DNA of 64,000 nt from NCBI GenBank assembly GCA_003599755.1, contig QZJO01000009.1, positions 150,362 to 214,361 on the forward strand. The letters are read 5' to 3'. Each line of letters starts with the position of its first letter. Positions within the stretch are counted from its first letter, which is position 1. Shown here one piece after another: positions 1-64,000 of this stretch. The notes beneath the pieces are model-generated. The model was not told the DNA's origin. It did not search any database and saw only the letters and a program-made list of their open reading frames with translations. The position numbers and the translations under genes were made by a program. Source of the stretch: Candidatus Parcubacteria bacterium (GTDB lineage: Bacteria; Patescibacteriota; Minisyncoccia; Sungbacterales; SURF-37).

Positions 1-309
1 GTCATGCCCTTCCCGAATTTTCTCCACCAGCGCCGGGATTCGCTCCGGCAGCGAATTCCCGTCGGGGCTGAAGGTAATGATGGCGTCTCCCGTAATATGC
101 GGCAGCGCCTCGAGATATCCTTGGCGGAGTCCGCGCTTTTTTTGACGGACGACCACGAGGCCGAGGGACTCGGCGTACTCCACCGTGCCGTCTGTCGATC
201 CCCCGTCCACGACCACAATCTGGTCCACCCACTCGCGCCGAATCTGCGGCATCGTACGGCGCATGCCCTCGATTTCATTGAGCGTCGGAATGAGCAAGCT
301 GACATTCAT
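1..309 (-). CDS. Glycosyltransferase family 2, Dpm1/GtrB-like polyprenyl-phosphate sugar synthase (N-terminal ~103 aa in window; gene continues past position 1)
   Basis: Reverse-complement translation from ATG at 307-309: MNVSLLIPTLNEIEGMRR...VVVDGGSTDGTVEYAESLG...ITFSPDGNS, i.e. GT2 N-terminus with DxD-type motif; start overlaps stop of downstream epimerase (ATGA). Confidence 0.7.
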   Translation of the reverse strand, partial: MNVSLLIPTLNEIEGMRRTMPQIRREWVDQIVVVDGGSTDGTVEYAESLGLVVVRQKKRGLRQGYLEALPHITGDAIITFSPDGNSLPERIPALVEKIREGHD

Positions 310-1241
310 ATGCGGTGCGTCGCCTTAAACCATGCGACAGTTTCGCTCAAGCCGTCGGTGAGCTTTACCGTGGGGCGGTAGCCGAGGATGCGGCGCGCCC
401 GGCGAATATCAACCCAGAACCGATCTACTTCGGCTGGTTTCGGCGGCTTGCGGATCGGTCGATTGTTCGGGCGGCCAAGAATCGCTGCGAGCGCGGCGTA
501 TAAATCCGCCATATCAGTCTCTTTGCCGGAGCCGATATTGAAGACGGGATCGCCCCGATACCCGCGGATCTCCATGGCCGCGAGATTGGCCCGGACAATA
601 TCGGTGACGTGGACATAATCGCGGGTCTTTGCGCCGTATATCGCCGCGCGCCGGCCGTTTGAAATTTTCAGTATGTAATCTTCAATAACCCGAGATACCT
701 GCCGCGGCCCGTAGACCGTGCTGTAGCGGAGAATGACAGAATCGAGGCCGTGATGCTCGCGGTAAAATTTCAGATACTGCTCACCCGCGAATTTTGAGAT
801 ATTGTACGGGGCAAGCGGCTGGAATGGCTCGGTTTCGGGCGTAGGAAATCGCCCGGCGTTCCCGTAAATATACCCCGACGAAGCGTAGAGCACTCGTTTC
901 GCCGTGTGCGCGCGAGAGAACTCGAGGAGATTGAGGAGGCCGGCGAGTCCTGCGACGTCGCGCAGCGGCTCGACTATGGAAACCGGAGGGTTGGATACCG
1001 CGGCGAACGCAAAAACATACTCGGGCTTCTCCCGGCGGAATACATTGCCGAGCGCCCGCGAAGCCGTCGGCATCCGGTAGAACCGGACGTTGGGGTGCAC
1101 GTTTTCGCGCCGTCCGCTGGACAGATCGTCCACCACGGCCACGCGCGCCCCTTGAGCGACGAGCGCATCAACCGTATGCGAGCCAATAAACCCCGCACCG
1201 CCGGCGACGAGCACCCTTCGATGGTTCCAAAATTTCTTCAT
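306..1241 (-). CDS. NAD-dependent nucleotide-sugar epimerase/dehydratase (extended SDR)
   Basis: N-terminal Rossmann motif VLVAGGAGFIGSH, YxxxK-type core; 311 aa. Confidence 0.8.
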   Translation of the reverse strand: MKKFWNHRRVLVAGGAGFIGSHTVDALVAQGARVAVVDDLSSGRRENVHPNVRFYRMPTASRALGNVFRREKPEYVFAFAAVSNPPVSIVEPLRDVAGLAGLLNLLEFSRAHTAKRVLYASSGYIYGNAGRFPTPETEPFQPLAPYNISKFAGEQYLKFYREHHGLDSVILRYSTVYGPRQVSRVIEDYILKISNGRRAAIYGAKTRDYVHVTDIVRANLAAMEIRGYRGDPVFNIGSGKETDMADLYAALAAILGRPNNRPIRKPPKPAEVDRFWVDIRRARRILGYRPTVKLTDGLSETVAWFKATHRI

Positions 1242-1312
1242 AGGGACAGATGCGGTTTGGCGGGGCTAATGAACGCTATTTGAATTCAAAAATATAGGGA
1301 AGTCAATGCCGC

Positions 1313-2671
1313 TCATTTCGCCGCACGAAGGATTGCAGCGGCAAGACGTTCGGCCGCGTGGCCGTCGAACGGGCCGCACTGTTCCGCGACAAGACGTGAG
1401 CGCGCCTCGCGATCTTGGGCAGGATCCGCCAGGTATGCCTGGATCATCCCCAATAATTCGTCAGGACTTTTGGGCATGCGGATCGCGCCGGTGGCGAGGG
1501 CATTTTTGTAGTGTGCCATCTGGTAAAACTGCGTCGGCGACTTCAACAGGCGCTCGTTCACGTGCATTTCAAAATCGATGTTAATGATCGGCTTATCGAA
1601 GCAGGCCGCGTCCACGCTCATGCTCGATGCATAGCAGATGAGCATCTCCATATGCGCGAGCGTATCGGCAAGGTGCGTGAGCTCATCTTCTCCCATGTCC
1701 CAATCCACGCCGCGCGCGGCCGAGAAGCGCGTCCCAGGACGATCGTAGCGGAGCCACGGCCGTCGTTCCATCTCCTGTTTCGCGAACGTGTCGTTGGGCT
1801 GGAAGCGCACAAAGAGTTTTACCTCCGGCCCGAACGAACCGTTCGTCTCCCAGCGATGCAAAAGATCGATGATGTCCCAGTCCGACGTGGAAAACGCCTC
1901 GCCCATCGGGGCGTACAGCACGAATCGCTCGTTCGGCGCAAGACCGATTTTTTTTAAAAAATCGGAGCGAAACGTCGGCCGATACCCTACATAGCGGTCA
2001 TACTGCGGAATGCCCGCAATCGCAATCCGTTCGGCCGGCATATCCGCGTATTGGATCGCCTCGTCGCGCACGATCGCATTGAACACCAGAAGCGTATCGG
2101 GAAGTAGGCGCAGCGCGGAGCGCGCCGTGAGTTTGTCCCACGAGTTGATGAAGCCGATAACCGGCACCCTGCGGCGCTTCGCCTCGCGCACGAGCGCGTT
2201 TTCAGCATCATCGAACAGATGCGCCGCCAATACCGCCCGCGGCTGATAGCGCTCGAACAACGGCGCAAAGGTATGGTCGCGCGCGAACCGCTCGTCGATG
2301 CGGCGCAGCCACGCCCGCACGCGCGGTCGCGCGAGCCAGCCGTTGATGCGTTTGCCGATGCGGTATCCCACCGCGCGCTCGCGACGCTCCCAGATCATGC
2401 GGCGGCGCAGATCCGTCGTCGCGGTCTTGAGCGTGAAAAATTTGAGCCGTGCCAAAAGCCGCTCCCAAAACCCGCGCGGCTGCCAGCGCACCACTTCGTA
2501 ACGCAGCCGCGGATCCGAAAATTCCTTTGCGTAATGTTCCTTGCGACTTTCGCTCGTAACGAGCAGCACCACTTCGGTATCGTCCCCGGCGAGCAGATAC
2601 CGTACGACGCCGGTACGCAAAAGGTTCTTTGCCTCCACGCCTTGAAAAAGCGTTACGAAGACCGTTTTCAT
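1313..2671 (-). CDS. TagF/TagB-family (Glyphos_transf) CDP-alcohol phosphotransferase-like polymerising enzyme, paralog 1
   Basis: Motifs GIPQYDRY (cf. TagF GYPRxD), VLYAPMGEAF (cf. vLYAPTwR), ICYASSMSVDAACFDKPIINIDF (cf. DYSSvmfDfaltgKPiI). Confidence 0.55.
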   Translation of the reverse strand: MKTVFVTLFQGVEAKNLLRTGVVRYLLAGDDTEVVLLVTSESRKEHYAKEFSDPRLRYEVVRWQPRGFWERLLARLKFFTLKTATTDLRRRMIWERRERAVGYRIGKRINGWLARPRVRAWLRRIDERFARDHTFAPLFERYQPRAVLAAHLFDDAENALVREAKRRRVPVIGFINSWDKLTARSALRLLPDTLLVFNAIVRDEAIQYADMPAERIAIAGIPQYDRYVGYRPTFRSDFLKKIGLAPNERFVLYAPMGEAFSTSDWDIIDLLHRWETNGSFGPEVKLFVRFQPNDTFAKQEMERRPWLRYDRPGTRFSAARGVDWDMGEDELTHLADTLAHMEMLICYASSMSVDAACFDKPIINIDFEMHVNERLLKSPTQFYQMAHYKNALATGAIRMPKSPDELLGMIQAYLADPAQDREARSRLVAEQCGPFDGHAAERLAAAILRAAK

Positions 2672-4032
2672 GACGCAGTGATGATCCGTTCTATGAATGC
2701 GACCGTGCGCTCGGCACTCTTGCCGTCGCGGAACGGCACGTATTTGGCGAGGCAGCGGCGGCGGCCGTCATGGTCGCGCGCCGGATCGGCCAGATAGGCA
2801 TTCACCTCGGCGGCGAGCGATTCGATATCATCCGCACGCCGCACGCCGCCTGCCTCGACCATGCCGCGATTATATTCATACTCATACACGACGCGTCGGT
2901 GCGACGGGAACCCGATCGTAATAACCGGGCGGTCGAAAATCGCGGCCTCGATGATAATGGTCGAGACGAAATTGATCACCACGTCGGCATACCGAAGCGT
3001 TGCCGAAAGATTCATAAGATCATCTTCTCCCATTTCGATTTTTTGTCCCCCGGCAGAATCGGGCCTGGTTTGCCGGCCGGCCCGTTCGAAATGCAGCCAC
3101 GGCGCATGCAGGCCTGCATACGTATCGAGCGCGTCGTTCGGATGGATACGGATAAGGATATTCGGCTCGCCGGCAATGTGACCAGCGCGGCGCATCTTTA
3201 CAAGCCCTTCCACGAGTTCGCGCCGCGGCGGATAGTTCGACGGCGTGGGCCCGGCAAGCACGATCAGGGACTTTTGTGGATCCAATCCTTTAGACCGTAA
3301 GAATGTTTCGCGAGACGGGAATGCCGGATCTTTCGGATCGGCGAAGTAGTGGTCGAACCGCAGGCAACCGGCAATCGCAAGCTCTTCGTCGCGGTAGCCG
3401 TGCAGCGATTTGGCATCCTCGATCATGACGCTATTCCATACGGCCAAGAAATCCGTTTTGCGCATCATCTTGCCGTTTGAGGTGAGATTGTCGTGATTGA
3501 TATTGATGGCAGCGGTGCGGATTCCCAGCGCTTTGGCCGCGACAATCACCTCGGCCTCGAACGGCGTAAAACCGGGAGTCGCCGTGATAACCAGCACGGG
3601 ATGCTCGCGTTGGAACAGCGGCTTGAGCGTATCGGGTACGCCCGCGAAGCGCATCTCCCAACGGGTCAAGCGATCGGTCGTAAAGAGCCAGCGCGGAAAC
3701 AGAATCCGCGCGCGCATCAATAGTTTCCGGAATGACGCATGCGGCCGCTCGTAGAAATGGCGCATGTACGACAAATGGTCGAACGCCCGGGTGAGCGGCA
3801 CGCGCAAATATTTATCGAAAACATTCCAGAGGCGAGGCCGCGCGAGCGGCACGCGCGCGTAGCTGATGGTGGGGCCGCGCGGATAGCGGTCGCGCTCGGC
3901 CACAGCCGCGTCGATAGCCGGCGTGAGCACGACGACGCGGAAGCGTTCGGCCAAAAGCTCAATGCAGCCGGTGCGCAAGACATCGGAATAGTGGCTGAAT
4001 TGCGCGAGTGCGACAAAAACCGTCGGCATCAT
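2668..4032 (-). CDS. TagF/TagB-family (Glyphos_transf)-like protein, paralog 2
   Basis: Same architecture as paralog 1 (AGCLRFDHY, IVLAGPTPS, TIIIEAAIFDRPVITIGF); ATGA overlap with both neighbours. Confidence 0.5.
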   Translation of the reverse strand: MMPTVFVALAQFSHYSDVLRTGCIELLAERFRVVVLTPAIDAAVAERDRYPRGPTISYARVPLARPRLWNVFDKYLRVPLTRAFDHLSYMRHFYERPHASFRKLLMRARILFPRWLFTTDRLTRWEMRFAGVPDTLKPLFQREHPVLVITATPGFTPFEAEVIVAAKALGIRTAAININHDNLTSNGKMMRKTDFLAVWNSVMIEDAKSLHGYRDEELAIAGCLRFDHYFADPKDPAFPSRETFLRSKGLDPQKSLIVLAGPTPSNYPPRRELVEGLVKMRRAGHIAGEPNILIRIHPNDALDTYAGLHAPWLHFERAGRQTRPDSAGGQKIEMGEDDLMNLSATLRYADVVINFVSTIIIEAAIFDRPVITIGFPSHRRVVYEYEYNRGMVEAGGVRRADDIESLAAEVNAYLADPARDHDGRRRCLAKYVPFRDGKSAERTVAFIERIITAS

Positions 4033-4760
4033 GCAGCCAGATTCGGGAAGCCGCCTTTTTTGAGAATCAACTCGGCAACGTCAAAATCAAAATCGGTATC
4101 AAGATCCACCTGCGGATGGTCCACAAAATACGGCAATACTTTGTCACCGATCACTGATTTTTTCTCGCGGAGCGTCTGGTAGCGGACCACACCGATATTG
4201 GCGTTCGTCGCGTAGACCTTCGGCAAGAGTTGGCGCGGCATATTGAAATGTTCGGGAATGGCGCTTTGCGAAAGGAACGGCACCATGAACGCCCCTTCCA
4301 GCTTCCACATTTTGTGCGGCGTCTTGTCTGGCTCGTGCACCGAGCGAACCGAATCCGCTTCGGGAAACCGCGATAGAAGATCGAGCGCTTCTTCGATTTC
4401 CTTCGGAGCGCGGATAGGTCCGGTCGGCCGCAGATGCACGACGATATCCGGCTTCCATTTCTCATGTGCCTCGAGCCAATCAAGGCAATGCTCGAATACC
4501 GGATAATCCGGCGTCAGGTCCTCGGCCAATTCCGCCGGCCGCAAAAACGGGACTTCGGCGCCATAGCGTTTGGCAACGTCGGCAATCTCCTCCGAATCGG
4601 TCGATACGATTACGCGGTCGATCGCCGGCGAGGCCTTGGCGGCGATGATGCTGTAGGCAATCAGCGGCTTGCCCGCCAAAAGCCGCAGATTCTTTTTCGG
4701 CACGCCCTTGGAACCGCCGCGGGCCGGGATCAGAGCGAGAACGGATGCATTCCTATACAT
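4029..4760 (-). CDS. Acylneuraminate cytidylyltransferase family (CMP-nonulosonate synthetase, NeuA/PseF/LegF-like), copy 1
   Basis: N-terminal LIPARGGSKGVPKKNL motif of CTP_transf_3 family; 243 aa. Confidence 0.8.
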   Translation of the reverse strand: MYRNASVLALIPARGGSKGVPKKNLRLLAGKPLIAYSIIAAKASPAIDRVIVSTDSEEIADVAKRYGAEVPFLRPAELAEDLTPDYPVFEHCLDWLEAHEKWKPDIVVHLRPTGPIRAPKEIEEALDLLSRFPEADSVRSVHEPDKTPHKMWKLEGAFMVPFLSQSAIPEHFNMPRQLLPKVYATNANIGVVRYQTLREKKSVIGDKVLPYFVDHPQVDLDTDFDFDVAELILKKGGFPNLAA

Positions 4761-4916
4761 ACCCGGTAGTAGAATTTCAAATATAATGACGTTTTCCCTT
4801 GCTATCCCTCTTGAATCTTTTCGAGATTACCTGGCATGCAAAATGGCCAGTCGGCCCAATTGAAATTTCACTACCGGGCATACATAAAACCTATACTGTT
4901 TACTACCAGAATGGAA

Positions 4917-4945
4917 CGGGGCGGGTTGCAGAGAACCCGCCCCGG
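4917..4945 (-). terminator. Candidate intrinsic terminator after GT-B gene (11-bp stem CGGGGCGGGTT/AACCCGCCCCG)
   Basis: Perfect inverted repeat 3 nt downstream of the stop at 4948, followed on the minus strand by UUCCAUUCU; lies in an AT-richer 187-nt gap that also has a TATATT element upstream of the NeuA-like start. Confidence 0.45.
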
Positions 4946-4947
4946 TG

Positions 4948-6150
4948 CTAACTACCTCCCCTTCTCTTCTCGACGGGAATCATCCCGACCGATGCATGAC
5001 CGGCACTATTGGCGATGATGGCGGCGGCGTACCGGTTTCCGTCCAACATCCCGAAGCGCCGCCGCAACTCTTCATTGCGGGCCCGAATGCCCGGCCGCAA
5101 TGCATCGCTGTCGGAGATCAGCTCTTGAAGGGACTCGCCGCGCCATACGATGCCAAGACCCAAGACCTCGATGCAGCGGTTGTTGTAGAGGATCTCCGGA
5201 TCATCAGCCGGGTCGAAGTCGGGCACCACGAGCGGCGTACCCGAGAGCTGCGACAACCACACCGACCCCCAGCCGGCCCGCGCGAATTGGAACAGGATCG
5301 CCGGATTCGGCACCACATGGGGCAGCATACGCTCGCCCCCGGGCACCGCGTCGGGATCGTTGGTATACAGATGCATGCCGAGCGCCTTGGCTTCCTGAAA
5401 GAGGCGCTCGAGCCCGGGAATCCCGGTTACGGTCACGAAGATACCGACATCGAGCGGGTCGTCGTTAGGCGCCGGCGGCGTGATCGTCGGCGGGATCGCG
5501 CGCTCCGTTCGATACCGGCGCATGCGGCCCTCCAGATACGAGAACGTGCCCGGCTCGGCGAGGCCAACGAACTTGGCCTTTTCTTCCAGAACGCGGAGCA
5601 TCGGGATCGCTTCGCGCACGAGATTGCGGTCGACCTTGACCATCTCGGATGATTCCCCGAGCACGTGCTCGAGAATCTCGGAGATATGAGCGAACGTGAC
5701 GTCGTAGCGCGGCGAGATGCCGAAGTCGACCCGCGGCGAACGAGCAAGCTGCAAGACGATGTCGCTTCCCGGCACGGCGTTCGATTCGCCGGACAGGTTC
5801 TGGACCGCGAGCTGGCCAGCAAGATACATCTGCGCATCCCGGCTCGCATCGGCGCCTTCGGTCACGAAGCTCTTGAGCGCGGTCTCGTAGTCGCTCTCAC
5901 CGTAGAACACCCGCTTCAGGATGGCGCCCAGCGTCGCATCCAGGAGGATCTCGCCCGGATGCTTTATGTCGTGCTGCGCGAATTCTTCGAGCATGACCCG
6001 CCTCTGGTCTTCGCCGTACACCCAGGGGACGATGATTCCGAGGCGCTCTTGGCGCCGGCCTTCCCGCGCGGCATTGAGCGCCAGCGCGAGTTCCACGGTT
6101 CGGAGGTACGGCCCCCGCCCGTAGGCGAAATTTACAACTGCGTAGCGCAT
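4948..6150 (-). CDS. GT-B fold glycosyltransferase/UDP-sugar hydrolase (MurG/PseG-like C-terminal signature)
   Basis: C-terminal ARAGWGSVWLSQLSGTPLVVPDF...DDPEILYNNRCIEVLGLGIV resembles the GT1/GT28 nucleotide-sugar binding motif; sits between NeuA-like and NeuB-like genes. Confidence 0.4.
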   Translation of the reverse strand: MRYAVVNFAYGRGPYLRTVELALALNAAREGRRQERLGIIVPWVYGEDQRRVMLEEFAQHDIKHPGEILLDATLGAILKRVFYGESDYETALKSFVTEGADASRDAQMYLAGQLAVQNLSGESNAVPGSDIVLQLARSPRVDFGISPRYDVTFAHISEILEHVLGESSEMVKVDRNLVREAIPMLRVLEEKAKFVGLAEPGTFSYLEGRMRRYRTERAIPPTITPPAPNDDPLDVGIFVTVTGIPGLERLFQEAKALGMHLYTNDPDAVPGGERMLPHVVPNPAILFQFARAGWGSVWLSQLSGTPLVVPDFDPADDPEILYNNRCIEVLGLGIVWRGESLQELISDSDALRPGIRARNEELRRRFGMLDGNRYAAAIIANSAGHASVGMIPVEKRRGGS

Positions 6151-6228
6151 GGCTGCTCCTTTCGACGCGTCAGTGAACTACCCGGATCAGCAATATCACA
6201 AATATACCGCCGACTCAAGCGCATCGAA

Positions 6229-7200
6229 TTATGCCGCGAGCGAGCGCTCGTCCCAATTTTGAACCCATTCTCCGCCTATATTACTGGCGAAGCGGCCGCG
6301 GTAATAGTCGCGGTTCAGCATCTCGGTATGCGTCATGTCGCGCGTCGCCGAACCGAGCATCACGCGCCAATCCGGAATTTCGCGTTCCAGCAGCGTCATG
6401 CGTTCCTCGCGCGACCGCTTGGCAAAATCCGCGAGCTCGCGCAATTGATCGGGATTGATGGATACCGGGCCATCCTTGGTAGCATCGGCCGGAAGAATCG
6501 TGAAATGCCGCTCGATATAATCGGCGCCCAGGGCCAACGCCGCCTTTGCCGCTTTGATCCCGTCGCGGGCGACGAGCGTATGGTCGGACCAGCCGACTTC
6601 GGGCGCGAATTGGCGGAGCCAATCCATGCGCGCCAAATTCGACATGGCAAGCGTATTCGGATAGCTCGTCACGCAATGGAGCATCGCATAGGGCTTGCCG
6701 GACGCCTTCAAGATTTCCGATGCCTTGGCGATCTCGTCATCGAGCGTCGCGCCGGTCGAGACGACCAAGCGGTCAAACGATCCGGTAAGATCCCGCAGCA
6801 TGGGAAAGCTCGCGCAGTCGTAGCTCGCGACCTTCACCAATTTCTCCTTCCACGGCAACGACGCCGCGAATGGGATGCGCTTCTTCGCGAACACGGTCAT
6901 CATCGGCGCCACGCCCGCCCGATGCGCTTCTTCGATGAAAAAATGATAGTCGTCTTCGGCCAAATCCAGCGACGCAAGCCGCGCCTTCTCCGGCTCGAAC
7001 GGACGCTGGATGGCTTTACGCACGCCGTTGGATTCCACGACGCCGGTTTCAAACCGCTCGCGGGGATGCAGATCTTCGGAAAAAATAATCTGGCCCTTCA
7101 CAATATCCGCGCCGGCCTCGGCCGCGCGCTGAATCATATCGCGAAGGACCCGGCGGTCCCCTTTGTGGTTCTGGCAAACCTCGGCGATTAGTTTGGCCAT
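6229..7200 (-). CDS. N-acetylneuraminate synthase family (NeuB/PseI/LegI-like), copy 1; no obvious C-terminal SAF domain
   Basis: N-terminal IAEVCQNHKGD (NeuB IAEIGxNHNGD motif), TIM-barrel-like length 323 aa. Confidence 0.75.
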   Translation of the reverse strand: MAKLIAEVCQNHKGDRRVLRDMIQRAAEAGADIVKGQIIFSEDLHPRERFETGVVESNGVRKAIQRPFEPEKARLASLDLAEDDYHFFIEEAHRAGVAPMMTVFAKKRIPFAASLPWKEKLVKVASYDCASFPMLRDLTGSFDRLVVSTGATLDDEIAKASEILKASGKPYAMLHCVTSYPNTLAMSNLARMDWLRQFAPEVGWSDHTLVARDGIKAAKAALALGADYIERHFTILPADATKDGPVSINPDQLRELADFAKRSREERMTLLEREIPDWRVMLGSATRDMTHTEMLNRDYYRGRFASNIGGEWVQNWDERSLAA

Positions 7201-7270
7201 GGAGGCTGAGAGTAGATACGCTTATATGACCCCAACGTAGCACACTTCGTTTCCGCGGAAATCATGCTAA

Positions 7271-7300
7271 AGAGAGAAGCCGCAGCGCACTGGCTGCGGC
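7271..7300 (-). terminator. Candidate intrinsic terminator downstream of small ORF 7323-7643
   Basis: Hairpin GCCGCAGC-gcactg-GCTGCGGC (7279-7300) followed on the minus strand by CUUCUCUCUUU. Confidence 0.4.
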
Positions 7301-7322
7301 TCCGCCGTGATGCAGAAAACGC

Positions 7323-7643
7323 CTACTCGTAGGCCCGCTTTGCTCCCTCGGACAGGCGTTGGAAGAACTCGTCGCCCTCGGTCGGGTTCGGGCCCAGATC
7401 CGGGCGCCTGCTCGGGTTCGAGGCATGTTTCGTTCCGTCTCGCCGAAACGCCTCGATGCCTCCCACGTTCTGAAGGGCGTCGAGCTGCTCCTCGGGAAGA
7501 TCGCCGCTCACGATGCCATAGCGCTCGAGGCGTTGCTGATTGATAGCCGTCATGCCGAGCGCCGCGAGGCGGTTGAGAACTTCCTGCTTTGTCGCCGGAT
7601 TAGCCGCGACATTTTTCTTGAGCACGATATGCACATTCATCCC
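7323..7643 (-). CDS. Hypothetical small protein (~106 aa from MNVHIVLKKN...)
   Basis: ORF in frame with a longer 146-aa reading; start chosen at internal ATG 7641-7643; no recognisable motif. Confidence 0.35.
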   Translation of the reverse strand, partial: GMNVHIVLKKNVAANPATKQEVLNRLAALGMTAINQQRLERYGIVSGDLPEEQLDALQNVGGIEAFRRDGTKHASNPSRRPDLGPNPTEGDEFFQRLSEGAKRAYE

Positions 7644-7713
7644 CAACCTCCAGCGGTTCGTATTTGAGCGGTACCACGATCCCGACTCGATTGACAATCG
7701 GATTGACCGGCAA

Positions 7714-8484
7714 TCACGCGACGGGCTTCCGACCGTCGACGGCCCAGCTGTTGCCATTAACATGAACTACCGAAACATGTTCCAAACCCGCCTGGCGCAA
7801 AAGTTCTTCGGCTTCGGATCGGCGATAATAGCGCGCGATCGCCGGCAGGAGCTGATCAAACGCGATGCTGTGCAAATGCGAAAAGCGGAAATTCCGAATT
7901 TGACGCAGGTACGGATGCTTCACCGGCCAGACGCGGAGGAATACGTACAGCGGCGCCGAGCAACCGTACGTCAGGACGTGCAATAGCGGCGGCGGCAGAT
8001 GGCTCGTGATGGCTCGACGCACCGGCGAGACGAACCGCTCGATCCATTCATTCCCCTCATATCCATAGACCCAGATATGCACCCGGCCGCCGGGCCTGAC
8101 CGCATCGGCGAGTTTCCGCACCGCCGCGGCCGGATCGGCAAGATGATGGATCACGCCGATCGAGAACGCGAGATCGAACTCGTTCGTCCATGGCGCGTCG
8201 TAAACGCTCAGGGTCTGGACGCGGACATTCGGATACGAGGCCAGGTTTGCTTGGGCCGCGGCAACGGAACGCCCGTCCGCATCGAACGCTACAACTTCGG
8301 CCGCACCCCACCGAAGCGCCCATACGCTGTTGCGGCCCATGCCGCAGCCGGCGTCCAATACGCGCTTGCCCGCGATATCGGCCGGCCCGAGCGGCGCCAT
8401 CCAACGCCGAAACTGCTCCTCGTATTCCGGGAGTACCGCTGCATAGGTCTGCCACTCGAAGGCGAAACGGTCGGCGGAAGCCAT
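7714..8484 (-). CDS. Class I SAM-dependent methyltransferase
   Basis: Motif I VLDAGCGMGRNS and downstream acidic-loop / PGGRVHIW pattern. Confidence 0.75.
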   Translation of the reverse strand: MASADRFAFEWQTYAAVLPEYEEQFRRWMAPLGPADIAGKRVLDAGCGMGRNSVWALRWGAAEVVAFDADGRSVAAAQANLASYPNVRVQTLSVYDAPWTNEFDLAFSIGVIHHLADPAAAVRKLADAVRPGGRVHIWVYGYEGNEWIERFVSPVRRAITSHLPPPLLHVLTYGCSAPLYVFLRVWPVKHPYLRQIRNFRFSHLHSIAFDQLLPAIARYYRRSEAEELLRQAGLEHVSVVHVNGNSWAVDGRKPVA

Positions 8485-8487
8485 GGA

Positions 8488-9066
8488 TCAGGCGCGTGAT
8501 GGTTTTTCAAAAATGAATTCGATCTCGTCGAACCCGCCGACCCAATAACACCAGAGGCGGCTGGCAAGCGCCGGCGCGGCATTCGCGAATGCCGAAACCA
8601 CGGCATTGACGGCGCGCGCGGCCGCGATGCGGACCGCGCCGTACCCCATGTGCGGTAAGAGATGGAAATGGGCAATGTAGCTCAGGCGCATGCGCCGCAG
8701 GAGAAATTCGGTGCCGGTATACCCGGACTTCGTGAACGCAGCATTGAAATATAACGGAAACGTCACGTCGAATCCGTGCGCGTGCTCGGCATGCGTAAAT
8801 CCACGGCTAAAGTGCGGCACTTTGACATGCAGCACGCCGCCGGGCCGGAGAATACGATTGAGCTCGGCCATCACCGCAAACGGCCGATCCAGATGCTCGA
8901 GAACGTGGAATGCCTCGATCCGGTCGAACGACCGGTCCGGAAACGGATACGGCAGGACGTTCAGATCGTGCACCACGTCGGGATGCACGCCGGCCTGCCA
9001 ATCCACGTTGACGTAGCCGTCTTTGCGGTCTTCGCCGCAGCCGAGGTTGAGTTGTTTCAGTTCCAT
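8488..9066 (-). CDS. Class I SAM-dependent methyltransferase (Methyltransf_11-like)
   Basis: LNLGCGEDRKDGYVNVD motif I and ILRPGGVLHVKVP motif. Confidence 0.7.
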   Translation of the reverse strand: MELKQLNLGCGEDRKDGYVNVDWQAGVHPDVVHDLNVLPYPFPDRSFDRIEAFHVLEHLDRPFAVMAELNRILRPGGVLHVKVPHFSRGFTHAEHAHGFDVTFPLYFNAAFTKSGYTGTEFLLRRMRLSYIAHFHLLPHMGYGAVRIAAARAVNAVVSAFANAAPALASRLWCYWVGGFDEIEFIFEKPSRA

Positions 9067-11018
9067 GATAGCCGCCAGACGCGCCAGGCATCCGGTGATT
9101 CCGCATCACTATAGACCGGCTCGGCACCGAGCCGCAACAGGCAATCCGGATCGCTCCGCATGGGCTCGACGCCCGGCCGCGCGACTACGTAGGCGATGCC
9201 GAGGCGGCGCAGACCATTGGGATCGCATGCGGACTGAAATGCCTCGTATGCGGCCAGCTCTTCCGCGTAGCCCCAGCCGACGATGAACGGGCCGGGCGCG
9301 AAGCGTCCAGTCTCGCGGATGAATTCCTCGCTGAACGGATAGAACCGGTCGGTATGCGCCGAGTTGCCCCGTACCCACGCATAAAGACGCGCCGCTTCGG
9401 GTACCGGCGCGTCGGGTATGCCGAGAAACGGCCGGGAAAAATCGCCGACGAATCCGAGCGGCGTCAACGTATAGATAACGAGAAACGCCAGCGCGGTTCC
9501 GCCCATGGCGAACGCCGCGACGCCGACCGCGGCCGTCCGCCAGGAAAACCGCCGCCACGCGCCGGATCGCTCAACGATTTCGGCGAGCAACATGCCGGCA
9601 AGAAACGAAAAGAGTTGGGTCGAAAACGCGAAGAACCGTTCCATTTCCCGCGGGCGGGTTTCGTAGCGAACCGCCAGCGGTACAAGAAACGCGATGGCCG
9701 GGATCATAGCTATGAACAGGGCCCTCGGATTACCGCGGAAGCGCCATGCCGCGAACGGAAACAGCGCGAGCGGCAGGCCGAACTCAAGAAAGAATGACGG
9801 ACGAAACGGCAACACGCCCTTGTCCGTAATTTCGGTATTCCAAAAATCCTCCACGAATGCGAATGCTTGCGGTTCCTCGGATTGTCCGAGCGTGGAGAGA
9901 ATCCCGCCCTGCCAAAACGCCATCGCGGTACCCACACCGAGTATGATTGCCGTGACGGCAATCGCGCGCCCCGGCGTCCCGGGTATCGCGCGCGCGAACC
10001 GAGTAGGCCAGATGCGGCCGAGCGGCCCGGCGGCGATCCCCGCGGCGACAAATGCCGCAAACAGTACGGCAACATGCGTCTCGAGCGCGAGCGCAGCGTA
10101 GCCGTACGCGATGCCTGCCACAAGCGCGAACGCGAACCAGCGCGTACCGGTCGCGAGCGCGCGCAGATAGGCGTAGAGAGCCACGAGCAGTACTGGCAAT
10201 CCGAGCGCCGTGGTGTGATTGGATGCCATCACGAAGCTCGAATCGAACCGCGGCGTTGTCATGGCCGCCAAAAACGCCCATGGCGCATCGCGCGCCTCGC
10301 CGAGTATGAATGTCTGCCAAAGGCCGACTATGCCGGGGACCACCGCGAGCCAAGCGAGTCCTCCGCCGATGCCGAAAAATACCGCGCCCCATACCGCCGC
10401 GTGCGTACCGAAGCCGAGCTCGCGCGCGAGCGCAAACGCCATGAGCAATCCGGCAAAAACGAAGAGGAACGTCTGCAGATCGTAACCGATCCACAGCGGC
10501 GTACCGGCTACGCGGGAAAATATCGCAGAGAGCATTTCGGGCGCGTAGTGGTACGCGACCGGATGATCGGGCGCGGACGGATCCGACACCGGCAGATTGC
10601 CTTCAGCGATCGTAGCTGCGAGCGGCAGATGGCCGAGCTTCACGTCTGAATCCTGCAACGTGCGGAGCGCGACAATACCGGCCAGCGCCGCGATGCCAAG
10701 CGCGATGCCGAACAGCACGAAGGCCTCGTGCCGCGAAATATCGCCGCGCTCAAGCGATGCCGCCTGCCGCGCGGCAAGCCATTGCCAGCCGAACGCGGCT
10801 GAAAGCGCCATGAGGCCGAGTATGAGCCAAACCGCGGCGTCGAACGGGAGGAAAAATCCCGCAGCGTTGACCGCCGCGCCGAGCGTTCCGAACCCGGCAA
10901 TGATCGCTATCGGCGCAACGGCCCAGACGCGCCGCTCGCCCAATATACCCACGGCAACAAGGCCGCCGAACGCGGCCGCGACCCCGAGCAGTCCGATAAA
11001 GAAAATAATGCTGAGCAT
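9057..11018 (-). CDS. Polytopic integral membrane protein with ~200-aa C-terminal soluble domain (possible glycan polymerase/GT-C-like; family unclear)
   Basis: At least 12 hydrophobic segments then a non-hydrophobic tail; architecture resembles the 40413-42131 protein. Confidence 0.45.
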   Translation of the reverse strand: MLSIIFFIGLLGVAAAFGGLVAVGILGERRVWAVAPIAIIAGFGTLGAAVNAAGFFLPFDAAVWLILGLMALSAAFGWQWLAARQAASLERGDISRHEAFVLFGIALGIAALAGIVALRTLQDSDVKLGHLPLAATIAEGNLPVSDPSAPDHPVAYHYAPEMLSAIFSRVAGTPLWIGYDLQTFLFVFAGLLMAFALARELGFGTHAAVWGAVFFGIGGGLAWLAVVPGIVGLWQTFILGEARDAPWAFLAAMTTPRFDSSFVMASNHTTALGLPVLLVALYAYLRALATGTRWFAFALVAGIAYGYAALALETHVAVLFAAFVAAGIAAGPLGRIWPTRFARAIPGTPGRAIAVTAIILGVGTAMAFWQGGILSTLGQSEEPQAFAFVEDFWNTEITDKGVLPFRPSFFLEFGLPLALFPFAAWRFRGNPRALFIAMIPAIAFLVPLAVRYETRPREMERFFAFSTQLFSFLAGMLLAEIVERSGAWRRFSWRTAAVGVAAFAMGGTALAFLVIYTLTPLGFVGDFSRPFLGIPDAPVPEAARLYAWVRGNSAHTDRFYPFSEEFIRETGRFAPGPFIVGWGYAEELAAYEAFQSACDPNGLRRLGIAYVVARPGVEPMRSDPDCLLRLGAEPVYSDAESPDAWRVWRLSWN

Positions 11019-11024
11019 ACGCTG

Positions 11025-12905
11025 CTATCGCCCCCTCCCGAGCCACCGCCGATGCCATAGCAAGAACACCATCAACGTCCAAAGCTGCTTGCGGTTGTCC
11101 CGCCGGCGGGCGCGATGGTCATCGAGCAGCCGCTGGACTTCAGCCGCGTCGAACAGGCCGACGGACGCAACCGAGCGAGGCGACAAAAGATCCGTCGCAA
11201 ATTCTCGAAGTTCGCCGTTCAGCCAGCGCGTCAACGGGATGCCGAAACCCTTTTTCGGCCGATCCGCGATGCCTGCCGGCAGTCGGGACCGCATGAGCGC
11301 CTTCAAAATGTATTTGGTCGTAAGGCCCCGGCATTTCCAATGGTACGGCAGCCGGTGCGCAAACTCCACGACGCGGTAATCGAGAAACGGCGCGCGCACT
11401 TCAAGGGCTGAACGCATGCTCGCGCGATCCACTTTCACGAGCACGCCATCCATCAGATACGCGCGCAGATATTCATACAGCACTCGCTGCATCGGGTCGG
11501 CATGCGCAAGCTCGGCGCGCCAGCGGTCCACGTCGTCGAATTCGTTTTCGGCCGCGAGCGCGCGCCACGCATCCGGCCGGAACAGGCGCGCGCGCTCGTC
11601 GCGATCGAACGCGGCAAGCCACCGCGCGTGACGATAGCGTTCCGGTCCGCGAAGCCCGCGCAGAAATCGCGTCGCCTTGAATCCGAAGCTGAAATTGGTG
11701 TCGCGCACCGGCAGGCGCGACACCCAGGACTCGGCTAATCCGCGCACCGCAGCGGGCAGCCGGCGTACGAACGCCGCGAGTCGTTCCGCGGGGAACGTCG
11801 GATAGCCGGCGAAAAGTTCGTCGCTGCCGTCGCCGCCGAGCGCGACGGTCACGCGGCGGCGGGCAAACTTCGCGAGCAAAGCGCTGGGCAACAGCGACGC
11901 GTCGGCCAACGGCTCATCGGCAAGATCGGCAATTTCCGGCACAAGCTTCAGTACGTCGCCGGCAACGAACGCCGTCTCATGGTGCGTGGTTCCGAGATAT
12001 TCGGCTACGCGCCGCGCATACGGCGCCTCGTCAAAACTCTCCTCGTGGAAGGAGATCGAAAACGTCTCGACCGGCGTACGACTCGCCTGGACCGCGTAGT
12101 AGGCCACGGTCGAGCTGTCCAGGCCTCCGGAGAGCAGCACGCCGACCGGCACGTCGGCCGCGAGGCGCGGAGTCACGCTTGCCGCGAGCAAACGATCGAG
12201 CTCGACCGTCGCATGCGCGAGGCCGATCGGCTCGGCCGGCGCATCCGGAAGGCGCCAATACGCGCCGGTGCGCTTCACGCCGTCCTTCCAGACCAGATAT
12301 GATGCCGGCGACAACTTTTGGATATGCTTGAAGATCGTCCGCGGGGCGGGAACGTATTCGTATGCGAGATACTTGTTGAGCGCGACCAGATCCAATTCGC
12401 GCGTCACCGCCGGATGCGCTACGAGCGCTTTCAATTCGGAACCGAATACCAGCGTATTGCCGAACGCGCCCCAGAAAAGCGGCTTTTTGCCGAAGCGATC
12501 GCGCGCGAGCGTAAGTTCGCCGGTCTTGGTGTCGAAGAGCGCGAGTGCGAACATGCCATTCAGCCGGGCGAATGCGCCGGTGCCGAATTCGTCCCAGAGC
12601 GCCAGAATGACCTCGGTGTCTGATTCCGAACGGAATGTTCGCCCGCGCGCGGCAAGTTCGGCGCGCAGTTCCCGGAAATTATAGATTTCGCCGTTAAACG
12701 TGATCCAAACCGTCCGGTCGGCGTTCGGCATGGGTTGGTGTCCGGCCGGGCTCAGGTCGAAAATCGCGAGGCGCGCGTGCGCAAGCCCCGCGCCCTCTCC
12801 CGTCCAAATACCGCCGCCGTCCGGTCCGCGGTACCGAATGGCGCCGATCATTTGTTCCAGATCATCCCGCCCGCCCGCACCGACGAATCCCGCGATGCCG
12901 CACAT
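11025..12905 (-). CDS. Asparagine synthetase (glutamine-hydrolysing) family amidotransferase, AsnB/WbpS/PseA-like
   Basis: Start at MCGIAGF (N-terminal nucleophile Cys2), RGPDGGG, SGGLDSS PP-loop motif; the upstream in-frame 56-codon extension is judged non-coding. Confidence 0.8.
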   Translation of the reverse strand: MCGIAGFVGAGGRDDLEQMIGAIRYRGPDGGGIWTGEGAGLAHARLAIFDLSPAGHQPMPNADRTVWITFNGEIYNFRELRAELAARGRTFRSESDTEVILALWDEFGTGAFARLNGMFALALFDTKTGELTLARDRFGKKPLFWGAFGNTLVFGSELKALVAHPAVTRELDLVALNKYLAYEYVPAPRTIFKHIQKLSPASYLVWKDGVKRTGAYWRLPDAPAEPIGLAHATVELDRLLAASVTPRLAADVPVGVLLSGGLDSSTVAYYAVQASRTPVETFSISFHEESFDEAPYARRVAEYLGTTHHETAFVAGDVLKLVPEIADLADEPLADASLLPSALLAKFARRRVTVALGGDGSDELFAGYPTFPAERLAAFVRRLPAAVRGLAESWVSRLPVRDTNFSFGFKATRFLRGLRGPERYRHARWLAAFDRDERARLFRPDAWRALAAENEFDDVDRWRAELAHADPMQRVLYEYLRAYLMDGVLVKVDRASMRSALEVRAPFLDYRVVEFAHRLPYHWKCRGLTTKYILKALMRSRLPAGIADRPKKGFGIPLTRWLNGELREFATDLLSPRSVASVGLFDAAEVQRLLDDHRARRRDNRKQLWTLMVFLLWHRRWLGRGR

Positions 12906-12909
12906 GGCA

Positions 12910-13875
12910 TTAGGGCGCGCTTCGCTCGTGCACGCTCTCGACGACATAAAACGGCTTCTGAGTCGCGGCGTATTGCGTGCGGATGAGCATCTCGGCGAAC
13001 AATCCCATAAGAATGAACTGCACGCCGATGATGGCGAACAGGACCGCGACCGCCGGCAGCGGCGTGGCCACAAACGATTTTCCCTCGCCGTACTTCAGCC
13101 AGACCATAACGGCGAAGGTCAAAGCGCTTGCCGCCAAACTCCAGAAGCCAAACCAGCCGAAGAAATGCATCGGCCGCGAACGGAATCTCCGAAAAAAATA
13201 ATGCGCGAACACGTCGAGTACGACCTTGAAGGTCCGGGAAAAGCCGTATTTGGACGTACCGAACTGCCGCGGCGAAAATCGAATCGGCACCTCGGCGATG
13301 CGCCCGCCGGCATGCACGGCCATCATGCGGTGCATGTCGCCAATGAACGCGAGCGATACGATCCGATCGCGGCGGTAGACCTTCAGCGGACAGCCGTGAT
13401 CATGCAGCCGAACGCCGCTGACCCATGAAATAAGCGTATTGGCGAGCATCGAGGGAATGCGCCGCGTGAACAGATGATCCCGCCAGCGATCGCGGCGCCA
13501 GCCCGATACCACGTCGTATCCTTCGGCAAACTTTTCCAGAAGCGATGGAATATCATCCGGATCGTTCTCCAGATCGCCGTCAAGCGTCACGATAATGCGA
13601 CCGCGCGAAGCATGGATGCCGGCCGCGAGCGCGGCGGTCTGGCCATAGTTCTCGCGCAAGCGAATGAAATGGAGCGGCGCGCATCGTTCGGCCGCGGCGG
13701 CCGTTCCATCGGTCGAGCCGTCGTCGACGAAAATAAGCTCCCAGGTCATCGGCATGCGCCCGAGCGCTTTGCACAGGCGCGCATGCAGCCGCGGCAGCGA
13801 TTCTTCTTCATTGAAAAACGGTACCACGACCGAAAGGTCGAGTCGCGCGATTGCATTGGCATCGGAATTCGGCAT
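12910..13875 (-). CDS. Glycosyltransferase family 2, Dpm1/ArnC/GtrB-like polyprenyl-phosphate glycosyltransferase with two C-terminal TM helices
   Basis: LSVVVPFFNEE, FVDDGSTDGT, VTLDGDLENDP motifs; hydrophobic C-terminus. Confidence 0.8.
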   Translation of the reverse strand: MPNSDANAIARLDLSVVVPFFNEEESLPRLHARLCKALGRMPMTWELIFVDDGSTDGTAAAAERCAPLHFIRLRENYGQTAALAAGIHASRGRIIVTLDGDLENDPDDIPSLLEKFAEGYDVVSGWRRDRWRDHLFTRRIPSMLANTLISWVSGVRLHDHGCPLKVYRRDRIVSLAFIGDMHRMMAVHAGGRIAEVPIRFSPRQFGTSKYGFSRTFKVVLDVFAHYFFRRFRSRPMHFFGWFGFWSLAASALTFAVMVWLKYGEGKSFVATPLPAVAVLFAIIGVQFILMGLFAEMLIRTQYAATQKPFYVVESVHERSAP

Positions 13876-13880
13876 GGAGC

Positions 13881-14942
13881 TTAGTGCACGTGGGACTCCA
13901 GAATTTGCTCGTCGGCTTCGATCATGACGCGGGCGGTCTTTCCGACGATTCGGTCGGCCATCGCCGGCGCCAATCCGCCTTTGCCCGGCCGTTTGAACGC
14001 GATCATATCCCGCGTAATAGCCATACCCGCCGCGATATCCCTGCGCGCCACGATAGCCTGGCTCGCCCAGTTGCGGCCGGTCTCGAGTCGCCGCAGCCGC
14101 TCTGCATCCGGCACCGGCCGCAAAGCCGCTTCCACATCGCGGATCTGGCGCACCATGAGCTTGAACTCCGCGGGCAAAAGCGCCCCCGGGTTATCGAGCG
14201 AACGCGGATCGTCCTTATCAAAGGTAAGGTGTTTTTCGACGACGCATGCGCCGAGCGCCACGGCAGCAAGGACAACCTGCCAGCCCACCGAATGATCCGA
14301 GATGCCGACCGGCAGGCCCGTCAATTCGCCGATGCGCCGCATCCGCGTAAGGTCGATTGCATCGTACGGCGTGGGATACAGCGTCGTACAATGCAGCGCG
14401 ATCATCGGCCCCGCGCCCGCCTGGCTGAGTGTGTCGATCGCGCGCACGACCTCGTCATCCGACTGTAAGCCGAACGATATCATGATGGGCTTTTTCGCCG
14501 CGCCGACCCGCTTGAGAAAATCTATGTTGCCCGCCTCCCCGGACCCGATCTTCAGAAACGGCGGATCGAATTCGCGGAGCAAAAGATCCAAACTCTCTTC
14601 CTCATGCGCCGTTGCGAAAAACGGGTAGCCCGCCGTGCGCGCGTAACGCGCGAGATCGGCGAGCGCCTCGAGTGATAGTTCCTTGTATTTCACGCGTTCG
14701 AACCAATCGAAGCCAAGCTCCGGCGCAAGGCGCTTGGCGACTTTCCTGCTGATTAATGCCTCGGTGTTCGTCACCTGAAACTTCACGATATCCGCACGCG
14801 CGGCCGCTGCGGCATCTACCTGGCGTTTGGCGAGTTCCAGATCTCCATAATTGGTAACGCCGCCTTCGCAAATAACGAAAACGGGTTGGCCGGGGCTGAT
14901 AATCCGACTGCCGGCGCGAAATGGCGGCTGGGATTGATTCAT
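13881..14942 (-). CDS. N-acetylneuraminate synthase family (NeuB/LegI/PseI-like) with C-terminal SAF domain, copy 2
   Basis: VFVICEGGVTNYGD motif, SAF-like C-terminus (IVARRDIAAGMAI...); start chosen at the ATG giving ATGA overlap with the upstream gene (alternative ATG at 14963). Confidence 0.8.
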   Translation of the reverse strand: MNQSQPPFRAGSRIISPGQPVFVICEGGVTNYGDLELAKRQVDAAAAARADIVKFQVTNTEALISRKVAKRLAPELGFDWFERVKYKELSLEALADLARYARTAGYPFFATAHEEESLDLLLREFDPPFLKIGSGEAGNIDFLKRVGAAKKPIMISFGLQSDDEVVRAIDTLSQAGAGPMIALHCTTLYPTPYDAIDLTRMRRIGELTGLPVGISDHSVGWQVVLAAVALGACVVEKHLTFDKDDPRSLDNPGALLPAEFKLMVRQIRDVEAALRPVPDAERLRRLETGRNWASQAIVARRDIAAGMAITRDMIAFKRPGKGGLAPAMADRIVGKTARVMIEADEQILESHVH

Positions 14943-15901
14943 AGCGGATGTCGGCGGCACCATTGCACGGTAAGCTCGGCGATATGAAGCATCGATTTTT
15001 CCGTGGCTTCTCTCGTAGCGCCGCCCAGATGCGGGACGATAATCATATTCTCATGAGTCCGGGCATAGTCAACCAGCGGATGCGTTTTGACGTGCGCGCC
15101 ATCGGGCGTCTCGCCGGCCAGCGTATCCACTGCCGCACCGGCAATGCGCTTGGCCTTGAGTGCAGCCAAGAGCGCGGATTCGTCCGCGATCTCGCCCCGC
15201 GCGGTATTGATGAACACTGCCGTCGGTTTCATCAGGCGGAAATGCCGGGCACCGAGCATACCGGCAGTTCTATCGCTGTACACGCAATGCACCGAAACGA
15301 CATCGGCGGCGCGCAACAGCGCGTTAAGCCCAGCGCGGCGCGCGCCGCCGCGAGCCATTGCGCTTGCCGAAACATACGGATCATAGGCGATCACGCGCAT
15401 GCCGAACGCGCGCGCATAGCGCGCGACATACGAACCGAGCCGCCCGAAGCCGATGACGCCGAAGGTCTTGCCGGCGAGCTCATGGCCACCGTACCGGCGC
15501 CGTTCCCAGCGCCCCGCCTCCAGCGAGCGCATGGCCCAGGGAATATTGCGCACGAGCGCGAGTACGAGCGCGAACGTCTCTTCGGCCGTGGACGGAATTT
15601 GGCGCAATACCGGGGAGTCGCCTTTGATATGCACGACAGCGATCCCCCGCCGCGCGGTTTCAGCGCGGTCGATGTGCCGCAGCTGTGTGGTGCGCGAGGC
15701 GACAAGCTCGAGGCGCGGCGCGCGATCCAGCACGGCTTTGGTGAAATTCACCTCCAGCCCTGCGACCACGACATGCGCGCGCGGCAAATTTTTAAAAAAC
15801 ACCGAGCGGCTGCCGAACGGAATAACGCGGCCGACGCGCGCCAGCATACGCATTGCCTGCGGGCTGAATTCCCGTTCTGCGATAAGGATAACGCGCTTCA
15901 T
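14939..15901 (-). CDS. D-isomer-specific 2-hydroxyacid dehydrogenase (NAD-binding; glycerate/phosphoglycerate dehydrogenase-like)
   Basis: GVIGFGRLGSYVARYARAFGMRV Rossmann motif; FINTARGEIADESAL; catalytic H in VPHLGG. Confidence 0.75.
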   Translation of the reverse strand: MKRVILIAEREFSPQAMRMLARVGRVIPFGSRSVFFKNLPRAHVVVAGLEVNFTKAVLDRAPRLELVASRTTQLRHIDRAETARRGIAVVHIKGDSPVLRQIPSTAEETFALVLALVRNIPWAMRSLEAGRWERRRYGGHELAGKTFGVIGFGRLGSYVARYARAFGMRVIAYDPYVSASAMARGGARRAGLNALLRAADVVSVHCVYSDRTAGMLGARHFRLMKPTAVFINTARGEIADESALLAALKAKRIAGAAVDTLAGETPDGAHVKTHPLVDYARTHENMIIVPHLGGATREATEKSMLHIAELTVQWCRRHPL

Positions 15902-16629
15902 ACGAGCCCTGCCCGAATTATGCATTCGGCGAGCGCCAAGTCGTTCGGCGTATTAATATCGAACGCGCCGAGCTCATCGATACCGAGACCGACGCGCCGA
16001 CCGACTTCAAGGCCGTGTTCTCGGAAAAATGCGTCGCGCCTGAACCAGTAGCAGTTGCCGAACGCATAGCGCCTGGGGTCCGATTGGCGCGTCGGATGGG
16101 CATAATGCATTTCGGGCTGATCGAATTCCAAAAATCCCTTATCAGTCATGCGGCGCACATGATAGGGATGGAAAATGCGCGGCACCTCGATACAGGTAAT
16201 GCCCGAATCGGCGCCCTTGGTCGTTACGAGTTCGAATAGCCGATCGATATGGTCCGACCGGATGAACGGTTCCGTGGGCTGAGCGAGCAACACGTATTCG
16301 GGTGCGTAGTGCTCATGCTCTTCAAGCCACCGGAGCGCATGATCCACGACGGGAATCATCGGCGTAGAATCCTCGGCCAATGCGGCAGGACGCACATACG
16401 GCGTCTCGGCGCCGTATTGGCGCGCAATCGCGGCGATCTCCTCGTTATCGGTATCGACGATCACCCGCCGTACTGAGTGCGCATGGTGTATTGCCGCCAA
16501 AACATACGCAAGCAACGGTTTACCGGCGAGGGGATGAATATTCTTTTTCGGAATCATTTTCGATCCCCCGCGTGCGGGAATGATCGCCAACGTTTCCTGC
16601 GGCTCGTCTCTGGTCACAGTCATGGTCAT
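15898..16629 (-). CDS. Acylneuraminate cytidylyltransferase family (CMP-nonulosonate synthetase), copy 2
   Basis: IIPARGGSKMIPKKNI motif; 243 aa. Confidence 0.8.
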   Translation of the reverse strand: MTMTVTRDEPQETLAIIPARGGSKMIPKKNIHPLAGKPLLAYVLAAIHHAHSVRRVIVDTDNEEIAAIARQYGAETPYVRPAALAEDSTPMIPVVDHALRWLEEHEHYAPEYVLLAQPTEPFIRSDHIDRLFELVTTKGADSGITCIEVPRIFHPYHVRRMTDKGFLEFDQPEMHYAHPTRQSDPRRYAFGNCYWFRRDAFFREHGLEVGRRVGLGIDELGAFDINTPNDLALAECIIRAGLV

Positions 16630-16640
16630 ACCGGAATCCT

Positions 16641-16689
16641 AAAGAAAACGGGGGTCGTCGTGAAGCGCTCTGCTCCCTCGACGACCCCC
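16641..16689 (-). terminator. Candidate intrinsic terminator after SQD1-like gene
   Basis: 11-bp perfect stem GGGGGTCGTCG/CGACGACCCCC (16650-16689) followed on the minus strand by GUUUUCUUU. Confidence 0.5.
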
Positions 16690-16695
16690 TCGAAC

Positions 16696-17883
16696 CTATA
16701 GCGATCGCGTCTGGCGCCACTGCACCGTCGGCATGATCGCCTCGCGGTTGATGGCTTCCTTGGCTTCGCTCACCCGCCGCAGGAGCGACTGCACCAGTTC
16801 ATCCGACAACGCGGTCGGCGTGAGCCCGAGACGCAGGAGGTGGTCGTTGCGCGGGTTGTAGTAGTGGTCTTCTGCTTCGACCCGCGGGTTCTCGATCCGG
16901 CGGATCGTCGCATCCCATCCGAGTATGCGAGCCGCGTCGCAGACGGCCTTGGCAAGCTCGAATACGGAAAAGACCTCGGTGAACTGATTGAACACCCGGA
17001 ATTCGCCTGCCGCGGGAGGGTTCATGGAGGCGAGCTCAACGCACTGAATGGTGTCGCGGATGTTGAGGAACCCGCGCTTCTGATTCCCTCCTCCGTACAC
17101 GGTGATCGGATGGCCGGTCGCCGCCTGCACGACGAAGCGGTTCAGCGCCGTTCCGAACACGTGATCGTAGTGGAAACTCGTCACGAGCCGCTCGTTCATG
17201 TCCGTCTCGGGAGTAGAGATGCCGTAGACGACTCCCTGGTTCAGATCGGTCGCCCGCAACTTCCAGATCCGGCAGGCGAAGGAAATGTTCCCCGAGTCGT
17301 GAACTTTGGACCAGTGGTACCAGGATCCTGCCTGCTTCGGAAACGGAAGGGTGTCCTTCCGCCCCCGATGTTCGATCTCGATGAAGCCCTCCTCGATGTC
17401 GATGTTCGGGGTTCCGTACTCACCCATGGTCCCGAGCTTCACGAGGTGCGCGTGCGGCACCACCTCCTGCATGGCGTACAGCACATTCAGGGTTCCGATG
17501 ACGTTGTTCCGCTGCGTGAACGTCGCGCGGCGATGATCGATCATCGAGTACGGCGCCGACGGCTGTTCGGCGTAGTGGATGATCGTCTCGGGCCGGAACT
17601 CCTGAAAGACGTCCTTCAGAAACTCGAAATCGCCCGCGATGTCGCCCAGAGAGCTTCGGATCCGGAGACCCGAGCACTCGCGCCAGGCGGCGAGTCGCTG
17701 CCGCAACGATGGAATCGGGAACAGCGGCATGGCGCCGACTTCCTCCTCCCACCGCCGCTTGGCCATGTTGTCTACGATCGCGACGTCATGCCCCTTGGCC
17801 GAGAAGTGCAGCGCCGTGGGCCAGCCAAGATACCCATCGCCGCCAAGAACCAGGATCCGGAGTGGGCGGAAGTCGATCCGCAT
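16696..17883 (-). CDS. UDP-sulfoquinovose synthase (SQD1/SqdB)-like extended SDR
   Basis: Diagnostic N-terminus RILVLGGDGYLGWPTALHFSAKGHDVAIVDNMAKRRWEEEVG matches the SQD1 signature (GGDGYCGWATAL...IVDNLVRR); strong SD AAGGAGG 4 nt before the ATG. Confidence 0.7.
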   Translation of the reverse strand: MRIDFRPLRILVLGGDGYLGWPTALHFSAKGHDVAIVDNMAKRRWEEEVGAMPLFPIPSLRQRLAAWRECSGLRIRSSLGDIAGDFEFLKDVFQEFRPETIIHYAEQPSAPYSMIDHRRATFTQRNNVIGTLNVLYAMQEVVPHAHLVKLGTMGEYGTPNIDIEEGFIEIEHRGRKDTLPFPKQAGSWYHWSKVHDSGNISFACRIWKLRATDLNQGVVYGISTPETDMNERLVTSFHYDHVFGTALNRFVVQAATGHPITVYGGGNQKRGFLNIRDTIQCVELASMNPPAAGEFRVFNQFTEVFSVFELAKAVCDAARILGWDATIRRIENPRVEAEDHYYNPRNDHLLRLGLTPTALSDELVQSLLRRVSEAKEAINREAIMPTVQWRQTRSL

Positions 17884-17963
17884 GCTGCCCTCCTTATGGG
17901 GACAAAGTATTGAGGAACTGCTATTCCTCTTATAGCGCTAAGTCCGGTAATTGTCACCATTGA

Positions 17964-18000
17964 CGCAAAAAATATGCTGCCTGGTTCACAGACAGCATAT
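17964..18000 (-). terminator. Intrinsic terminator after NeuC-like gene
   Basis: Stem ATATGCTG/CAGCATAT (17972-18000) followed on the minus strand by UUUUUUGCG (A-run 17965-17971 on the plus strand); starts 3 nt after the stop. Confidence 0.6.
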
Positions 18001-18003
18001 CCA

Positions 18004-19170
18004 CTAGCGCCCGATGACGAGGCGCTTGCGAAAGAGCGTTTCGTTGAGCTCGAGCGCTTTGACGATCTCGAGCACCCTGTTGCTCGCGCGCCCGTCACCG
18101 TAGCGCCGGCCGCAGGAGGCGAGCGCGGCGCGGAAACCCGGATCGCGACCGACGAACTCGATCGCCTCGCGAATAGCCGGTACCGCCAGAGGAACGTCGC
18201 GAACATTCGCTTCCCGATCGCGTCCTTGCTGGCGCGCACCGATGTTCAAAGCGGGGAGACGGAAATACGGCGCCTCTACGAACGCTGCCGACGAATTCCC
18301 GAGCATCACCTCGGCGCCGGCCATCAGACCGAGAAAATCGAAATTCTCGATGTTCGGAAACAGCCGGAACCGCGGATGCCCTCGCCGCTGCTCCAGAACC
18401 TCGATGATTTCGTCATAGCCGGGATCCGAACACGGGTATACGGCGATCCACGTGTGGCCGCTCGCGATCGCCGCCGCACACACCCGTTCCGCGACTTCGC
18501 GGTTCTCCGATGCTCCGAGGAACGTATCGGGATGCAGGATGAGGATACCGTAGCGCTCGCCCGGGCCGATGCCGTAGCGCCCGGCCGCTTCGCCGGGCGG
18601 CGTATACATCTGGCGCAAGATACGATCGATGTAGAGCGAACCGACGGCGTGCACCCGCCATGATTCTTCACCGAGCGCCCGAATGCGGGAGGCCGCTTCT
18701 TCGGTCTCCGCGAAATGCACATGGGCGAGCTTCGTGATCGCGTGGCGCTGGATGTCGTCGATGTTGCCCGACACCTCGCCGCCCTGGGTATGCGTCACCG
18801 CAATACCGAGGGTTACTGCGGCAAGCGCCACGATGAGATGCTCCGCGCGATCGGCATGCACCATGACGATATCGGGCCGCTCGCGTTCGAGCAGGCGCGC
18901 GGCCTCGCTCATGCAGCGGCCGAGGTTTTCTGCCCGCACAAGCGCACTGCCTCCGCGTCCGGCCCCCATCTCGATGCGATGTATGGCGCGCGCGGGAAAA
19001 AGATTTTCTGCCTCCCGTACCGTCGCCCCGAACTCGGCGGCCAGATGCATGTCGCCGAGCAGGATCATGAGCTCGAGATCAGGATCGGCTTCGATCGCAC
19101 GCATGAGCGGTACATACGCGCCGAAGCCGCCGCGCTTTCCCGAAAAGGCGCAAATTTTTTTTGGCTTCAC
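18004..19170 (-). CDS. UDP-N-acetylglucosamine 2-epimerase family (NeuC/LegG/WecB-like)
   Basis: Epimerase_2-like layout, HTQGGEVSG motif; GTG start at 19168-19170 preceded by SD AGGGAGG. Confidence 0.7.
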   Translation of the reverse strand: MKPKKICAFSGKRGGFGAYVPLMRAIEADPDLELMILLGDMHLAAEFGATVREAENLFPARAIHRIEMGAGRGGSALVRAENLGRCMSEAARLLERERPDIVMVHADRAEHLIVALAAVTLGIAVTHTQGGEVSGNIDDIQRHAITKLAHVHFAETEEAASRIRALGEESWRVHAVGSLYIDRILRQMYTPPGEAAGRYGIGPGERYGILILHPDTFLGASENREVAERVCAAAIASGHTWIAVYPCSDPGYDEIIEVLEQRRGHPRFRLFPNIENFDFLGLMAGAEVMLGNSSAAFVEAPYFRLPALNIGARQQGRDREANVRDVPLAVPAIREAIEFVGRDPGFRAALASCGRRYGDGRASNRVLEIVKALELNETLFRKRLVIGR

Positions 19171-19244
19171 CGGCCGCCCTCCCTTCGTTCAAAGATCTTC
19201 GACGTGTTGCTTCCGATATTGGTATCGCCGATCGGCGATCGGTG

Positions 19245-20285
19245 TCAATGCTCTTGAACATAGATGTGTCGTGACAGCCGCAACGGCGGCGCGATCGCCG
19301 TCGGCGCGCCTCCTTCGACCCGAAACAGCGCTCGCCTGCCGCCCGGCGCATCATTCGCATCAATGCGCGCCAACAAGAGTGGTTCGGTCAACGATCGATT
19401 GAAGGCCCGCTCCATGGTAAATCCAATCTTCATGCCGGCCGCGCGCGCCGCATCGGCGACTGCGACATTCACCTGACTCGCCGTGCCATACGGATAGGAG
19501 ATGCTTCTGACGGCCTCGGGCCTGATTCCGGCCGCGCGCGCGACGGCATCGCGGCATATCCGGATATCCGCTGCGGCGTCATCCGGCTTCAGCAGTCCGA
19601 GCGGTCGATGCCGATAACCATGGATACCGAGGTATCCGCGCGCGGCTAGATCCTTAAGCCCCTCTTCCGATATGTACCACGCGCGGACGAATCCCGTATC
19701 GTCGCCGTGATGTTCCGTAAAAACATCGGCAACCAGACGTTCCTCAAGCTCTTGGCCCAAGACGCCTTTGGTAAGGACGTATTTCACGCGCGCATCTTCG
19801 AGCGCGTCATATGCGTATTGCGCGCGGACCATCGCGTCGGCAATGCCGAGCGATGCGAGGTCGAACGGCATCCCCGTTATCCGCGTATATGCCGTTCCGA
19901 TCTGCTCAAGCAATTCCGCGGGGGGCATATGCGCGCGGAGCCAATGAACCATATGGATATGGAGCGGTCGCTTCTCGGCATACGGCAATCCATTCGCGAA
20001 AAACAGGGCTGGGATGCCGAGCGCATCGAGTATTGGCAACGCAATCGCATATTGGTCCGCGAGGCCGTCATCAAACGTGATGACGCAGGCGCGTTCGGGA
20101 AGCGGTTGGTCTCCCGCGAGCGCCGCGAGGATATCGGCCTGGCCTACGAATGCGAATGCGCGCGCCAGTTCCTCAAGCTGGCGGCGAAACACGGCGGCGG
20201 AGATCGCATAGATCGCCGGATGCGGGTACGCCGCCTCGCCGATGTAATGATAATTGACGGCAAGTAACTGCATACCCGGTGGCAC
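19245..20285 (-). CDS. Polysaccharide deacetylase (NodB/CE4 homology domain)
   Basis: VITFDDGLADQY NodB motif 1. Confidence 0.65.
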   Translation of the reverse strand: MPPGMQLLAVNYHYIGEAAYPHPAIYAISAAVFRRQLEELARAFAFVGQADILAALAGDQPLPERACVITFDDGLADQYAIALPILDALGIPALFFANGLPYAEKRPLHIHMVHWLRAHMPPAELLEQIGTAYTRITGMPFDLASLGIADAMVRAQYAYDALEDARVKYVLTKGVLGQELEERLVADVFTEHHGDDTGFVRAWYISEEGLKDLAARGYLGIHGYRHRPLGLLKPDDAAADIRICRDAVARAAGIRPEAVRSISYPYGTASQVNVAVADAARAAGMKIGFTMERAFNRSLTEPLLLARIDANDAPGGRRALFRVEGGAPTAIAPPLRLSRHIYVQEH

Positions 20286-20397
20286 AACTTCGAAGTTAAC
20301 GAGTAAATCCCCTAACCGTGAAAACCGCTATGCGCATGCGACAACCACGCGGCGGCGGATCGGTGTGAAAAATTTTGAAGTAGCGCCGCCGGACATA

Positions 20398-21198
20398 TCA
20401 CGCGACGATGGGAAACCGCGCGTCGCGCCGGGCGCGGTCCGCAAGATACGCCGGGATCATGCCCTGGGCGAATCGCTCGCGCATGCGGCGGATAGCATCG
20501 GCGTTGAAATCGCGGTTGCGGAATAGTTTTCCGCCGCCTGGTTGCTGCAAAACGGGCAGCACGGACCCGGCGGCATAGTCCGCAAGCGTAGCCGCGAGCG
20601 TTCGCGCACCCGCCTCGATCGTGCGGCAGCCGATGGTATGACAGTCATCATCCGGACCCATCGCTGGCCGCACTTGCCGGAGAATCGGACCGGCATCCAC
20701 GCGCGCGCTGGCAAGATGAATCGTCGCGCCTACGCATTCGGGCTCGCCCTCGACGAGCGGCCAGAAGTTGGTCGCCGTGCCGCGATAGTATGGAGAGAGG
20801 CCGAGATGGATATTCACGACGCGGTCGGGAAACGCGTTCAGAAGCCGATCCTGAATAATGCTCGATCCGAAGAGCACCACGTACGTCGGCCGACGCTCTT
20901 GAATCCAGGCAAACGCGGCATCGCTGTTCGCTTCGCCGTGCGCAAGCGCCACCGTATGTTCGGCAGCAACCGGAAAGGATTGCGCCTGACCGAAAAACCG
21001 CTGCTCCGCCGCGGCGAATCCCTCAACGTGCTCGCGCATCAACGGATCGGATTCGGGCGCGGGCGCGGCACCGGCGCGCTTCCCTTCCGCGATCACGCCC
21101 GCAAGATCGCAAACGGCGGCCAGCGCGTACGCGAGAAACCGATGCCGCGGCTTGGTGCTGGTAATCAGTACGAGTGATGGACGAGTTGGCGCCCTCAT
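20398..21198 (-). CDS. Formyltransferase (Formyl_trans_N; sugar N-formyltransferase/Fmt-like)
   Basis: VLFGSSIIQDRLLNAFPDRVVNIHLGLSPYYRG (N10-formyl-THF binding HxSLLPxxxG-type motif); start taken at the internal ATG giving ATGA overlap (ORF extends to 21270). Confidence 0.7.
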   Translation of the reverse strand: MRAPTRPSLVLITSTKPRHRFLAYALAAVCDLAGVIAEGKRAGAAPAPESDPLMREHVEGFAAAEQRFFGQAQSFPVAAEHTVALAHGEANSDAAFAWIQERRPTYVVLFGSSIIQDRLLNAFPDRVVNIHLGLSPYYRGTATNFWPLVEGEPECVGATIHLASARVDAGPILRQVRPAMGPDDDCHTIGCRTIEAGARTLAATLADYAAGSVLPVLQQPGGGKLFRNRDFNADAIRRMRERFAQGMIPAYLADRARRDARFPIVA

Positions 21199-21959
21199 GC
21201 GTCGCGTTTTGTGCATGCGTATAATATATCGGTGCCGAACCAAGCGCGGAATCGCTCCCGTCCGAACCAAACGCGTTGAGCCCCCGCGACTTTGAGCCAG
21301 CCGAAGCGGCTCTGACGTAGTTTTGCGATATCTAGCGTATATTCGCGCGCGCGAATGCGGAACGCAGGCGAGAATATCTTCTCGACAAGCGCCGGAGTAA
21401 AAATAGCGATGTGGTTATTCTTCGTCGAGTAGCGTTCGAGCTCGCCGCTGCGCAGAAAATTCTTCCTACTGAGCAGTGAAGCGACGTTCGGCATAGACCA
21501 AAAGAATATGCCTCCGGGTTTCAACACGCGCGCGACTTCGCGGACGAAGTGAAACGGGTTTTCCAGATGCGGCAGCACGCACCATGCAGTAACGAGATCA
21601 AACGATGCATCCGGCCATGGCAGCGGATCGCTCGAAAGATCGGCAGTTTGAAAATCGCGAATCAGGCCGCGCTCGCGGATTTCCGACGCACGATAGTCGT
21701 CGATGTCCACGGCGGCGATCGTGCGGATGCCGATGCGTCCCAGTTCCTCTGCGAAGTAACCGCTTGCGGTTCCGCAATCGAGAGCGTGAAGCTCTGAAAA
21801 CAAGGGAAGCTCCGACCGCCACCGCTCAATAAATGCCGCACCAATCCCGGCTGCGTCGCCGAAATGCCCCTCGAGCGCCGCGCGGGCTTTCGCGGCGGCA
21901 GGGCCGCGGATTTCGGCCGCGGTCAAATACGGAAGCGTAATTCTGTCTTTCTTAGGCAT
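21195..21959 (-). CDS. Class I SAM-dependent methyltransferase
   Basis: LDCGTASGYFAEELG motif I, VLKPGGIFFWSMP; start at MPKKDRITL (ATG 21957-21959); the long upstream in-frame extension is judged non-coding. Confidence 0.7.
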   Translation of the reverse strand: MPKKDRITLPYLTAAEIRGPAAAKARAALEGHFGDAAGIGAAFIERWRSELPLFSELHALDCGTASGYFAEELGRIGIRTIAAVDIDDYRASEIRERGLIRDFQTADLSSDPLPWPDASFDLVTAWCVLPHLENPFHFVREVARVLKPGGIFFWSMPNVASLLSRKNFLRSGELERYSTKNNHIAIFTPALVEKIFSPAFRIRAREYTLDIAKLRQSRFGWLKVAGAQRVWFGRERFRAWFGTDILYACTKRDA

Positions 21960-23310
21960 GCGTGCGTATGCCGATATGCTCGAGAAGCGCGTCGGCCACG
22001 CGCTCGGATGCCTTTCCATCTGGGTCGCTGCCGTATTGTTCGCGGATGATACGCCGCCGGCCCTCGCGGTCGAGCGTCGGATCGGCCAGATACCGCCGAA
22101 TCCAGGCACGAAACTCGTCGGCGGTATCGGCGCGCGCAACACCCCCGCTTTCCAAAATAGCGCGGAAATGAATATACCCGTACGGCCGTACGCCTTCAAA
22201 GCCGGTCTTGGGCGTGCGGTGGAAATTGGCGATGATCGTCGGTTTGTCGAACAAAGCCGCCTCAATAGCGATCGTTGAGGGGCCCGTCACCACGAGATTC
22301 GCATGCCAGATGCCATTGACCAGCATCGCGTCGTCTTCGGGTGTAAGATCCCGATCGCCCACCCGGTTCGGGTCATAGGTAACGCCGGGGCGGTCAAAAT
22401 ACATATGCGGCGGCGGGACAAACCCCTCAAGGCCGCTTACGCGGTCTGCGGGCGGAAACCGCACGATGACATTCGCATCGAGCTCGGCCAGAATATCCAT
22501 CGCATAGCGGTCGACATCATTTTCGCGAATATAAAGGTCTCCTATGGGTGCGAAAAAAATCAGCGGCTTTGCGGGATCGGCGTTGATGCGCCTGAAAAAT
22601 TCTTCGCGCGGAATTTTCAGCCCTTTCAGATACTGATCATAGTGCGGAATACCGACCACGCGAATGCGCTCGGCCGGCATGCCGTCCAGTTCGATCGCCT
22701 CGCGCCGCAATCGCTCGCTCCATACGAGCAGCTCATCGGGAAAGATGCGCAATAAGCTATGGATGGTAAGGTTGTCCCAGGATCGCACCATGCCGATCGT
22801 CGGAATGCCGCGGCGCCGGGCATCATGCATGAGCGCGATATCGTTTTCGTTCAATATGTCCGTGGCAAACACTAAATCCGGGCGCATCCGATCGAGCAGA
22901 TCCCCGAACAGTTCGCGGGGCCCGAGCACGCGATCAAGCCACCGAACGATTCGCGGCGCGGCCTTGGTCCGGCCGATCGCTTGCGAACCGTAATAGAGCG
23001 CTCGATACCACCACGGCTTGCCCAGGTACATGAGGTATTCTTCACGAATCCGAATGCTTTCGGTCGCAAGCATCAAACGCGCAAGACGCTTGCAGAACAG
23101 TCCGCGGCGCGTGCGCGTCGGCCTGCTTGCGACAACGCCGACGATTTCGACATCCTGCCGGGCGAACCGATCCGTAAAGTAGGATACTTTATAATCCGGC
23201 ACAACGACGACGATCCGATGTCCTGCCGCGAGCAGGCGCGGAATGATATCGGTCGCGATGATGTTTCGGGAAATGAGGAGGTGGAAGCTCGTTATGAAGA
23301 TCGTTTTCAT
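21952..23310 (-). CDS. TagF/TagB-family (Glyphos_transf)-like protein, paralog 3
   Basis: VVGIPHYDQY, IFFAPIGD, TIAIEAALFDKPTIIANF; start MKTIFITSF chosen (ATGA overlap). Confidence 0.55.
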   Translation of the reverse strand: MKTIFITSFHLLISRNIIATDIIPRLLAAGHRIVVVVPDYKVSYFTDRFARQDVEIVGVVASRPTRTRRGLFCKRLARLMLATESIRIREEYLMYLGKPWWYRALYYGSQAIGRTKAAPRIVRWLDRVLGPRELFGDLLDRMRPDLVFATDILNENDIALMHDARRRGIPTIGMVRSWDNLTIHSLLRIFPDELLVWSERLRREAIELDGMPAERIRVVGIPHYDQYLKGLKIPREEFFRRINADPAKPLIFFAPIGDLYIRENDVDRYAMDILAELDANVIVRFPPADRVSGLEGFVPPPHMYFDRPGVTYDPNRVGDRDLTPEDDAMLVNGIWHANLVVTGPSTIAIEAALFDKPTIIANFHRTPKTGFEGVRPYGYIHFRAILESGGVARADTADEFRAWIRRYLADPTLDREGRRRIIREQYGSDPDGKASERVADALLEHIGIRTHA

Positions 23311-24683
23311 TCGTTCTTGTTCATGACGGCTAGGCGGCTTCGCGCGCCAAGAATCTTCGCGAGCCGCGCGCTCGCGCCCCCGTCCAGCCGCCAGGCCTCT
23401 TGGGTTACGATGCGTGCCCTGCCGGCGCGATCGAGCTCCGGATCGCTGCAATACCGTCCAATCCATTTCCGAAGCTCTTCAGGGCTTTCAGCAAAGCGGA
23501 TGCCGCCGGCGGCGCGCAATGAAGCAAAATGATCGTAATCGTAGTAACGCCGAATGCTCTCATAGTAGGGACGGTTCGGGGTCGGGTCAAAGGCGATCGC
23601 TATCGCCGGCGTATCGTAGACCGCGGCGTCGATGAGAATCGTTGAGGGGCCGCCAACCACGACTTCCGCAAATGCGAGCGAATCGCGCAGCACCTCATCG
23701 TCCTCCAGCGTCAATTCGTTGTGCTTGAATCCTTTGCCCGTCCCCAGCTGCCGCCCGGGCCGGTGCACGAGCGCGGCGGGCGGCAGATCGGCCGCGATGC
23801 GCATGCTATCGCTCGGCGGAAGCCGCACCACGATCCGCCATCCCGCAGGCAGCGCATCCGCCAACAGCCGGATGACGAATCCGTCCAGATCGTTTTGGCC
23901 CAAATACCGATCCCCGGTCGGCGCGTAGAGCACGAACCGCTCGTCCGGCCGAAGGCCGAGACGCGCGGCGAAATCAGCGCGCGCATGCGGCGGCGCGCCG
24001 CCGTACCGGTCATAATGCGGGATGCCGATGACCTGAAGCGCCCCGCGCGGAATGCCATGGTACCGCGCCGCTTCTTCCGCGACGAGCTCGTTATTGACGA
24101 CAAGCGTGTCCGGAATCGTACGGACGAGACCTTTCGCCGTCAGATTGTCCCAGGAACGCACCATACCGATCGTCGGCACGCCCGCATCGCGCGCCGCCTC
24201 GATAAGACGTGCATCGGCATCCTGTTGGACATCGGTTGCGAACACCGCATCCGGCCGATACGCGCGCACAATAGCGCCGAATGGCTCGCGCGGCGCGAGC
24301 CAGCGGCTTACCTGCCGGATCAACGCCTGCGCCCAGCGCCGGTTACCGATCAGACGGACGAGCAGCGCGCCGCGGCCGCCCAATTCGGTCTTGCGCTTAA
24401 TCGCCAGCGAATGGGTATCCGTCGCCGCGAGCGCGAGATAGCGCAGCGCGGCCTCAAACCGCGTTGATGCGAACGCGACCGGATGGATAATAAGGCCGGG
24501 TCGCAAAAATTCCGAAAGAAAAAACAATTGCTTCTCTACAGGAACCAGCAGAACGACGCGCGTCGCGCCATCGGCAAGCAACGCATCCAGAAGCGGCGAC
24601 GATATGATGTTACGAGAAATAAGGACGTGAAAACTCGTCATGAGTATCGTCCTCGGTCGAACGGTCGGTGGTTGGCTAGTCAT
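23307..24683 (-). CDS. TagF/TagB-family (Glyphos_transf)-like protein, paralog 4
   Basis: VIGIPHYDRY, FVLYAPTGDRY, TILIDAAVYDTPAIAIAF. Confidence 0.55.
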   Translation of the reverse strand: MTSQPPTVRPRTILMTSFHVLISRNIISSPLLDALLADGATRVVLLVPVEKQLFFLSEFLRPGLIIHPVAFASTRFEAALRYLALAATDTHSLAIKRKTELGGRGALLVRLIGNRRWAQALIRQVSRWLAPREPFGAIVRAYRPDAVFATDVQQDADARLIEAARDAGVPTIGMVRSWDNLTAKGLVRTIPDTLVVNNELVAEEAARYHGIPRGALQVIGIPHYDRYGGAPPHARADFAARLGLRPDERFVLYAPTGDRYLGQNDLDGFVIRLLADALPAGWRIVVRLPPSDSMRIAADLPPAALVHRPGRQLGTGKGFKHNELTLEDDEVLRDSLAFAEVVVGGPSTILIDAAVYDTPAIAIAFDPTPNRPYYESIRRYYDYDHFASLRAAGGIRFAESPEELRKWIGRYCSDPELDRAGRARIVTQEAWRLDGGASARLAKILGARSRLAVMNKNE

Positions 24684-24781
24684 GGGAAACGAGCGGAATG
24701 CGGATCCGCTCATTTATAATACGGCTTCCCTGCCTGCCCTGTTTCCTCCCCGTGCCTGTCGCGCTCGGAACTCTTTGTACG

Positions 24782-26053
24782 TTACTCTCGCCGTTCCGGG
24801 TCCGCAGTGAGCGGCGCTCCCTTGAGCACATGCTCAAAGATCGCAAGCTCGCGATCAGCATATTTTTCCCAGGTAAACGTCCGGCGCACGAATTCGGCCG
24901 CATATGCGCTGATGCGCTCGTAGCGCGCCGGGTCATCCACGAGCGCGCGCACTGAGCGCGCGATATCGGCCGGATCCATGGCATTGGCCAATAGGCCGTT
25001 TTTTTCTTCGTCAATAATTTCGTGGATGCCGGCACCTCGCGAAACGACCGGCACGAGGCCGCAGGCCATGGCTTCGGTCGGCGCGAGGCCGTCGGATTGC
25101 ATGGTATGCGGATAGAGAAAAATATCTGCCTCGTGGTACCGCTCGATCAATTCTTTTTCGGAAATGCGCTTGAGAAAAATCACGCGCTCGGCCAGCTTGA
25201 GCTCGTCCACGAGCTTGAATAGGCGCGCCGCATACTCGGGATCCCCTGCCGGATCGCCGATGATGCGCAGGATCGCATCATAGCCCTGATCGGCGAGAAT
25301 CCTGGTCGCGCGAATTGCGTCCTCGAACCGGCGGTGCGGAAAAAATATGCCGCTAGTCAGCAAGTTTACTTTTTTATCCTTGGGCGCGGTGCGCGGCTTG
25401 TACGTGAACTGCGCGAGATTCGGGCCGTTGCGGGCCACGAACGCTTCACGGCCAAAGTAATCGCGCACCGCTTTCTGGTTGAATTTATCCACGACCACGA
25501 TTGCATCAAGCGGCCGGATGAACCGCCAATTCTCGTACGCGTCACGCATGCGATAGATCCATTGTTTCAAGAGCGGCTGGACATAGCGGTCCGGATCCAC
25601 GGCCGCAAGTTTGTCGACCAGATGCCGCATAGAATGTGTGTCGTTCGTATTCCAGACCGCGGGCACGCGCCGGGTGACCCGCGCGCGGAAAAACTTCACT
25701 GCGCGATGCGCGACGCGGTCATGCACGTTCAAGAGATCAACGTCGGGCTTAATAAGCTTTGCCATCGCTCTGGCCGAGCGTGTTTCGTGGCCCATGGTGA
25801 GCAATGTCGCGGCATAGCGGCCGAGCGGAATTGAGCGCAGCGTTTTATATTCCGGATCACGCGCCTGTTGAGGATCGAGCGCGATCACGTCGAATCCTTC
25901 CAGTAAGTCCGGGTAACACGCTTCTTTGGAATAAAAAAACGGATAGATGGTCACCTCGTGTCCCCGCGCGCGAAATTGATTCGCGAGATACAAAAACAGC
26001 CGCTGCGTGCCGCCTTTCACGTCCAGGCGGCGGATGACCATGGCGATCTTCAT
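24782..26053 (-). CDS. Glycosyltransferase family 4 (GT-B, Glycos_transf_1)
   Basis: N-terminal glycine-rich RRLDVKGGTQR, C-terminal E-x7-E-like PTEAMACGLVPV. Confidence 0.8.
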   Translation of the reverse strand: MKIAMVIRRLDVKGGTQRLFLYLANQFRARGHEVTIYPFFYSKEACYPDLLEGFDVIALDPQQARDPEYKTLRSIPLGRYAATLLTMGHETRSARAMAKLIKPDVDLLNVHDRVAHRAVKFFRARVTRRVPAVWNTNDTHSMRHLVDKLAAVDPDRYVQPLLKQWIYRMRDAYENWRFIRPLDAIVVVDKFNQKAVRDYFGREAFVARNGPNLAQFTYKPRTAPKDKKVNLLTSGIFFPHRRFEDAIRATRILADQGYDAILRIIGDPAGDPEYAARLFKLVDELKLAERVIFLKRISEKELIERYHEADIFLYPHTMQSDGLAPTEAMACGLVPVVSRGAGIHEIIDEEKNGLLANAMDPADIARSVRALVDDPARYERISAYAAEFVRRTFTWEKYADRELAIFEHVLKGAPLTADPERRE

Positions 26054-26075
26054 AACAATGCTGGGACAAAATTCT

Positions 26076-26081
26076 TACGGG
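26076..26081 (-). promoter_or_regulatory. Perfect TATAAT -10 element ~36 nt upstream of GT4 gene start (divergent from the IMPase promoter)
   Basis: Reverse complement of ATTATA at 26076-26081; no convincing -35. Confidence 0.3.
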
Positions 26082-26129
26082 CTGATTATAGCGGAGTGCG
26101 GCCAAATCGCAATGATGCGCATATTCCTA

Positions 26130-26157
26130 TTGACAATTTACAGAAAAGATATACAGT
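26130..26157 (+). promoter_or_regulatory. Sigma-70-like promoter for the IMPase-family gene
   Basis: TTGACA (26130-26135), 16-nt spacer, TACAGT; AT-rich patch; GAGGTGA SD before GTG 26207. Confidence 0.4.
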
Positions 26158-26206
26158 TTTTACAGCCAAACTGCCCTTCGACAACTTCAACCAGCGAGGT
26201 GAAAGT

Positions 26207-26995
26207 GTGAACTACGTGAATGAACTCGAATTCGCGCAACGAACCGCCCTGGATGCCGGAGTCCTCCTGCTCGACTTCTTCGGCAAGGCCCAAGAAGTAG
26301 AGCAGAAGAGCCGGACCGACTTTCGCACGCGGGCGGATCGCGAAGCCGATCTCCTGATTCGCGGCCGCATCGAGAAGTATTACCCGCTCGATGCGATCAA
26401 TTCCGAGGAACTCGACGCCAAGGAAACCGGTTCGCAGCGGCGCTGGATCGTGGATCCGCTCGACGGCACGACCGGCTTCGTGCTCGGCGACTGGAATTTC
26501 TGCGTCGCCATCGGGCTCGCGGTGAATGGCAAGATGGTGCTCGGCGTGATCTACTGCCCGAAGCGCGAGACCTGTTACTGGGCTGCCGCGCATACTCCGG
26601 CGATTGCGTTGATCATCGGACGGGGCTGCACCGCCATTCGCGTCAGCGACGAGATCAATCTCAATCGCGCCATCATCGCGCTCGAACCCGGCAAGGCGCC
26701 GGGACGCGAGCGCAAGGCCGACATGGAACGCCGACTGCTGGCCGATGACGGCGCGCGCATCTCGCTGACCTGGGCCAGTGCGGCGGTATCGCTCGCCGCG
26801 GTAGCGGCGGGCAACCTCGACGGCTTCGTCGGCCACAAGCTCGAGCCCTGGGATATGGCCGCAGCCGTGCCCATTCTGCTCGAGGCCGGCGCAAAGGTCA
26901 CGAACATCGCCGGTGAACCCTGGCAGATCGGCGACGAATCCATCGTCGCCGCCAACCCCGCGCTGCACGATCAGATCCTCAGGCGGATCAACTGA
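26207..26995 (+). CDS. Inositol monophosphatase family protein (IMPase/SuhB/CysQ-like)
   Basis: WIVDPLDGT motif, ~263 aa if started at in-frame GTG 26207 (ORF extends upstream to 25958 but overlaps the GT4 gene). Confidence 0.7.
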   Translation: MNYVNELEFAQRTALDAGVLLLDFFGKAQEVEQKSRTDFRTRADREADLLIRGRIEKYYPLDAINSEELDAKETGSQRRWIVDPLDGTTGFVLGDWNFCVAIGLAVNGKMVLGVIYCPKRETCYWAAAHTPAIALIIGRGCTAIRVSDEINLNRAIIALEPGKAPGRERKADMERRLLADDGARISLTWASAAVSLAAVAAGNLDGFVGHKLEPWDMAAAVPILLEAGAKVTNIAGEPWQIGDESIVAANPALHDQILRRIN

Positions 26996-27055
26996 TCGGA
27001 CACCCCGGCATCAAGCTCGACTGACCGTCGAGCGCAGTACCTTCGAGAAAATCGA

Positions 27056-27096
27056 GCGCCCCACAGAGAAAGACCTCTGCGGGGCGCGTTCGTTTT
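27056..27096 (+). terminator. Intrinsic terminator after IMPase-family gene
   Basis: Stem GCGCCCCACAGAG/CTCTGCGGGGCGC (1 mismatch) followed by GUUCGUUUU. Confidence 0.55.
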
Positions 27097-27173
27097 AATC
27101 TCGCAACACCATGCGTGTACTATTAACACGCTATAGCATAATTACAGTACATAGCGTAACCCACTCATGATTT

Positions 27174-28379
27174 TCACTTTTCTGAGCGGCGGTAATAAAG
27201 TTCCTCCAGTACCCGGGCAATGCGCTTGATATCTTGATTCTTGATAGCCGGATGGCAGCCGATGAGCAGCGCCCGGTTATGTAAAAAATCCGCTACCGGG
27301 AATGCATCGGGCTTTGGCGTATCCTGACCGAGAAATGCATACTGCCGAAGTAAATTGCCGCCCATGAAGCGCCGCGTTTCCACACCTACCCGCTCCAGTG
27401 CCGCGGCTACATCGGCCGCATCGCGGCAGCCGGGCGGCAACTGGCGGAGCGTCACCTGTAGCGCGTAATACGTATTGAATGAGCTCTTTGGCTCTTCTGG
27501 CAAAAATAATTTCTCATCCCGGATTAGCTTCCCGAACGCTCGCCAGTACGCCGCGACGATCGCGCGCCGCTTCCGGTTCATAGCCGGAAGTTTTTCGAGC
27601 TGCACCATGCCGATCGCCGCATGCAGATCCGTCATGCGCAGATTATAGCCGAGCCGATCGAACGCATAGCGCACATCATAGCGCGAGCCGGACGCGAGCT
27701 TCACAAACCGCTCGTTCGTGATGCGGCGGCCGAATTCGCGGATGGAACGGCAGAGATCCGCGAGCTTCGCGTCATCGGTCGCGATCATGCCGCCTTCGCC
27801 CGCGGTCATATTGTGCGCGACATAAAACGATGTCGTCGAAGCATCGCCGAAGCCACCGACGATCGTCTTCCCGACTTTCGCGCCGTGTGATTCGCAGCCG
27901 TCTTCCAAGATGCGGATACGATGGCGGCGCGCCCAGCGCACGATCTTGGGCGCATCGAGACACGGTACGCCGAGCGAATGTACGAGCACAATACCGCGCA
28001 GTCGCTTCGCGCCCGCAGCGGCGTGTTCAAGCGCTTCAAGCGTCATATTCCCCCGCTCATCTACGTCCACCCAGAGCGGCCGGAGACCGGCTTGCAGCAC
28101 CGGCATGACCGCGGTCGCGAATGTCAGCGCGGGTACGGCAACAAAATCGCCATCCTTCCAGCCATAGCGTTCTTTCACCGCAAGAAGCGCGATGAGATTC
28201 GCAGAAGAGCCGGAATTCGCGGCAATCGCCGTGCGCCGGCCGACTGCGCGCGCCCATGCGTCTTCGAACGCGCGAACGAACGGCCCCTGGCTCAATCGAC
28301 CCTGCTTAAGAACGTGCATCACCGCCGCAATTTCGCGTCGATCCGTGATCGGCCAGCCAATGGATACTCGCGTAGACAT
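27174..28379 (-). CDS. DegT/DnrJ/EryC1/StrS family PLP/PMP enzyme; His replaces the Schiff-base Lys (ColD/E1-like sugar 3-dehydratase signature)
   Basis: AIAANSGSSANLIALLA and TSFYVAHNMTAGEGGMIA; aligns to family motif sFhptKnlt-GEGG with H189 at the K position. Confidence 0.7.
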   Translation of the reverse strand: MSTRVSIGWPITDRREIAAVMHVLKQGRLSQGPFVRAFEDAWARAVGRRTAIAANSGSSANLIALLAVKERYGWKDGDFVAVPALTFATAVMPVLQAGLRPLWVDVDERGNMTLEALEHAAAGAKRLRGIVLVHSLGVPCLDAPKIVRWARRHRIRILEDGCESHGAKVGKTIVGGFGDASTTSFYVAHNMTAGEGGMIATDDAKLADLCRSIREFGRRITNERFVKLASGSRYDVRYAFDRLGYNLRMTDLHAAIGMVQLEKLPAMNRKRRAIVAAYWRAFGKLIRDEKLFLPEEPKSSFNTYYALQVTLRQLPPGCRDAADVAAALERVGVETRRFMGGNLLRQYAFLGQDTPKPDAFPVADFLHNRALLIGCHPAIKNQDIKRIARVLEELYYRRSEK

Positions 28380-28388
28380 ACCTATCGA

Positions 28389-29432
28389 TCATTCGGTCTT
28401 ATTTGGATGATCCTTGTACCACTCGTACGTCCGTCGCAATCCTTCCTCGAACGGAATTTCCGGCCTCCAGCCGGCCAGACGCTCCAGTTTCGTAATGTCG
28501 GGCAGCCGTCGCTTTACGCTGCCGGCCGGTGCGGGCTTACGAACCAATTCGCGCGGCGTCCAACCCGCAATTGCGAACAGCGCATCGGCAAGTGCGGCAA
28601 CACTTACCTCATTACGGTCACCGATATGCACGGTCTCGATGGGCTGGCCGTCGGTGGCCGAAGATTCCATGAGCATGCGCATAGCGCGGACCGCATCCTC
28701 GATATAGCAGAACGAGCGCGTCTCGTCCGCACCCATGAGCGCGAACGGATCCTCTCGGCTCGCGATCCGAAGCGAGAGCTGCGGAATCACGTGCTCGTAG
28801 CCCGCGCGCGGACCATAGAAATTATGCGGCCGTACGACCAGGCCGCGCAATCCGTACTTGGTCGCGTAATGAATCATGATCTGCTCGCCGATAAGCTTCG
28901 TGCCTGCATACGACCAGCGGGGGTTATACGGATCTTCGATCACGAGCGGCACGGCTTCGGGCGTAGGGAACGGCAGCGCGCCGAACGCGTGCAGCCCGCC
29001 GGCATACGCCTCGTTCGACGACGTAAAGCATATCTTGGCGCCGGGATTTTGGGCGCGCATCCAATCAAGGACAAAGAAAAGCGAAAGAATATTGATGCGC
29101 AGCACTTCATGCGGCATTTCGTAAAAGTTCTTCGTTCCATTGATCGCTGCAAGATGATAGATATGCGTAAAACCGGTACCGAGTTCTCCGTACGCAGCCG
29201 CGTTGGTCAAGTCAAGCGCCATAAAACGCACGCGCGGATTGGCGATGAGTTTATCGAACGCATCATCCATCCGACCGCGCTGCAAATTATCGGCGCTCAC
29301 GAGGTCGGCCTTGGTGGCGGTAAGCAAATGCCGCGCGAGGTGATAGCCGATGAACCCTGCACCTCCGGTGATGAGAATTTTTTCAGGCGCTGCCATGCGA
29401 TTCATCATGCCAAGCCGGGGCTGAAACGACAA
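28389..29432 (-). CDS. NAD-dependent nucleotide-sugar epimerase/dehydratase (extended SDR)
   Basis: ILITGGAGFIGYHLARHL, YAGTK active-site motif; start ambiguous among several N-terminal ATGs. Confidence 0.75.
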   Translation of the reverse strand: MSFQPRLGMMNRMAAPEKILITGGAGFIGYHLARHLLTATKADLVSADNLQRGRMDDAFDKLIANPRVRFMALDLTNAAAYGELGTGFTHIYHLAAINGTKNFYEMPHEVLRINILSLFFVLDWMRAQNPGAKICFTSSNEAYAGGLHAFGALPFPTPEAVPLVIEDPYNPRWSYAGTKLIGEQIMIHYATKYGLRGLVVRPHNFYGPRAGYEHVIPQLSLRIASREDPFALMGADETRSFCYIEDAVRAMRMLMESSATDGQPIETVHIGDRNEVSVAALADALFAIAGWTPRELVRKPAPAGSVKRRLPDITKLERLAGWRPEIPFEEGLRRTYEWYKDHPNKTE

Positions 29433-30728
29433 TCACGCCCGCGCGGCCCTATTTGAGTGACGGGGCCAAAAATTCCAAATGTCGATGAAACGTTTTGCCG
29501 GATAGCGCCTTGGGTCAATTGCGGCGTATGCCTTGTGCGGCGCGGCAAGGATTACGATATCCGATTCCGCAAGCACGGTCCGGACCGGATGAAACGCCGG
29601 ATCTTTGATGTATTCATCGGTGCAGAGAACTCGCTTGGCCTCGGCCTCGGCTATTTTTTTAAGCTTATACGACAACGAATCGCGCGGATCATCGCTTTCA
29701 CCCTTGAAGGCCATACCCAGGATTCCGACGGTCTTGGTTTTGAGCCAGCCGGGAGCTGCGGCTTCGGCGCCAATAAGCTCACGCAACGGATTTTCGTTCG
29801 CAAACCGTACCGTCGGCACCGCGGCCGGCGACGCGCCGTGGCGGAGCTTCTTCACGATGAAATTCGGCATGCCTTCATTGACAAGCATCGCCGCATGCCC
29901 GAGAAAAAAATTGTTCGAATGATACGCCGCAAGTTGCATCGTGTCCTTCAAGAGGCACGGCCCTGCCGCGAACCCCGGCGATGGCAGATCGCGATTGCGT
30001 GGATAGTCCTCGCGCATCGCTTGGTAAATACGGTGGTAGTCCAGGCCATGATCGGCCGCGATCATGAAGAATTGATTGCCGACCGCGAATTTGATATAGC
30101 GCCAGGCATTCGAGAATAGCTTCGCAAGCTCCGCCTCCACCGGCTGGGCGGTCGCCACGGTCTTGGGAGCTATGTTCCGAAAGAGCTTCGATACTTTCCC
30201 CAGCGTCTGCGGATCGAATGCCGAAACGATTTGGGGCAGTGTCATCAATTCGGCAAGCGCATTGCCCTCTACGATCCGTTCGGGACAAAACGCCACGTTA
30301 ACCCGCTTACTCCGTTCACGAAAATACCGCTGAATGCGCTCGGACGTGCCCGGATATACGGTGCTGCGTAAAATAAGCACCTGGCCGTTTTTGAAATACG
30401 GTAGGTAAGCATCAATAACCCGCGTGATCGCGTGAATGCTCGGATTTAAATATTCATCAACCGGCGTACCCACCACGAGCAACACGAACGCGCTTCGTCC
30501 AATGACGTCCGGAGTATGCGCGGTCGCGAGCTTGCGCTTCTCCAGCGCGCGGCGCAGTTCGCGGTCGCCGTCTTTTTCTTTAAACGGAAAACGGCCCCCG
30601 GCAATCACCTCCAGTGCCTCGCGGTTCGTATCGAACAGCACGGTCGAGACGCCGGCGTTAGCCATCGCCACCCCGAGCGGCAGGCCGACGTGTCCCGCGC
30701 CGCCGACAATGCAAAGGTCGTATTTCAT
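29433..30728 (-). CDS. UDP-glucose/GDP-mannose dehydrogenase family (nucleotide-sugar 6-dehydrogenase; WecC/WbpA-like)
   Basis: CIVGGAGHVGLPLGVAMA, GFAAGPCLLKD catalytic Cys motif, C-terminal UDP-binding domain. Confidence 0.8.
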   Translation of the reverse strand: MKYDLCIVGGAGHVGLPLGVAMANAGVSTVLFDTNREALEVIAGGRFPFKEKDGDRELRRALEKRKLATAHTPDVIGRSAFVLLVVGTPVDEYLNPSIHAITRVIDAYLPYFKNGQVLILRSTVYPGTSERIQRYFRERSKRVNVAFCPERIVEGNALAELMTLPQIVSAFDPQTLGKVSKLFRNIAPKTVATAQPVEAELAKLFSNAWRYIKFAVGNQFFMIAADHGLDYHRIYQAMREDYPRNRDLPSPGFAAGPCLLKDTMQLAAYHSNNFFLGHAAMLVNEGMPNFIVKKLRHGASPAAVPTVRFANENPLRELIGAEAAAPGWLKTKTVGILGMAFKGESDDPRDSLSYKLKKIAEAEAKRVLCTDEYIKDPAFHPVRTVLAESDIVILAAPHKAYAAIDPRRYPAKRFIDIWNFWPRHSNRAARA

Positions 30729-30850
30729 TACCTCCGATCTATACCATAGAATACTCGCCTCATGCGACCTCGGTTTTCAAAAGAAGATCGGCCGGTACAC
30801 GCGGTACGCCGGCTGCATAAGGCCAAAACGCCTCCTCCTTGAGAAAGGCG

Positions 30851-31561
30851 TTATGAAGGCGTTTTGACCAAAAAATATTTCCCGTAGCGCGAATCTGCTT
30901 GCGGCCGCCAGGGCGTATTCGCAAAAAATTCGTCAATCGCTTTTTTGGCACCAGGACATTTCACAGCTTCGTTGCCGCGCGCATATTCATCGAATAATAT
31001 GATTCCTCCTGGCGCAACATGCGGGAATAATTGGTCGAGACAGAGTTTATATGCCGCGTATAAATTTACGTCTAGATGCAGATATGCGATCGGGCCCATT
31101 TCCTCGATAACCGATGCCAGCACGTCTTCGAAAAATCCCGGTACGATGCGGACGCGCGCGTCATAGTACTCAGCCGGCACGCCGGCGCGCAAGAGAATCG
31201 GCCGCACTTCGTCGGCACGAATAATTTTCCACTGACCCTTTTTCCGATTGCGCGGACTCTCATCCTCTGGAGACACCTCCGGATATCCCTCGAACGAATC
31301 AAATCCCCAAATCACCTCCGGCCGTTGGTGCGCGAGCGCCAAGAGCGTAATCATCTGGAAACTCTTGGCCTTGCCCACACCCATCTCGACGATCGCGCCG
31401 GGCACGTTCTCGATTCGTTCGAACATACGATGGAAATACAAAAGCCGATCGACGTTCCCCCGAGTAAACGGGAGATTATATCGGGCATCGTGCGGCTCAG
31501 CCTTTCGCATTTCATAATGAAAGGGGTGCAGGATGCGATTGACCGATGACTTGATCGTCAT
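30851..31561 (-). CDS. TylF/MycF-family (macrocin O-methyltransferase-like) sugar O-methyltransferase
   Basis: GAIVEMGVGKAKS and IAYLHLDVNLYAAYKLCLDQLFPHVAPGGIILFDEY match PF05711 signatures. Confidence 0.75.
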   Translation of the reverse strand: MTIKSSVNRILHPFHYEMRKAEPHDARYNLPFTRGNVDRLLYFHRMFERIENVPGAIVEMGVGKAKSFQMITLLALAHQRPEVIWGFDSFEGYPEVSPEDESPRNRKKGQWKIIRADEVRPILLRAGVPAEYYDARVRIVPGFFEDVLASVIEEMGPIAYLHLDVNLYAAYKLCLDQLFPHVAPGGIILFDEYARGNEAVKCPGAKKAIDEFFANTPWRPQADSRYGKYFLVKTPS

Positions 31562-31685
31562 TGCAAGATTAACGATACCACTTCGGCTCGCGCTGAGCGA
31601 AATCGTTGGCTAGAGCATAATGCGCCTGTGGCGACAGGGTAACGAAATCGAAATTCGGCGGCAATCGACATATGCGCTGAATCGC

Positions 31686-32570
31686 TCACGCTACTGCATA
31701 GCGCACTCGCGGATCTAAGTCCGCCGGCGCACGCGCCGAAGGCGCATACTGCGTGGCGCGAGCGGAACCCGGCGTCGTAAAGACGCTCGTATACATCACG
31801 CGCTCTTTGGCCGTCGCATATCCGCCGCGGTGGATGCCGCTCGTATCGCAGAAAACCAGTGAGCCGGCGTTGCCCGTTGCGATGAAAATATCTTCGGGCG
31901 GAATCGTCCGCTCGATGAATGCCGGATCGGGATGGCGACTCCTTTGCTTGGGCGCGAACGGAAACAGATGCCGCCAGCGCCCGCCCTCTTGCGTGCCGCG
32001 AATATACGTAAACGGTCCCGCTGTCTCATCTACGTCCGATAAATAGAGAAACGTTTTCACCATGCGCCGATCGTCCGGATCGGCATGCCAGCGCTGGGAA
32101 GCATACGGATTCGTGCCAGTCGGCACGGGTACCGTTACGTGCAACCAAAATTCGCGAAACTTCGGCCACATGCCCAAATACGCGGAAACGACATTAAGCA
32201 TCGGATCGCTCAGTGATGTCCGCAACAGCGGATGATTGAAATCCAATATATGCGGTCCACCCCAGAGATCTACTAAAAAAGAGTCCTTCTTGCCATCGAT
32301 AGGGCTGTCGCGTACCGCGCGAATACGCTCGTCTATGCCAAGACGGATCCGTTGGTCGGCAACCCAGGCCCGCAGCGCCGGCTTCAGATCAGGCCCGAAA
32401 AGATCATCCAGATGCGTAAGCGCGACGCCGTCGCGCCGCAGCAGCTCGGCAAGGCGGGATTCCTCGGCAGTGACCGCCGGTCGCCGAAATGCATGCCGAA
32501 TAACCGCCGGCATAGTTTTAAGCCGCCACACCAGTCTGGATTGCCGCAATCGCGCGCCAATATCCGCCAT
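31686..32570 (-). CDS. Putative Fe(II)/2-oxoglutarate oxygenase, PhyH-like (weak)
   Basis: WHADPDD ... GIHRG pattern suggestive of an HxD...H facial triad; otherwise no strong motif. Confidence 0.35.
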   Translation of the reverse strand: MADIGARLRQSRLVWRLKTMPAVIRHAFRRPAVTAEESRLAELLRRDGVALTHLDDLFGPDLKPALRAWVADQRIRLGIDERIRAVRDSPIDGKKDSFLVDLWGGPHILDFNHPLLRTSLSDPMLNVVSAYLGMWPKFREFWLHVTVPVPTGTNPYASQRWHADPDDRRMVKTFLYLSDVDETAGPFTYIRGTQEGGRWRHLFPFAPKQRSRHPDPAFIERTIPPEDIFIATGNAGSLVFCDTSGIHRGGYATAKERVMYTSVFTTPGSARATQYAPSARAPADLDPRVRYAVA

Positions 32571-32579
32571 ATGTCATTA

Positions 32580-33719
32580 CTATACGGTCCCGCGCGCGCC
32601 CGCGCGAATCATCGTATCATAGAGCGTGCGATAGCGAGCGATCACGGGTTCCCAGCCCATTCTCGCTGCGAATCGGCGTGATCCGGCGGCAAGCTGGGCG
32701 CGGAGCCCAGGATCACCGATAATCCGCCGCATCGCCGCGGCTGCCGCATGCGGATCGCGCGGCGGCACGACAAGGGCATTCTCCCCTTCCGCGATCGCAT
32801 CATCCGCACCGCTGCCGCGACTTGCCACTACCGGTACGCCGGCAGCCGCTGCCTCGAGAAATGCAAGACCGAAACCCTCAATATCCTTGCGGTCGTCCAC
32901 CGGCAGCAACATGAAAAGCTCGGCGTTCGCATAAAGCGCTCTGAGCAACGGCCAGCGGATGCCCTTGAGGGTCACGACCGACTCGGTAATGCCAAGCGAC
33001 TCGGTCAATTGCGGCTTCGGGCCGATGCCGCAGATTACATAATGCATAGCAGGGATCTGCCGCTTTAAATCCGCGAACGCGGCGAACGAATACGCGAATC
33101 CCTTGCGCGGTTTCCATGCGCCAACCGAGAAGATGTACGGTCGTAGCGATGCGATGAGTCGGTGCTCGTCCGGGCTGAGCTCTTGGTCCGGATGGGCGAA
33201 CTCTTCGGCGTCGATGCCATGCCGAATAACTTCTATGTCAAGGTCCGGCGCCCGCCGGAGTATTTCATCGCGGGTATTCCGCGACACCGCCGAGAGTACC
33301 GCGGCGCGCCGATATGCCCAGACCACGAGCGGCGCATACCAACGGTACAGCGACTGCACCCCGCCCGTCCCAATCGCGGTAATCACGATTGGCTTGCCGA
33401 GACCCAAGCTGGCAAGCACGGCGACCACGCCATAGGGGTAGCCATCGAGCGCGTGAATAACATCGGCTCCGCGAAACGCCCTGCGGATGCGCGGCAATGC
33501 GAACAGCATGCGCCAGCCGCTTTCGGACACAATAGGTCGCTCCCCGGGGTAGCCGGATGCGACGGACGTCAGCACGGTAATCACAAGCGAGGGATCATAT
33601 TCGCGCATGCGCTCTACGAAAAGTCGGCCGAACCGCCCTGCGCCCGTCGTTGCTTTCATATCGTGGTTGAGCAGACAGAGATTCACCCGCCCAACTTTTT
33701 CTTTCACATGAGTTTCCAT
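32580..33719 (-). CDS. Glycosyltransferase family 4 (GT-B)
   Basis: C-terminal EGFGLAFLEAAAAGVPVV E-x7-E motif. Confidence 0.8.
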   Translation of the reverse strand: METHVKEKVGRVNLCLLNHDMKATTGAGRFGRLFVERMREYDPSLVITVLTSVASGYPGERPIVSESGWRMLFALPRIRRAFRGADVIHALDGYPYGVVAVLASLGLGKPIVITAIGTGGVQSLYRWYAPLVVWAYRRAAVLSAVSRNTRDEILRRAPDLDIEVIRHGIDAEEFAHPDQELSPDEHRLIASLRPYIFSVGAWKPRKGFAYSFAAFADLKRQIPAMHYVICGIGPKPQLTESLGITESVVTLKGIRWPLLRALYANAELFMLLPVDDRKDIEGFGLAFLEAAAAGVPVVASRGSGADDAIAEGENALVVPPRDPHAAAAAMRRIIGDPGLRAQLAAGSRRFAARMGWEPVIARYRTLYDTMIRAGARGTV

Positions 33720-33735
33720 GATTATACGGGCAGGT

Positions 33736-35139
33736 TCATGGCTGCGGGATACGCGGATTTGCCGGTCGACGAATCCACCAGCGCGGCTTCAATACCGAGG
33801 CGACAACGGCGCGGAAAAGATCGCGATCCTCCCGCGATACGGTAAAAAAATCACGGAATCGAACGGTCAATTCGGGATACCGGCGCCGAAGATAATACGT
33901 GTAAAGTCCCACGCGGCCACCATAATCCACGAGAAAGGTCAGCGCCATTGCATAGAGTTTTAAGAGGGGTAGAAGCGTGAATGCGATGACGGCATTAATC
34001 GCGATCTCCGACAAAAACCGCTTAGCCAGAAGCTCCTGCTCGCGCAGCGTTACCAGAAACGACTTCTGATATTTGTATACGGCGTAAAGCGGCAACGTGG
34101 TCAATAGCAGGAGAACCAGTGGCAGCGCCGGTTCATACTTGGGCATGGCGAAGTATATGATTGGCGGCGCGACCAGAGCCGCGCCGAGCGCCACTGCCGT
34201 GCCCACCCAGACGCCGTACTTTAGCATGCGCCGATAAATTATTGCCAAACGTCCGCGATCACCCGCTTCCCACGGCAGAAGAACACCGAGCATCGCCGTC
34301 GGCACGAAACCCTGGAAAATCGTCAAGAGATTGACCGCGAATGCATAGAGGCCGACCGCCTCCGTGTTCAGGAACACCCGCACATACCAAACATCGATCC
34401 CCTTTGCCGCCCGGGACACGGCATAGCGCGTAAGAACCCAGACGCCATACCGCCGAATCAATCCGGGCAAAATCCAGCCGGCGGAGGGCGCAATGCCGGT
34501 AAAGAGTTCGCGCCAGCGGCGGAAAAAATAAAATGACGTATATGCAAGCGTGACGCCTGAAGCAATGGCGCCCGCCCACAAAACCTCGCCCAGTGTCAAC
34601 CCGCCTTGCCACCATAATGCAACAAGAAGGCCCAGCCGCGTCGTCTCGGCGATGATCTCGGCGCCGAATGCCGCAAAAGAAACTGTTGCGCGAAAGAAAA
34701 GCACCTGCATCGTACGCAGTGCCGGGAACAGGACAAGAAAGCTTGCGATGCGAACGGAGCCGCCGATGTCCTGATCATAGTATCGGGCGATGAGTTCCGC
34801 GCCGAAAAACACAAGCGCCCATACCGCAAACGCGATAATCGTTTTGGCGCCGATATACTCTGCCGCAAGCCGCTTCGCGTCCTTCCGCTTACCCTCGGCA
34901 GTGGCGCGCGCAAGGTCGTTCGTGACCGCCTCATCAAACAAGCCGCTGGTAAGGTGCACGGCAACCGCAACGGCGGTAAGAATAAGCTGGTAGAGGCCGT
35001 AGAGATATACCGATACTGTCGCGAGAATAAAAAAAGAGCTCGCGATGCCGAGGCCACGGAGAATCAGATGAATAATTTGCCCGCGCGATTCGCCCCAGAG
35101 GAGCGTTTCGCGAAACGAATACGTTGGAGCTCGTGCCAT
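33736..35139 (-). CDS. Polysaccharide biosynthesis protein / Wzx-like flippase (MOP superfamily)
   Basis: ~12-14 predicted TM segments, 467 aa, no soluble domain; location within the glycan locus. Confidence 0.55.
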   Translation of the reverse strand: MARAPTYSFRETLLWGESRGQIIHLILRGLGIASSFFILATVSVYLYGLYQLILTAVAVAVHLTSGLFDEAVTNDLARATAEGKRKDAKRLAAEYIGAKTIIAFAVWALVFFGAELIARYYDQDIGGSVRIASFLVLFPALRTMQVLFFRATVSFAAFGAEIIAETTRLGLLVALWWQGGLTLGEVLWAGAIASGVTLAYTSFYFFRRWRELFTGIAPSAGWILPGLIRRYGVWVLTRYAVSRAAKGIDVWYVRVFLNTEAVGLYAFAVNLLTIFQGFVPTAMLGVLLPWEAGDRGRLAIIYRRMLKYGVWVGTAVALGAALVAPPIIYFAMPKYEPALPLVLLLLTTLPLYAVYKYQKSFLVTLREQELLAKRFLSEIAINAVIAFTLLPLLKLYAMALTFLVDYGGRVGLYTYYLRRRYPELTVRFRDFFTVSREDRDLFRAVVASVLKPRWWIRRPANPRIPQP

Positions 35140-35180
35140 ATCAGTACTACCGCTCCGAAGAGCGCTCCGTCAGCGCCGCG

Positions 35181-37649
35181 TCAAAGCGCATAAATATCCA
35201 CGATCGAGCCGAACCGTTCCATGCGCCAGAGCTCGCGGATCGGCACGCCCGCGATCTCGCCGGAGAGTTCAATCGCCTGATCAAATTCCGCTCCGGCAGG
35301 ATACGGCGAAAACCGCTGAACGAGCTTCAACTCGCTAATAAGCGATCGGGTCTCCGGCTCAAGATCGGATTGATCTCGATAATTGTACTCCACAACCAAG
35401 TAACGATACCCGCGCTCGCGGAAAAATGCGGCATCCCGCGCATCGCGCTCCGGCTTTCCGCGCGCGATGAAATGAAGATTCAGGAATTCGTATGCCGGGC
35501 TCGGATACGCGTCGGACGAATGGCGCAGCAGCGCACGATCCGCGGCGCGCACGCCGGCCGCATCGGCGGCTTCAAGCGCACGGATACCGTCGGGCGTATT
35601 GATAAGCCGCAGGTACGGCGTGTCACCCACGATCTTTTCGCCCGCGGAGATATATTCTGCAATCCAATCCCGCGCCATAAGGCGGGTTTCCGTGCGGATC
35701 GCGAGCATATCGTATCGAAGCGCAAGAACCAGCGGAAAACCGAATACCGCGAGGAGTGACATCGCGGTTATACCGCGCCGCATGACGAAAACGCGCGTGC
35801 TTACAAGCTGCAGCAGGGCATCCAAGCCCGCGCCCGCAAGGATAGCGAGAACCGGTACGATGAACACCAGTGCGCGGGGAATCGCATTGAAAAACGCATA
35901 AAGAAACGAAATATAGGCAACAGCTACGACAACCGCCGGTATGACAAACGACGCTTTGCGCCGCCAAAGTATCGCTGCGCCGACAACCGCGGCCGCAAGC
36001 AACGGCAACTCATACCGCAGGAGAAGTCCGGCATATCCGCCCAAGAATGCGAGCCATTCCCCCATGCCTTTTCCCGCCAGAATGCCGAAGCGACGGCCGA
36101 GATCCCCGCCTACGGTTTCGCCTCCTTCGCCGCGCGTGAATCCATAGGGATACAAAAGAATCGTCATGCCGACCATGAGCACGGCGATACCGACCATCGC
36201 GAGCGGTCGTACGGAACGGATCCTTGTTCGCCAAGATTCGCATCCGAACAGATAATGCGCGAAAAGTCCGGGTATAAGCGCGATTGCGGCTGACGTATTG
36301 ACCGCGGTTGCAAGACCCGCGAATACGCCGGTAAGTATGTACGGACGCCATCGATCGCTCGTGCCGATACCGAAACTCGCGTACCACGCGAGATACAAGA
36401 GAAGCGCAGCCGGCATCCAATGGCGCACCACATGGGATAGCTGAATATGATAGAACGAGAGAGCGAGAAATGCGGCGGCAAACCATCCGGCACGCCGAGA
36501 CCCGGAAACGGCCTGAGTCATGCGCGCGACCAACGCAATCAATATGATGCTGAGTCCAAGGTTCGCAAGCCGGCCCGCCCACCAGAGAAACGTCGGATCG
36601 AGCGCCAGCATATCGCGCCATGCCGCAAGCTGCGGGAATCCGGCCAAAACGAAATGAACTGCCAGCGCGGGCGCGATAACCAGCAAATAAAAATAGGAAA
36701 GCAACGGCGGATAGTTCAGCACCGCGCGGAATGATTCTGCATGCAGCGCCGGAATCAGCGTGCGCTCTTCGAGCATTTTCAGCGCGCCGTAGATAAACGC
36801 CGGTTCATCATTCACCAAAAACAACGGGAAGCCGTATCCGATCGCCGGCAGCCGCAGCAAAACCGCGACCAATAAAATCCAGGGCAGTGGACTTTTCCAG
36901 CGCGCCGGAGCCAAAAACCACCGGGCCAACGACGCGTTCGATCCTTCGGGCAACAGCCGTATCCGCCACGGCTCCACGAGTCCCTCGGAGATGATGCTCC
37001 GTGAAATTTTGGACGTGCCGAGGCGCCGCTCGGTGAACGTTATGGGAACTTCCGCCATGCGCGCGCCGCGCCGCCAAAACATCATGCGCAACGTAAACCA
37101 CCATGCGTATCCGTTGGCGCGAACGTCGGCAAACGGTACGCGGCGCAAGAACTCCGTGCGCATGCAGGAAAATCCGGAGGTGCAATCCGCAAGCGGCAGG
37201 CCGGTGATCGTACGCACGTACCAGTTGCCGCCCCATGATAGCAAGCGCCGCCCAATGCTCCAGTTCTCGATCCGACCGCCGCGCACGTAGCGCGAACCCA
37301 CCACGAGATCAGCTCCTTCAGCCGCGCGGATCAGCGCCGGAATGTAGCGCGGATTATGGGAGAAATCCGCGTCAATCGTTATCACGAATTCGTCGGTACC
37401 GTCGGCAAGCACGCGCGCGAGCGCGTCCTGATACGCGGCGCGAAATCCCCGCGGACCCGAGCGCGTCATGAGCGCAACGCGCGGCTCCTTGGCGGCAAAC
37501 TCCCGCACGAGCTCGGCCGTGCCGTCGGGTGATTGATCGTCCACGACTAAAATCCGCGTGCCGTTTGGTGCGGCCGCCAACAGTTCTGCGATCAGCGAGA
37601 GGATATTCTCGCGCTCGTTGTACGTCGGGATAATGATGCGCGTCGCCAT
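35181..37649 (-). CDS. Fusion protein: N-terminal Dpm1-like GT2 polyprenyl-phosphate sugar synthase + C-terminal ArnT/PMT-like GT-C membrane glycosyltransferase
   Basis: N-term IIIPTYNEREN, VVDDQSPDGT, ITIDADFSHNP; C-term polytopic domain with first-loop motif FLVNDEPAFIYGALKMLE (ArnT/PMT 'DE' motif). Confidence 0.7.
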   Translation of the reverse strand: MATRIIIPTYNERENILSLIAELLAAAPNGTRILVVDDQSPDGTAELVREFAAKEPRVALMTRSGPRGFRAAYQDALARVLADGTDEFVITIDADFSHNPRYIPALIRAAEGADLVVGSRYVRGGRIENWSIGRRLLSWGGNWYVRTITGLPLADCTSGFSCMRTEFLRRVPFADVRANGYAWWFTLRMMFWRRGARMAEVPITFTERRLGTSKISRSIISEGLVEPWRIRLLPEGSNASLARWFLAPARWKSPLPWILLVAVLLRLPAIGYGFPLFLVNDEPAFIYGALKMLEERTLIPALHAESFRAVLNYPPLLSYFYLLVIAPALAVHFVLAGFPQLAAWRDMLALDPTFLWWAGRLANLGLSIILIALVARMTQAVSGSRRAGWFAAAFLALSFYHIQLSHVVRHWMPAALLLYLAWYASFGIGTSDRWRPYILTGVFAGLATAVNTSAAIALIPGLFAHYLFGCESWRTRIRSVRPLAMVGIAVLMVGMTILLYPYGFTRGEGGETVGGDLGRRFGILAGKGMGEWLAFLGGYAGLLLRYELPLLAAAVVGAAILWRRKASFVIPAVVVAVAYISFLYAFFNAIPRALVFIVPVLAILAGAGLDALLQLVSTRVFVMRRGITAMSLLAVFGFPLVLALRYDMLAIRTETRLMARDWIAEYISAGEKIVGDTPYLRLINTPDGIRALEAADAAGVRAADRALLRHSSDAYPSPAYEFLNLHFIARGKPERDARDAAFFRERGYRYLVVEYNYRDQSDLEPETRSLISELKLVQRFSPYPAGAEFDQAIELSGEIAGVPIRELWRMERFGSIVDIYAL

Positions 37650-37658
37650 CGCGAATGA

Positions 37659-38768
37659 TTACTTCGTAAACAGGGCAATAAATTGATCGCGCACGATTAC
37701 TCGATCATATCGGCGCACCCAGGCCGCTTCGATCTCGCCGATGGCCCGCCGCTCGTTCGCCGAGCGCTCCAAAAGATCGATCAGGGCCTCAGCGATGCGC
37801 TCGCTGTTCCCGCTCGGCGCAAGGTATGGCGTGAGCGCAGGCGGGGTGATTTCGCGCACGCCGCCGACATCGGTCGCGACATAGGGCGTACGGGCAGCCA
37901 TCGCTTCCAGCAGTACGTGGGGAAATCCCTCCTCTTCAGACGGCATCAAGAATGCATCCGCGGCTCCGAAATATGCGGCAATATCCCGCTGCGGCACGCT
38001 GCCGAGCAGCCGTGCGCCGGATGCAATGCCGCGCCGCTCCATATCCGCTCGGATTGCTTCCCGCTCCGGACCGTCGCCTGCAATCAATACCATAGCACGA
38101 GGCATGCGGGCCAGTATCCGCGCGGCGATATCGGGCAAAAGATCCGCGCCTTTGCGGCGCGACAAGCGGTGCGCGAAGAACACCACGGGGGCATTGGCCG
38201 CGATGCCGAAATTTTGGCGGATATCGCTGTCCCGCGCCGCGGCGCCAAAGAGATCGACGTCGATCCCATTGGGCAACACGCGGATGCGATCCGGCCGCAA
38301 TCCGTATATGCGCGCATAGGTCACGGCAAGACCCGGCGTGCCGGTCACGAGGATCGCATGGCGCAATACGAATCGAAATGCCGCTTCGGCGAATCGGTTT
38401 CGGCGATACAGCCACGGCATGCCGCAATTCCAATAATACGCTCGGCCGCCGGTGCAGCCGAATACGAGCCACGCGGCAAGTCCGCCGTAGATCGAATAAT
38501 GAACGTATGCATGCCGCACCCCGCTGATGCGCGCCGCAAGAAGCAGAACGAAGAGTTCGAGGAGCCGAAGCGGACCGAACGCGAAGCGCTGCGCGCGGAT
38601 GCGGTATGCGGCCTCGGGAATCGCGCCCCGCGCCCGCTCGGCAATGACCAGAAGATCAAGCGCCGATGCGGCATCGCCGAGTAATGCGTAGATATATGAA
38701 AAATGGCTGCCCGTGGCAGCGTCGTATTCCGGCAGTATGAAGACCGCCCGCGGCCGGTAAGAAGTCAT
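37659..38768 (-). CDS. Glycosyltransferase family 4 (GT-B)
   Basis: EEGFPHVLLEAMAARTPYV E-x7-E motif. Confidence 0.8.
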   Translation of the reverse strand: MTSYRPRAVFILPEYDAATGSHFSYIYALLGDAASALDLLVIAERARGAIPEAAYRIRAQRFAFGPLRLLELFVLLLAARISGVRHAYVHYSIYGGLAAWLVFGCTGGRAYYWNCGMPWLYRRNRFAEAAFRFVLRHAILVTGTPGLAVTYARIYGLRPDRIRVLPNGIDVDLFGAAARDSDIRQNFGIAANAPVVFFAHRLSRRKGADLLPDIAARILARMPRAMVLIAGDGPEREAIRADMERRGIASGARLLGSVPQRDIAAYFGAADAFLMPSEEEGFPHVLLEAMAARTPYVATDVGGVREITPPALTPYLAPSGNSERIAEALIDLLERSANERRAIGEIEAAWVRRYDRVIVRDQFIALFTK

Positions 38769-38771
38769 AAT

Positions 38772-39455
38772 TCAGCGATTGAGTTCTTCGCGCATGCGCG
38801 CGAGGCGGAGCTCAGTCCCCAGATCCTCCCACCGGCCGCGGTGCTCGAACGCGCGAAGTTTTCCTTCCGCGGCAAGTACGGGAAACAAATGCTGTTCAAG
38901 CATGGAAAATCCCTGCGGTAGACGGTCGCGATGCTCGGGCTCCAATACATACAGCCCCGCATTGATATGCCCAGCCGTCGGTTCGCTCGGCTTTTCCCGA
39001 AACTCCTTGATCAAGCCGTCCTCGATGTGCAAAAGACCAAAGTCGCGCGCATCATCCCGCCAATGAGCGGCCATGAGCGCGTGGCCGGGCACATGCGAGC
39101 GCGCGAGCGCGAGAAAATCGAAATCCGCGATCGTGTCGCCGTTGAGCACCGCGAACGGTTCTCGAAAATCCGCGGCCGCAAACCGGACCGCGCCGCCGGT
39201 TCCCAATGCCTCGGGCTCTATCATCCAATCGCACGCGAGACCGCGATCGGTCACGAAGCGAATGATCTGATCCGCACGAAAACCGAGCGCGAGCCGCACG
39301 CGGGTGAATCCGGCGTCCGCGAGCGCCCGGAGCTGCCGCTCCAAGATCGCCTGCCCCCCGATTTCGACAAGCGCCTTCGGAATATCGCGCGCGGAATTCG
39401 GCAGCCGCGTGCCGCGGCCGCCCGAAAGTATCAATGCCGGGAAGGATTGCTGCAT
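38772..39455 (-). CDS. Sugar-1-phosphate nucleotidylyltransferase (NTP_transferase family)
   Basis: ALILSGGRGTRL pyrophosphorylase motif, GTGGAV. Confidence 0.75.
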   Translation of the reverse strand: MQQSFPALILSGGRGTRLPNSARDIPKALVEIGGQAILERQLRALADAGFTRVRLALGFRADQIIRFVTDRGLACDWMIEPEALGTGGAVRFAAADFREPFAVLNGDTIADFDFLALARSHVPGHALMAAHWRDDARDFGLLHIEDGLIKEFREKPSEPTAGHINAGLYVLEPEHRDRLPQGFSMLEQHLFPVLAAEGKLRAFEHRGRWEDLGTELRLARMREELNR

Positions 39456-39472
39456 GGATCAATGCGAATTCC

Positions 39473-40411
39473 TTAGGTAATACCGGTTTTCGCGCCTTCC
39501 CGTTGCGCCATATCCGGCGACCGTTCGGCGAATATGCAGAAATTATCGCGAATATTCACGGGGAGCGCGAGCCGATTCAGGGGCGTGCGCCCGATCCAGC
39601 GGCTTGCCGCATCCCAGAAGCCGATTCCTTGCCAGCGCGCGAGCATGGAAAATACGTAGGCCGGCGTGAAGCGCTTGCCGAATTTACGCACGGCAAGCGG
39701 TCGGAATCCGGTGCTGCGCAATAACGCAGCGGCGTTTGTCGCATTAAAATACGAAAGATGCTCGGGCGGACAGTAGGCGTGCCATCGGGTACCGAACACG
39801 CGCGCCCAAGCGCTCGATGCATCGGGCGTATTGATCGCGATGATGCCGCCCGGCCGCAAGAGCGCACGGCAGCGCGCGAGCATGCTCGCCGGATCGCTGA
39901 CATGCTCCAGAACGTCCATGAGCGTAATGGCATCAAATGCGCCGGGCGGCAAAGAAACCGTTTCCAGCGTGCCGCATCGTACGTCGAGCCCTGCCGCGTG
40001 AGCTCGCCTGCACGCAAAGGACGAAATTTCGACCCCCGTACCGCGCCAACCCTCCATCTGCGCCATGCGCAGAAAAAATCCGGTTGCCGCGCCTATGTCC
40101 AAGAGCGCGCCGGGCGGCGAACGAAACGAACGAATCGTCGCGAGAACGGACGCGAAGAACGATTCCATGGCGATCTTATCTTCATCGTAGTCGGCATAGC
40201 CGAATCCTGCGGCCGCGCCGCGAAAATAATCTTCATCGTAGATTGCCTCGGTAGACGGAGGCGCGGGCCATACGAATCGAAAGTCGCAGGCCGGACACCG
40301 CCAAATGCGCCATTCCCGTTTTGTGAACGCGAATACTGCCGACGCTTGGCATACCGGGCACTGCAGCGGGGTCTGGACGGTATCGGCATGCATCACCAGC
40401 GGTCCGGACAT
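39473..40411 (-). CDS. SAM-dependent methyltransferase with N-terminal Zn-ribbon
   Basis: CPVCQ...CPACDF Cys4 ribbon then LDIGAATGFF motif I; start at MSGPLVMH (ATG 40409-40411). Confidence 0.65.
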   Translation of the reverse strand: MSGPLVMHADTVQTPLQCPVCQASAVFAFTKREWRIWRCPACDFRFVWPAPPSTEAIYDEDYFRGAAAGFGYADYDEDKIAMESFFASVLATIRSFRSPPGALLDIGAATGFFLRMAQMEGWRGTGVEISSFACRRAHAAGLDVRCGTLETVSLPPGAFDAITLMDVLEHVSDPASMLARCRALLRPGGIIAINTPDASSAWARVFGTRWHAYCPPEHLSYFNATNAAALLRSTGFRPLAVRKFGKRFTPAYVFSMLARWQGIGFWDAASRWIGRTPLNRLALPVNIRDNFCIFAERSPDMAQREGAKTGIT

Positions 40412-40412
40412 A

Positions 40413-42131
40413 TCAGAGGCGTACGCGATACAGTTTGAATTCGCCAATTTGGGCCGCCGGTTCCAAAAACGGAAATTGTTCGAACGGCAGCTCAGGATCG
40501 CGGACAACATCCCATACGATATAATCGACGCGGTACCGCCTCAGCGCCTCGCGGAATCCCATCGCGCGCAATTCAGCCGCGCCGAGAAGCGTTGTCACAA
40601 TGTATTCATCCGCCGCCGGCAGCGGACGCGGCTCGAATCCCAGTAACCGACGCAGCCGATTGCCTTGCGCGATATGCGCCCGCAGGTCAATGCCGTAAAC
40701 GCCGACCAGCGCCCGCTCGTGCGCCGCCACGAACGCCGCATCAAACGGATCCGCAAAAAAATTCTGGATGATGAACCGGTCGGCAAGCTCCGCATCGGAC
40801 ACAAAAAAGAGCCGCGCCAGCTGATCGAAGTATACGTTCGCATGTGTCGCTATGGGAATCAAACCGGAAAGATCCCCGGACGCGTATACGACCGCATCCC
40901 GGGGAACCTCCCGATCGATCCAGCGGAACAATGGTTCATAGCGCACCCAGGCCGCGCGCCGAGCTTTCGGCGGTTCGAATAATTCGGGAATATCGCGCAC
41001 GGCCGGCGCAGCCAACACGATCGCGGCACCCAACGCTCCGGCGGCCACCCACCGGCGCTGCATCGGCAAGCGCGCCATGATCCGTCCCGCGAGAAATGCA
41101 GCTGTCGCGACGAACCATAGTCCGGCGGGCAATAGATAATGGCTTGAGAACTCTAGATTTTTACCCGTGATGAGATGCTGATTAACACTAATCACTATTG
41201 CCGCGATACCGCTGATAAGAACCAACGCCTCAGGCCTTGTCGTCGACCGCTTCCGCAACCATATCCCTGCGAGTACGGCGAACAAAAGCACCGCAGGAAT
41301 AACGATGGCGATACCCGAGGGGAATCGCGTCTCGATCATGCCGATGCGGTGCAGCGTTTCTGCGTATTCAGGCAATCGGATTGCCTGAATGAAAAACCAA
41401 AGATACGGCAGCGCTACCAGCAGTGCACCCCCGAACACCATCGAAAACTGCCGCGCTTGCTCGCGCTTATTCGAGAGCCAAAATACGGCCGCCAAGAGCG
41501 CCGTGCAGATAAACGCGAACACCGCATAATACGTATAGAGATACGGAAGCAAGCCAATGCTTGCCGCGGCAATAGCGAGGGCGCCGCGCCGCGCCGGCAG
41601 CGCTTGCGCTATAGCCAGAAGCGCTATGATCGCCGCGAGCAAGACCGGTATATGTAATTGCGGACTTACGCTACGGCCGAATTCGTGAGGGAACATTCCA
41701 ACAAAAAAAATCAGCGCCGCAGCAATAGCGATCGCGCGGCTCCATGCCAGACGCAGAAACAAAAGATATGCGGCAAGCACTGCAAGCGCGGGCAACACGA
41801 AATCAAGGATAATACTTTGCGCGATGACGTACGGGCCGATCACGAACAGTGGAAGCGCGATCAGGAATTCGCCCAGGAATATGGGCGCGGGCGGTTTCGA
41901 TTTATGTTCGGCCAGATACGGATTCCCGATGGTGACATGGCCGTCTACAACTTCTCGGATGCGCGCGAAATATAATGCTTCGTCATCGGCTCGCATATGC
42001 GCCGGACTATTCAACGGAATATCGTACCGAAGCCAATGCCAAAGCGGCGTAGTGACGAGCATGGCGCTCACGAAAAATGCCAAACCAAATGCCGCCCCAT
42101 GGCGTTGCAATGTCGATATCAATCCGGTCAT
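40413..42131 (-). CDS. ArnT/PMT-like GT-C family membrane glycosyltransferase (putative)
   Basis: Polytopic N-terminal domain with first-loop RADDEALYFARIREV (DE motif) plus ~180-aa C-terminal soluble domain. Confidence 0.5.
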   Translation of the reverse strand: MTGLISTLQRHGAAFGLAFFVSAMLVTTPLWHWLRYDIPLNSPAHMRADDEALYFARIREVVDGHVTIGNPYLAEHKSKPPAPIFLGEFLIALPLFVIGPYVIAQSIILDFVLPALAVLAAYLLFLRLAWSRAIAIAAALIFFVGMFPHEFGRSVSPQLHIPVLLAAIIALLAIAQALPARRGALAIAAASIGLLPYLYTYYAVFAFICTALLAAVFWLSNKREQARQFSMVFGGALLVALPYLWFFIQAIRLPEYAETLHRIGMIETRFPSGIAIVIPAVLLFAVLAGIWLRKRSTTRPEALVLISGIAAIVISVNQHLITGKNLEFSSHYLLPAGLWFVATAAFLAGRIMARLPMQRRWVAAGALGAAIVLAAPAVRDIPELFEPPKARRAAWVRYEPLFRWIDREVPRDAVVYASGDLSGLIPIATHANVYFDQLARLFFVSDAELADRFIIQNFFADPFDAAFVAAHERALVGVYGIDLRAHIAQGNRLRRLLGFEPRPLPAADEYIVTTLLGAAELRAMGFREALRRYRVDYIVWDVVRDPELPFEQFPFLEPAAQIGEFKLYRVRL

Positions 42132-42179
42132 ACGTCGGTACGATTACGCCGCGGCATACCCAACGATGCTACCACACAA

Positions 42180-43340
42180 CTACACCCGCGCCAGGCCCCC
42201 CAGAATCCGCTCGGCGCGCGCAGCCCAGGTATACCGCTGGACCGCCTGTTGGGCGCGTGCGGCGCGATGCGCCGCTTCCTGGGGATGTTCAATACCGGCA
42301 CGAATCGCATCAGCGAGTGCCGCCGCATTATCCGGCTCTGCAAGCGCGACAGTGGTCTTGTCCACGATTTCGCGGATCGAGGGCAAATCTGATGCCACGA
42401 TCGGCCGGCCCGATGCCATGTATTCGAATAATTTCATGGGCGAGGTATGCAACCGCGACTCTTCGTCCTTGGCCGTGTTGGGCAGTACTAAAACGTCCGC
42501 GGCTCGCAGCCATATCGGCATCTCACTCCATGGCCGCTGGCCGAAAAACCGCACCCGATCAAACGGGTCGCCTCCGGCCCATTGCCGCACCGCCCCGATC
42601 GCGGCTTCATCCCCGCCCACAATGCATATCAGATAATCGGCGGGCAGCAGGCGCGATGCCCGGAGCAAGGTCTCGACGCCCTTCCAGCGGAAAAGTTGCC
42701 CCGTATAGCAGACGATCTTTTTGTCCTGCGGCAGACCGAGTTCCGCGCGCGCCTCGTCCGCGGCGAGCGTGCTTTGGAATTGTCCAACATCCGTGCCATT
42801 CGGCCAGGATACGATACGCTCCGCAGAAATGGAAAAATCTCTTTGCAACATTGCCACCTTCGCGCGGGTCTGAGTCACGATGCAACGCGCGCGCCGCAGC
42901 ACGCGCGCGTACCAAAAACTTTTGACCGGATAGGAGTGGATATCGTAGGCGATATACGGCGCGACAAAACTCGCGAAAAACAACGGAATATGATCATGCG
43001 AGAATACGACGGCATCGCGCAGCCGGTGGACGCGCAGCGCGAGCCAAACCGCGGCAACCAAAGAAAATGAAAACAGCTGAACCGGAAACCAAATACGCTG
43101 GCCGAATCCTAGCCACAACAAATCGAAACTGGGCACGCGGACAATGCGGAAATTTTTTGGCACGCCGTAAAACGCATATGGATCATCTTTGATCGGATTC
43201 CAACGCCACGGCACCACGACCGTAGTCGGGATGCCGGCCGCGGCGAACGCGGAGGCGAGCTTTACGGTGGCCAAGCCGTGCGCTTTTTCGGTCGGCAGGC
43301 GGGCGTTGGTCACATATACGATTTCGGACGGGAATTTCAT
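42180..43340 (-). CDS. Glycosyltransferase family 4 (GT-B)
   Basis: Start at MKFPSEIVYV (ATGA overlap with the upstream gene); C-terminal KLFEYMASGRPIV motif. Confidence 0.75.
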   Translation of the reverse strand: MKFPSEIVYVTNARLPTEKAHGLATVKLASAFAAAGIPTTVVVPWRWNPIKDDPYAFYGVPKNFRIVRVPSFDLLWLGFGQRIWFPVQLFSFSLVAAVWLALRVHRLRDAVVFSHDHIPLFFASFVAPYIAYDIHSYPVKSFWYARVLRRARCIVTQTRAKVAMLQRDFSISAERIVSWPNGTDVGQFQSTLAADEARAELGLPQDKKIVCYTGQLFRWKGVETLLRASRLLPADYLICIVGGDEAAIGAVRQWAGGDPFDRVRFFGQRPWSEMPIWLRAADVLVLPNTAKDEESRLHTSPMKLFEYMASGRPIVASDLPSIREIVDKTTVALAEPDNAAALADAIRAGIEHPQEAAHRAARAQQAVQRYTWAARAERILGGLARV

Positions 43341-44428
43341 ACGAACGATTCGCGGTATCGGTTCCGGTATTCCGCCTCGGTCCCCGGCTCCATGGCGAGC
43401 ACGACGCGCTGGGCCTCGGCAGCCATGGTCTTGGTCCACTCGCCTTCCCGGCGAGCCGCAATCAATGCGCCACCCAGAGCCGCGGCACTCCCCGGGAGAA
43501 CCACGCGGCCGGTTTTCTGGTCTTGAATGATCTCGCCTGCGATCCCGACGTCGGTCATGATTACCGGCAACCCGGCAGCCGCGGCCTCGATCACGCCGCG
43601 GTTATATCCTTCATGATTCGACGTAAGCAAAAAGCAGTCCGTTCCTTTATAGTACGGTAAAAGATCATCCTGCCATCCAAGGAATTCGACGCGTTCAACG
43701 CCGAGCAGCCGTTCGCGTTCCGGCCCATCGCCGACCACAACCATGCCGCTCCGAGGAAATTCCTTGCAGAGCACCGTGAAGGCCTCGAGTGCGAGAGGAA
43801 TATTTTTCTCGCGCACGAGGCGCGCGGCAAAGAGCACGATCCAATCGTACTGCGGGAATTTAGCATGAAGATCGAATGCCGGCGCGGCAGCGGCAATGGC
43901 CGAGCGATCCACGAAAATCGGCAGCACGCGGATGCGGCCCTCCGAAATGCCCCGCGCGACCAGCGAACGCTTGATACGCTCGGATACGACGCGAAATCGC
44001 GCGGCGCGGCGGATAACATACCGTGCAATCCAGAAGCGAAGCCGATCTTTGATCGATTGCCGCCGGAAGGCGGGCGCGAAGAAATCCGCGTGCAGCTGCA
44101 CGTGCAGCGGTACGCGCGTGCGCCGCACAGTAAGCCATCCGGCAAGACCGGATTCGGCTGGATCTTGGGCGCTCACGCAATCGATAGCCGTCTTTTTCAG
44201 TAACGCGCGCGCGATCCGCGCGGCATCAAACGGCCGGAACGCCGGCTGGCGGGAATTGGTCGGAAAAATTCGGGCATTAGCCGCGATCGCGGTCTCTGAA
44301 AATCCCGGCGGCGTCATGACGACGATATCGAGCGTATCGAACAGCGACGCATAGCCGGCGATGCGCTGGCGCGCGGCCGAGTCAGGGCGGAACAATTCGC
44401 GGTCCGTGCCGATAACTAAAAGCTTCAT
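43337..44428 (-). CDS. Glycosyltransferase family 4 (GT-B)
   Basis: HEGYNRGVIEAAAAGLPVI E-x7-E motif. Confidence 0.8.
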   Translation of the reverse strand: MKLLVIGTDRELFRPDSAARQRIAGYASLFDTLDIVVMTPPGFSETAIAANARIFPTNSRQPAFRPFDAARIARALLKKTAIDCVSAQDPAESGLAGWLTVRRTRVPLHVQLHADFFAPAFRRQSIKDRLRFWIARYVIRRAARFRVVSERIKRSLVARGISEGRIRVLPIFVDRSAIAAAAPAFDLHAKFPQYDWIVLFAARLVREKNIPLALEAFTVLCKEFPRSGMVVVGDGPERERLLGVERVEFLGWQDDLLPYYKGTDCFLLTSNHEGYNRGVIEAAAAGLPVIMTDVGIAGEIIQDQKTGRVVLPGSAAALGGALIAARREGEWTKTMAAEAQRVVLAMEPGTEAEYRNRYRESFV

Positions 44429-44545
44429 CCCGTTAGAAATAGGACGCAGACGCCATAGGCGCCAGGCCGACTGAATTATTGCTGATAAAATCCAATTTCG
44501 ATCTGTGGTCCATAGTCAGGACGCGTCCGCGATGTCTAACGGGAT

Positions 44546-46864
44546 TCATGCCTGGACCCGATCAATATTATCGAGCCAGCGCCGAGCAACCTCCGGCCAG
44601 CCGGATTTCCCGGGAAACGCGGCGATGCGCGCCGAAAGTTCCGCGCGATGCCGCGGACTCGCCACTGCCGCGATGCCTGCCGCAATCATTGCTTCATCGA
44701 GCGGGTCGACAAGCACTGCCAAATCCCCGATCCATTCGGCAAATCCGGTCTCGCGCGTGAGCAATACGGGCGTGCCGGCCGCGATACATTCCAAAACGAG
44801 ATTCGGGCTTACGTCGGACAGCGACGGCAGCGCCACGGCCGCTACCGCCGCGATGCGCGCGGCCAATTCTTGCCGCCCGAGGGACGGCAGCACGCGGATG
44901 CGATCCTCGGCCCCGGCCGCGCGGATGGCAATATTAAGCGCGTGGCGCTCCGGTCCCTCGCCGATGAGCTCCAGCCGCATCGAACGCGGAGCTTTTTTCG
45001 CAAACACGCGCACCAAACGGCTGAGATTCTTCACGCGCACGAAACGGCCCGCAAACAACAGTACCGGCTCGCGCGCTTCCGCTCCGGTACCGCCGGCGGG
45101 AACCGGCGGCGAAATAATCGCGATGCGTGCGGGCGCGATGCCATAACCGGCAGCAAGGGTTTTCTGGCGCCATGCGGATGAGCAGACGAACTGCCGCGCT
45201 TGGGTAAAGGTCCGACGCGTCATGCGCCGGATCAAACGCTCTTTGCGCGTAAATTCAAACACGGTGATGTGCTCTGAAAATTTCGGCAGCGTAAGATCGG
45301 TACCCGTTCGCTCGATGTACGACTCCCATAGCCGATCCCCTTCGATGCGCAGAATCAATGGCCGCCGCCAGAGTCGCGCGGCTGCGGCGACCGGTACGCC
45401 AACCCCAACCGGATCAAGCGCGATCACCGCATCAGCAAGCCGCAGATGCCAAAGCGCCTTCAGAAAATACATGCCCTGACGCAGACCGGGCGGCAGGCGC
45501 ATGGATACCGTACGGAGATGAAATCCTTCGGAGTACGGTATTGCGCCCTGCGGCCGATAACTTAGTACCGTCACCCAGCGGCCGGCGGCAGCCATTTCTT
45601 GAGCCAAACGCCATGCATAGGTCGCGGGGCCGCCGAGTGCGGGCGGCACAAACGGCGTTGCCAAAAGCACGCGCGCTGCCGCGCGCTGTTTGACCAGCGG
45701 CACGAATGCAGTCCTGAATGATTCGGCGATCGCGTCCCATTGATAGAATTTCTTCACCGTCTCACGACCCGCCGCACCCAGCCGCTGGCGCAAAAGACCG
45801 TCGCCCAACAGCCGCGATAATTTCGCCGCCAGATCCTGATAATCATCTACCTTAGCGGCAATACCGTTTTCGCCGTCACGCAAAAAATCTGTAATACCGC
45901 CTACTGCGGTCGCCACCACGGGCACGCCTGCAGCCATAGCTTCCAAGAACGATACGCCAAGTCCTTCGGAACGCGACGGCCGACAATAGATATCCGCAAT
46001 CGCCAGATACCGCGGAATATCCGCATTAGGAACCGAGCCGACAAACTGTACGCGTTCCGCCACACCCAGCGTTCGCGCCAATGTCACGAGGCGCTCTCGC
46101 TCGTGGCCATCGCCGACGATGACGAGCGCCGATGGTGATGCGCCACTCTCGCGATGCATCCTGGCGAACGCACGGATCAAAACATCAATCGCGTTTTTCT
46201 CGACCAGGCGCGACGTGGTGACAATGACGCGGGCATCGGAGGCGATGCCGAGGCGCTTCTTCAGCGCTTCGCGATCCTCGACCGACATGGGATTCTGAAA
46301 TACTGAAAAATCGATACCGTTGGGTATGACGCGCACGCGGCCGCGATAGCCGAATTGGCGAGAGAAATCGCCGAGGTATGAGCTGATCGCCTGCACTTCG
46401 TCGGCGCGGCGCAGTGCGAACCGCCATGCAAATCCAGTCATGCCGAACCGACCATGGCGGATATGCGCTTCCGAGTCGCCCTCCTGCAACGTCTGAAAAA
46501 CCGGTATGTGATCCCAAAACCGCAGCGTATTAATAAAATATGGAATAAGCCCGGACCAATTCACCATCACCGGCCAGAAGAACGCGGGCTTCGTGCGCCG
46601 CATCATACCGAGCACCTTGATCGTCCCCCAAAACGGCAAGAGGAACTTATCGTAGCGGGTGCCTAGGCCGACCCGCACGATCACGCCCTCTTCCCGAAAC
46701 TGCATGGGCGCAAGATCGCGGTTCATGCGCGCGGTAATAATAAAAAAGCGGTACTCCGAAGCGAGCCGCCGCGCGACATGTTCGATTGCGATCTCCGCCC
46801 CGCCGATATACGGATGGTATGCGGTGGTAAAGACCAAGACCGCGGGCTTTTCGGTAGCCATCAT
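44546..46864 (-). CDS. Tandem two-domain GT4 glycosyltransferase (bifunctional, 772 aa)
   Basis: Two complete GT4 units: residues ~1-380 (SEGLGVSFLEAMAAGVPVV) and ~390-772 (VLLATPFVPPALGGPATYAW...). Confidence 0.7.
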   Translation of the reverse strand: MMATEKPAVLVFTTAYHPYIGGAEIAIEHVARRLASEYRFFIITARMNRDLAPMQFREEGVIVRVGLGTRYDKFLLPFWGTIKVLGMMRRTKPAFFWPVMVNWSGLIPYFINTLRFWDHIPVFQTLQEGDSEAHIRHGRFGMTGFAWRFALRRADEVQAISSYLGDFSRQFGYRGRVRVIPNGIDFSVFQNPMSVEDREALKKRLGIASDARVIVTTSRLVEKNAIDVLIRAFARMHRESGASPSALVIVGDGHERERLVTLARTLGVAERVQFVGSVPNADIPRYLAIADIYCRPSRSEGLGVSFLEAMAAGVPVVATAVGGITDFLRDGENGIAAKVDDYQDLAAKLSRLLGDGLLRQRLGAAGRETVKKFYQWDAIAESFRTAFVPLVKQRAAARVLLATPFVPPALGGPATYAWRLAQEMAAAGRWVTVLSYRPQGAIPYSEGFHLRTVSMRLPPGLRQGMYFLKALWHLRLADAVIALDPVGVGVPVAAAARLWRRPLILRIEGDRLWESYIERTGTDLTLPKFSEHITVFEFTRKERLIRRMTRRTFTQARQFVCSSAWRQKTLAAGYGIAPARIAIISPPVPAGGTGAEAREPVLLFAGRFVRVKNLSRLVRVFAKKAPRSMRLELIGEGPERHALNIAIRAAGAEDRIRVLPSLGRQELAARIAAVAAVALPSLSDVSPNLVLECIAAGTPVLLTRETGFAEWIGDLAVLVDPLDEAMIAAGIAAVASPRHRAELSARIAAFPGKSGWPEVARRWLDNIDRVQA

Positions 46865-46877
46865 GAGTAGTACTCGC

Positions 46878-48425
46878 TCAGCCGAATTTCCGCTTCAAGG
46901 CGATCACGCCGATCGCCAGAAGGGCGCTTGCGCCAGCACTGATCCCGAAAAATAACCACGTGCGCGATTGGCTTGGCAATGCGGCGGATAGCGCCGCGGT
47001 CTCGCCTGATGCCGGGACCGACGGCGGCTCAGATTCCCGGGCCAGTATCACCGGCGGTTCCACAGGCGGAGGCGCGGACGTCCGAAGAGCTGCCGCCGGA
47101 CGCGGCATCGGCGCCGGTGCGGCAGCAACGTTCACTGCAACCGCCGGTTTAGCCGGTGCGACAAGGCCGGGCGTGGCAACGCGCTCCACGACAAATGCAT
47201 CGCCATTGCGCACCCAGCTGCCGCTGCCTGGAGAACCGACCAGTGCCGCCGCATCCAGAATCATGCCGCGCGCATCGGCGAGCGTGATCGCGGGCGCCGG
47301 CTTGAGCCACGTGGCGCTGTTCGGAAACGCGATCACGCCCCCTGCCGCAATCAATGTATTGGCCGGAATCGCAAAATTCGTTCCCGCATCATCAGTCAAG
47401 CGAATGCCGGCAAGATCGATGCGCGCGTCGCCGGCGTTGAAAATTTCGACGAACCCATCGTTGCCGGGCTTCACTTCGCTGATGATGAGTTTGGGCGGAT
47501 ATACGATAATCATCCGCCAGTCCGCGCCTGCAAGTTCGCCCGATGATACAGAAAGGTGCGCGTGATACGTTCCCGGGAAATAATAAATATGCGTCAGGGC
47601 TTTGCCTTCTTTGACCCAGCCGTCGCCGAAATTCCAGAGGAATCGGGCGTTCGGGATGAGCTCCTTGTTCAGGCCGTACGCAAGTCCGCGAAATTCAACC
47701 ACCGCGCCGGCAATCACCGTTGTATCGTCCCCCGCGTCGGCGCCGAGTCCCTGCGGCGGCGCGACGGCGATATCCCCGCCCCCTGCGGTCGATTGGTCGG
47801 TATCCGCGCCGCCGGACGACGTAGGCGGCGGATTCGAACCCGGATCGGCCATGCCGGGCGAAGTCATAATGCGCCAAGCGCTTGCCGACCCACGCACGCC
47901 ATCGGCAGCCAATCCGATCGAATCGCCTTCGGCGAGCGAACCAGTATCCACGAACGTTCCCGCGGTCCAGAGGCCGGCTTCGGCCGCGGCCGATTCCCAG
48001 GTCTTTCGCTCGCTCGCGCCGGGCTTTTGGTAGCGGACAAAATCCTCGATCGTATCTGCGGAGCGGCCACCGGGCCGGAACAATGCCACTGAGCCGGACG
48101 AGTTGCCCATGTTTGTCGTCGGCGACGCATGATAATGATTCGCCGCATCGCCGGTTCCGGATGCGCGTAGATGAATCGTCAAAAATGAATGACCCGCAAG
48201 GGATGTCCCTGCGGGAAACGCATAATACCCGATGCCGTCCGGATACAGTTCCCAGCCGCTCAAATCCGCGGGGTTCGATCCGGCATTATAGAGCTCGATC
48301 CTCTCAAGACCCGTGTCCGCGCCGGCCGGATCAAACAGAATCTCATTGATAACCACTGCAGCCCCAGCACCGGCAGGGACGGCTGCGATGATCAAAACCG
48401 CCAATATACCGGGAAAGATACGCAT
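46878..48425 (-). CDS. Secreted/cell-surface protein with two lamin-tail domains, a PKD-like domain, Pro-rich linker and C-terminal TM anchor
   Basis: Signal peptide MRIFPGILAVLIIAAVPAGAGA; LTD motifs VINEILFDPAGADTGLERIELYNAG and IISEVKPGNDGFVEIFNAG; PKD-like WNFGDGW; C-terminal WLFFGISAGASALLAIGVIALKRKFG. Confidence 0.7.
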   Translation of the reverse strand: MRIFPGILAVLIIAAVPAGAGAAVVINEILFDPAGADTGLERIELYNAGSNPADLSGWELYPDGIGYYAFPAGTSLAGHSFLTIHLRASGTGDAANHYHASPTTNMGNSSGSVALFRPGGRSADTIEDFVRYQKPGASERKTWESAAAEAGLWTAGTFVDTGSLAEGDSIGLAADGVRGSASAWRIMTSPGMADPGSNPPPTSSGGADTDQSTAGGGDIAVAPPQGLGADAGDDTTVIAGAVVEFRGLAYGLNKELIPNARFLWNFGDGWVKEGKALTHIYYFPGTYHAHLSVSSGELAGADWRMIIVYPPKLIISEVKPGNDGFVEIFNAGDARIDLAGIRLTDDAGTNFAIPANTLIAAGGVIAFPNSATWLKPAPAITLADARGMILDAAALVGSPGSGSWVRNGDAFVVERVATPGLVAPAKPAVAVNVAAAPAPMPRPAAALRTSAPPPVEPPVILARESEPPSVPASGETAALSAALPSQSRTWLFFGISAGASALLAIGVIALKRKFG

Positions 48426-48476
48426 GGCCGTTCTCTCTACCGTACTGCTCGGACCAGCGCCCGCCAAGAAATAGTT

Positions 48477-48506
48477 GTCCCCGCCTACTCTCGGGCAGGC
48501 GGGGAC
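48477..48506 (-). terminator. Candidate intrinsic terminator after ORF 48511-48936
   Basis: Perfect 10-bp stem GTCCCCGCCT/AGGCGGGGAC followed on the minus strand by AACUAUUUCUU. Confidence 0.45.
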
Positions 48507-48510
48507 GAGC

Positions 48511-48936
48511 TCAGCGCTTCGGGTAGAGCTCAGCGCGGTCGATGGCGTCCACCTGATCAGCCAAGGCGATGAGAATCCGGACCACCGAGCGGAATTTATC
48601 CAGGAACGCGGGCTTGAACGTGGCAAGTACCGCTGCCTCGAGTGAGAGAAGCCACTCCGAGAGATGCTCGATGGATCTGAACACTCCATTCACACTGAGG
48701 CAGAGCTCATCACCTTCCGCTCGTATCTCGAACCGTGCCGAAAGCTCGCAAACTTGCGAACCCCCGATGCGCCGCACGTCGTCGATGAAAACCCAGCCGG
48801 TAAATATTCCGTGGGTATGCATGAACGGCCCGAAGGTCTTTCCCGCAGTTACCATGGAACTCTCCTTTCGCCAGCAGGCCTCCAACTTCCCTATCACGGC
48901 ATCCGACTCCCCGCAAGGGAAAACTTCGCGTACCAT
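48511..48936 (-). CDS. Hypothetical protein (141-aa ORF; possibly shorter from internal Met)
   Basis: ORF with protein-like composition between locus end and GT-C gene; no motif recognised. Confidence 0.35.
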   Translation of the reverse strand: MVREVFPCGESDAVIGKLEACWRKESSMVTAGKTFGPFMHTHGIFTGWVFIDDVRRIGGSQVCELSARFEIRAEGDELCLSVNGVFRSIEHLSEWLLSLEAAVLATFKPAFLDKFRSVVRILIALADQVDAIDRAELYPKR

Positions 48937-48944
48937 ATAAGGCG

Positions 48945-50681
48945 ATGCCCCACAGCACTGTCGCCCGCATTCTGTTTTTGATCATTCTGGCTCTTGCGGC
49001 AATTTTGCGTTTGGCGAATCTCCACCAGGGCGATCCGTTGAACGATGAAGTCGCTTACGCGTTTCGCGCGGTGGCGCTGATCGATTCATACGCTGCCGAA
49101 GAAACGCCGCTTGAGAAGCTCGACCCGAACCGGCCGAGCTGGCTTTCGTTTTCCTTCCATGACCACCCGCCGCTCGTGTTCTGGGTTCAGCATGCTGCGA
49201 TAACGCTCTTCGGCGAAACGCTCTGGGCCGCCCGTCTGCCGTCGGCGTTGCTCGGCATTATTTCGGTATGGCTTATATTCCTCATCGGCCGGCGCATCGC
49301 GACTCGCCCCGCTCCGGCTCCGGCGAAGCGGGCCGAACGATCAGGCCTGATTGCCGCGGCGCTGCTTGCGGCTACGATTCACCACGTATATATATCGCGC
49401 ACCGCGCAGCAGGAGGCATACGTCATCTTCTTTTTGCTCTTGGGCATATGGTTTGCACTCAAATCCCGAGAACAGCCCCGTTACCTCATCGCGCTCGGCG
49501 TAACGGCCGGACTGGGATTTCTCGCCAAATACACCACGCTCGTACTGTTTCCCATCGCTGCCGTCCTATTGACTCCCGTGCTGCGCGAACATCTCCGCCG
49601 CCGCGAGTTCTGGATAGGCGCCGCAGCCGCCGTTCTCGTCGCAAGCCCGGTCCTGATCTACAATTTCCAGCTCTGGCGTACCCTCGGCCATTTTGATCTC
49701 CAGTTCGCGTACCTTTTCGGCAATGCCCCCGAATCGTGGCAGCAAAGCCCCGGCAAGGACATCGGCTCGCTGGGCCATCGGATTGCCGTATTTCTGCCGC
49801 GCCTTGGCCAGACCAACTCATGGTTATTTCTCTCGTTCGCCGTCGCCGCGATCGCGGGATTCGCGGCGGGGTTGACACGCGCTCCTCGAGACACGTTTCG
49901 GCGCTTCGGCGTCATCGCGGCCTCGCTTGTAGCCGTCACGCTGCTTCTTTTGGCCATCGGTCCCTCCATCCGGTTCCTCGCCCTCCTTACGCCGTTTCTT
50001 GCGCTCGCGATCGGCATATTCCTCGATCGCGCGCTGACGCGGCTGCCGCAGCGCTTCGCAGCCGCAGGGATAGCCGCCGTCGTTTTTTTTGCCGCATTTG
50101 AGGCAGCATACAGCTGGAACAACGAAATCGCGGCCGTGCCGGTCGGTTCAAGACCGTGGTTTATCTCTCCCTTGCAATATGAAACCCCGCGTCTCGGCTA
50201 TACGGAACTGGAAGCATGGTTTGCGCATGAATTCGCCAATACATATCCGGTCATAACATTCGAAACGACGTTTGCGTTTACTCAAGAACTCCAAGAGCGC
50301 TCCATACGCCGCATGCGCCAGGCCGGCGCCTCGTCCCGGGCGGCGCTCATCGTGACGTACGGCGATTTTACCCCGCATGCCGAACTCTGGACGTTCGAGC
50401 GGCGGAGGATGCATCAGGGCTGGCCGATCCTTTCGCTTGCCGACTACCAGGCCGCGATTGCCGAGCAGGGACCCGAATTTTTCGCCGCGGCCGGATTTAC
50501 GGAACTCCATATCGTCATCTCCGCGACCATGGTGATTCCCGATGCGCTCAAAATGCTCATTGCAACGCCGGGAACCGAAGAGACCGCCATTCAAAATCCG
50601 GCCGGCAAAACCGCATTCCGGATATTCACCATCCCGCTTACCCAAGCTTTTCGGCCGATCGCATCGCCGGTACAATGGTAA
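48945..50681 (+). CDS. ArnT/PMT-family GT-C glycosyltransferase (dolichyl/undecaprenyl-phosphate-sugar dependent)
   Basis: Polytopic; first-loop LNDEVAYAFRAVALIDS DE motif typical of ArnT/PMT_2; 578 aa. Confidence 0.75.
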   Translation: MPHSTVARILFLIILALAAILRLANLHQGDPLNDEVAYAFRAVALIDSYAAEETPLEKLDPNRPSWLSFSFHDHPPLVFWVQHAAITLFGETLWAARLPSALLGIISVWLIFLIGRRIATRPAPAPAKRAERSGLIAAALLAATIHHVYISRTAQQEAYVIFFLLLGIWFALKSREQPRYLIALGVTAGLGFLAKYTTLVLFPIAAVLLTPVLREHLRRREFWIGAAAAVLVASPVLIYNFQLWRTLGHFDLQFAYLFGNAPESWQQSPGKDIGSLGHRIAVFLPRLGQTNSWLFLSFAVAAIAGFAAGLTRAPRDTFRRFGVIAASLVAVTLLLLAIGPSIRFLALLTPFLALAIGIFLDRALTRLPQRFAAAGIAAVVFFAAFEAAYSWNNEIAAVPVGSRPWFISPLQYETPRLGYTELEAWFAHEFANTYPVITFETTFAFTQELQERSIRRMRQAGASSRAALIVTYGDFTPHAELWTFERRRMHQGWPILSLADYQAAIAEQGPEFFAAAGFTELHIVISATMVIPDALKMLIATPGTEETAIQNPAGKTAFRIFTIPLTQAFRPIASPVQW

Positions 50682-51931
50682 TTATGAACACCTCCAAGCT
50701 TGGACTCATCGGCGCCCTCGTAATCGCCGGCACCCTAATGGCACACTCAGCCGCAGCTGCCACACGGGAAGAAATGATTGCGTCATTGCAGGCGCAAATC
50801 GACGCGCTGCTAGCGCAACTGGCTATGCTCCAGCCCTCGGCGCCACCATCAGTTGTACTACCGTTTACGGAAACCTTGCACCTTGGCTCCCGAGGTCAGG
50901 AAGTGCAAACTCTGCAAAAATTTCTCCGGGACTTTTCGCTCAACCAACCGCACATCTATCCCGAAGGGCTCGTAACTGGGTATTTCGGCCCGTTGACCGA
51001 GGCGGCCGTCAAGCGGTTCCAGATACACTACGGCATCGAGGCCGTAGGCATCGTAGGCCCCAAAACGCGCGCAAAATTGAATGTGCTAGTTCCGCCCAAG
51101 CCGCCAGCGCTCGTCCCTACGCCGGTGACCCCGCCTCCACCCGCTCCTGCCCCAACGCCAGCGCCGGCCCCCGCGCCAACGCCCGCTCCGGCGCCTACGC
51201 CGACCCCTCCGCCTCCGCCTGCATATATTCCCACCCCTTTCCAGCTTGGATTGCCTACGATCAGTGCATTCAAATGGGGATCAACATCGCTGAATCTCAC
51301 GTTCGCGCATGATCCGGGAAATTATACCCGCTCCTACGCGATATACCTGAAAAAATCCGGGGAAACCGCGTTTACCAAATTCGGACCCTACGCGATGCCG
51401 AACATCGGCGAAAGCACGACCGCGGCCGACGGCACATCCCTGCGGCGCATTGCCGTAAACGTTTGGGAATGGAAGCAGCCGGTGGACTACGCGACCCAGG
51501 CCGATGGTGATTACACGGCGTATCTGACGGCCGTCGGCGATGGCGGCGTGGAAAGCCAGGCAACGCCGATGTGGGGCGCGGTTCTCTATTCGGCAATTGA
51601 ATTTGACGAATTCCACCACGACGCGCCGATCCAAGCGGTCATCAACAACGTATTTTCCGATTTCCCGCTCCGCATGCGCATCGCCAATTCCCAAAGCGAT
51701 CTCTATTATAAATACTGGATCTACGACGGCGATACGCTCATCTGGGACAGCGCGTATACCAACCAGGCCGCAAGCTCCAAGATCGAAGTAAGTTTCCAGA
51801 ATCTCGACGGGTACCCGTTTGAGAACGGCAAATCCTATCGCATACGCGCCGAGTCGTTCGACAACAATGTCGGCAACGACTCGCAGATCAGGCAAAAACC
51901 TGCGGAACGGACTCTCACGTACGTCCCGTAG
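50675..51931 (+). CDS. Secreted peptidoglycan-binding (PG_binding_1) domain protein with Pro/Ala/Thr linker and C-terminal beta-rich domain
   Basis: Signal peptide, coiled-coil IASLQAQIDALLAQLAMLQ, PG_binding_1 (LHLGSRGQEVQTLQKFL...GYFGPLTEAAVKRFQ), PAPAPTPAPAPAPTPAPAPTPTPPPPP linker. Confidence 0.75.
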   Translation: MVIMNTSKLGLIGALVIAGTLMAHSAAAATREEMIASLQAQIDALLAQLAMLQPSAPPSVVLPFTETLHLGSRGQEVQTLQKFLRDFSLNQPHIYPEGLVTGYFGPLTEAAVKRFQIHYGIEAVGIVGPKTRAKLNVLVPPKPPALVPTPVTPPPPAPAPTPAPAPAPTPAPAPTPTPPPPPAYIPTPFQLGLPTISAFKWGSTSLNLTFAHDPGNYTRSYAIYLKKSGETAFTKFGPYAMPNIGESTTAADGTSLRRIAVNVWEWKQPVDYATQADGDYTAYLTAVGDGGVESQATPMWGAVLYSAIEFDEFHHDAPIQAVINNVFSDFPLRMRIANSQSDLYYKYWIYDGDTLIWDSAYTNQAASSKIEVSFQNLDGYPFENGKSYRIRAESFDNNVGNDSQIRQKPAERTLTYVP

Positions 51932-52014
51932 TATCCCCGCCGCCGAACCCATGAACGAGGAGCTCCATTCCTCTCCGCCGCTCGGCGGCGGGGTATCCTG
52001 GAGATAAACAAATG

Positions 52015-52044
52015 AAAAGAACCCGCCGAGCGGGTTCTTTTCAT
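52015..52044. terminator. Bidirectional intrinsic terminator between convergent genes
   Basis: AAAAGAACCCGC-CGAG-CGGGTTCTTTT: GC stem flanked by an A-run and a U-run. Confidence 0.6.
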
Positions 52045-52056
52045 GGGTGAGCAAGC

Positions 52057-52857
52057 TCAGTTCCCTTGCTTTTTTGCGATCCGCTCCAGCGCCGCGCGAG
52101 CCGCCGCTCGCTCGGCATCGGACAGATCGGTCAGGCCGAGTAATGTTTCGTAATATTTCTTTGCCTTCGCGTATTCCCGCTGCTCTTCATACAGCGACGC
52201 CAAGCCCCCCACAAGCCCCGCGTCTTCGGAAGCGACGCGGAGGCCGGCGAGAAGAACTTCTTCCGCACGACCCGGATTATGTACGACTTCACGATAGAAA
52301 GCCCCGAACCCGTAGTAATACGCGGCGTGATTCGGATCGCGATCGATCGCGGCCTGGAACTTCGCCTCGGCCTTGGCCGGCTCTTTCAAATAATAACCGT
52401 ACAGCAGCGCGAGATTGTAAAATGGCAGGCCGTCGCTGGGAGAAATGATGTTGAGGTATTCGTAGGCATCGCGCGCACCAGCGTCGTCGTTATAAAAATG
52501 CTTGATATACGCCACGCGCATCCAAAGAGCCGGTACGCGAGGGTCTTTTTCGAGCTGATGCGCGATATCCGCCAATTCCGCGCGCAATTTCGCGTCGGTC
52601 TCCGGCGGCACCTGTTTGAGAAAATCCGGATCAGCGTTGAGCGTTGCTACGGCAACACCCAGATAGTTCGGCGTCTCGCCGTCGATCATCGGCGTCCCCG
52701 TGGCCATGCCAACGTCGATCGGCGCGTCGGCAGGACCATCTGCCGCACCGGGCATTTTGCCATAATACCGCCAAACAACCGCTGCGATTACAGCGGCGGC
52801 AGCGACGAGCGTAACGATTCCGAGCGTGCGATAGTTGCGAAAGCCAATCCCAAGCAT
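52057..52857 (-). CDS. Membrane-anchored TPR-repeat protein
   Basis: N-terminal TM helix, C-terminal TPR-like repeats (YYYGFGAFYREVV..., AKAKKYYETLLGL). Confidence 0.55.
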   Translation of the reverse strand: MLGIGFRNYRTLGIVTLVAAAAVIAAVVWRYYGKMPGAADGPADAPIDVGMATGTPMIDGETPNYLGVAVATLNADPDFLKQVPPETDAKLRAELADIAHQLEKDPRVPALWMRVAYIKHFYNDDAGARDAYEYLNIISPSDGLPFYNLALLYGYYLKEPAKAEAKFQAAIDRDPNHAAYYYGFGAFYREVVHNPGRAEEVLLAGLRVASEDAGLVGGLASLYEEQREYAKAKKYYETLLGLTDLSDAERAAARAALERIAKKQGN

Positions 52858-52887
52858 ACGAACGCCAGTGTAGCGGAAATCGCGCCA

Positions 52888-53433
52888 TTATTCAAACGGG
52901 GCACTCCTATGGTTCGGATTGACGTGATCCGGCGTAAATGGGATTTCGGCGTAGGGCATGCCGCCTCGCCAGTTGCGGATCCCGATCGCGACGTGGTGCA
53001 TAAGATTGGCCGGCAACGCATCAAGCGAGAACCAGCGAAGTTCATCGCATTTATGCGGTTCGCGGTTTTGCGGCTCGCCCTGCCATTGTTCGACAAGAAA
53101 AAATAAATCCACGCGCTCACCGGTTTTGTCGTGCTTGGCGCGATACATCGTGTGCACGAGCCGAGCAGCCGCAGGATCAAACGTAATACTGATTTCCTCC
53201 ATTGCCTCGCGCGCCATTGCTTGGAGCGGCAATTCGCCGGCCTCAATATGGCCGGACGGCACCGTATACCAACCGTCATAATAGCCGGTGTTGATGCGGC
53301 GGCTGAGAAGAATTCCGCCATCCCGATGCAAGATAAGATATACGGCCGGAACCGCTTTGTGCCGATCCTTCACCTGCCCGATGTTTCCGGTAGATTCAGT
53401 CATGAAAATATGAGCTGTATGCAAATGCTGCAT
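52888..53433 (-). CDS. NUDIX hydrolase
   Basis: Nudix box GHIEAGELPLQAMAREAMEEISI; start ambiguous (MQHL at 53433 or MTES at 53403; ORF extends further upstream). Confidence 0.7.
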   Translation of the reverse strand: MQHLHTAHIFMTESTGNIGQVKDRHKAVPAVYLILHRDGGILLSRRINTGYYDGWYTVPSGHIEAGELPLQAMAREAMEEISITFDPAAARLVHTMYRAKHDKTGERVDLFFLVEQWQGEPQNREPHKCDELRWFSLDALPANLMHHVAIGIRNWRGGMPYAEIPFTPDHVNPNHRSAPFE

Positions 53434-53587
53434 TGAGTTTACCCGAAAATTGTATAGAAAAATTCGGCGGGCGCATGCGATCATGATACCGCGGGATAAC
53501 TCAAAAGCCCCGGCATGGCCGGGGCTTTTGGCAACGCTAAACCCCGCCCACAAGGGGCGGGGTTTAGCCGAGTCACAAGGAGAACTC

Positions 53588-56500
53588 TTAGAGCGTGAAG
53601 GTCTTCGGCTCGGCACCGTCAGACGGCAAGCCAGGGATCTGGAAGCCGTTGTACCAGTCCGGACCCATGATGCCGCCGCCAGAACCACTGTGCGTGGTCG
53701 TGGAGTTGCCGGACCAGATGAAGTCATCACCCGATCCTATGGCATCGTTGTTCGAACCGGTAGTCAGTGCAGTGCCGCCGGAGGTACCAGCCTGCGCGGC
53801 ATCAACATACGGCGCCGTTGTGGCGAACCCGTAGTTGATCGCGCCTGCGAGGAAGCCGGCGTCATCGTACGCCGTGGTGCCGCCACTGGTATTGGCGATT
53901 GCCGGATACCATGTGCCGTCGCCCATGAGGCGAACCGTTGCGGAGTCGCCGGTATCGGCGCCGCTCACGTCACCGCGAAGCTCGAAGTAGTACGTCGCGC
54001 CTGCGGGAATGTGGAGCGATTCTGCCGATGTGACCGCGGAAGCCGAGGTATTCGACGGGTTGAAGTAGATCGCGAAGTCCGTTGTGGTCGCGCGATCACT
54101 TTCCATGCCGTCTACCACGCTGTCGGACGAACCGAACAGCGAGCCCTGGTTCACCGGATTTGCGGCGAATGCGTCGCCCGAAAGCGTAGTACCGACTTTC
54201 GAGGTATACGCGTAGAGCTTCAGGTTGGTAACCGAGAAGTCCGTCGTGAAGACGCCACCAGATACGCCCGTAGTCTCGTCAGAAGTCGTGGAGACCTGGA
54301 AGGTCACCTTGTAGAGCGAGACGCCGTTCGTGCCCGACGGGGCAGAGACGGAGAAGCGATACAGCGGCTTGCCGCTCTGATCGGCGAAGCTCGACGAGAT
54401 ATCCCCGAGCAGCGGCGTGATCGTCGGGTATGCCCGTACGACGCGGACACCATTCGAAGCGGTATCAGCGCTCGAGGAGCGTACGGTGTCCGATGATTGC
54501 GTGCCGATGCCGTAGGTCGTCGAGAGGCCGTTTTGGTTCACCTGGTCGAAGTCGACCGCAACGAGGTGGCCTGGCCGGCCGGACTCGTTGTTGCCGATGG
54601 GTGCGAGCTGCGCTTTGACCGTGACGATCTTGTCAGTGTCTTTCGCAACCGTGAGGCCCGTGGTGGTGACGATGATGCCCGAATCCGAAGAGGATGCGGA
54701 GACCTCGCCTACCTTGGTCGAGCCGTCCCAGACCGAAAGCTTGATCAGGTCAGCCGGCGTGTTCGAGGCGGTGTTCGAGAGCTGCAGCGTAAGCTGCTTC
54801 ACGTCCATGCCTTCATTGGTCGCCGTCAGGCGGAGCTTCAGCATTTCGATTTCCTGACCCGCGAGCGCGAGGCGCGTTCCCGCTGGCGCTTCTTGCGCGA
54901 TCGTGAAGGTGCCGCCGGCCGAGAAGGTCATGAGGTTCGATACCGAGGACGAGGCCACCGCCGGGTTGATGGTGTTACCGGAGGTAAGACCGGTTCCCTG
55001 GATGGCGCTCGAGCCGTATTCGTCACCCGCGAGCGAGAACTGCGCCGATGCGCCCGTGCCGCTCTTGGAGATGTCGCACTTCACGGCAACCGTCTTCGAA
55101 GTTCCTTTCGGAACGACCAAGGCGTTGTCGAGCGTGAAGGTCAACTCGTGAATGCCTGCCGTGGACGGATTCTGAATGTTCGAACCGGTGTTGAGGGCAG
55201 TAGTGCCGTCGAACATCTGGCAGTTCGATACATCGGATGTCACGGAAGCGTGGAGCTGGACGCGCGCCTGGTTGAAGCGAACGTCTTCACCCGAGTTGGA
55301 TGCGTCGAAGATGAGGTTGGCGAAGGTGAAGGCCTGAGCGCCGCGGATCACGCTTTGCGCGGTCGGCGAGTTGCCAACCGATACGTTCACCGCGCCGGTC
55401 TTCACGGTCATCGAGACGCCCGATACGGTGCCGGTGTTGGCAGTCGTAATGGAAGCGCCCGAGGTTTCGCCGCGAACCGAGGTCCAGTCGGAGTTCGGCG
55501 TAGTCGAAGCGGACACCAAGGTGTCGGCATCGAAGTCCGTCGAGAGCTTGCCCTTCAGGACGTAGACATTCTTCCCGACCGGGAAGGTGACCGCATCCGT
55601 GTAGGTGAAGACCATCTGGCCGTCGGCCGTGCCGGAGCCGTCCTTCGGACCCGCAACGACCGCGCCCGTCGCGTTGTTGACGAGTTTGACGTCGGTGTAA
55701 TCGGCTTCGGTAACGTTGGAGTCGTTCTTATTGGTCGAGACGCGCACGACGATAGAGGAAACCGTAATCGGTTCACCCTTCACGTCGACGTCGAAGGCGC
55801 CGAGCACCTGGTCGTTCAGGTTAACCGCAATGTTCTGCGCCTGAACGGCGTTCGATGCGGTAACCGTGAGCGTACCGTTGCCGACGGTCGCTTCGTATGC
55901 GTCCCATACCGGGTTCACGTCGTCGTCGAGCGTGCCGTCGTCGTCGGTCTGCGAATCATTCTGGTCGGAAGATACCGCCGGCGTAAGGCCGAACCCGAAC
56001 TGCTTGCCGACAACATAGATGTCGGTCAGGCGGTAGAGGTCAAAGTCCACACCGCGGTTTGATCCGCCTTCGATATCGCCTTTGACGTACACCTCAACGC
56101 TGTTGCCTTTCTTGATGTCCACGCCGCTGCCGAAGGAAGCCGAGTAGTACTTGCCGTCGGAGGAAATGACTGCGGCGTGATCCGTGCCGCCCACGTTGAT
56201 GACCACGTTCTTCAGGTCAGACGCTGCAGCCGAACCGGACTGGTTGAAGGTGATCGACTTCAAGCTTACGTCCTCGTCCGAACCCGCGGTCAGGCGGAGG
56301 CCGGTGAAGATGTAGCCCTTGGTGCCGATTTCCTTGGTCTGGCCGGATCCCGGATCGTTCACGCCCTTTTGGAAGGTGAGCGAGCCGATGGTCAGGGTCG
56401 CGTTCATGGTGATGGAGCTGCCGACGATCGGAAGCGAACCGCTCACCGAGGACGAACCCGCATCAACCGCGACAACCGCAAACCGCGCGATGGAACCGCC

Positions 56501-57297
56501 GTCAGTTCCTGACGCGGGGCGGTTAAAGGCAATCGTCAGCGTGCGGGATGTTCCGCGCGCAACCGTGAACTTTTCGTTCAAGATCGCCTGGTGGTTCGAG
56601 TTGAGGGTCTTGGAGATGCCGATCTGGAGGCCGTTCTCATCGAGGAGTACGACGCCCGAAACCGACGAATCGTTTGCCGGGCCCTGGCGCTCCACCGTGA
56701 TGGAGTTGACCGTCACGTCACCGTCAGCAGAGGCGGTAAGCGTGATCTTGGTTGCCGGGACGCGCGCGGCGTTCAACGGAGCGAGCGAGTCGCCCGGTTG
56801 GGACGCCGTGGATACCGAGAGGCCGGAGCCAACCGGTCCCGGAGGCGTCGGCGTACCCGGAGGCGTCGGGGTTGGCGTCGGCGTCGCAGCCATGAGCGCG
56901 TTGTACTTCGCGCGCGAGATGGAGCCGAAGTAACCGGCCGTCGGGCTTACGCCGTTTGCTGCCTGCCATTTCGATACGGCTTGCTGGGTGCGAGCACCGA
57001 AGTAGGTGGTCTCGTTCCCGGGCGAGCCGGCACCGCTGGCCGCAACTTGGTGGCCCGCGGCGTTGAGATATTTCTGCAGGCACATGACATCGTCACCCGT
57101 GACCCCGATGGTGAGGTCGCGCGTGAAGGTGCACTTGGCCGCAGTACCGCCGCCGCCTTGCTGACCAAGGAGCGCGTTCAGTTGCGCTTGCAGTTGCGCG
57201 ATCTGAGCGAGCAGCTCTTCGATCGTTACCGCGGAAGCCGTTGAGGCGCTCGCGAGCAACGCGACAGTCGAGAGAGCAACGATGACTTTCGCCATCG
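53588..57297 (-). CDS. Giant secreted cell-surface protein (1236 aa): signal peptide, coiled coil, PG_binding_1 domain, then ~1000-aa Ser/Thr/Gly-rich beta-rich region (S-layer/adhesin candidate)
   Basis: Start MAKVIVALSTVALLASASTASA preceded by SD AGGGAGG; IEELLAQIAQLQAQLNALL; PG-binding CLQKYLNAAGH...TYFGARTQQAVSKWQ; Pro/Thr linker PTPTPTPPGTPTPPGP. Confidence 0.75.
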
Positions 57298-57348
57298 TTC
57301 CTCCCTTAGGAAGAAATCTATTCATAGCGACTGATTCACTGATTAGCG

Positions 57349-57370
57349 ATTCCGCCGGATGGCGGAATCA
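57349..57370. repeat. Perfect 9-bp-arm palindrome GATTCCGCC-ggat-GGCGGAATC in leader region
   Basis: Read directly. Confidence 0.6.
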
Positions 57371-57684
57371 ATCTTCGAGGCCGGCCGCTTCGACGCGTTA
57401 GTGCGGCGCATGCCTGAAGAGTTACGGAATAATTAATGCGGATAGCGAATGGAGGTTTGTGGTGAGGATTCGCGAGGGGCTTTTTTGTGCCCGCTGCGGC
57501 CGGAACGGGAATCGAGCGGCGGATGCTACCGCCGTCCTGCAATCCCCCATCCGGACGCAGAGGGAGATCGACCGGGCCTGAAACGCGAACCCCGGGAATT
57601 GGGTAACTAAGATAGGATTCGAGAAACGTAACCTTGTTCGCTCAGTTGTCAACGTTCTGTCCGACCTGGCACATGCGTTCCAGC

Positions 57685-57733
57685 CAGGATCTCAAGCGGG
57701 TTTCCGCGGAAAAGAAACGTTCTTGAGATCCTG
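57685..57733. repeat. 12-bp-arm inverted repeat CAGGATCTCAAG ... CTTGAGATCCTG with 25-nt loop
   Basis: Read directly; potential RNA structure or protein-binding site upstream of the giant gene. Confidence 0.6.
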
Positions 57734-57876
57734 CCTGCAACTTTAGAATCACGAATAGAACTGGCTGCCAATAAATGAGGACGTGCTAAAAACGGCTCGG
57801 TAAGCCCTCACCTCATTGGCGACTGGGGTATCACTTGCCCCATTATATAGCGGCCTTTTTCCTCGGCAACCATTTA

Positions 57877-57885
57877 TGTGGATAA
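57877..57885. promoter_or_regulatory. Perfect DnaA box TGTGGATAA (reverse complement TTATCCACA)
   Basis: Exact 9-mer consensus. Confidence 0.5.
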
Positions 57886-57992
57886 GTTCTCCTGAGGAAA
57901 ACGCTGATGAGCACTATATTTCCGCACACTTTTCGCAAGAGAGCAAATCCGGTCAAAAAAGAACGAGGATGCCCTCATGCCTACGATTCGCG

Positions 57993-58001
57993 TGTGGATA
58001 A
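57993..58001. promoter_or_regulatory. Perfect DnaA box TGTGGATAA, same orientation, 116 bp from the first
   Basis: Exact 9-mer consensus. Confidence 0.5.
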
Positions 58002-58099
58002 GTAACGCCCTGCGCCGCTCACCAGCGCAATAGGCGAGGATCTGACGCTGGGACTATCCGTAGCATTCAAGAGCTATTCGAAGCTATTGCAAAAACAAA

Positions 58100-58275
58100 A
58101 TTTTATTGGATAATTTTTATCTGATCTCTATCGGACATGCCTCGAGGTATATTGACCATATAAAATGAACATTTTCCTATCAGACATCTATCGGACATAA
58201 ATATTCACGCATATCGGACATTGGTTAAAAACGCCTCAGGAATCCATAAATCCTGAGGCATTTCTATGTCCGACA
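58100..58275. repeat. AT-rich island (~30% G+C by count) with five copies of a TATCGGACAT-like 10-mer (58129, 58178 variant, 58189, 58212; inverted near-copy at 58266) and hairpin GCCTCAGG...CCTGAGGC
   Basis: Direct counting: 58081-58200 contains 37 G+C in 120 nt; repeats read directly; degenerate DnaA-like TGGATAA at 58107-58113. Confidence 0.6.
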
Positions 58276-58340
58276 AGTTTCGTTTCCGATATGGCGTCCC
58301 CTAGATCCGTTGATAGCCAAACGAAACGAATCGGATGAGC

Positions 58341-59048
58341 TCACAGAGCTTTAGCCGTTCCCCGGTTGTACGAATAGGTCGTCCAACGATTGTCCCCGTG
58401 GCGGGATATGATGCCTGCGGTAACGAGCTGAAGAAGATCGCGCTGGATGGTCTTCTCGCTGACTATTGCGTCAAACAGTTTGACGATGTCGCTGATCTGC
58501 GCGTGCTCGACGGTTTGGAGATGTTCGATGATCTTTTTCTGTCGGGCGTTGAAGAGAAGCGCGGCTGGCGCCTGTTGCTCATTCACGGCTACGGGGATGG
58601 ATGCGGCCGTTGCCTCCTCTAAACGTACGGATTCTGCCGTAGAATTGGCCGGCGCAAGCGAAGACAATGGTTTAAGCGTTACGGGCTCGGCTGGAATGGA
58701 TGCCATGACCGGCGGCTCAAACACGGCCACTGCATCGGCAAGATCCTGATAGGCCTGACACAGACGGTCTTTGTTTTCGGCGCTGACTAACCCGAGGTCG
58801 GCCGCGAGCCGAATGAGCTCTTGCGCGCCGGCCGAGGCCGCGCGCACCATGTCGCTGCCCGCCTCCGATCCGCCGAGAATCGTGACCGCTGCCACGGCCG
58901 AAATCACCTCGGCCGCTTTTTGCCGAAGCGTGGTGCGCAACGCCGGATCGAACCATTCCGGATTGCTGACGCGCCAGACCGCTTGCGCGGCCGCGAGCGC
59001 CCGCGAGCGCAATTGAGCCGCTTGTTCTTGAAATTCACTACTGGGCAT
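58341..59048 (-). CDS. Putative regulator: N-terminal four-helix-bundle-like domain fused to C-terminal DeoR-type winged HTH
   Basis: C-term KKIIEHLQTVEHAQISDIVKLFDAIVSEKTIQRDLLQLVTAGII; N-term LRQKAAEVIS...RAASAGAQELIRLAADLGLV loosely matches the four-helix-bundle family; start at MPSSEF (the ORF extends to 59195). Confidence 0.4.
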   Translation of the reverse strand: MPSSEFQEQAAQLRSRALAAAQAVWRVSNPEWFDPALRTTLRQKAAEVISAVAAVTILGGSEAGSDMVRAASAGAQELIRLAADLGLVSAENKDRLCQAYQDLADAVAVFEPPVMASIPAEPVTLKPLSSLAPANSTAESVRLEEATAASIPVAVNEQQAPAALLFNARQKKIIEHLQTVEHAQISDIVKLFDAIVSEKTIQRDLLQLVTAGIISRHGDNRWTTYSYNRGTAKAL

Positions 59049-59283
59049 ACGATGCGGCCATCCTAGCGAGCTTAAAAAATATTCGCAAACAGAAGAGCGC
59101 CGACACGGAATGCCGACATTCTTCCGTCGGCCCGCGTCGGCGCTGGCTATTTGTCCTTCCGTTCCCACGGCGGAGATCTGCGGCATGCGCCGCATCGACC
59201 CGTTCCCTGGGTAGACATCTGTGACACCTGTGCGCCGCAGAGTTCACAGTTGACCAGAAGCGGCAGCATCCCCATCCCCCTCC

Positions 59284-59550
59284 CTACCGCCGCTTCGCGT
59301 AGACGCGGAACGTCTCCTCGGTGACATTCATGATCCTCGCCTCGCGGCCCGCGGAGAGCCAGAGCTCCATCGCCTCCATTTCCGGGATCGAATAGCGTTC
59401 GGCGATGGTGGCGAGCTCGCCGGCCTGGAGATTGCACTCCTCTGCGATCTGGGCTTCGCTCATCTCGCTGTCACAACCGACCGCATTGCGGGTCGCGATG
59501 AAGCGGAGATACTCCTTGGCACTCGACTTATACTTCTGCGTTCCATCCAT
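59284..59550 (-). CDS. Small (88 aa) HTH-containing hypothetical protein
   Basis: Strong SD GAGGAGG 6 nt upstream; MSEAQIAEECNLQAGELATIAERY helix-turn-helix-like segment. Confidence 0.45.
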   Translation of the reverse strand: MDGTQKYKSSAKEYLRFIATRNAVGCDSEMSEAQIAEECNLQAGELATIAERYSIPEMEAMELWLSAGREARIMNVTEETFRVYAKRR

Positions 59551-59562
59551 ACTCTACCTCCT

Positions 59563-59853
59563 CTATCGAATCGGAATGCCTTGCCCGCGATCGCGCTCCT
59601 TCAGGCGGTCTTTCAGCGGCGAGCCGCTGTAGTTCACCCAGTAGCGTCGATGTGTGTGCACCAACGGTCGGCCCGGTGCGCGGCTCTCCACGAACGTCTG
59701 GCGATCCTCCGGTCTCGCATCGCGAAATACTTCGATGAGCACCACATCCCCTCGCCACTCGATGTGTCGCAAGGCAGTTCGCGGCGTGACGATTTCAGTC
59801 AGGAACTGTTCGAGCCCGAATGGCGCAGCCAGTCGATTCATAATCGTGGCCAT
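59563..59853 (-). CDS. Hypothetical protein (96 aa)
   Basis: SD AGGAGG 7 nt upstream; AT-rich TATAAT-containing region upstream; no motif recognised. Confidence 0.45.
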   Translation of the reverse strand: MATIMNRLAAPFGLEQFLTEIVTPRTALRHIEWRGDVVLIEVFRDARPEDRQTFVESRAPGRPLVHTHRRYWVNYSGSPLKDRLKERDRGQGIPIR

Positions 59854-59889
59854 TGCTATCCTCCTGTCTCAGGAAAAACATAATATTAT

Positions 59890-59934
59890 AAGAAAGTCAA
59901 ATATGCTACCGACCTGCCGTGTGGCAGGTCGGTA
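59890..59934 (-). terminator. Intrinsic terminator after clpB
   Basis: Perfect 12-bp stem TACCGACCTGCC-gtgt-GGCAGGTCGGTA followed on the minus strand by GCAUAUUUGACUUUCUU. Confidence 0.6.
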
Positions 59935-59957
59935 CACATCGCTATCGATAGAGAACT

Positions 59958-62624
59958 CTACACCGATGCGCCGACCGGCTCCTTGGTCGGCTGCGGCTGG
60001 GCTTTGCCGAAGACCACCGTGCCGTCTTTGACACTGACAAGCACCCGATCCCCCGCCTGAATCCGGCCGCTGATGATTTCTTGCGCGAGCGGGTTCAGAA
60101 CATAGGTCTGGATCGCCCGCTTGAGCGGCCGCGCGCCGTAATGCGGGTCGAATCCCTTGTTTACGATGAACGTCTTCAGTTCCGGCGTGAACGCAAGCTC
60201 CACGCCCTTGCGCGTCGTGCGCTCTTTCATGCGGCCAAGCTGGATATCCACGATCGCTTCGAGAATCGGCCTGGTCAGCGAGCTAAAGATGATGATTTCG
60301 TCCACGCGGTTCAAGAATTCGGGCCGGAAATTGCGTTCCAAGGACTTGCGGATCTTGTCTTTGAGATCCGTCTCCTCGCGCTCGCGGCTCATCTCGGCCT
60401 CCATCGCAAAGCCGATCTTCGCCAAGTCGGACATAAATTCCGAACCGATGTTCGAGGTCATGATGATGATCGCATTTTTGAAGTTGACCACGCGGCCCTT
60501 GGCATCGGTCAGCCGGCCGTTGTCGAGGATCTGCAACAGCACGTTGAACACCTCCGGGTGCGCCTTTTCGATCTCATCGAAGAGAATCACCGAGTACGGC
60601 CGGTGTTTGATCTTCTCGGTCAACTGCCCGCCTTCCTCATAGCCGACATAGCCGGGCGGCGAACCGATGAACTTGGCCACCGTGTGGCGCTCCATGTATT
60701 CGGACATGTCCACGCGGATGAGCGCCTTTTCATCGTTGAACAAAAATTCGGCAAGGGTCTTGGCCAATTCGGTCTTGCCCACGCCCGTGGGCCCGAGGAA
60801 CATGAATGACGCGATCGGCCGGTCCTCATCCTGAATACCGGCGCGCGATCTGCGCACCGCATGAGATACCTTTTCGATGGCCTCGTCCTGGCCGATAACG
60901 CGCTGTTTCAACACGTCTTCGAGGCGCAACAGCTTGTCGGTCTCGGATTCGAGCATGCGCATCACCGGGATGCCGGTCCAGCGGGCGACCACGGTCGCGA
61001 TATCCTCCTCAGTCACCTCTTCTTTCATCATCTTGCGCTCGTGCTGCACCTTCTGGAGCTTTTCTTCCGAGCCGACGAGCTCCTGCTCGGCGTTCGGAAT
61101 CAAGCCGTAGCGCAGTTCCGCGACGCGCTCAAAGTTGCCTTCGCGTTCGCGAATGTCGGACTCCTGGCGCAATTCGTCGAGTTTCTTTTTCTGGGTGCGA
61201 ATCGAAGCGATGAGATCCTTTTCCGATTGCCAGCGGCCTTCCAATTTCTTGGCTTTGGCTTTGAGCGTTTCGATTTGCTTGGCAAGCGTCGCGGTGCGCT
61301 TCTTGGCCGCGGGCTTGGTCTCCTGCTTCAAGGATTGGCGTTCGATCTCGAACTCCGCCAATTCCCGGCGAATTTCTTCCAACTCCTTGGGCATGGAATC
61401 GATTTCCAAGCGCAGGGATGAAGCCGCTTCGTCCATGAGATCCACGGCCTTGTCAGGCAAGAAGCGGTCGGTAATGTAACGCGAGGAAAGGTCCACGGCC
61501 GACGTGATCGCGCTGTCGGCGATGCGCACGCCATGATGCACCTCGTAGCGCTGCTTCAAGCCGCGCAAAATCGTGACTGCCTCTTCGAGCGACGGCTCTT
61601 CGACGTACACCGGCTGGAACCGCCGCGCGAGCGCGGGGTCTTTTTCAATATGCTTATGATATTCCTTGAGGGTCGTGGCGCCGATGGCCCGAAGTTCGCC
61701 GCGCGCCAAGGCGGGCTTCAGCATGTTCGAAGCATCAATCGCGCCTTCGGCCGCGCCCGCACCCACGATGGTATGCAACTCGTCGATGAAAATGATGTAT
61801 TTGCCCTGCTGGCGCTCCAACTCGCGCAGGATCGCCTTCAAGCGGTCCTCAAACTCGCCGCGGTACTTCGTTCCGGCCACCAATGAGCCCAAATCCAAAC
61901 TAATCAGCTCTTTTTCCTTGAGCGACTCGGGCACCTCGCCCGAGACGATACGCTCGGCCAAGCCCTCGACGATCGCGGTCTTGCCCACGCCCGCCTCGCC
62001 GATGAGCACGGGATTGTTTTTCGTCCGACGGCTCAATACCTGCATCACGCGGCGGATTTCCTCGTCGCGGCCGATAACCGGATCGAGTTTTTCCTCGCGC
62101 GCGAGCTTCGTGAGGTTGCGCGCGTATTTCTCAAGCACGTTGAATTTCGCTTCGGGCTCGGGGTCGGTAATGCGCTGTGCGCCGCGCAGTTCCCCGAGCG
62201 CCTTCATAACGGTCTCGTGATTCACGCCATGCTCGGCCAACAGATCCTTGGCCAAGGACGGCACCATGGTCAGCGCGAGGAACAAATGCTCCACCGAGAT
62301 GAATTCGTCCTTCATCTGGCCGGCTTCGCGATGCGCTTGCTCCATGACGCGGCCCAAATCCTGGGATAAATACAAGGACGCGATGCCGCCGCCCCCGCTC
62401 ACGCGCGGCTGGCGGTCCAGAGTATCCAAAAGTTTTTCCGAAAACTGCGCAACGTCCTGCCCGATGCGGTCTAATACCTCGTCGATCGTGCCTTCTTCCT
62501 GCAGCACGAGCGCGGCGAGGATGTGCAACGGAGTAATTTGCTGGTGCGAGCGCTCGACGGCCAAATCGTGCGCGCGTTTAAGGGCTTCTTGGGCTTTGAT
62601 GGTGAAATTGTTGAACGGAGTCAT
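59958..62624 (-). CDS. clpB: ATP-dependent chaperone ClpB (Hsp100, two AAA+ modules with middle coiled-coil domain)
   Basis: Clp N-domain repeats, Walker [16 protein letters not shown] and [15 protein letters not shown], long coiled-coil M-domain, 888 aa. Confidence 0.95.
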
Positions 62625-62640
62625 GCGTGATGTGCTACGA

Positions 62641-62677
62641 ATTTGCCGTCAGTATAGCAAAAATCCGGCAAAAATCA
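62641..62677 (-). promoter_or_regulatory. clpB promoter (-35 TTGATT, 16-nt spacer, -10 TATACT) with inverted repeat TTTGCCG...CGGCAAA bracketing the -10
   Basis: Reverse complement of 62650-62655 = TATACT and of 62672-62677 = TTGATT; IR arms at 62641-62647 and 62665-62671. Confidence 0.5.
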
Positions 62678-62737
62678 AGGATCCTCGATACCGCATCATT
62701 ATCTCTATTACCGCGCGGCCAAGATCTTGGTCAGCGG

Positions 62738-63952
62738 CTAGGGTGTCGGCCGCTCGGCAAGCTCTACGGTAACCGTAAACGTGTCGTTTCCCCGCCGCAC
62801 CGCGAGGCGCACGGAGTCGCCGGCCTTGCGTTCGCGGATCAAGCTGGCGAGCGGGCGGTCCAGATTCACGGCCGTACCGTCGAACTCCACGATAATATCG
62901 CCCTCGACGAGACCCGCCGCGGCTGCGGGACTGCCTTGAATCACCGCGCTCGAGCCTTCGCCGCCGACCAAGAGCGCGCCCTGATCCACGGGGAGATTCC
63001 GCTCCTCGGCCAGTTCTTTGGTGATCAGCTGGTAGCGGATACCCAAGTACGGATACACGATGCGGCCCCGTTCGCGCACGCTCTCGACATCGCGCCGCGC
63101 ATAGTTCGACGGTATGGCAAAGCCGATGTTTTCGGCGCCGCTGGCCATTGCCACGTTGACGCCGATAACCTCGCCGCGCAGGTTCAAAAGCGGCCCGCCC
63201 GAATTGCCGGGATTGATGGCCGCATCGGTCTGGATCAGTTCCTGCAATTCCTCTACTTCGCCGCGGCCGCCGCTGGCGAATACGCTCCGGTGCAGGCCGG
63301 AAACCACGCCGACGCTCACCGTGTTCGAGAACTCGCCGAGCGCGTTGCCGATGGCGATCGCGGTCTGGCCCGGCTTGATAGCGTTGGCATCGCCAAACGC
63401 GAGTATGGGCAGATTCTCGCGATCCACGCGCAGCACCGCCAAATCCTGGAATTCATCACGCGCAAGCACGCGGGCCGGCGCGCTCGAGCCGTCGTTGAAA
63501 AACACCGTATAATCCGCGGTCGTGTCGGCCACAACGTGGCGATTCGTGATGATCAATCCGTCGGCCGAGACGATGAATCCCGATCCGGCCGAAATCTCTT
63601 GGCGTTCGGTCTGGCCGGGATCTTCGGGCGTGATGCCGAAAAATTGCTGAAAGAACGGATCCTCGGCAAACGGTGAAAACCGGTCCACGACCGGCACGTC
63701 CTTGGCCGCGACAATGCTGACGACCGCCGGCGACGCGCGCGCCACGACCGCAACCACGGCCTCCTCATGCGCCTGCGCTTGCTCTTGGTCTTGGGCAAGA
63801 ACGTTTTGCGCCGTGTCGGCAAGTCGCGCCACGATGTCGGCCGGCCGCTCGCCGGTTACCAGGCCGTAGGTCGCCGCTGCCGTCAATGCCGAACTGCCGA
63901 TCGCGACCGCGACCACCAACGCCAAAAATTGTTTTCTAGTCCACGCTTCCAT
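62738..63952 (-). CDS. htrA: HtrA/DegP-family periplasmic serine protease (trypsin-like domain + PDZ)
   Basis: N-terminal TM/signal; catalytic-triad context IITNRHVV (His), GNSGGPL (Ser); C-terminal PDZ-like GDIIVEFDG. Confidence 0.9.
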   Translation of the reverse strand: MEAWTRKQFLALVVAVAIGSSALTAAATYGLVTGERPADIVARLADTAQNVLAQDQEQAQAHEEAVVAVVARASPAVVSIVAAKDVPVVDRFSPFAEDPFFQQFFGITPEDPGQTERQEISAGSGFIVSADGLIITNRHVVADTTADYTVFFNDGSSAPARVLARDEFQDLAVLRVDRENLPILAFGDANAIKPGQTAIAIGNALGEFSNTVSVGVVSGLHRSVFASGGRGEVEELQELIQTDAAINPGNSGGPLLNLRGEVIGVNVAMASGAENIGFAIPSNYARRDVESVRERGRIVYPYLGIRYQLITKELAEERNLPVDQGALLVGGEGSSAVIQGSPAAAAGLVEGDIIVEFDGTAVNLDRPLASLIRERKAGDSVRLAVRRGNDTFTVTVELAERPTP

Positions 63953-64000
63953 ATACAGTGACGAAAATAATCAGTCGTCTACCGCCTCTACGCGCCGCAC

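Follow-up and report, generated by a model that had tools for sequence, protein, structure and literature searches.

Positions 57296 to 58340 of the window (the whole 64-kb stretch of DNA analyzed here) probably represent the control region of a gene for a giant envelope protein, which combines a sigma-70-type promoter that depends on a DnaA box with an operator array beside it. The host genome belongs to the Patescibacteria (CPR) and is Sungbacteria-like. An earlier sequence-only reading described a 1-kb non-coding stretch in a ~65% G+C genome and favored a replication origin, either oriC or a plasmid/phage iteron origin, with a DnaA- or repressor-controlled promoter as the alternative. The measured G+C content of the window is 60%. 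The stretch is indeed intergenic, between two minus-strand genes, but its bounds had to be refined to 57326 to 58340, or to 57296 to 58340 when the RBS-preceded ATG at 57295 is taken as the start of the giant gene, a start that we infer from the RBS and from the N-terminal similarity to the related locus L001. Both flanking genes and nearly all other genes in the window are on the minus strand, and the order HtrA-ClpB-HTH-long intergenic region-giant gene is kept across the relatives. The 30 window ORFs that were scanned comprise envelope, glycosylation, or chaperone genes and those without a match. Exact-sequence look-ups of the HTH, ClpB, and giant proteins matched no record, the window contains no tRNAs, and no Rfam family matched within 56.5 to 60.5 kb even at permissive E-values. 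A literature search that covered the box in CPR genomes and the HTH regulator with its envelope module returned nothing relevant. The features of the locus are listed below.

58341-59048, minus strand: HTH regulator gene, encoding a 235-aa protein with a four-helix bundle, a disordered linker, and a C-terminal DeoR-like winged HTH
58227-58259, minus strand: intrinsic terminator of the HTH gene, with the stem GCCTCAGGA/TCCTGAGGC (58233-58259) and a U-tract (58227-58231)
58118-58275, no strand: operator-like array, with three copies of TATCGGACAT, one of TATCAGACAT, a degenerate copy, and the inverted ATGTCCGACA
58081-58232, no strand: AT-rich island, 31-32% G+C
57993-58001, minus strand: DnaA box 1, reading TTATCCACA, a perfect 9-mer; its promoter P1 has apparently decayed
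57877-57885, minus strand: DnaA box 2, reading TTATCCACA, a perfect 9-mer, 7 nt upstream of the P2 -35
57842-57869, minus strand: predicted promoter P2, with -35 TTGCCG (57869-57864), a 16-nt spacer, and -10 TATAAT (57847-57842)
57296-57835, minus strand: 5' leader of the giant gene, ~540 nt
57806-57787, minus strand: terminator-like hairpin and T-run in the leader
57677-57741, minus strand: hairpin with 28-nt arms in the leader
57654-57639, minus strand: boxA-like CGTTGACAACTGAGCG in the leader
57307-57300, minus strand: RBS of the giant gene, AAGGGAGG
53588-57295, minus strand: giant gene, encoding a peptidoglycan-binding envelope protein of ~1235 aa

The two perfect consensus DnaA boxes, seen as TGTGGATAA on the plus strand at 57877 and 57993, 116 bp apart, are the sole copies in 64 kb, and the earlier remark that two such 9-mers are unlikely by chance is borne out: 0.19 copies are expected, and two were reached in 1 of 100 shuffles. 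Both boxes extend to a common 11-mer, TGTGGATAAGT, and their minus-strand reading matches the orientation of both flanking genes. The TGGATAA 7-mer is present at 58107-58113, as reported. No further boxes with at most one mismatch occur nearby, the sole other such site in the window being at 25485, and the relaxed TTWTNCACA pattern revealed no additional box in the intergenic region.

Comparison with related loci ties the boxes to a promoter. A genome scan with the single HTH protein gave no match, and an alignment-based scan of GTDB genomes retrieved 468 relatives; the best 80, all from Patescibacteria, were kept, so that these loci were retrieved via the HTH protein alone, with a pattern in its recognition helix. 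A same-strand GTTATCCACA is found downstream of the HTH gene in 68 of the 80 syntenic loci. On the gene strand, TTATCCACA occurs 72 times in the 97.9 kb downstream of the HTH stop codons (0.74 per kb), and its density elsewhere is 0.023 per kb per strand. The top 9-mer found de novo downstream of the HTH gene was again the box (68 of 79 loci). Conservation reaches one base further and no more, a G at position -1 in 61 of 68 cases, with no information beyond this 10-mer. A TAYAMT -10 hexamer lies 29 to 34 nt past the box in 65 of 74 instances, with TATAAT or TATACT preceding the giant gene, and the -35 hexamer is weakly conserved across the box promoters. Loci lacking a perfect box carry the variants TTTTCCACA and TTATCCCCA at the same spacing. 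In L016 and L004, box, promoter, leader, and PG_binding giant gene follow in this order, and in most relatives the intergenic region is just 25 to 330 bp long, comprising a terminator, one box, and a promoter.

In the window, this arrangement is represented by box 2 and P2, which are separated by a gap of 29 nt to the -10 hexamer, inside the range of the relatives. P2 scores 10 of 12 matches in a consensus promoter scan and lies directly beyond the box, with the giant gene downstream; transcription would be predicted to start near 57835. The box 2-P2 pair is kept in the window and in L001, L002, L003, and L084. In the same four relatives, the homologue of box 1 has TATAAT 29 to 30 nt further on. 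The aligned hexamer in the window is TTCTTT, and this upstream promoter, P1, appears to have decayed in the window genome. Box 1 has no recognizable -10 at the expected spacing, and a simple one-box-one-promoter model leaves its retention unexplained.

The giant protein has a PG_binding_1 match (E = 9e-9) and a hydrophobic N terminus that looks like a signal peptide. It has more than 1487 homologs, of which the best 120 listed are 40 to 70% identical, most of them over the full length; judging from these alignments, the protein is conserved across Patescibacteria. Its leader contains, after the hairpin, an (A)CTTTGAYAAYTGAATAG element that we take to resemble the boxA of Gram-positive rRNA leaders and that is present in at least 33 of 69 homologous leaders. 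From this rrn-like motif, the box promoter was first suspected to drive an rRNA operon. That idea was rejected because no 16S motif or masked stretches were found, Rfam gave no match in 135 kb, and the downstream gene codes for the giant protein; unlike rrn boxA leaders, the window element precedes a protein-coding gene and has no Rfam match. No structured RNA is claimed immediately after P2, since five relatives differ in the minimum-free-energy fold obtained for the first 95 nt.

The HTH gene upstream encodes a regulator with an unusual domain order. Pfam recognizes an HTH_DeoR domain at residues 169-217 (E = 1e-7), and the AlphaFold model (pLDDT 82.8) places helices at residues 4-108 and the winged HTH at 168-232. 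The closest folds are the four-helix bundles of the 2gsc/2rld type for the N-terminal part and the MecI/BlaI, AspA, and MarR winged HTHs for the C-terminal domain, which superimposes on them; all these matches are weak, with E-values of ~3e-3 or worse. Unlike MecI/BlaI, MarR, and AspA, this protein joins an N-terminal bundle to a C-terminal DeoR-like HTH. Members of the DeoR family consist of an N-terminal HTH and a C-terminal DeoRC domain, whereas here the HTH is at the C terminus, the N-terminal 110 residues form the four-helix bundle, and no DeoRC match was obtained. The protein shares its HTH type with the DeoR family but is not a member of it. No curated family covers the whole protein, as Pfam and NCBIfam return the DeoR-like HTH only.

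The hairpin noticed previously downstream of this gene is real (RNA dG of -25.5 kcal/mol, z = -6.7, with 0 of 200 shuffles as stable) and forms its intrinsic terminator, a 9-bp GC-rich stem extended by A-U pairs and followed by UUUUU, ~80 nt past the stop codon at 58341. An A-tract on the opposite side potentially makes this terminator bidirectional.

The 10-mer repeats are found where the sequence-only reading had placed them, with exact copies of TATCGGACAT at 58129, 58189, and 58212, the variant TATCAGACAT at 58178, and an inverted near-copy at 58266-58275; a degenerate sixth copy is located at 58118-58127. The start-to-start spacings are 49, 11, and 23 bp. By comparison across loci, TATCGGACAT is the lineage version of a motif, TA[TA]N-GGACA, that accompanies the HTH gene throughout the phylum. 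In the 64-kb window, this motif has three sites, all inside the array. It is found at the 5' or 3' end of the HTH gene in 66 of the 80 loci, a 47- to 130-fold enrichment, with densities of 4.20 per kb upstream of the HTH start, 1.49 per kb at the 3' end, and 0.032 per kb elsewhere. Because of this enrichment at the gene ends, the motif is probably the regulator's own operator, which agrees with the repressor part of the earlier alternative. In L001, L002, and L003, too, copies stand in tandem at a spacing of 11 bp, and L084 has four copies. Copies of TATCGGACAT within the HTH coding regions, ~200 nt before the stop codon, encode a conserved I-S-D-I and were counted as coding coincidences. Short motifs in direct and inverted copies, which in many relatives overlap the -10 of the HTH gene itself, are reminiscent of autoregulated winged-HTH repressors; unlike in those, the array in the window lineage lies 3' of the regulator gene and not at its promoter. 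With 110 to 340 bp between the array and the boxes downstream of it, the distance is large for a regulator that would occlude the promoter directly.

To judge from its occurrence at other promoters, the box is independent of the HTH gene. Five distinct CPR mraZ loci, chosen by MraZ homology only and representing fairly close relatives (MraZ at least 80% identical), each have one perfect GTTATCCACA followed by the MraZ operators. The box lies 31 nt upstream of TATAAT in four of the five loci; in the fifth, L206, the -10 is TACAAT. In an unbiased metagenome scan, the matches listed include the module in front of lexA, greA, and pilin genes; CPR origin was confirmed for three contigs, that of greA and two besides those of lexA and the pilins. 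Away from the giant-gene zone, copies of the 9-mer are over-represented by a factor of 7.6, and 29% of them fall in long open frames, versus 89% of random positions.

The proposed mechanism follows the minus strand, on which the HTH terminator, the AT-rich 10-mer array, the two boxes, the leader, and the giant gene would form a single control region. Each box would originally have stood just upstream of a sigma-70-type -35, with the upstream promoter later lost and TTGCCG-16-TATAAT left intact. The identity of the binding proteins, DnaA and the HTH protein, and the sign of regulation are read from sequence. DnaA may bind the 9-mer as a monomer, at an oriented site centered near -46 to -51, and would modulate RNA polymerase, probably as an activator, at a promoter that has a weak -35 in many relatives; the frequent pairing of a weak -35 with the box suggests activation. 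Through such binding, envelope-protein expression would be linked to the state of the replication initiator, and the HTH protein on the adjacent operators would add local control.

A transcriptional role of DnaA is established in other bacteria (PMC3193534, PMC13438810, 10.1101/2024.06.08.598065). Like the DnaA-box promoters of E. coli dnaA, nrdAB, and mioC, the B. subtilis DnaA regulon, the Caulobacter DnaA targets, P. aeruginosa gidAB-parAB, and Borrelia, the locus has a consensus 9-mer beside a sigma-70-type promoter outside oriC, and its expression is plausibly coupled to initiator status (PMC3193534, PMC13438810, 10.1101/2024.06.08.598065). The CPR arrangement differs in having a single perfect box in a strict position and orientation (3' end 29 to 34 nt from the -10) throughout the phylum, in preceding a giant envelope-protein gene and mraZ, and in often being accompanied by a weak -35, which suggests activation. 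The best-known DnaA-regulated promoters are cases of repression. Across the phylum, the pattern suggests that DnaA, the replication initiator, doubles as a transcription factor. A broader version, in which DnaA would serve as a global factor of Patescibacteria, with the box module driving the giant gene, mraZ/dcw, lexA, greA, and pilins, and the HTH regulator with its GGACAT operator would provide a second layer, is offered tentatively, at somewhat less than even probability.

The most serious rival, though an unlikely one, is that the 9-mer is read by a factor other than DnaA (the HTH regulator, another global CPR factor, or RNA polymerase itself through an alpha-CTD/sigma UP-like contact), in which case its identity with the DnaA box would be coincidental. 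The HTH gene and the box are neighbors in at least 68 of the 80 loci, and the box occupies the position of UP elements and class I activators. Yet the conserved block coincides exactly with the consensus DnaA box and a flanking G, which is also found at E. coli R1 and R4, and there is no information outside this block and none of the dyad symmetry expected of a dimeric winged-HTH protein. Boxes at mraZ and other promoters have no HTH gene nearby. Where an inserted galU-like gene follows the HTH gene (L082 and L004), the box remains with the giant-gene promoter and the GGACAT motif remains beside the HTH gene; by these positions, the box belongs to the giant-gene promoter and the other motif tracks the HTH gene. 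With two boxes per 64 kb in the window and 34 in 745 kb of related loci (~46 per Mb), the 9-mer is too rare for a general UP element.

Alternatively, the boxes could be DnaA-titration sites, a datA-like reservoir that takes no direct part in transcription. Consensus boxes of high affinity are able to titrate DnaA when they lie outside oriC (PMC12371093), and such a role would suit both box 1, which lacks an intact promoter, and the extra boxes found beyond the giant-gene terminator in several relatives. Titration, however, needs neither the fixed gap to the -10 nor a constant orientation towards the gene, and one or two boxes per locus offer little capacity, making this a highly improbable account of the conserved arrangement. 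Titration and promoter roles are not mutually exclusive.

The chromosomal oriC reading, with the two boxes nucleating DnaA and the 30% G+C island serving as the DNA-unwinding element, has very little probability left. What speaks for it is that two perfect boxes adjoin the most AT-rich 120 nt of the window (58081-58200 at 30.8% G+C, as had been noted), with 11- and 23-bp repeat phasing that resembles origin architecture. The homologous intergenic stretches of L001, L002, and L003 are also below the local G+C content, though by only 5 to 13 points. The island, located 80 bp from box 1, is filled with the HTH-associated motif and is missing from most orthologous regions. The boxes remain two, where an oriC typically has at least three to five within a few hundred bp, one-mismatch boxes included. 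The GC skew of the 64 kb (the earlier reading had named the skew of the whole contig as a check) is negative before 52 kb and after 58 kb, with no inversion, and its sole positive stretch, 53 to 58 kb, coincides with the giant gene's own composition; genes on both sides are co-oriented. No Bac_DnaA, DnaN, or Rep family was detected in the 30 scanned ORFs of the window, nor within 10 kb of the locus in L082 to L085, and a search for an RDHTTV-type DnaA signature was negative for the window as well as for L001 to L081; linkage of an origin to such replication genes is usual, if not universal. The spacing and orientation of the box are locked to the -10, and mraZ genes at unrelated loci have this module in front of them as well.

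An integrated plasmid or phage iteron origin, with the HTH protein as Rep and the TATCGGACAT copies as iterons and autoregulatory operator, has next to no chance of being correct: the layout does recall pPS10, F, P1, and RK2 in placing direct repeats, an AT-rich tract, and DnaA boxes beside the gene of a DNA-binding protein, with the motif overlapping the HTH-gene promoter in relatives, but the locus is chromosomal and syntenic across the phylum, the repeat unit is 10 bp and not 17 to 22 bp, the array beside the box is missing in most relatives, comparison with 72,556 plasmids and 50,697 phages revealed no DNA similarity, and no integrase family in the scanned flanking ORFs and no tRNA or mobile-element genes nearby were detected. 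A Rep-initiator identity of the HTH protein was rejected on fold and Pfam grounds, as a four-helix bundle with a single winged HTH gave no Rep_3 match, no WH1-WH2 fold, and no Rep structure among its fold matches.

The promoter alternative of the sequence-only reading is the one supported, by a box that lies at a fixed distance from the -10 before the giant gene throughout the phylum. Patescibacteria account for a large share of bacterial diversity, have very few regulators, and their gene regulation is almost unknown. The current analysis removes a false origin call and defines a phylum-conserved promoter architecture (GTTATCCACA, 29 to 34 nt, TATAAT or TATACT) that precedes a universal, uncharacterized 1200-aa envelope protein and the division-cluster gene mraZ. 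It also assigns TA[TA]N-GGACA as the probable operator motif of a widespread uncharacterized regulator family. The resulting hypothesis is directly testable: in these minimal epibiotic bacteria, DnaA may couple the initiation of replication to the expression of envelope and division genes, and, if so, the state of the replication initiator would feed directly into envelope growth and division.

The non-coding kilobase is bounded by two minus-strand genes, with the gene of an HTH regulator transcriptionally upstream and the giant gene downstream. All elements that the sequence-only reading had described are present in the sequence, and its alternative proposal, that a regulated promoter serves the giant gene here, gains support and is extended.

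Features of the region
53588-57295, minus strand: giant gene, an envelope protein with PG_binding_1 as its sole Pfam domain
57639-57654: boxA-like motif CGTTGACAACTGAGCG
57847-57842, minus strand: -10 of the predicted promoter P2 (TTGCCG-16-TATAAT), which begins 7 nt after box 2
57877-57885: DnaA box 2
57993-58001: DnaA box 1
58081-58232: AT-rich island
58341-59048, minus strand: HTH regulator gene (235 aa; C-terminal DeoR-like winged HTH)
59958-62624: ClpB gene, preceding the HTH gene
62738-63952: HtrA-type protease gene, preceding the HTH gene

Both boxes read TGTGGATAA on the plus strand (starting at 57877 and 57993), corresponding to TTATCCACA on the minus strand, and are embedded in a longer shared sequence, TGTGGATAAGT; there is no other copy in the 64 kb, where 0.19 would be expected. 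The hairpin GCCTCAGGA/TCCTGAGGC is real and, with a U-tract, makes a predicted minus-strand intrinsic terminator ∼80 nt past the HTH stop codon (ΔG of −25.5 kcal/mol; z = −6.7). The segment 58081-58200 (30.8% G+C) is the lowest 120-nt stretch of the window, which averages 60% G+C, not the ∼65% originally claimed. The repeat TATCGGACAT occurs exactly at 58129, 58189, and 58212, with one mismatch at 58178, as an inverted near-copy at 58266, and as a sixth, degenerate copy at 58118.

The mechanically called start of the 1,245-codon giant ORF, ATG 57325, is probably wrong: the true start is likely to be the RBS-preceded ATG 57295, which follows AAGGGAGG and yields a product (MAKVIVALST...) that agrees with the N termini of the orthologues. 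The giant protein has more than 1,487 homologs, the best 120 of which are 40 to 70% identical and mostly full-length; its closest named relative, among the matches listed, comes from Candidatus Sungbacteria. The 20 ORFs sampled between 1 and 48 kb code mostly for glycosyltransferases, along with two NeuB homologues, DegT, epimerases, a Polysacc_synt flippase, and a methyltransferase. By predicted gene content this region is an envelope glycosylation island, and no replication gene is among the ORFs sampled. The glycosylation genes at 1-48700, together with PMT_2 and a second PG_binding_1 protein at 48.9 to 51.9 kb, suggest a glycosylated surface protein as the product of the giant gene.

The primary claim of the sequence-only reading, an oriC or a plasmid/phage iteron origin, is rejected in both forms. 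Of their defining features, a cluster of several boxes, a switch of skew and gene orientation, linkage to replication genes, an adjacent Rep initiator, and a mobile replicon were looked for and not found. Within the 64-kb window, GC skew has negative values up to 52 kb and from 58 kb onward, and its positive section at 53 to 58 kb matches the position of the giant gene. The flanking genes are co-oriented, with no switch at the boxes, and the two perfect boxes are not accompanied by any near-consensus ones. Neither the window nor the comparison loci L001 to L081 encode a DnaA signature peptide, and no DnaA, DnaN, or Rep appears among the Pfam-labelled genes lying up to 10 kb from the orthologous locus of L082 to L085. 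The non-coding stretch has no similarity to sequences in plasmid and phage collections. The feature would work like known DnaA-box promoters.

Few proteins match the HTH protein at high identity, and the window comes from a GEM metagenome-assembled genome. An alignment of its distant relatives matched 468 sequences in GTDB genomes, and the best 80 of the 468, all from Patescibacteria, were used for comparison. In 68 of these 80 loci, a same-strand TTATCCACA is found 25 to 1,150 bp past the stop codon of the HTH gene, with a density of 0.74 per kb in that zone versus 0.023 per kb per strand elsewhere. It is the commonest 9-mer after the HTH stop and grows by one base only (G at −1), the flanks beyond carrying no information. 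For 65 of the 74 boxes, TATAAT or TATACT follows at 29 to 34 nt, and the −35 element shows weak conservation; next come a leader of 250 to 660 nt and the giant PG-binding orthologue. The window and loci L001, L002, L003, and L084 each have two boxes 115 to 125 bp apart, each box with its own TATAAT except the upstream box of the window, which is intact but whose −10 appears decayed.

Additional perfect boxes lie directly after the terminator of the giant gene, 3.9 to 5.6 kb downstream (L006 12330, L008 12686, L012 6995, L013 8520, L014 10398, L029 10397 [minus], L038 10585 [minus], and L051 10494), so that in several lineages boxes bracket this gene. For some of them, the gene that follows has a plausible −10.

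Three findings set the box apart from the HTH gene. First, where a galU-like NTP_transferase gene is inserted between the HTH and giant genes (L082, 8261-9142, and the L004 group), the box remains directly before the giant-gene promoter. Second, when metagenomes were scanned without bias for GTTATCCACA-N29-34-TATAMT, most of the matches listed were loci lacking the HTH or giant gene; many of these have the box 6 to 10 nt before a canonical −35 (TTGACA), and the genes that follow include mraZ, rsmH, lexA, greA, and type IV pilin genes. Exact protein look-up assigned three of the contigs (L089, L091, and L126) to CPR, namely, Nomurabacteria, Yanofskybacteria, and Parcubacteria.

Genes downstream of the module in the metagenome matches listed
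mraZ: L089, L103, L121, L155
lexA: L093, L135, L148 (low-G+C contigs)
greA: L126 (low-G+C contig, confirmed CPR)
pilins: L102, L108, L129 (low-G+C contigs)
transposase-like genes (IS200/RAYT-like): L091, L146 (low-G+C contigs; L091 confirmed CPR)

Third, five distinct CPR mraZ loci, selected by MraZ homology alone, each contain one perfect GTTATCCACA and no more (L206 2153; L208 and L209 1896; L210 1890; L212 and L213 1888; L214 1899). In 4 of the 5, the mraZ TATAAT follows it at 31 nt (the −10 of L206 is TACAAT), and MraZ GTGGGA operators come after the box promoter in all five. With a perfect box at every CPR mraZ locus examined, the division/cell-wall cluster seems to have the DnaA-box promoter module as well. 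Beyond the giant-gene zone, the box 9-mer is 7.6-fold commoner than 9-mers of the same composition and mostly intergenic, with 29% of copies in long open frames versus 89% of random positions.

Asymmetric, oriented, and recurrent in the genome, the site has exactly the consensus DnaA-box sequence; on these grounds its reader is most economically taken to be DnaA acting as a transcription factor. Such a role is established in other bacteria (PMC3193534, PMC13438810, and bioRxiv 10.1101/2024.06.08.598065). A literature search found no paper on this module or on the box in CPR promoters.

The island repeat TATCGGACAT forms one motif family, TA[TA]N-GGACA, with TAAAGGACAT and TATAGGACAT, and this family tracks the HTH gene: it reaches 4.20 sites per kb between −200 and +60 relative to the HTH start (48 loci) and 1.49 sites per kb at −45 to +350 around the stop (21 loci), occupying either zone in 66 of 80 loci, versus 0.032 sites per kb in the rest of the loci. 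The only three family sites of the window are all in the island; the repeat is not of the dispersed genomic kind, and no evidence of an iteron role was seen. Close relatives share the repeat arrangement, including tandem copies 11 bp apart, and L001 has a palindrome, TATCGGACAT-AAA-ATGTCCGATA, within the final codons of the HTH gene. Where the motif lies near the HTH start, it often overlaps the −10 of that gene, as in TATACTGTCCGATA. The structural model predicts a four-helix bundle, a disordered linker, and a winged HTH like those of MecI/BlaI, MarR, and AspA. The simplest reading is that of an autoregulated repressor-type protein with, in the Sungbacteria-like lineage, a putative operator array between the HTH gene and the giant-gene promoters. 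The array lies 110 to 340 bp upstream of the boxes; candidate routes from it to P2 are a roadblock of read-through, looping, and control of a lost or unrecognised transcript.

In many relatives (L014, L016, L034, L038, L045, and others), the −10 of the HTH gene (TATACT) is only ∼12 to 16 nt before the ATG; this implies that the mRNAs are leaderless or nearly so and that the putative operator motif overlaps the region of the start site. Copies of TATCGGACAT inside the HTH coding region ∼200 nt before the stop (L045, L071, L074, L076, and others) encode a conserved I-S-D-I and are probably a coding coincidence rather than an internal operator. In L004 (4493 and 4515), the ATGTCCGATA motif overlaps the start codon of the galU-like gene (MSD...), so the regulator may also control UDP-sugar supply; the window's lineage has no galU-like gene at that position.

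The leader of the giant gene has a boxA-like motif, (A)CTTTGAYAAYTGAATAG, mostly placed downstream of a hairpin and present in at least 33 of the 69 orthologous leaders (e.g., L016 6725-6750). It resembles the antitermination boxA of rRNA leaders and may help the 3.7-kb gene to be transcribed processively. An rRNA operon downstream of the box promoter is ruled out, the next gene being the giant orthologue. A short hairpin and T-run (57787-57806) lie 40 to 60 nt downstream of the P2 −10, and T-runs are similarly placed in L001, L002, L003, and L084; no common fold was found. This element could be a leader attenuator or mark a short transcript.

From the elements, spacing, and conservation observed here, we infer the binding proteins, start site, sign of regulation, and leader function. 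Transcription from P2 would begin near 57835; DnaA on 57877-57885 (centered at about −46) would contact RNA polymerase and tune initiation. Box 1 may contribute cooperative or reservoir binding, and the HTH protein on the island would give local control. The long leader, with its hairpin and CGTTGACAACTGAGCG, may aid processive transcription of the giant gene.

Taken locally, the feature is an element of an ordinary kind, but its conservation pattern is unexpectedly sharp. The box possibly defines a phylum-wide DnaA regulon that joins replication to envelope and division genes, and the pattern makes gene regulation in a poorly understood phylum open to testing.
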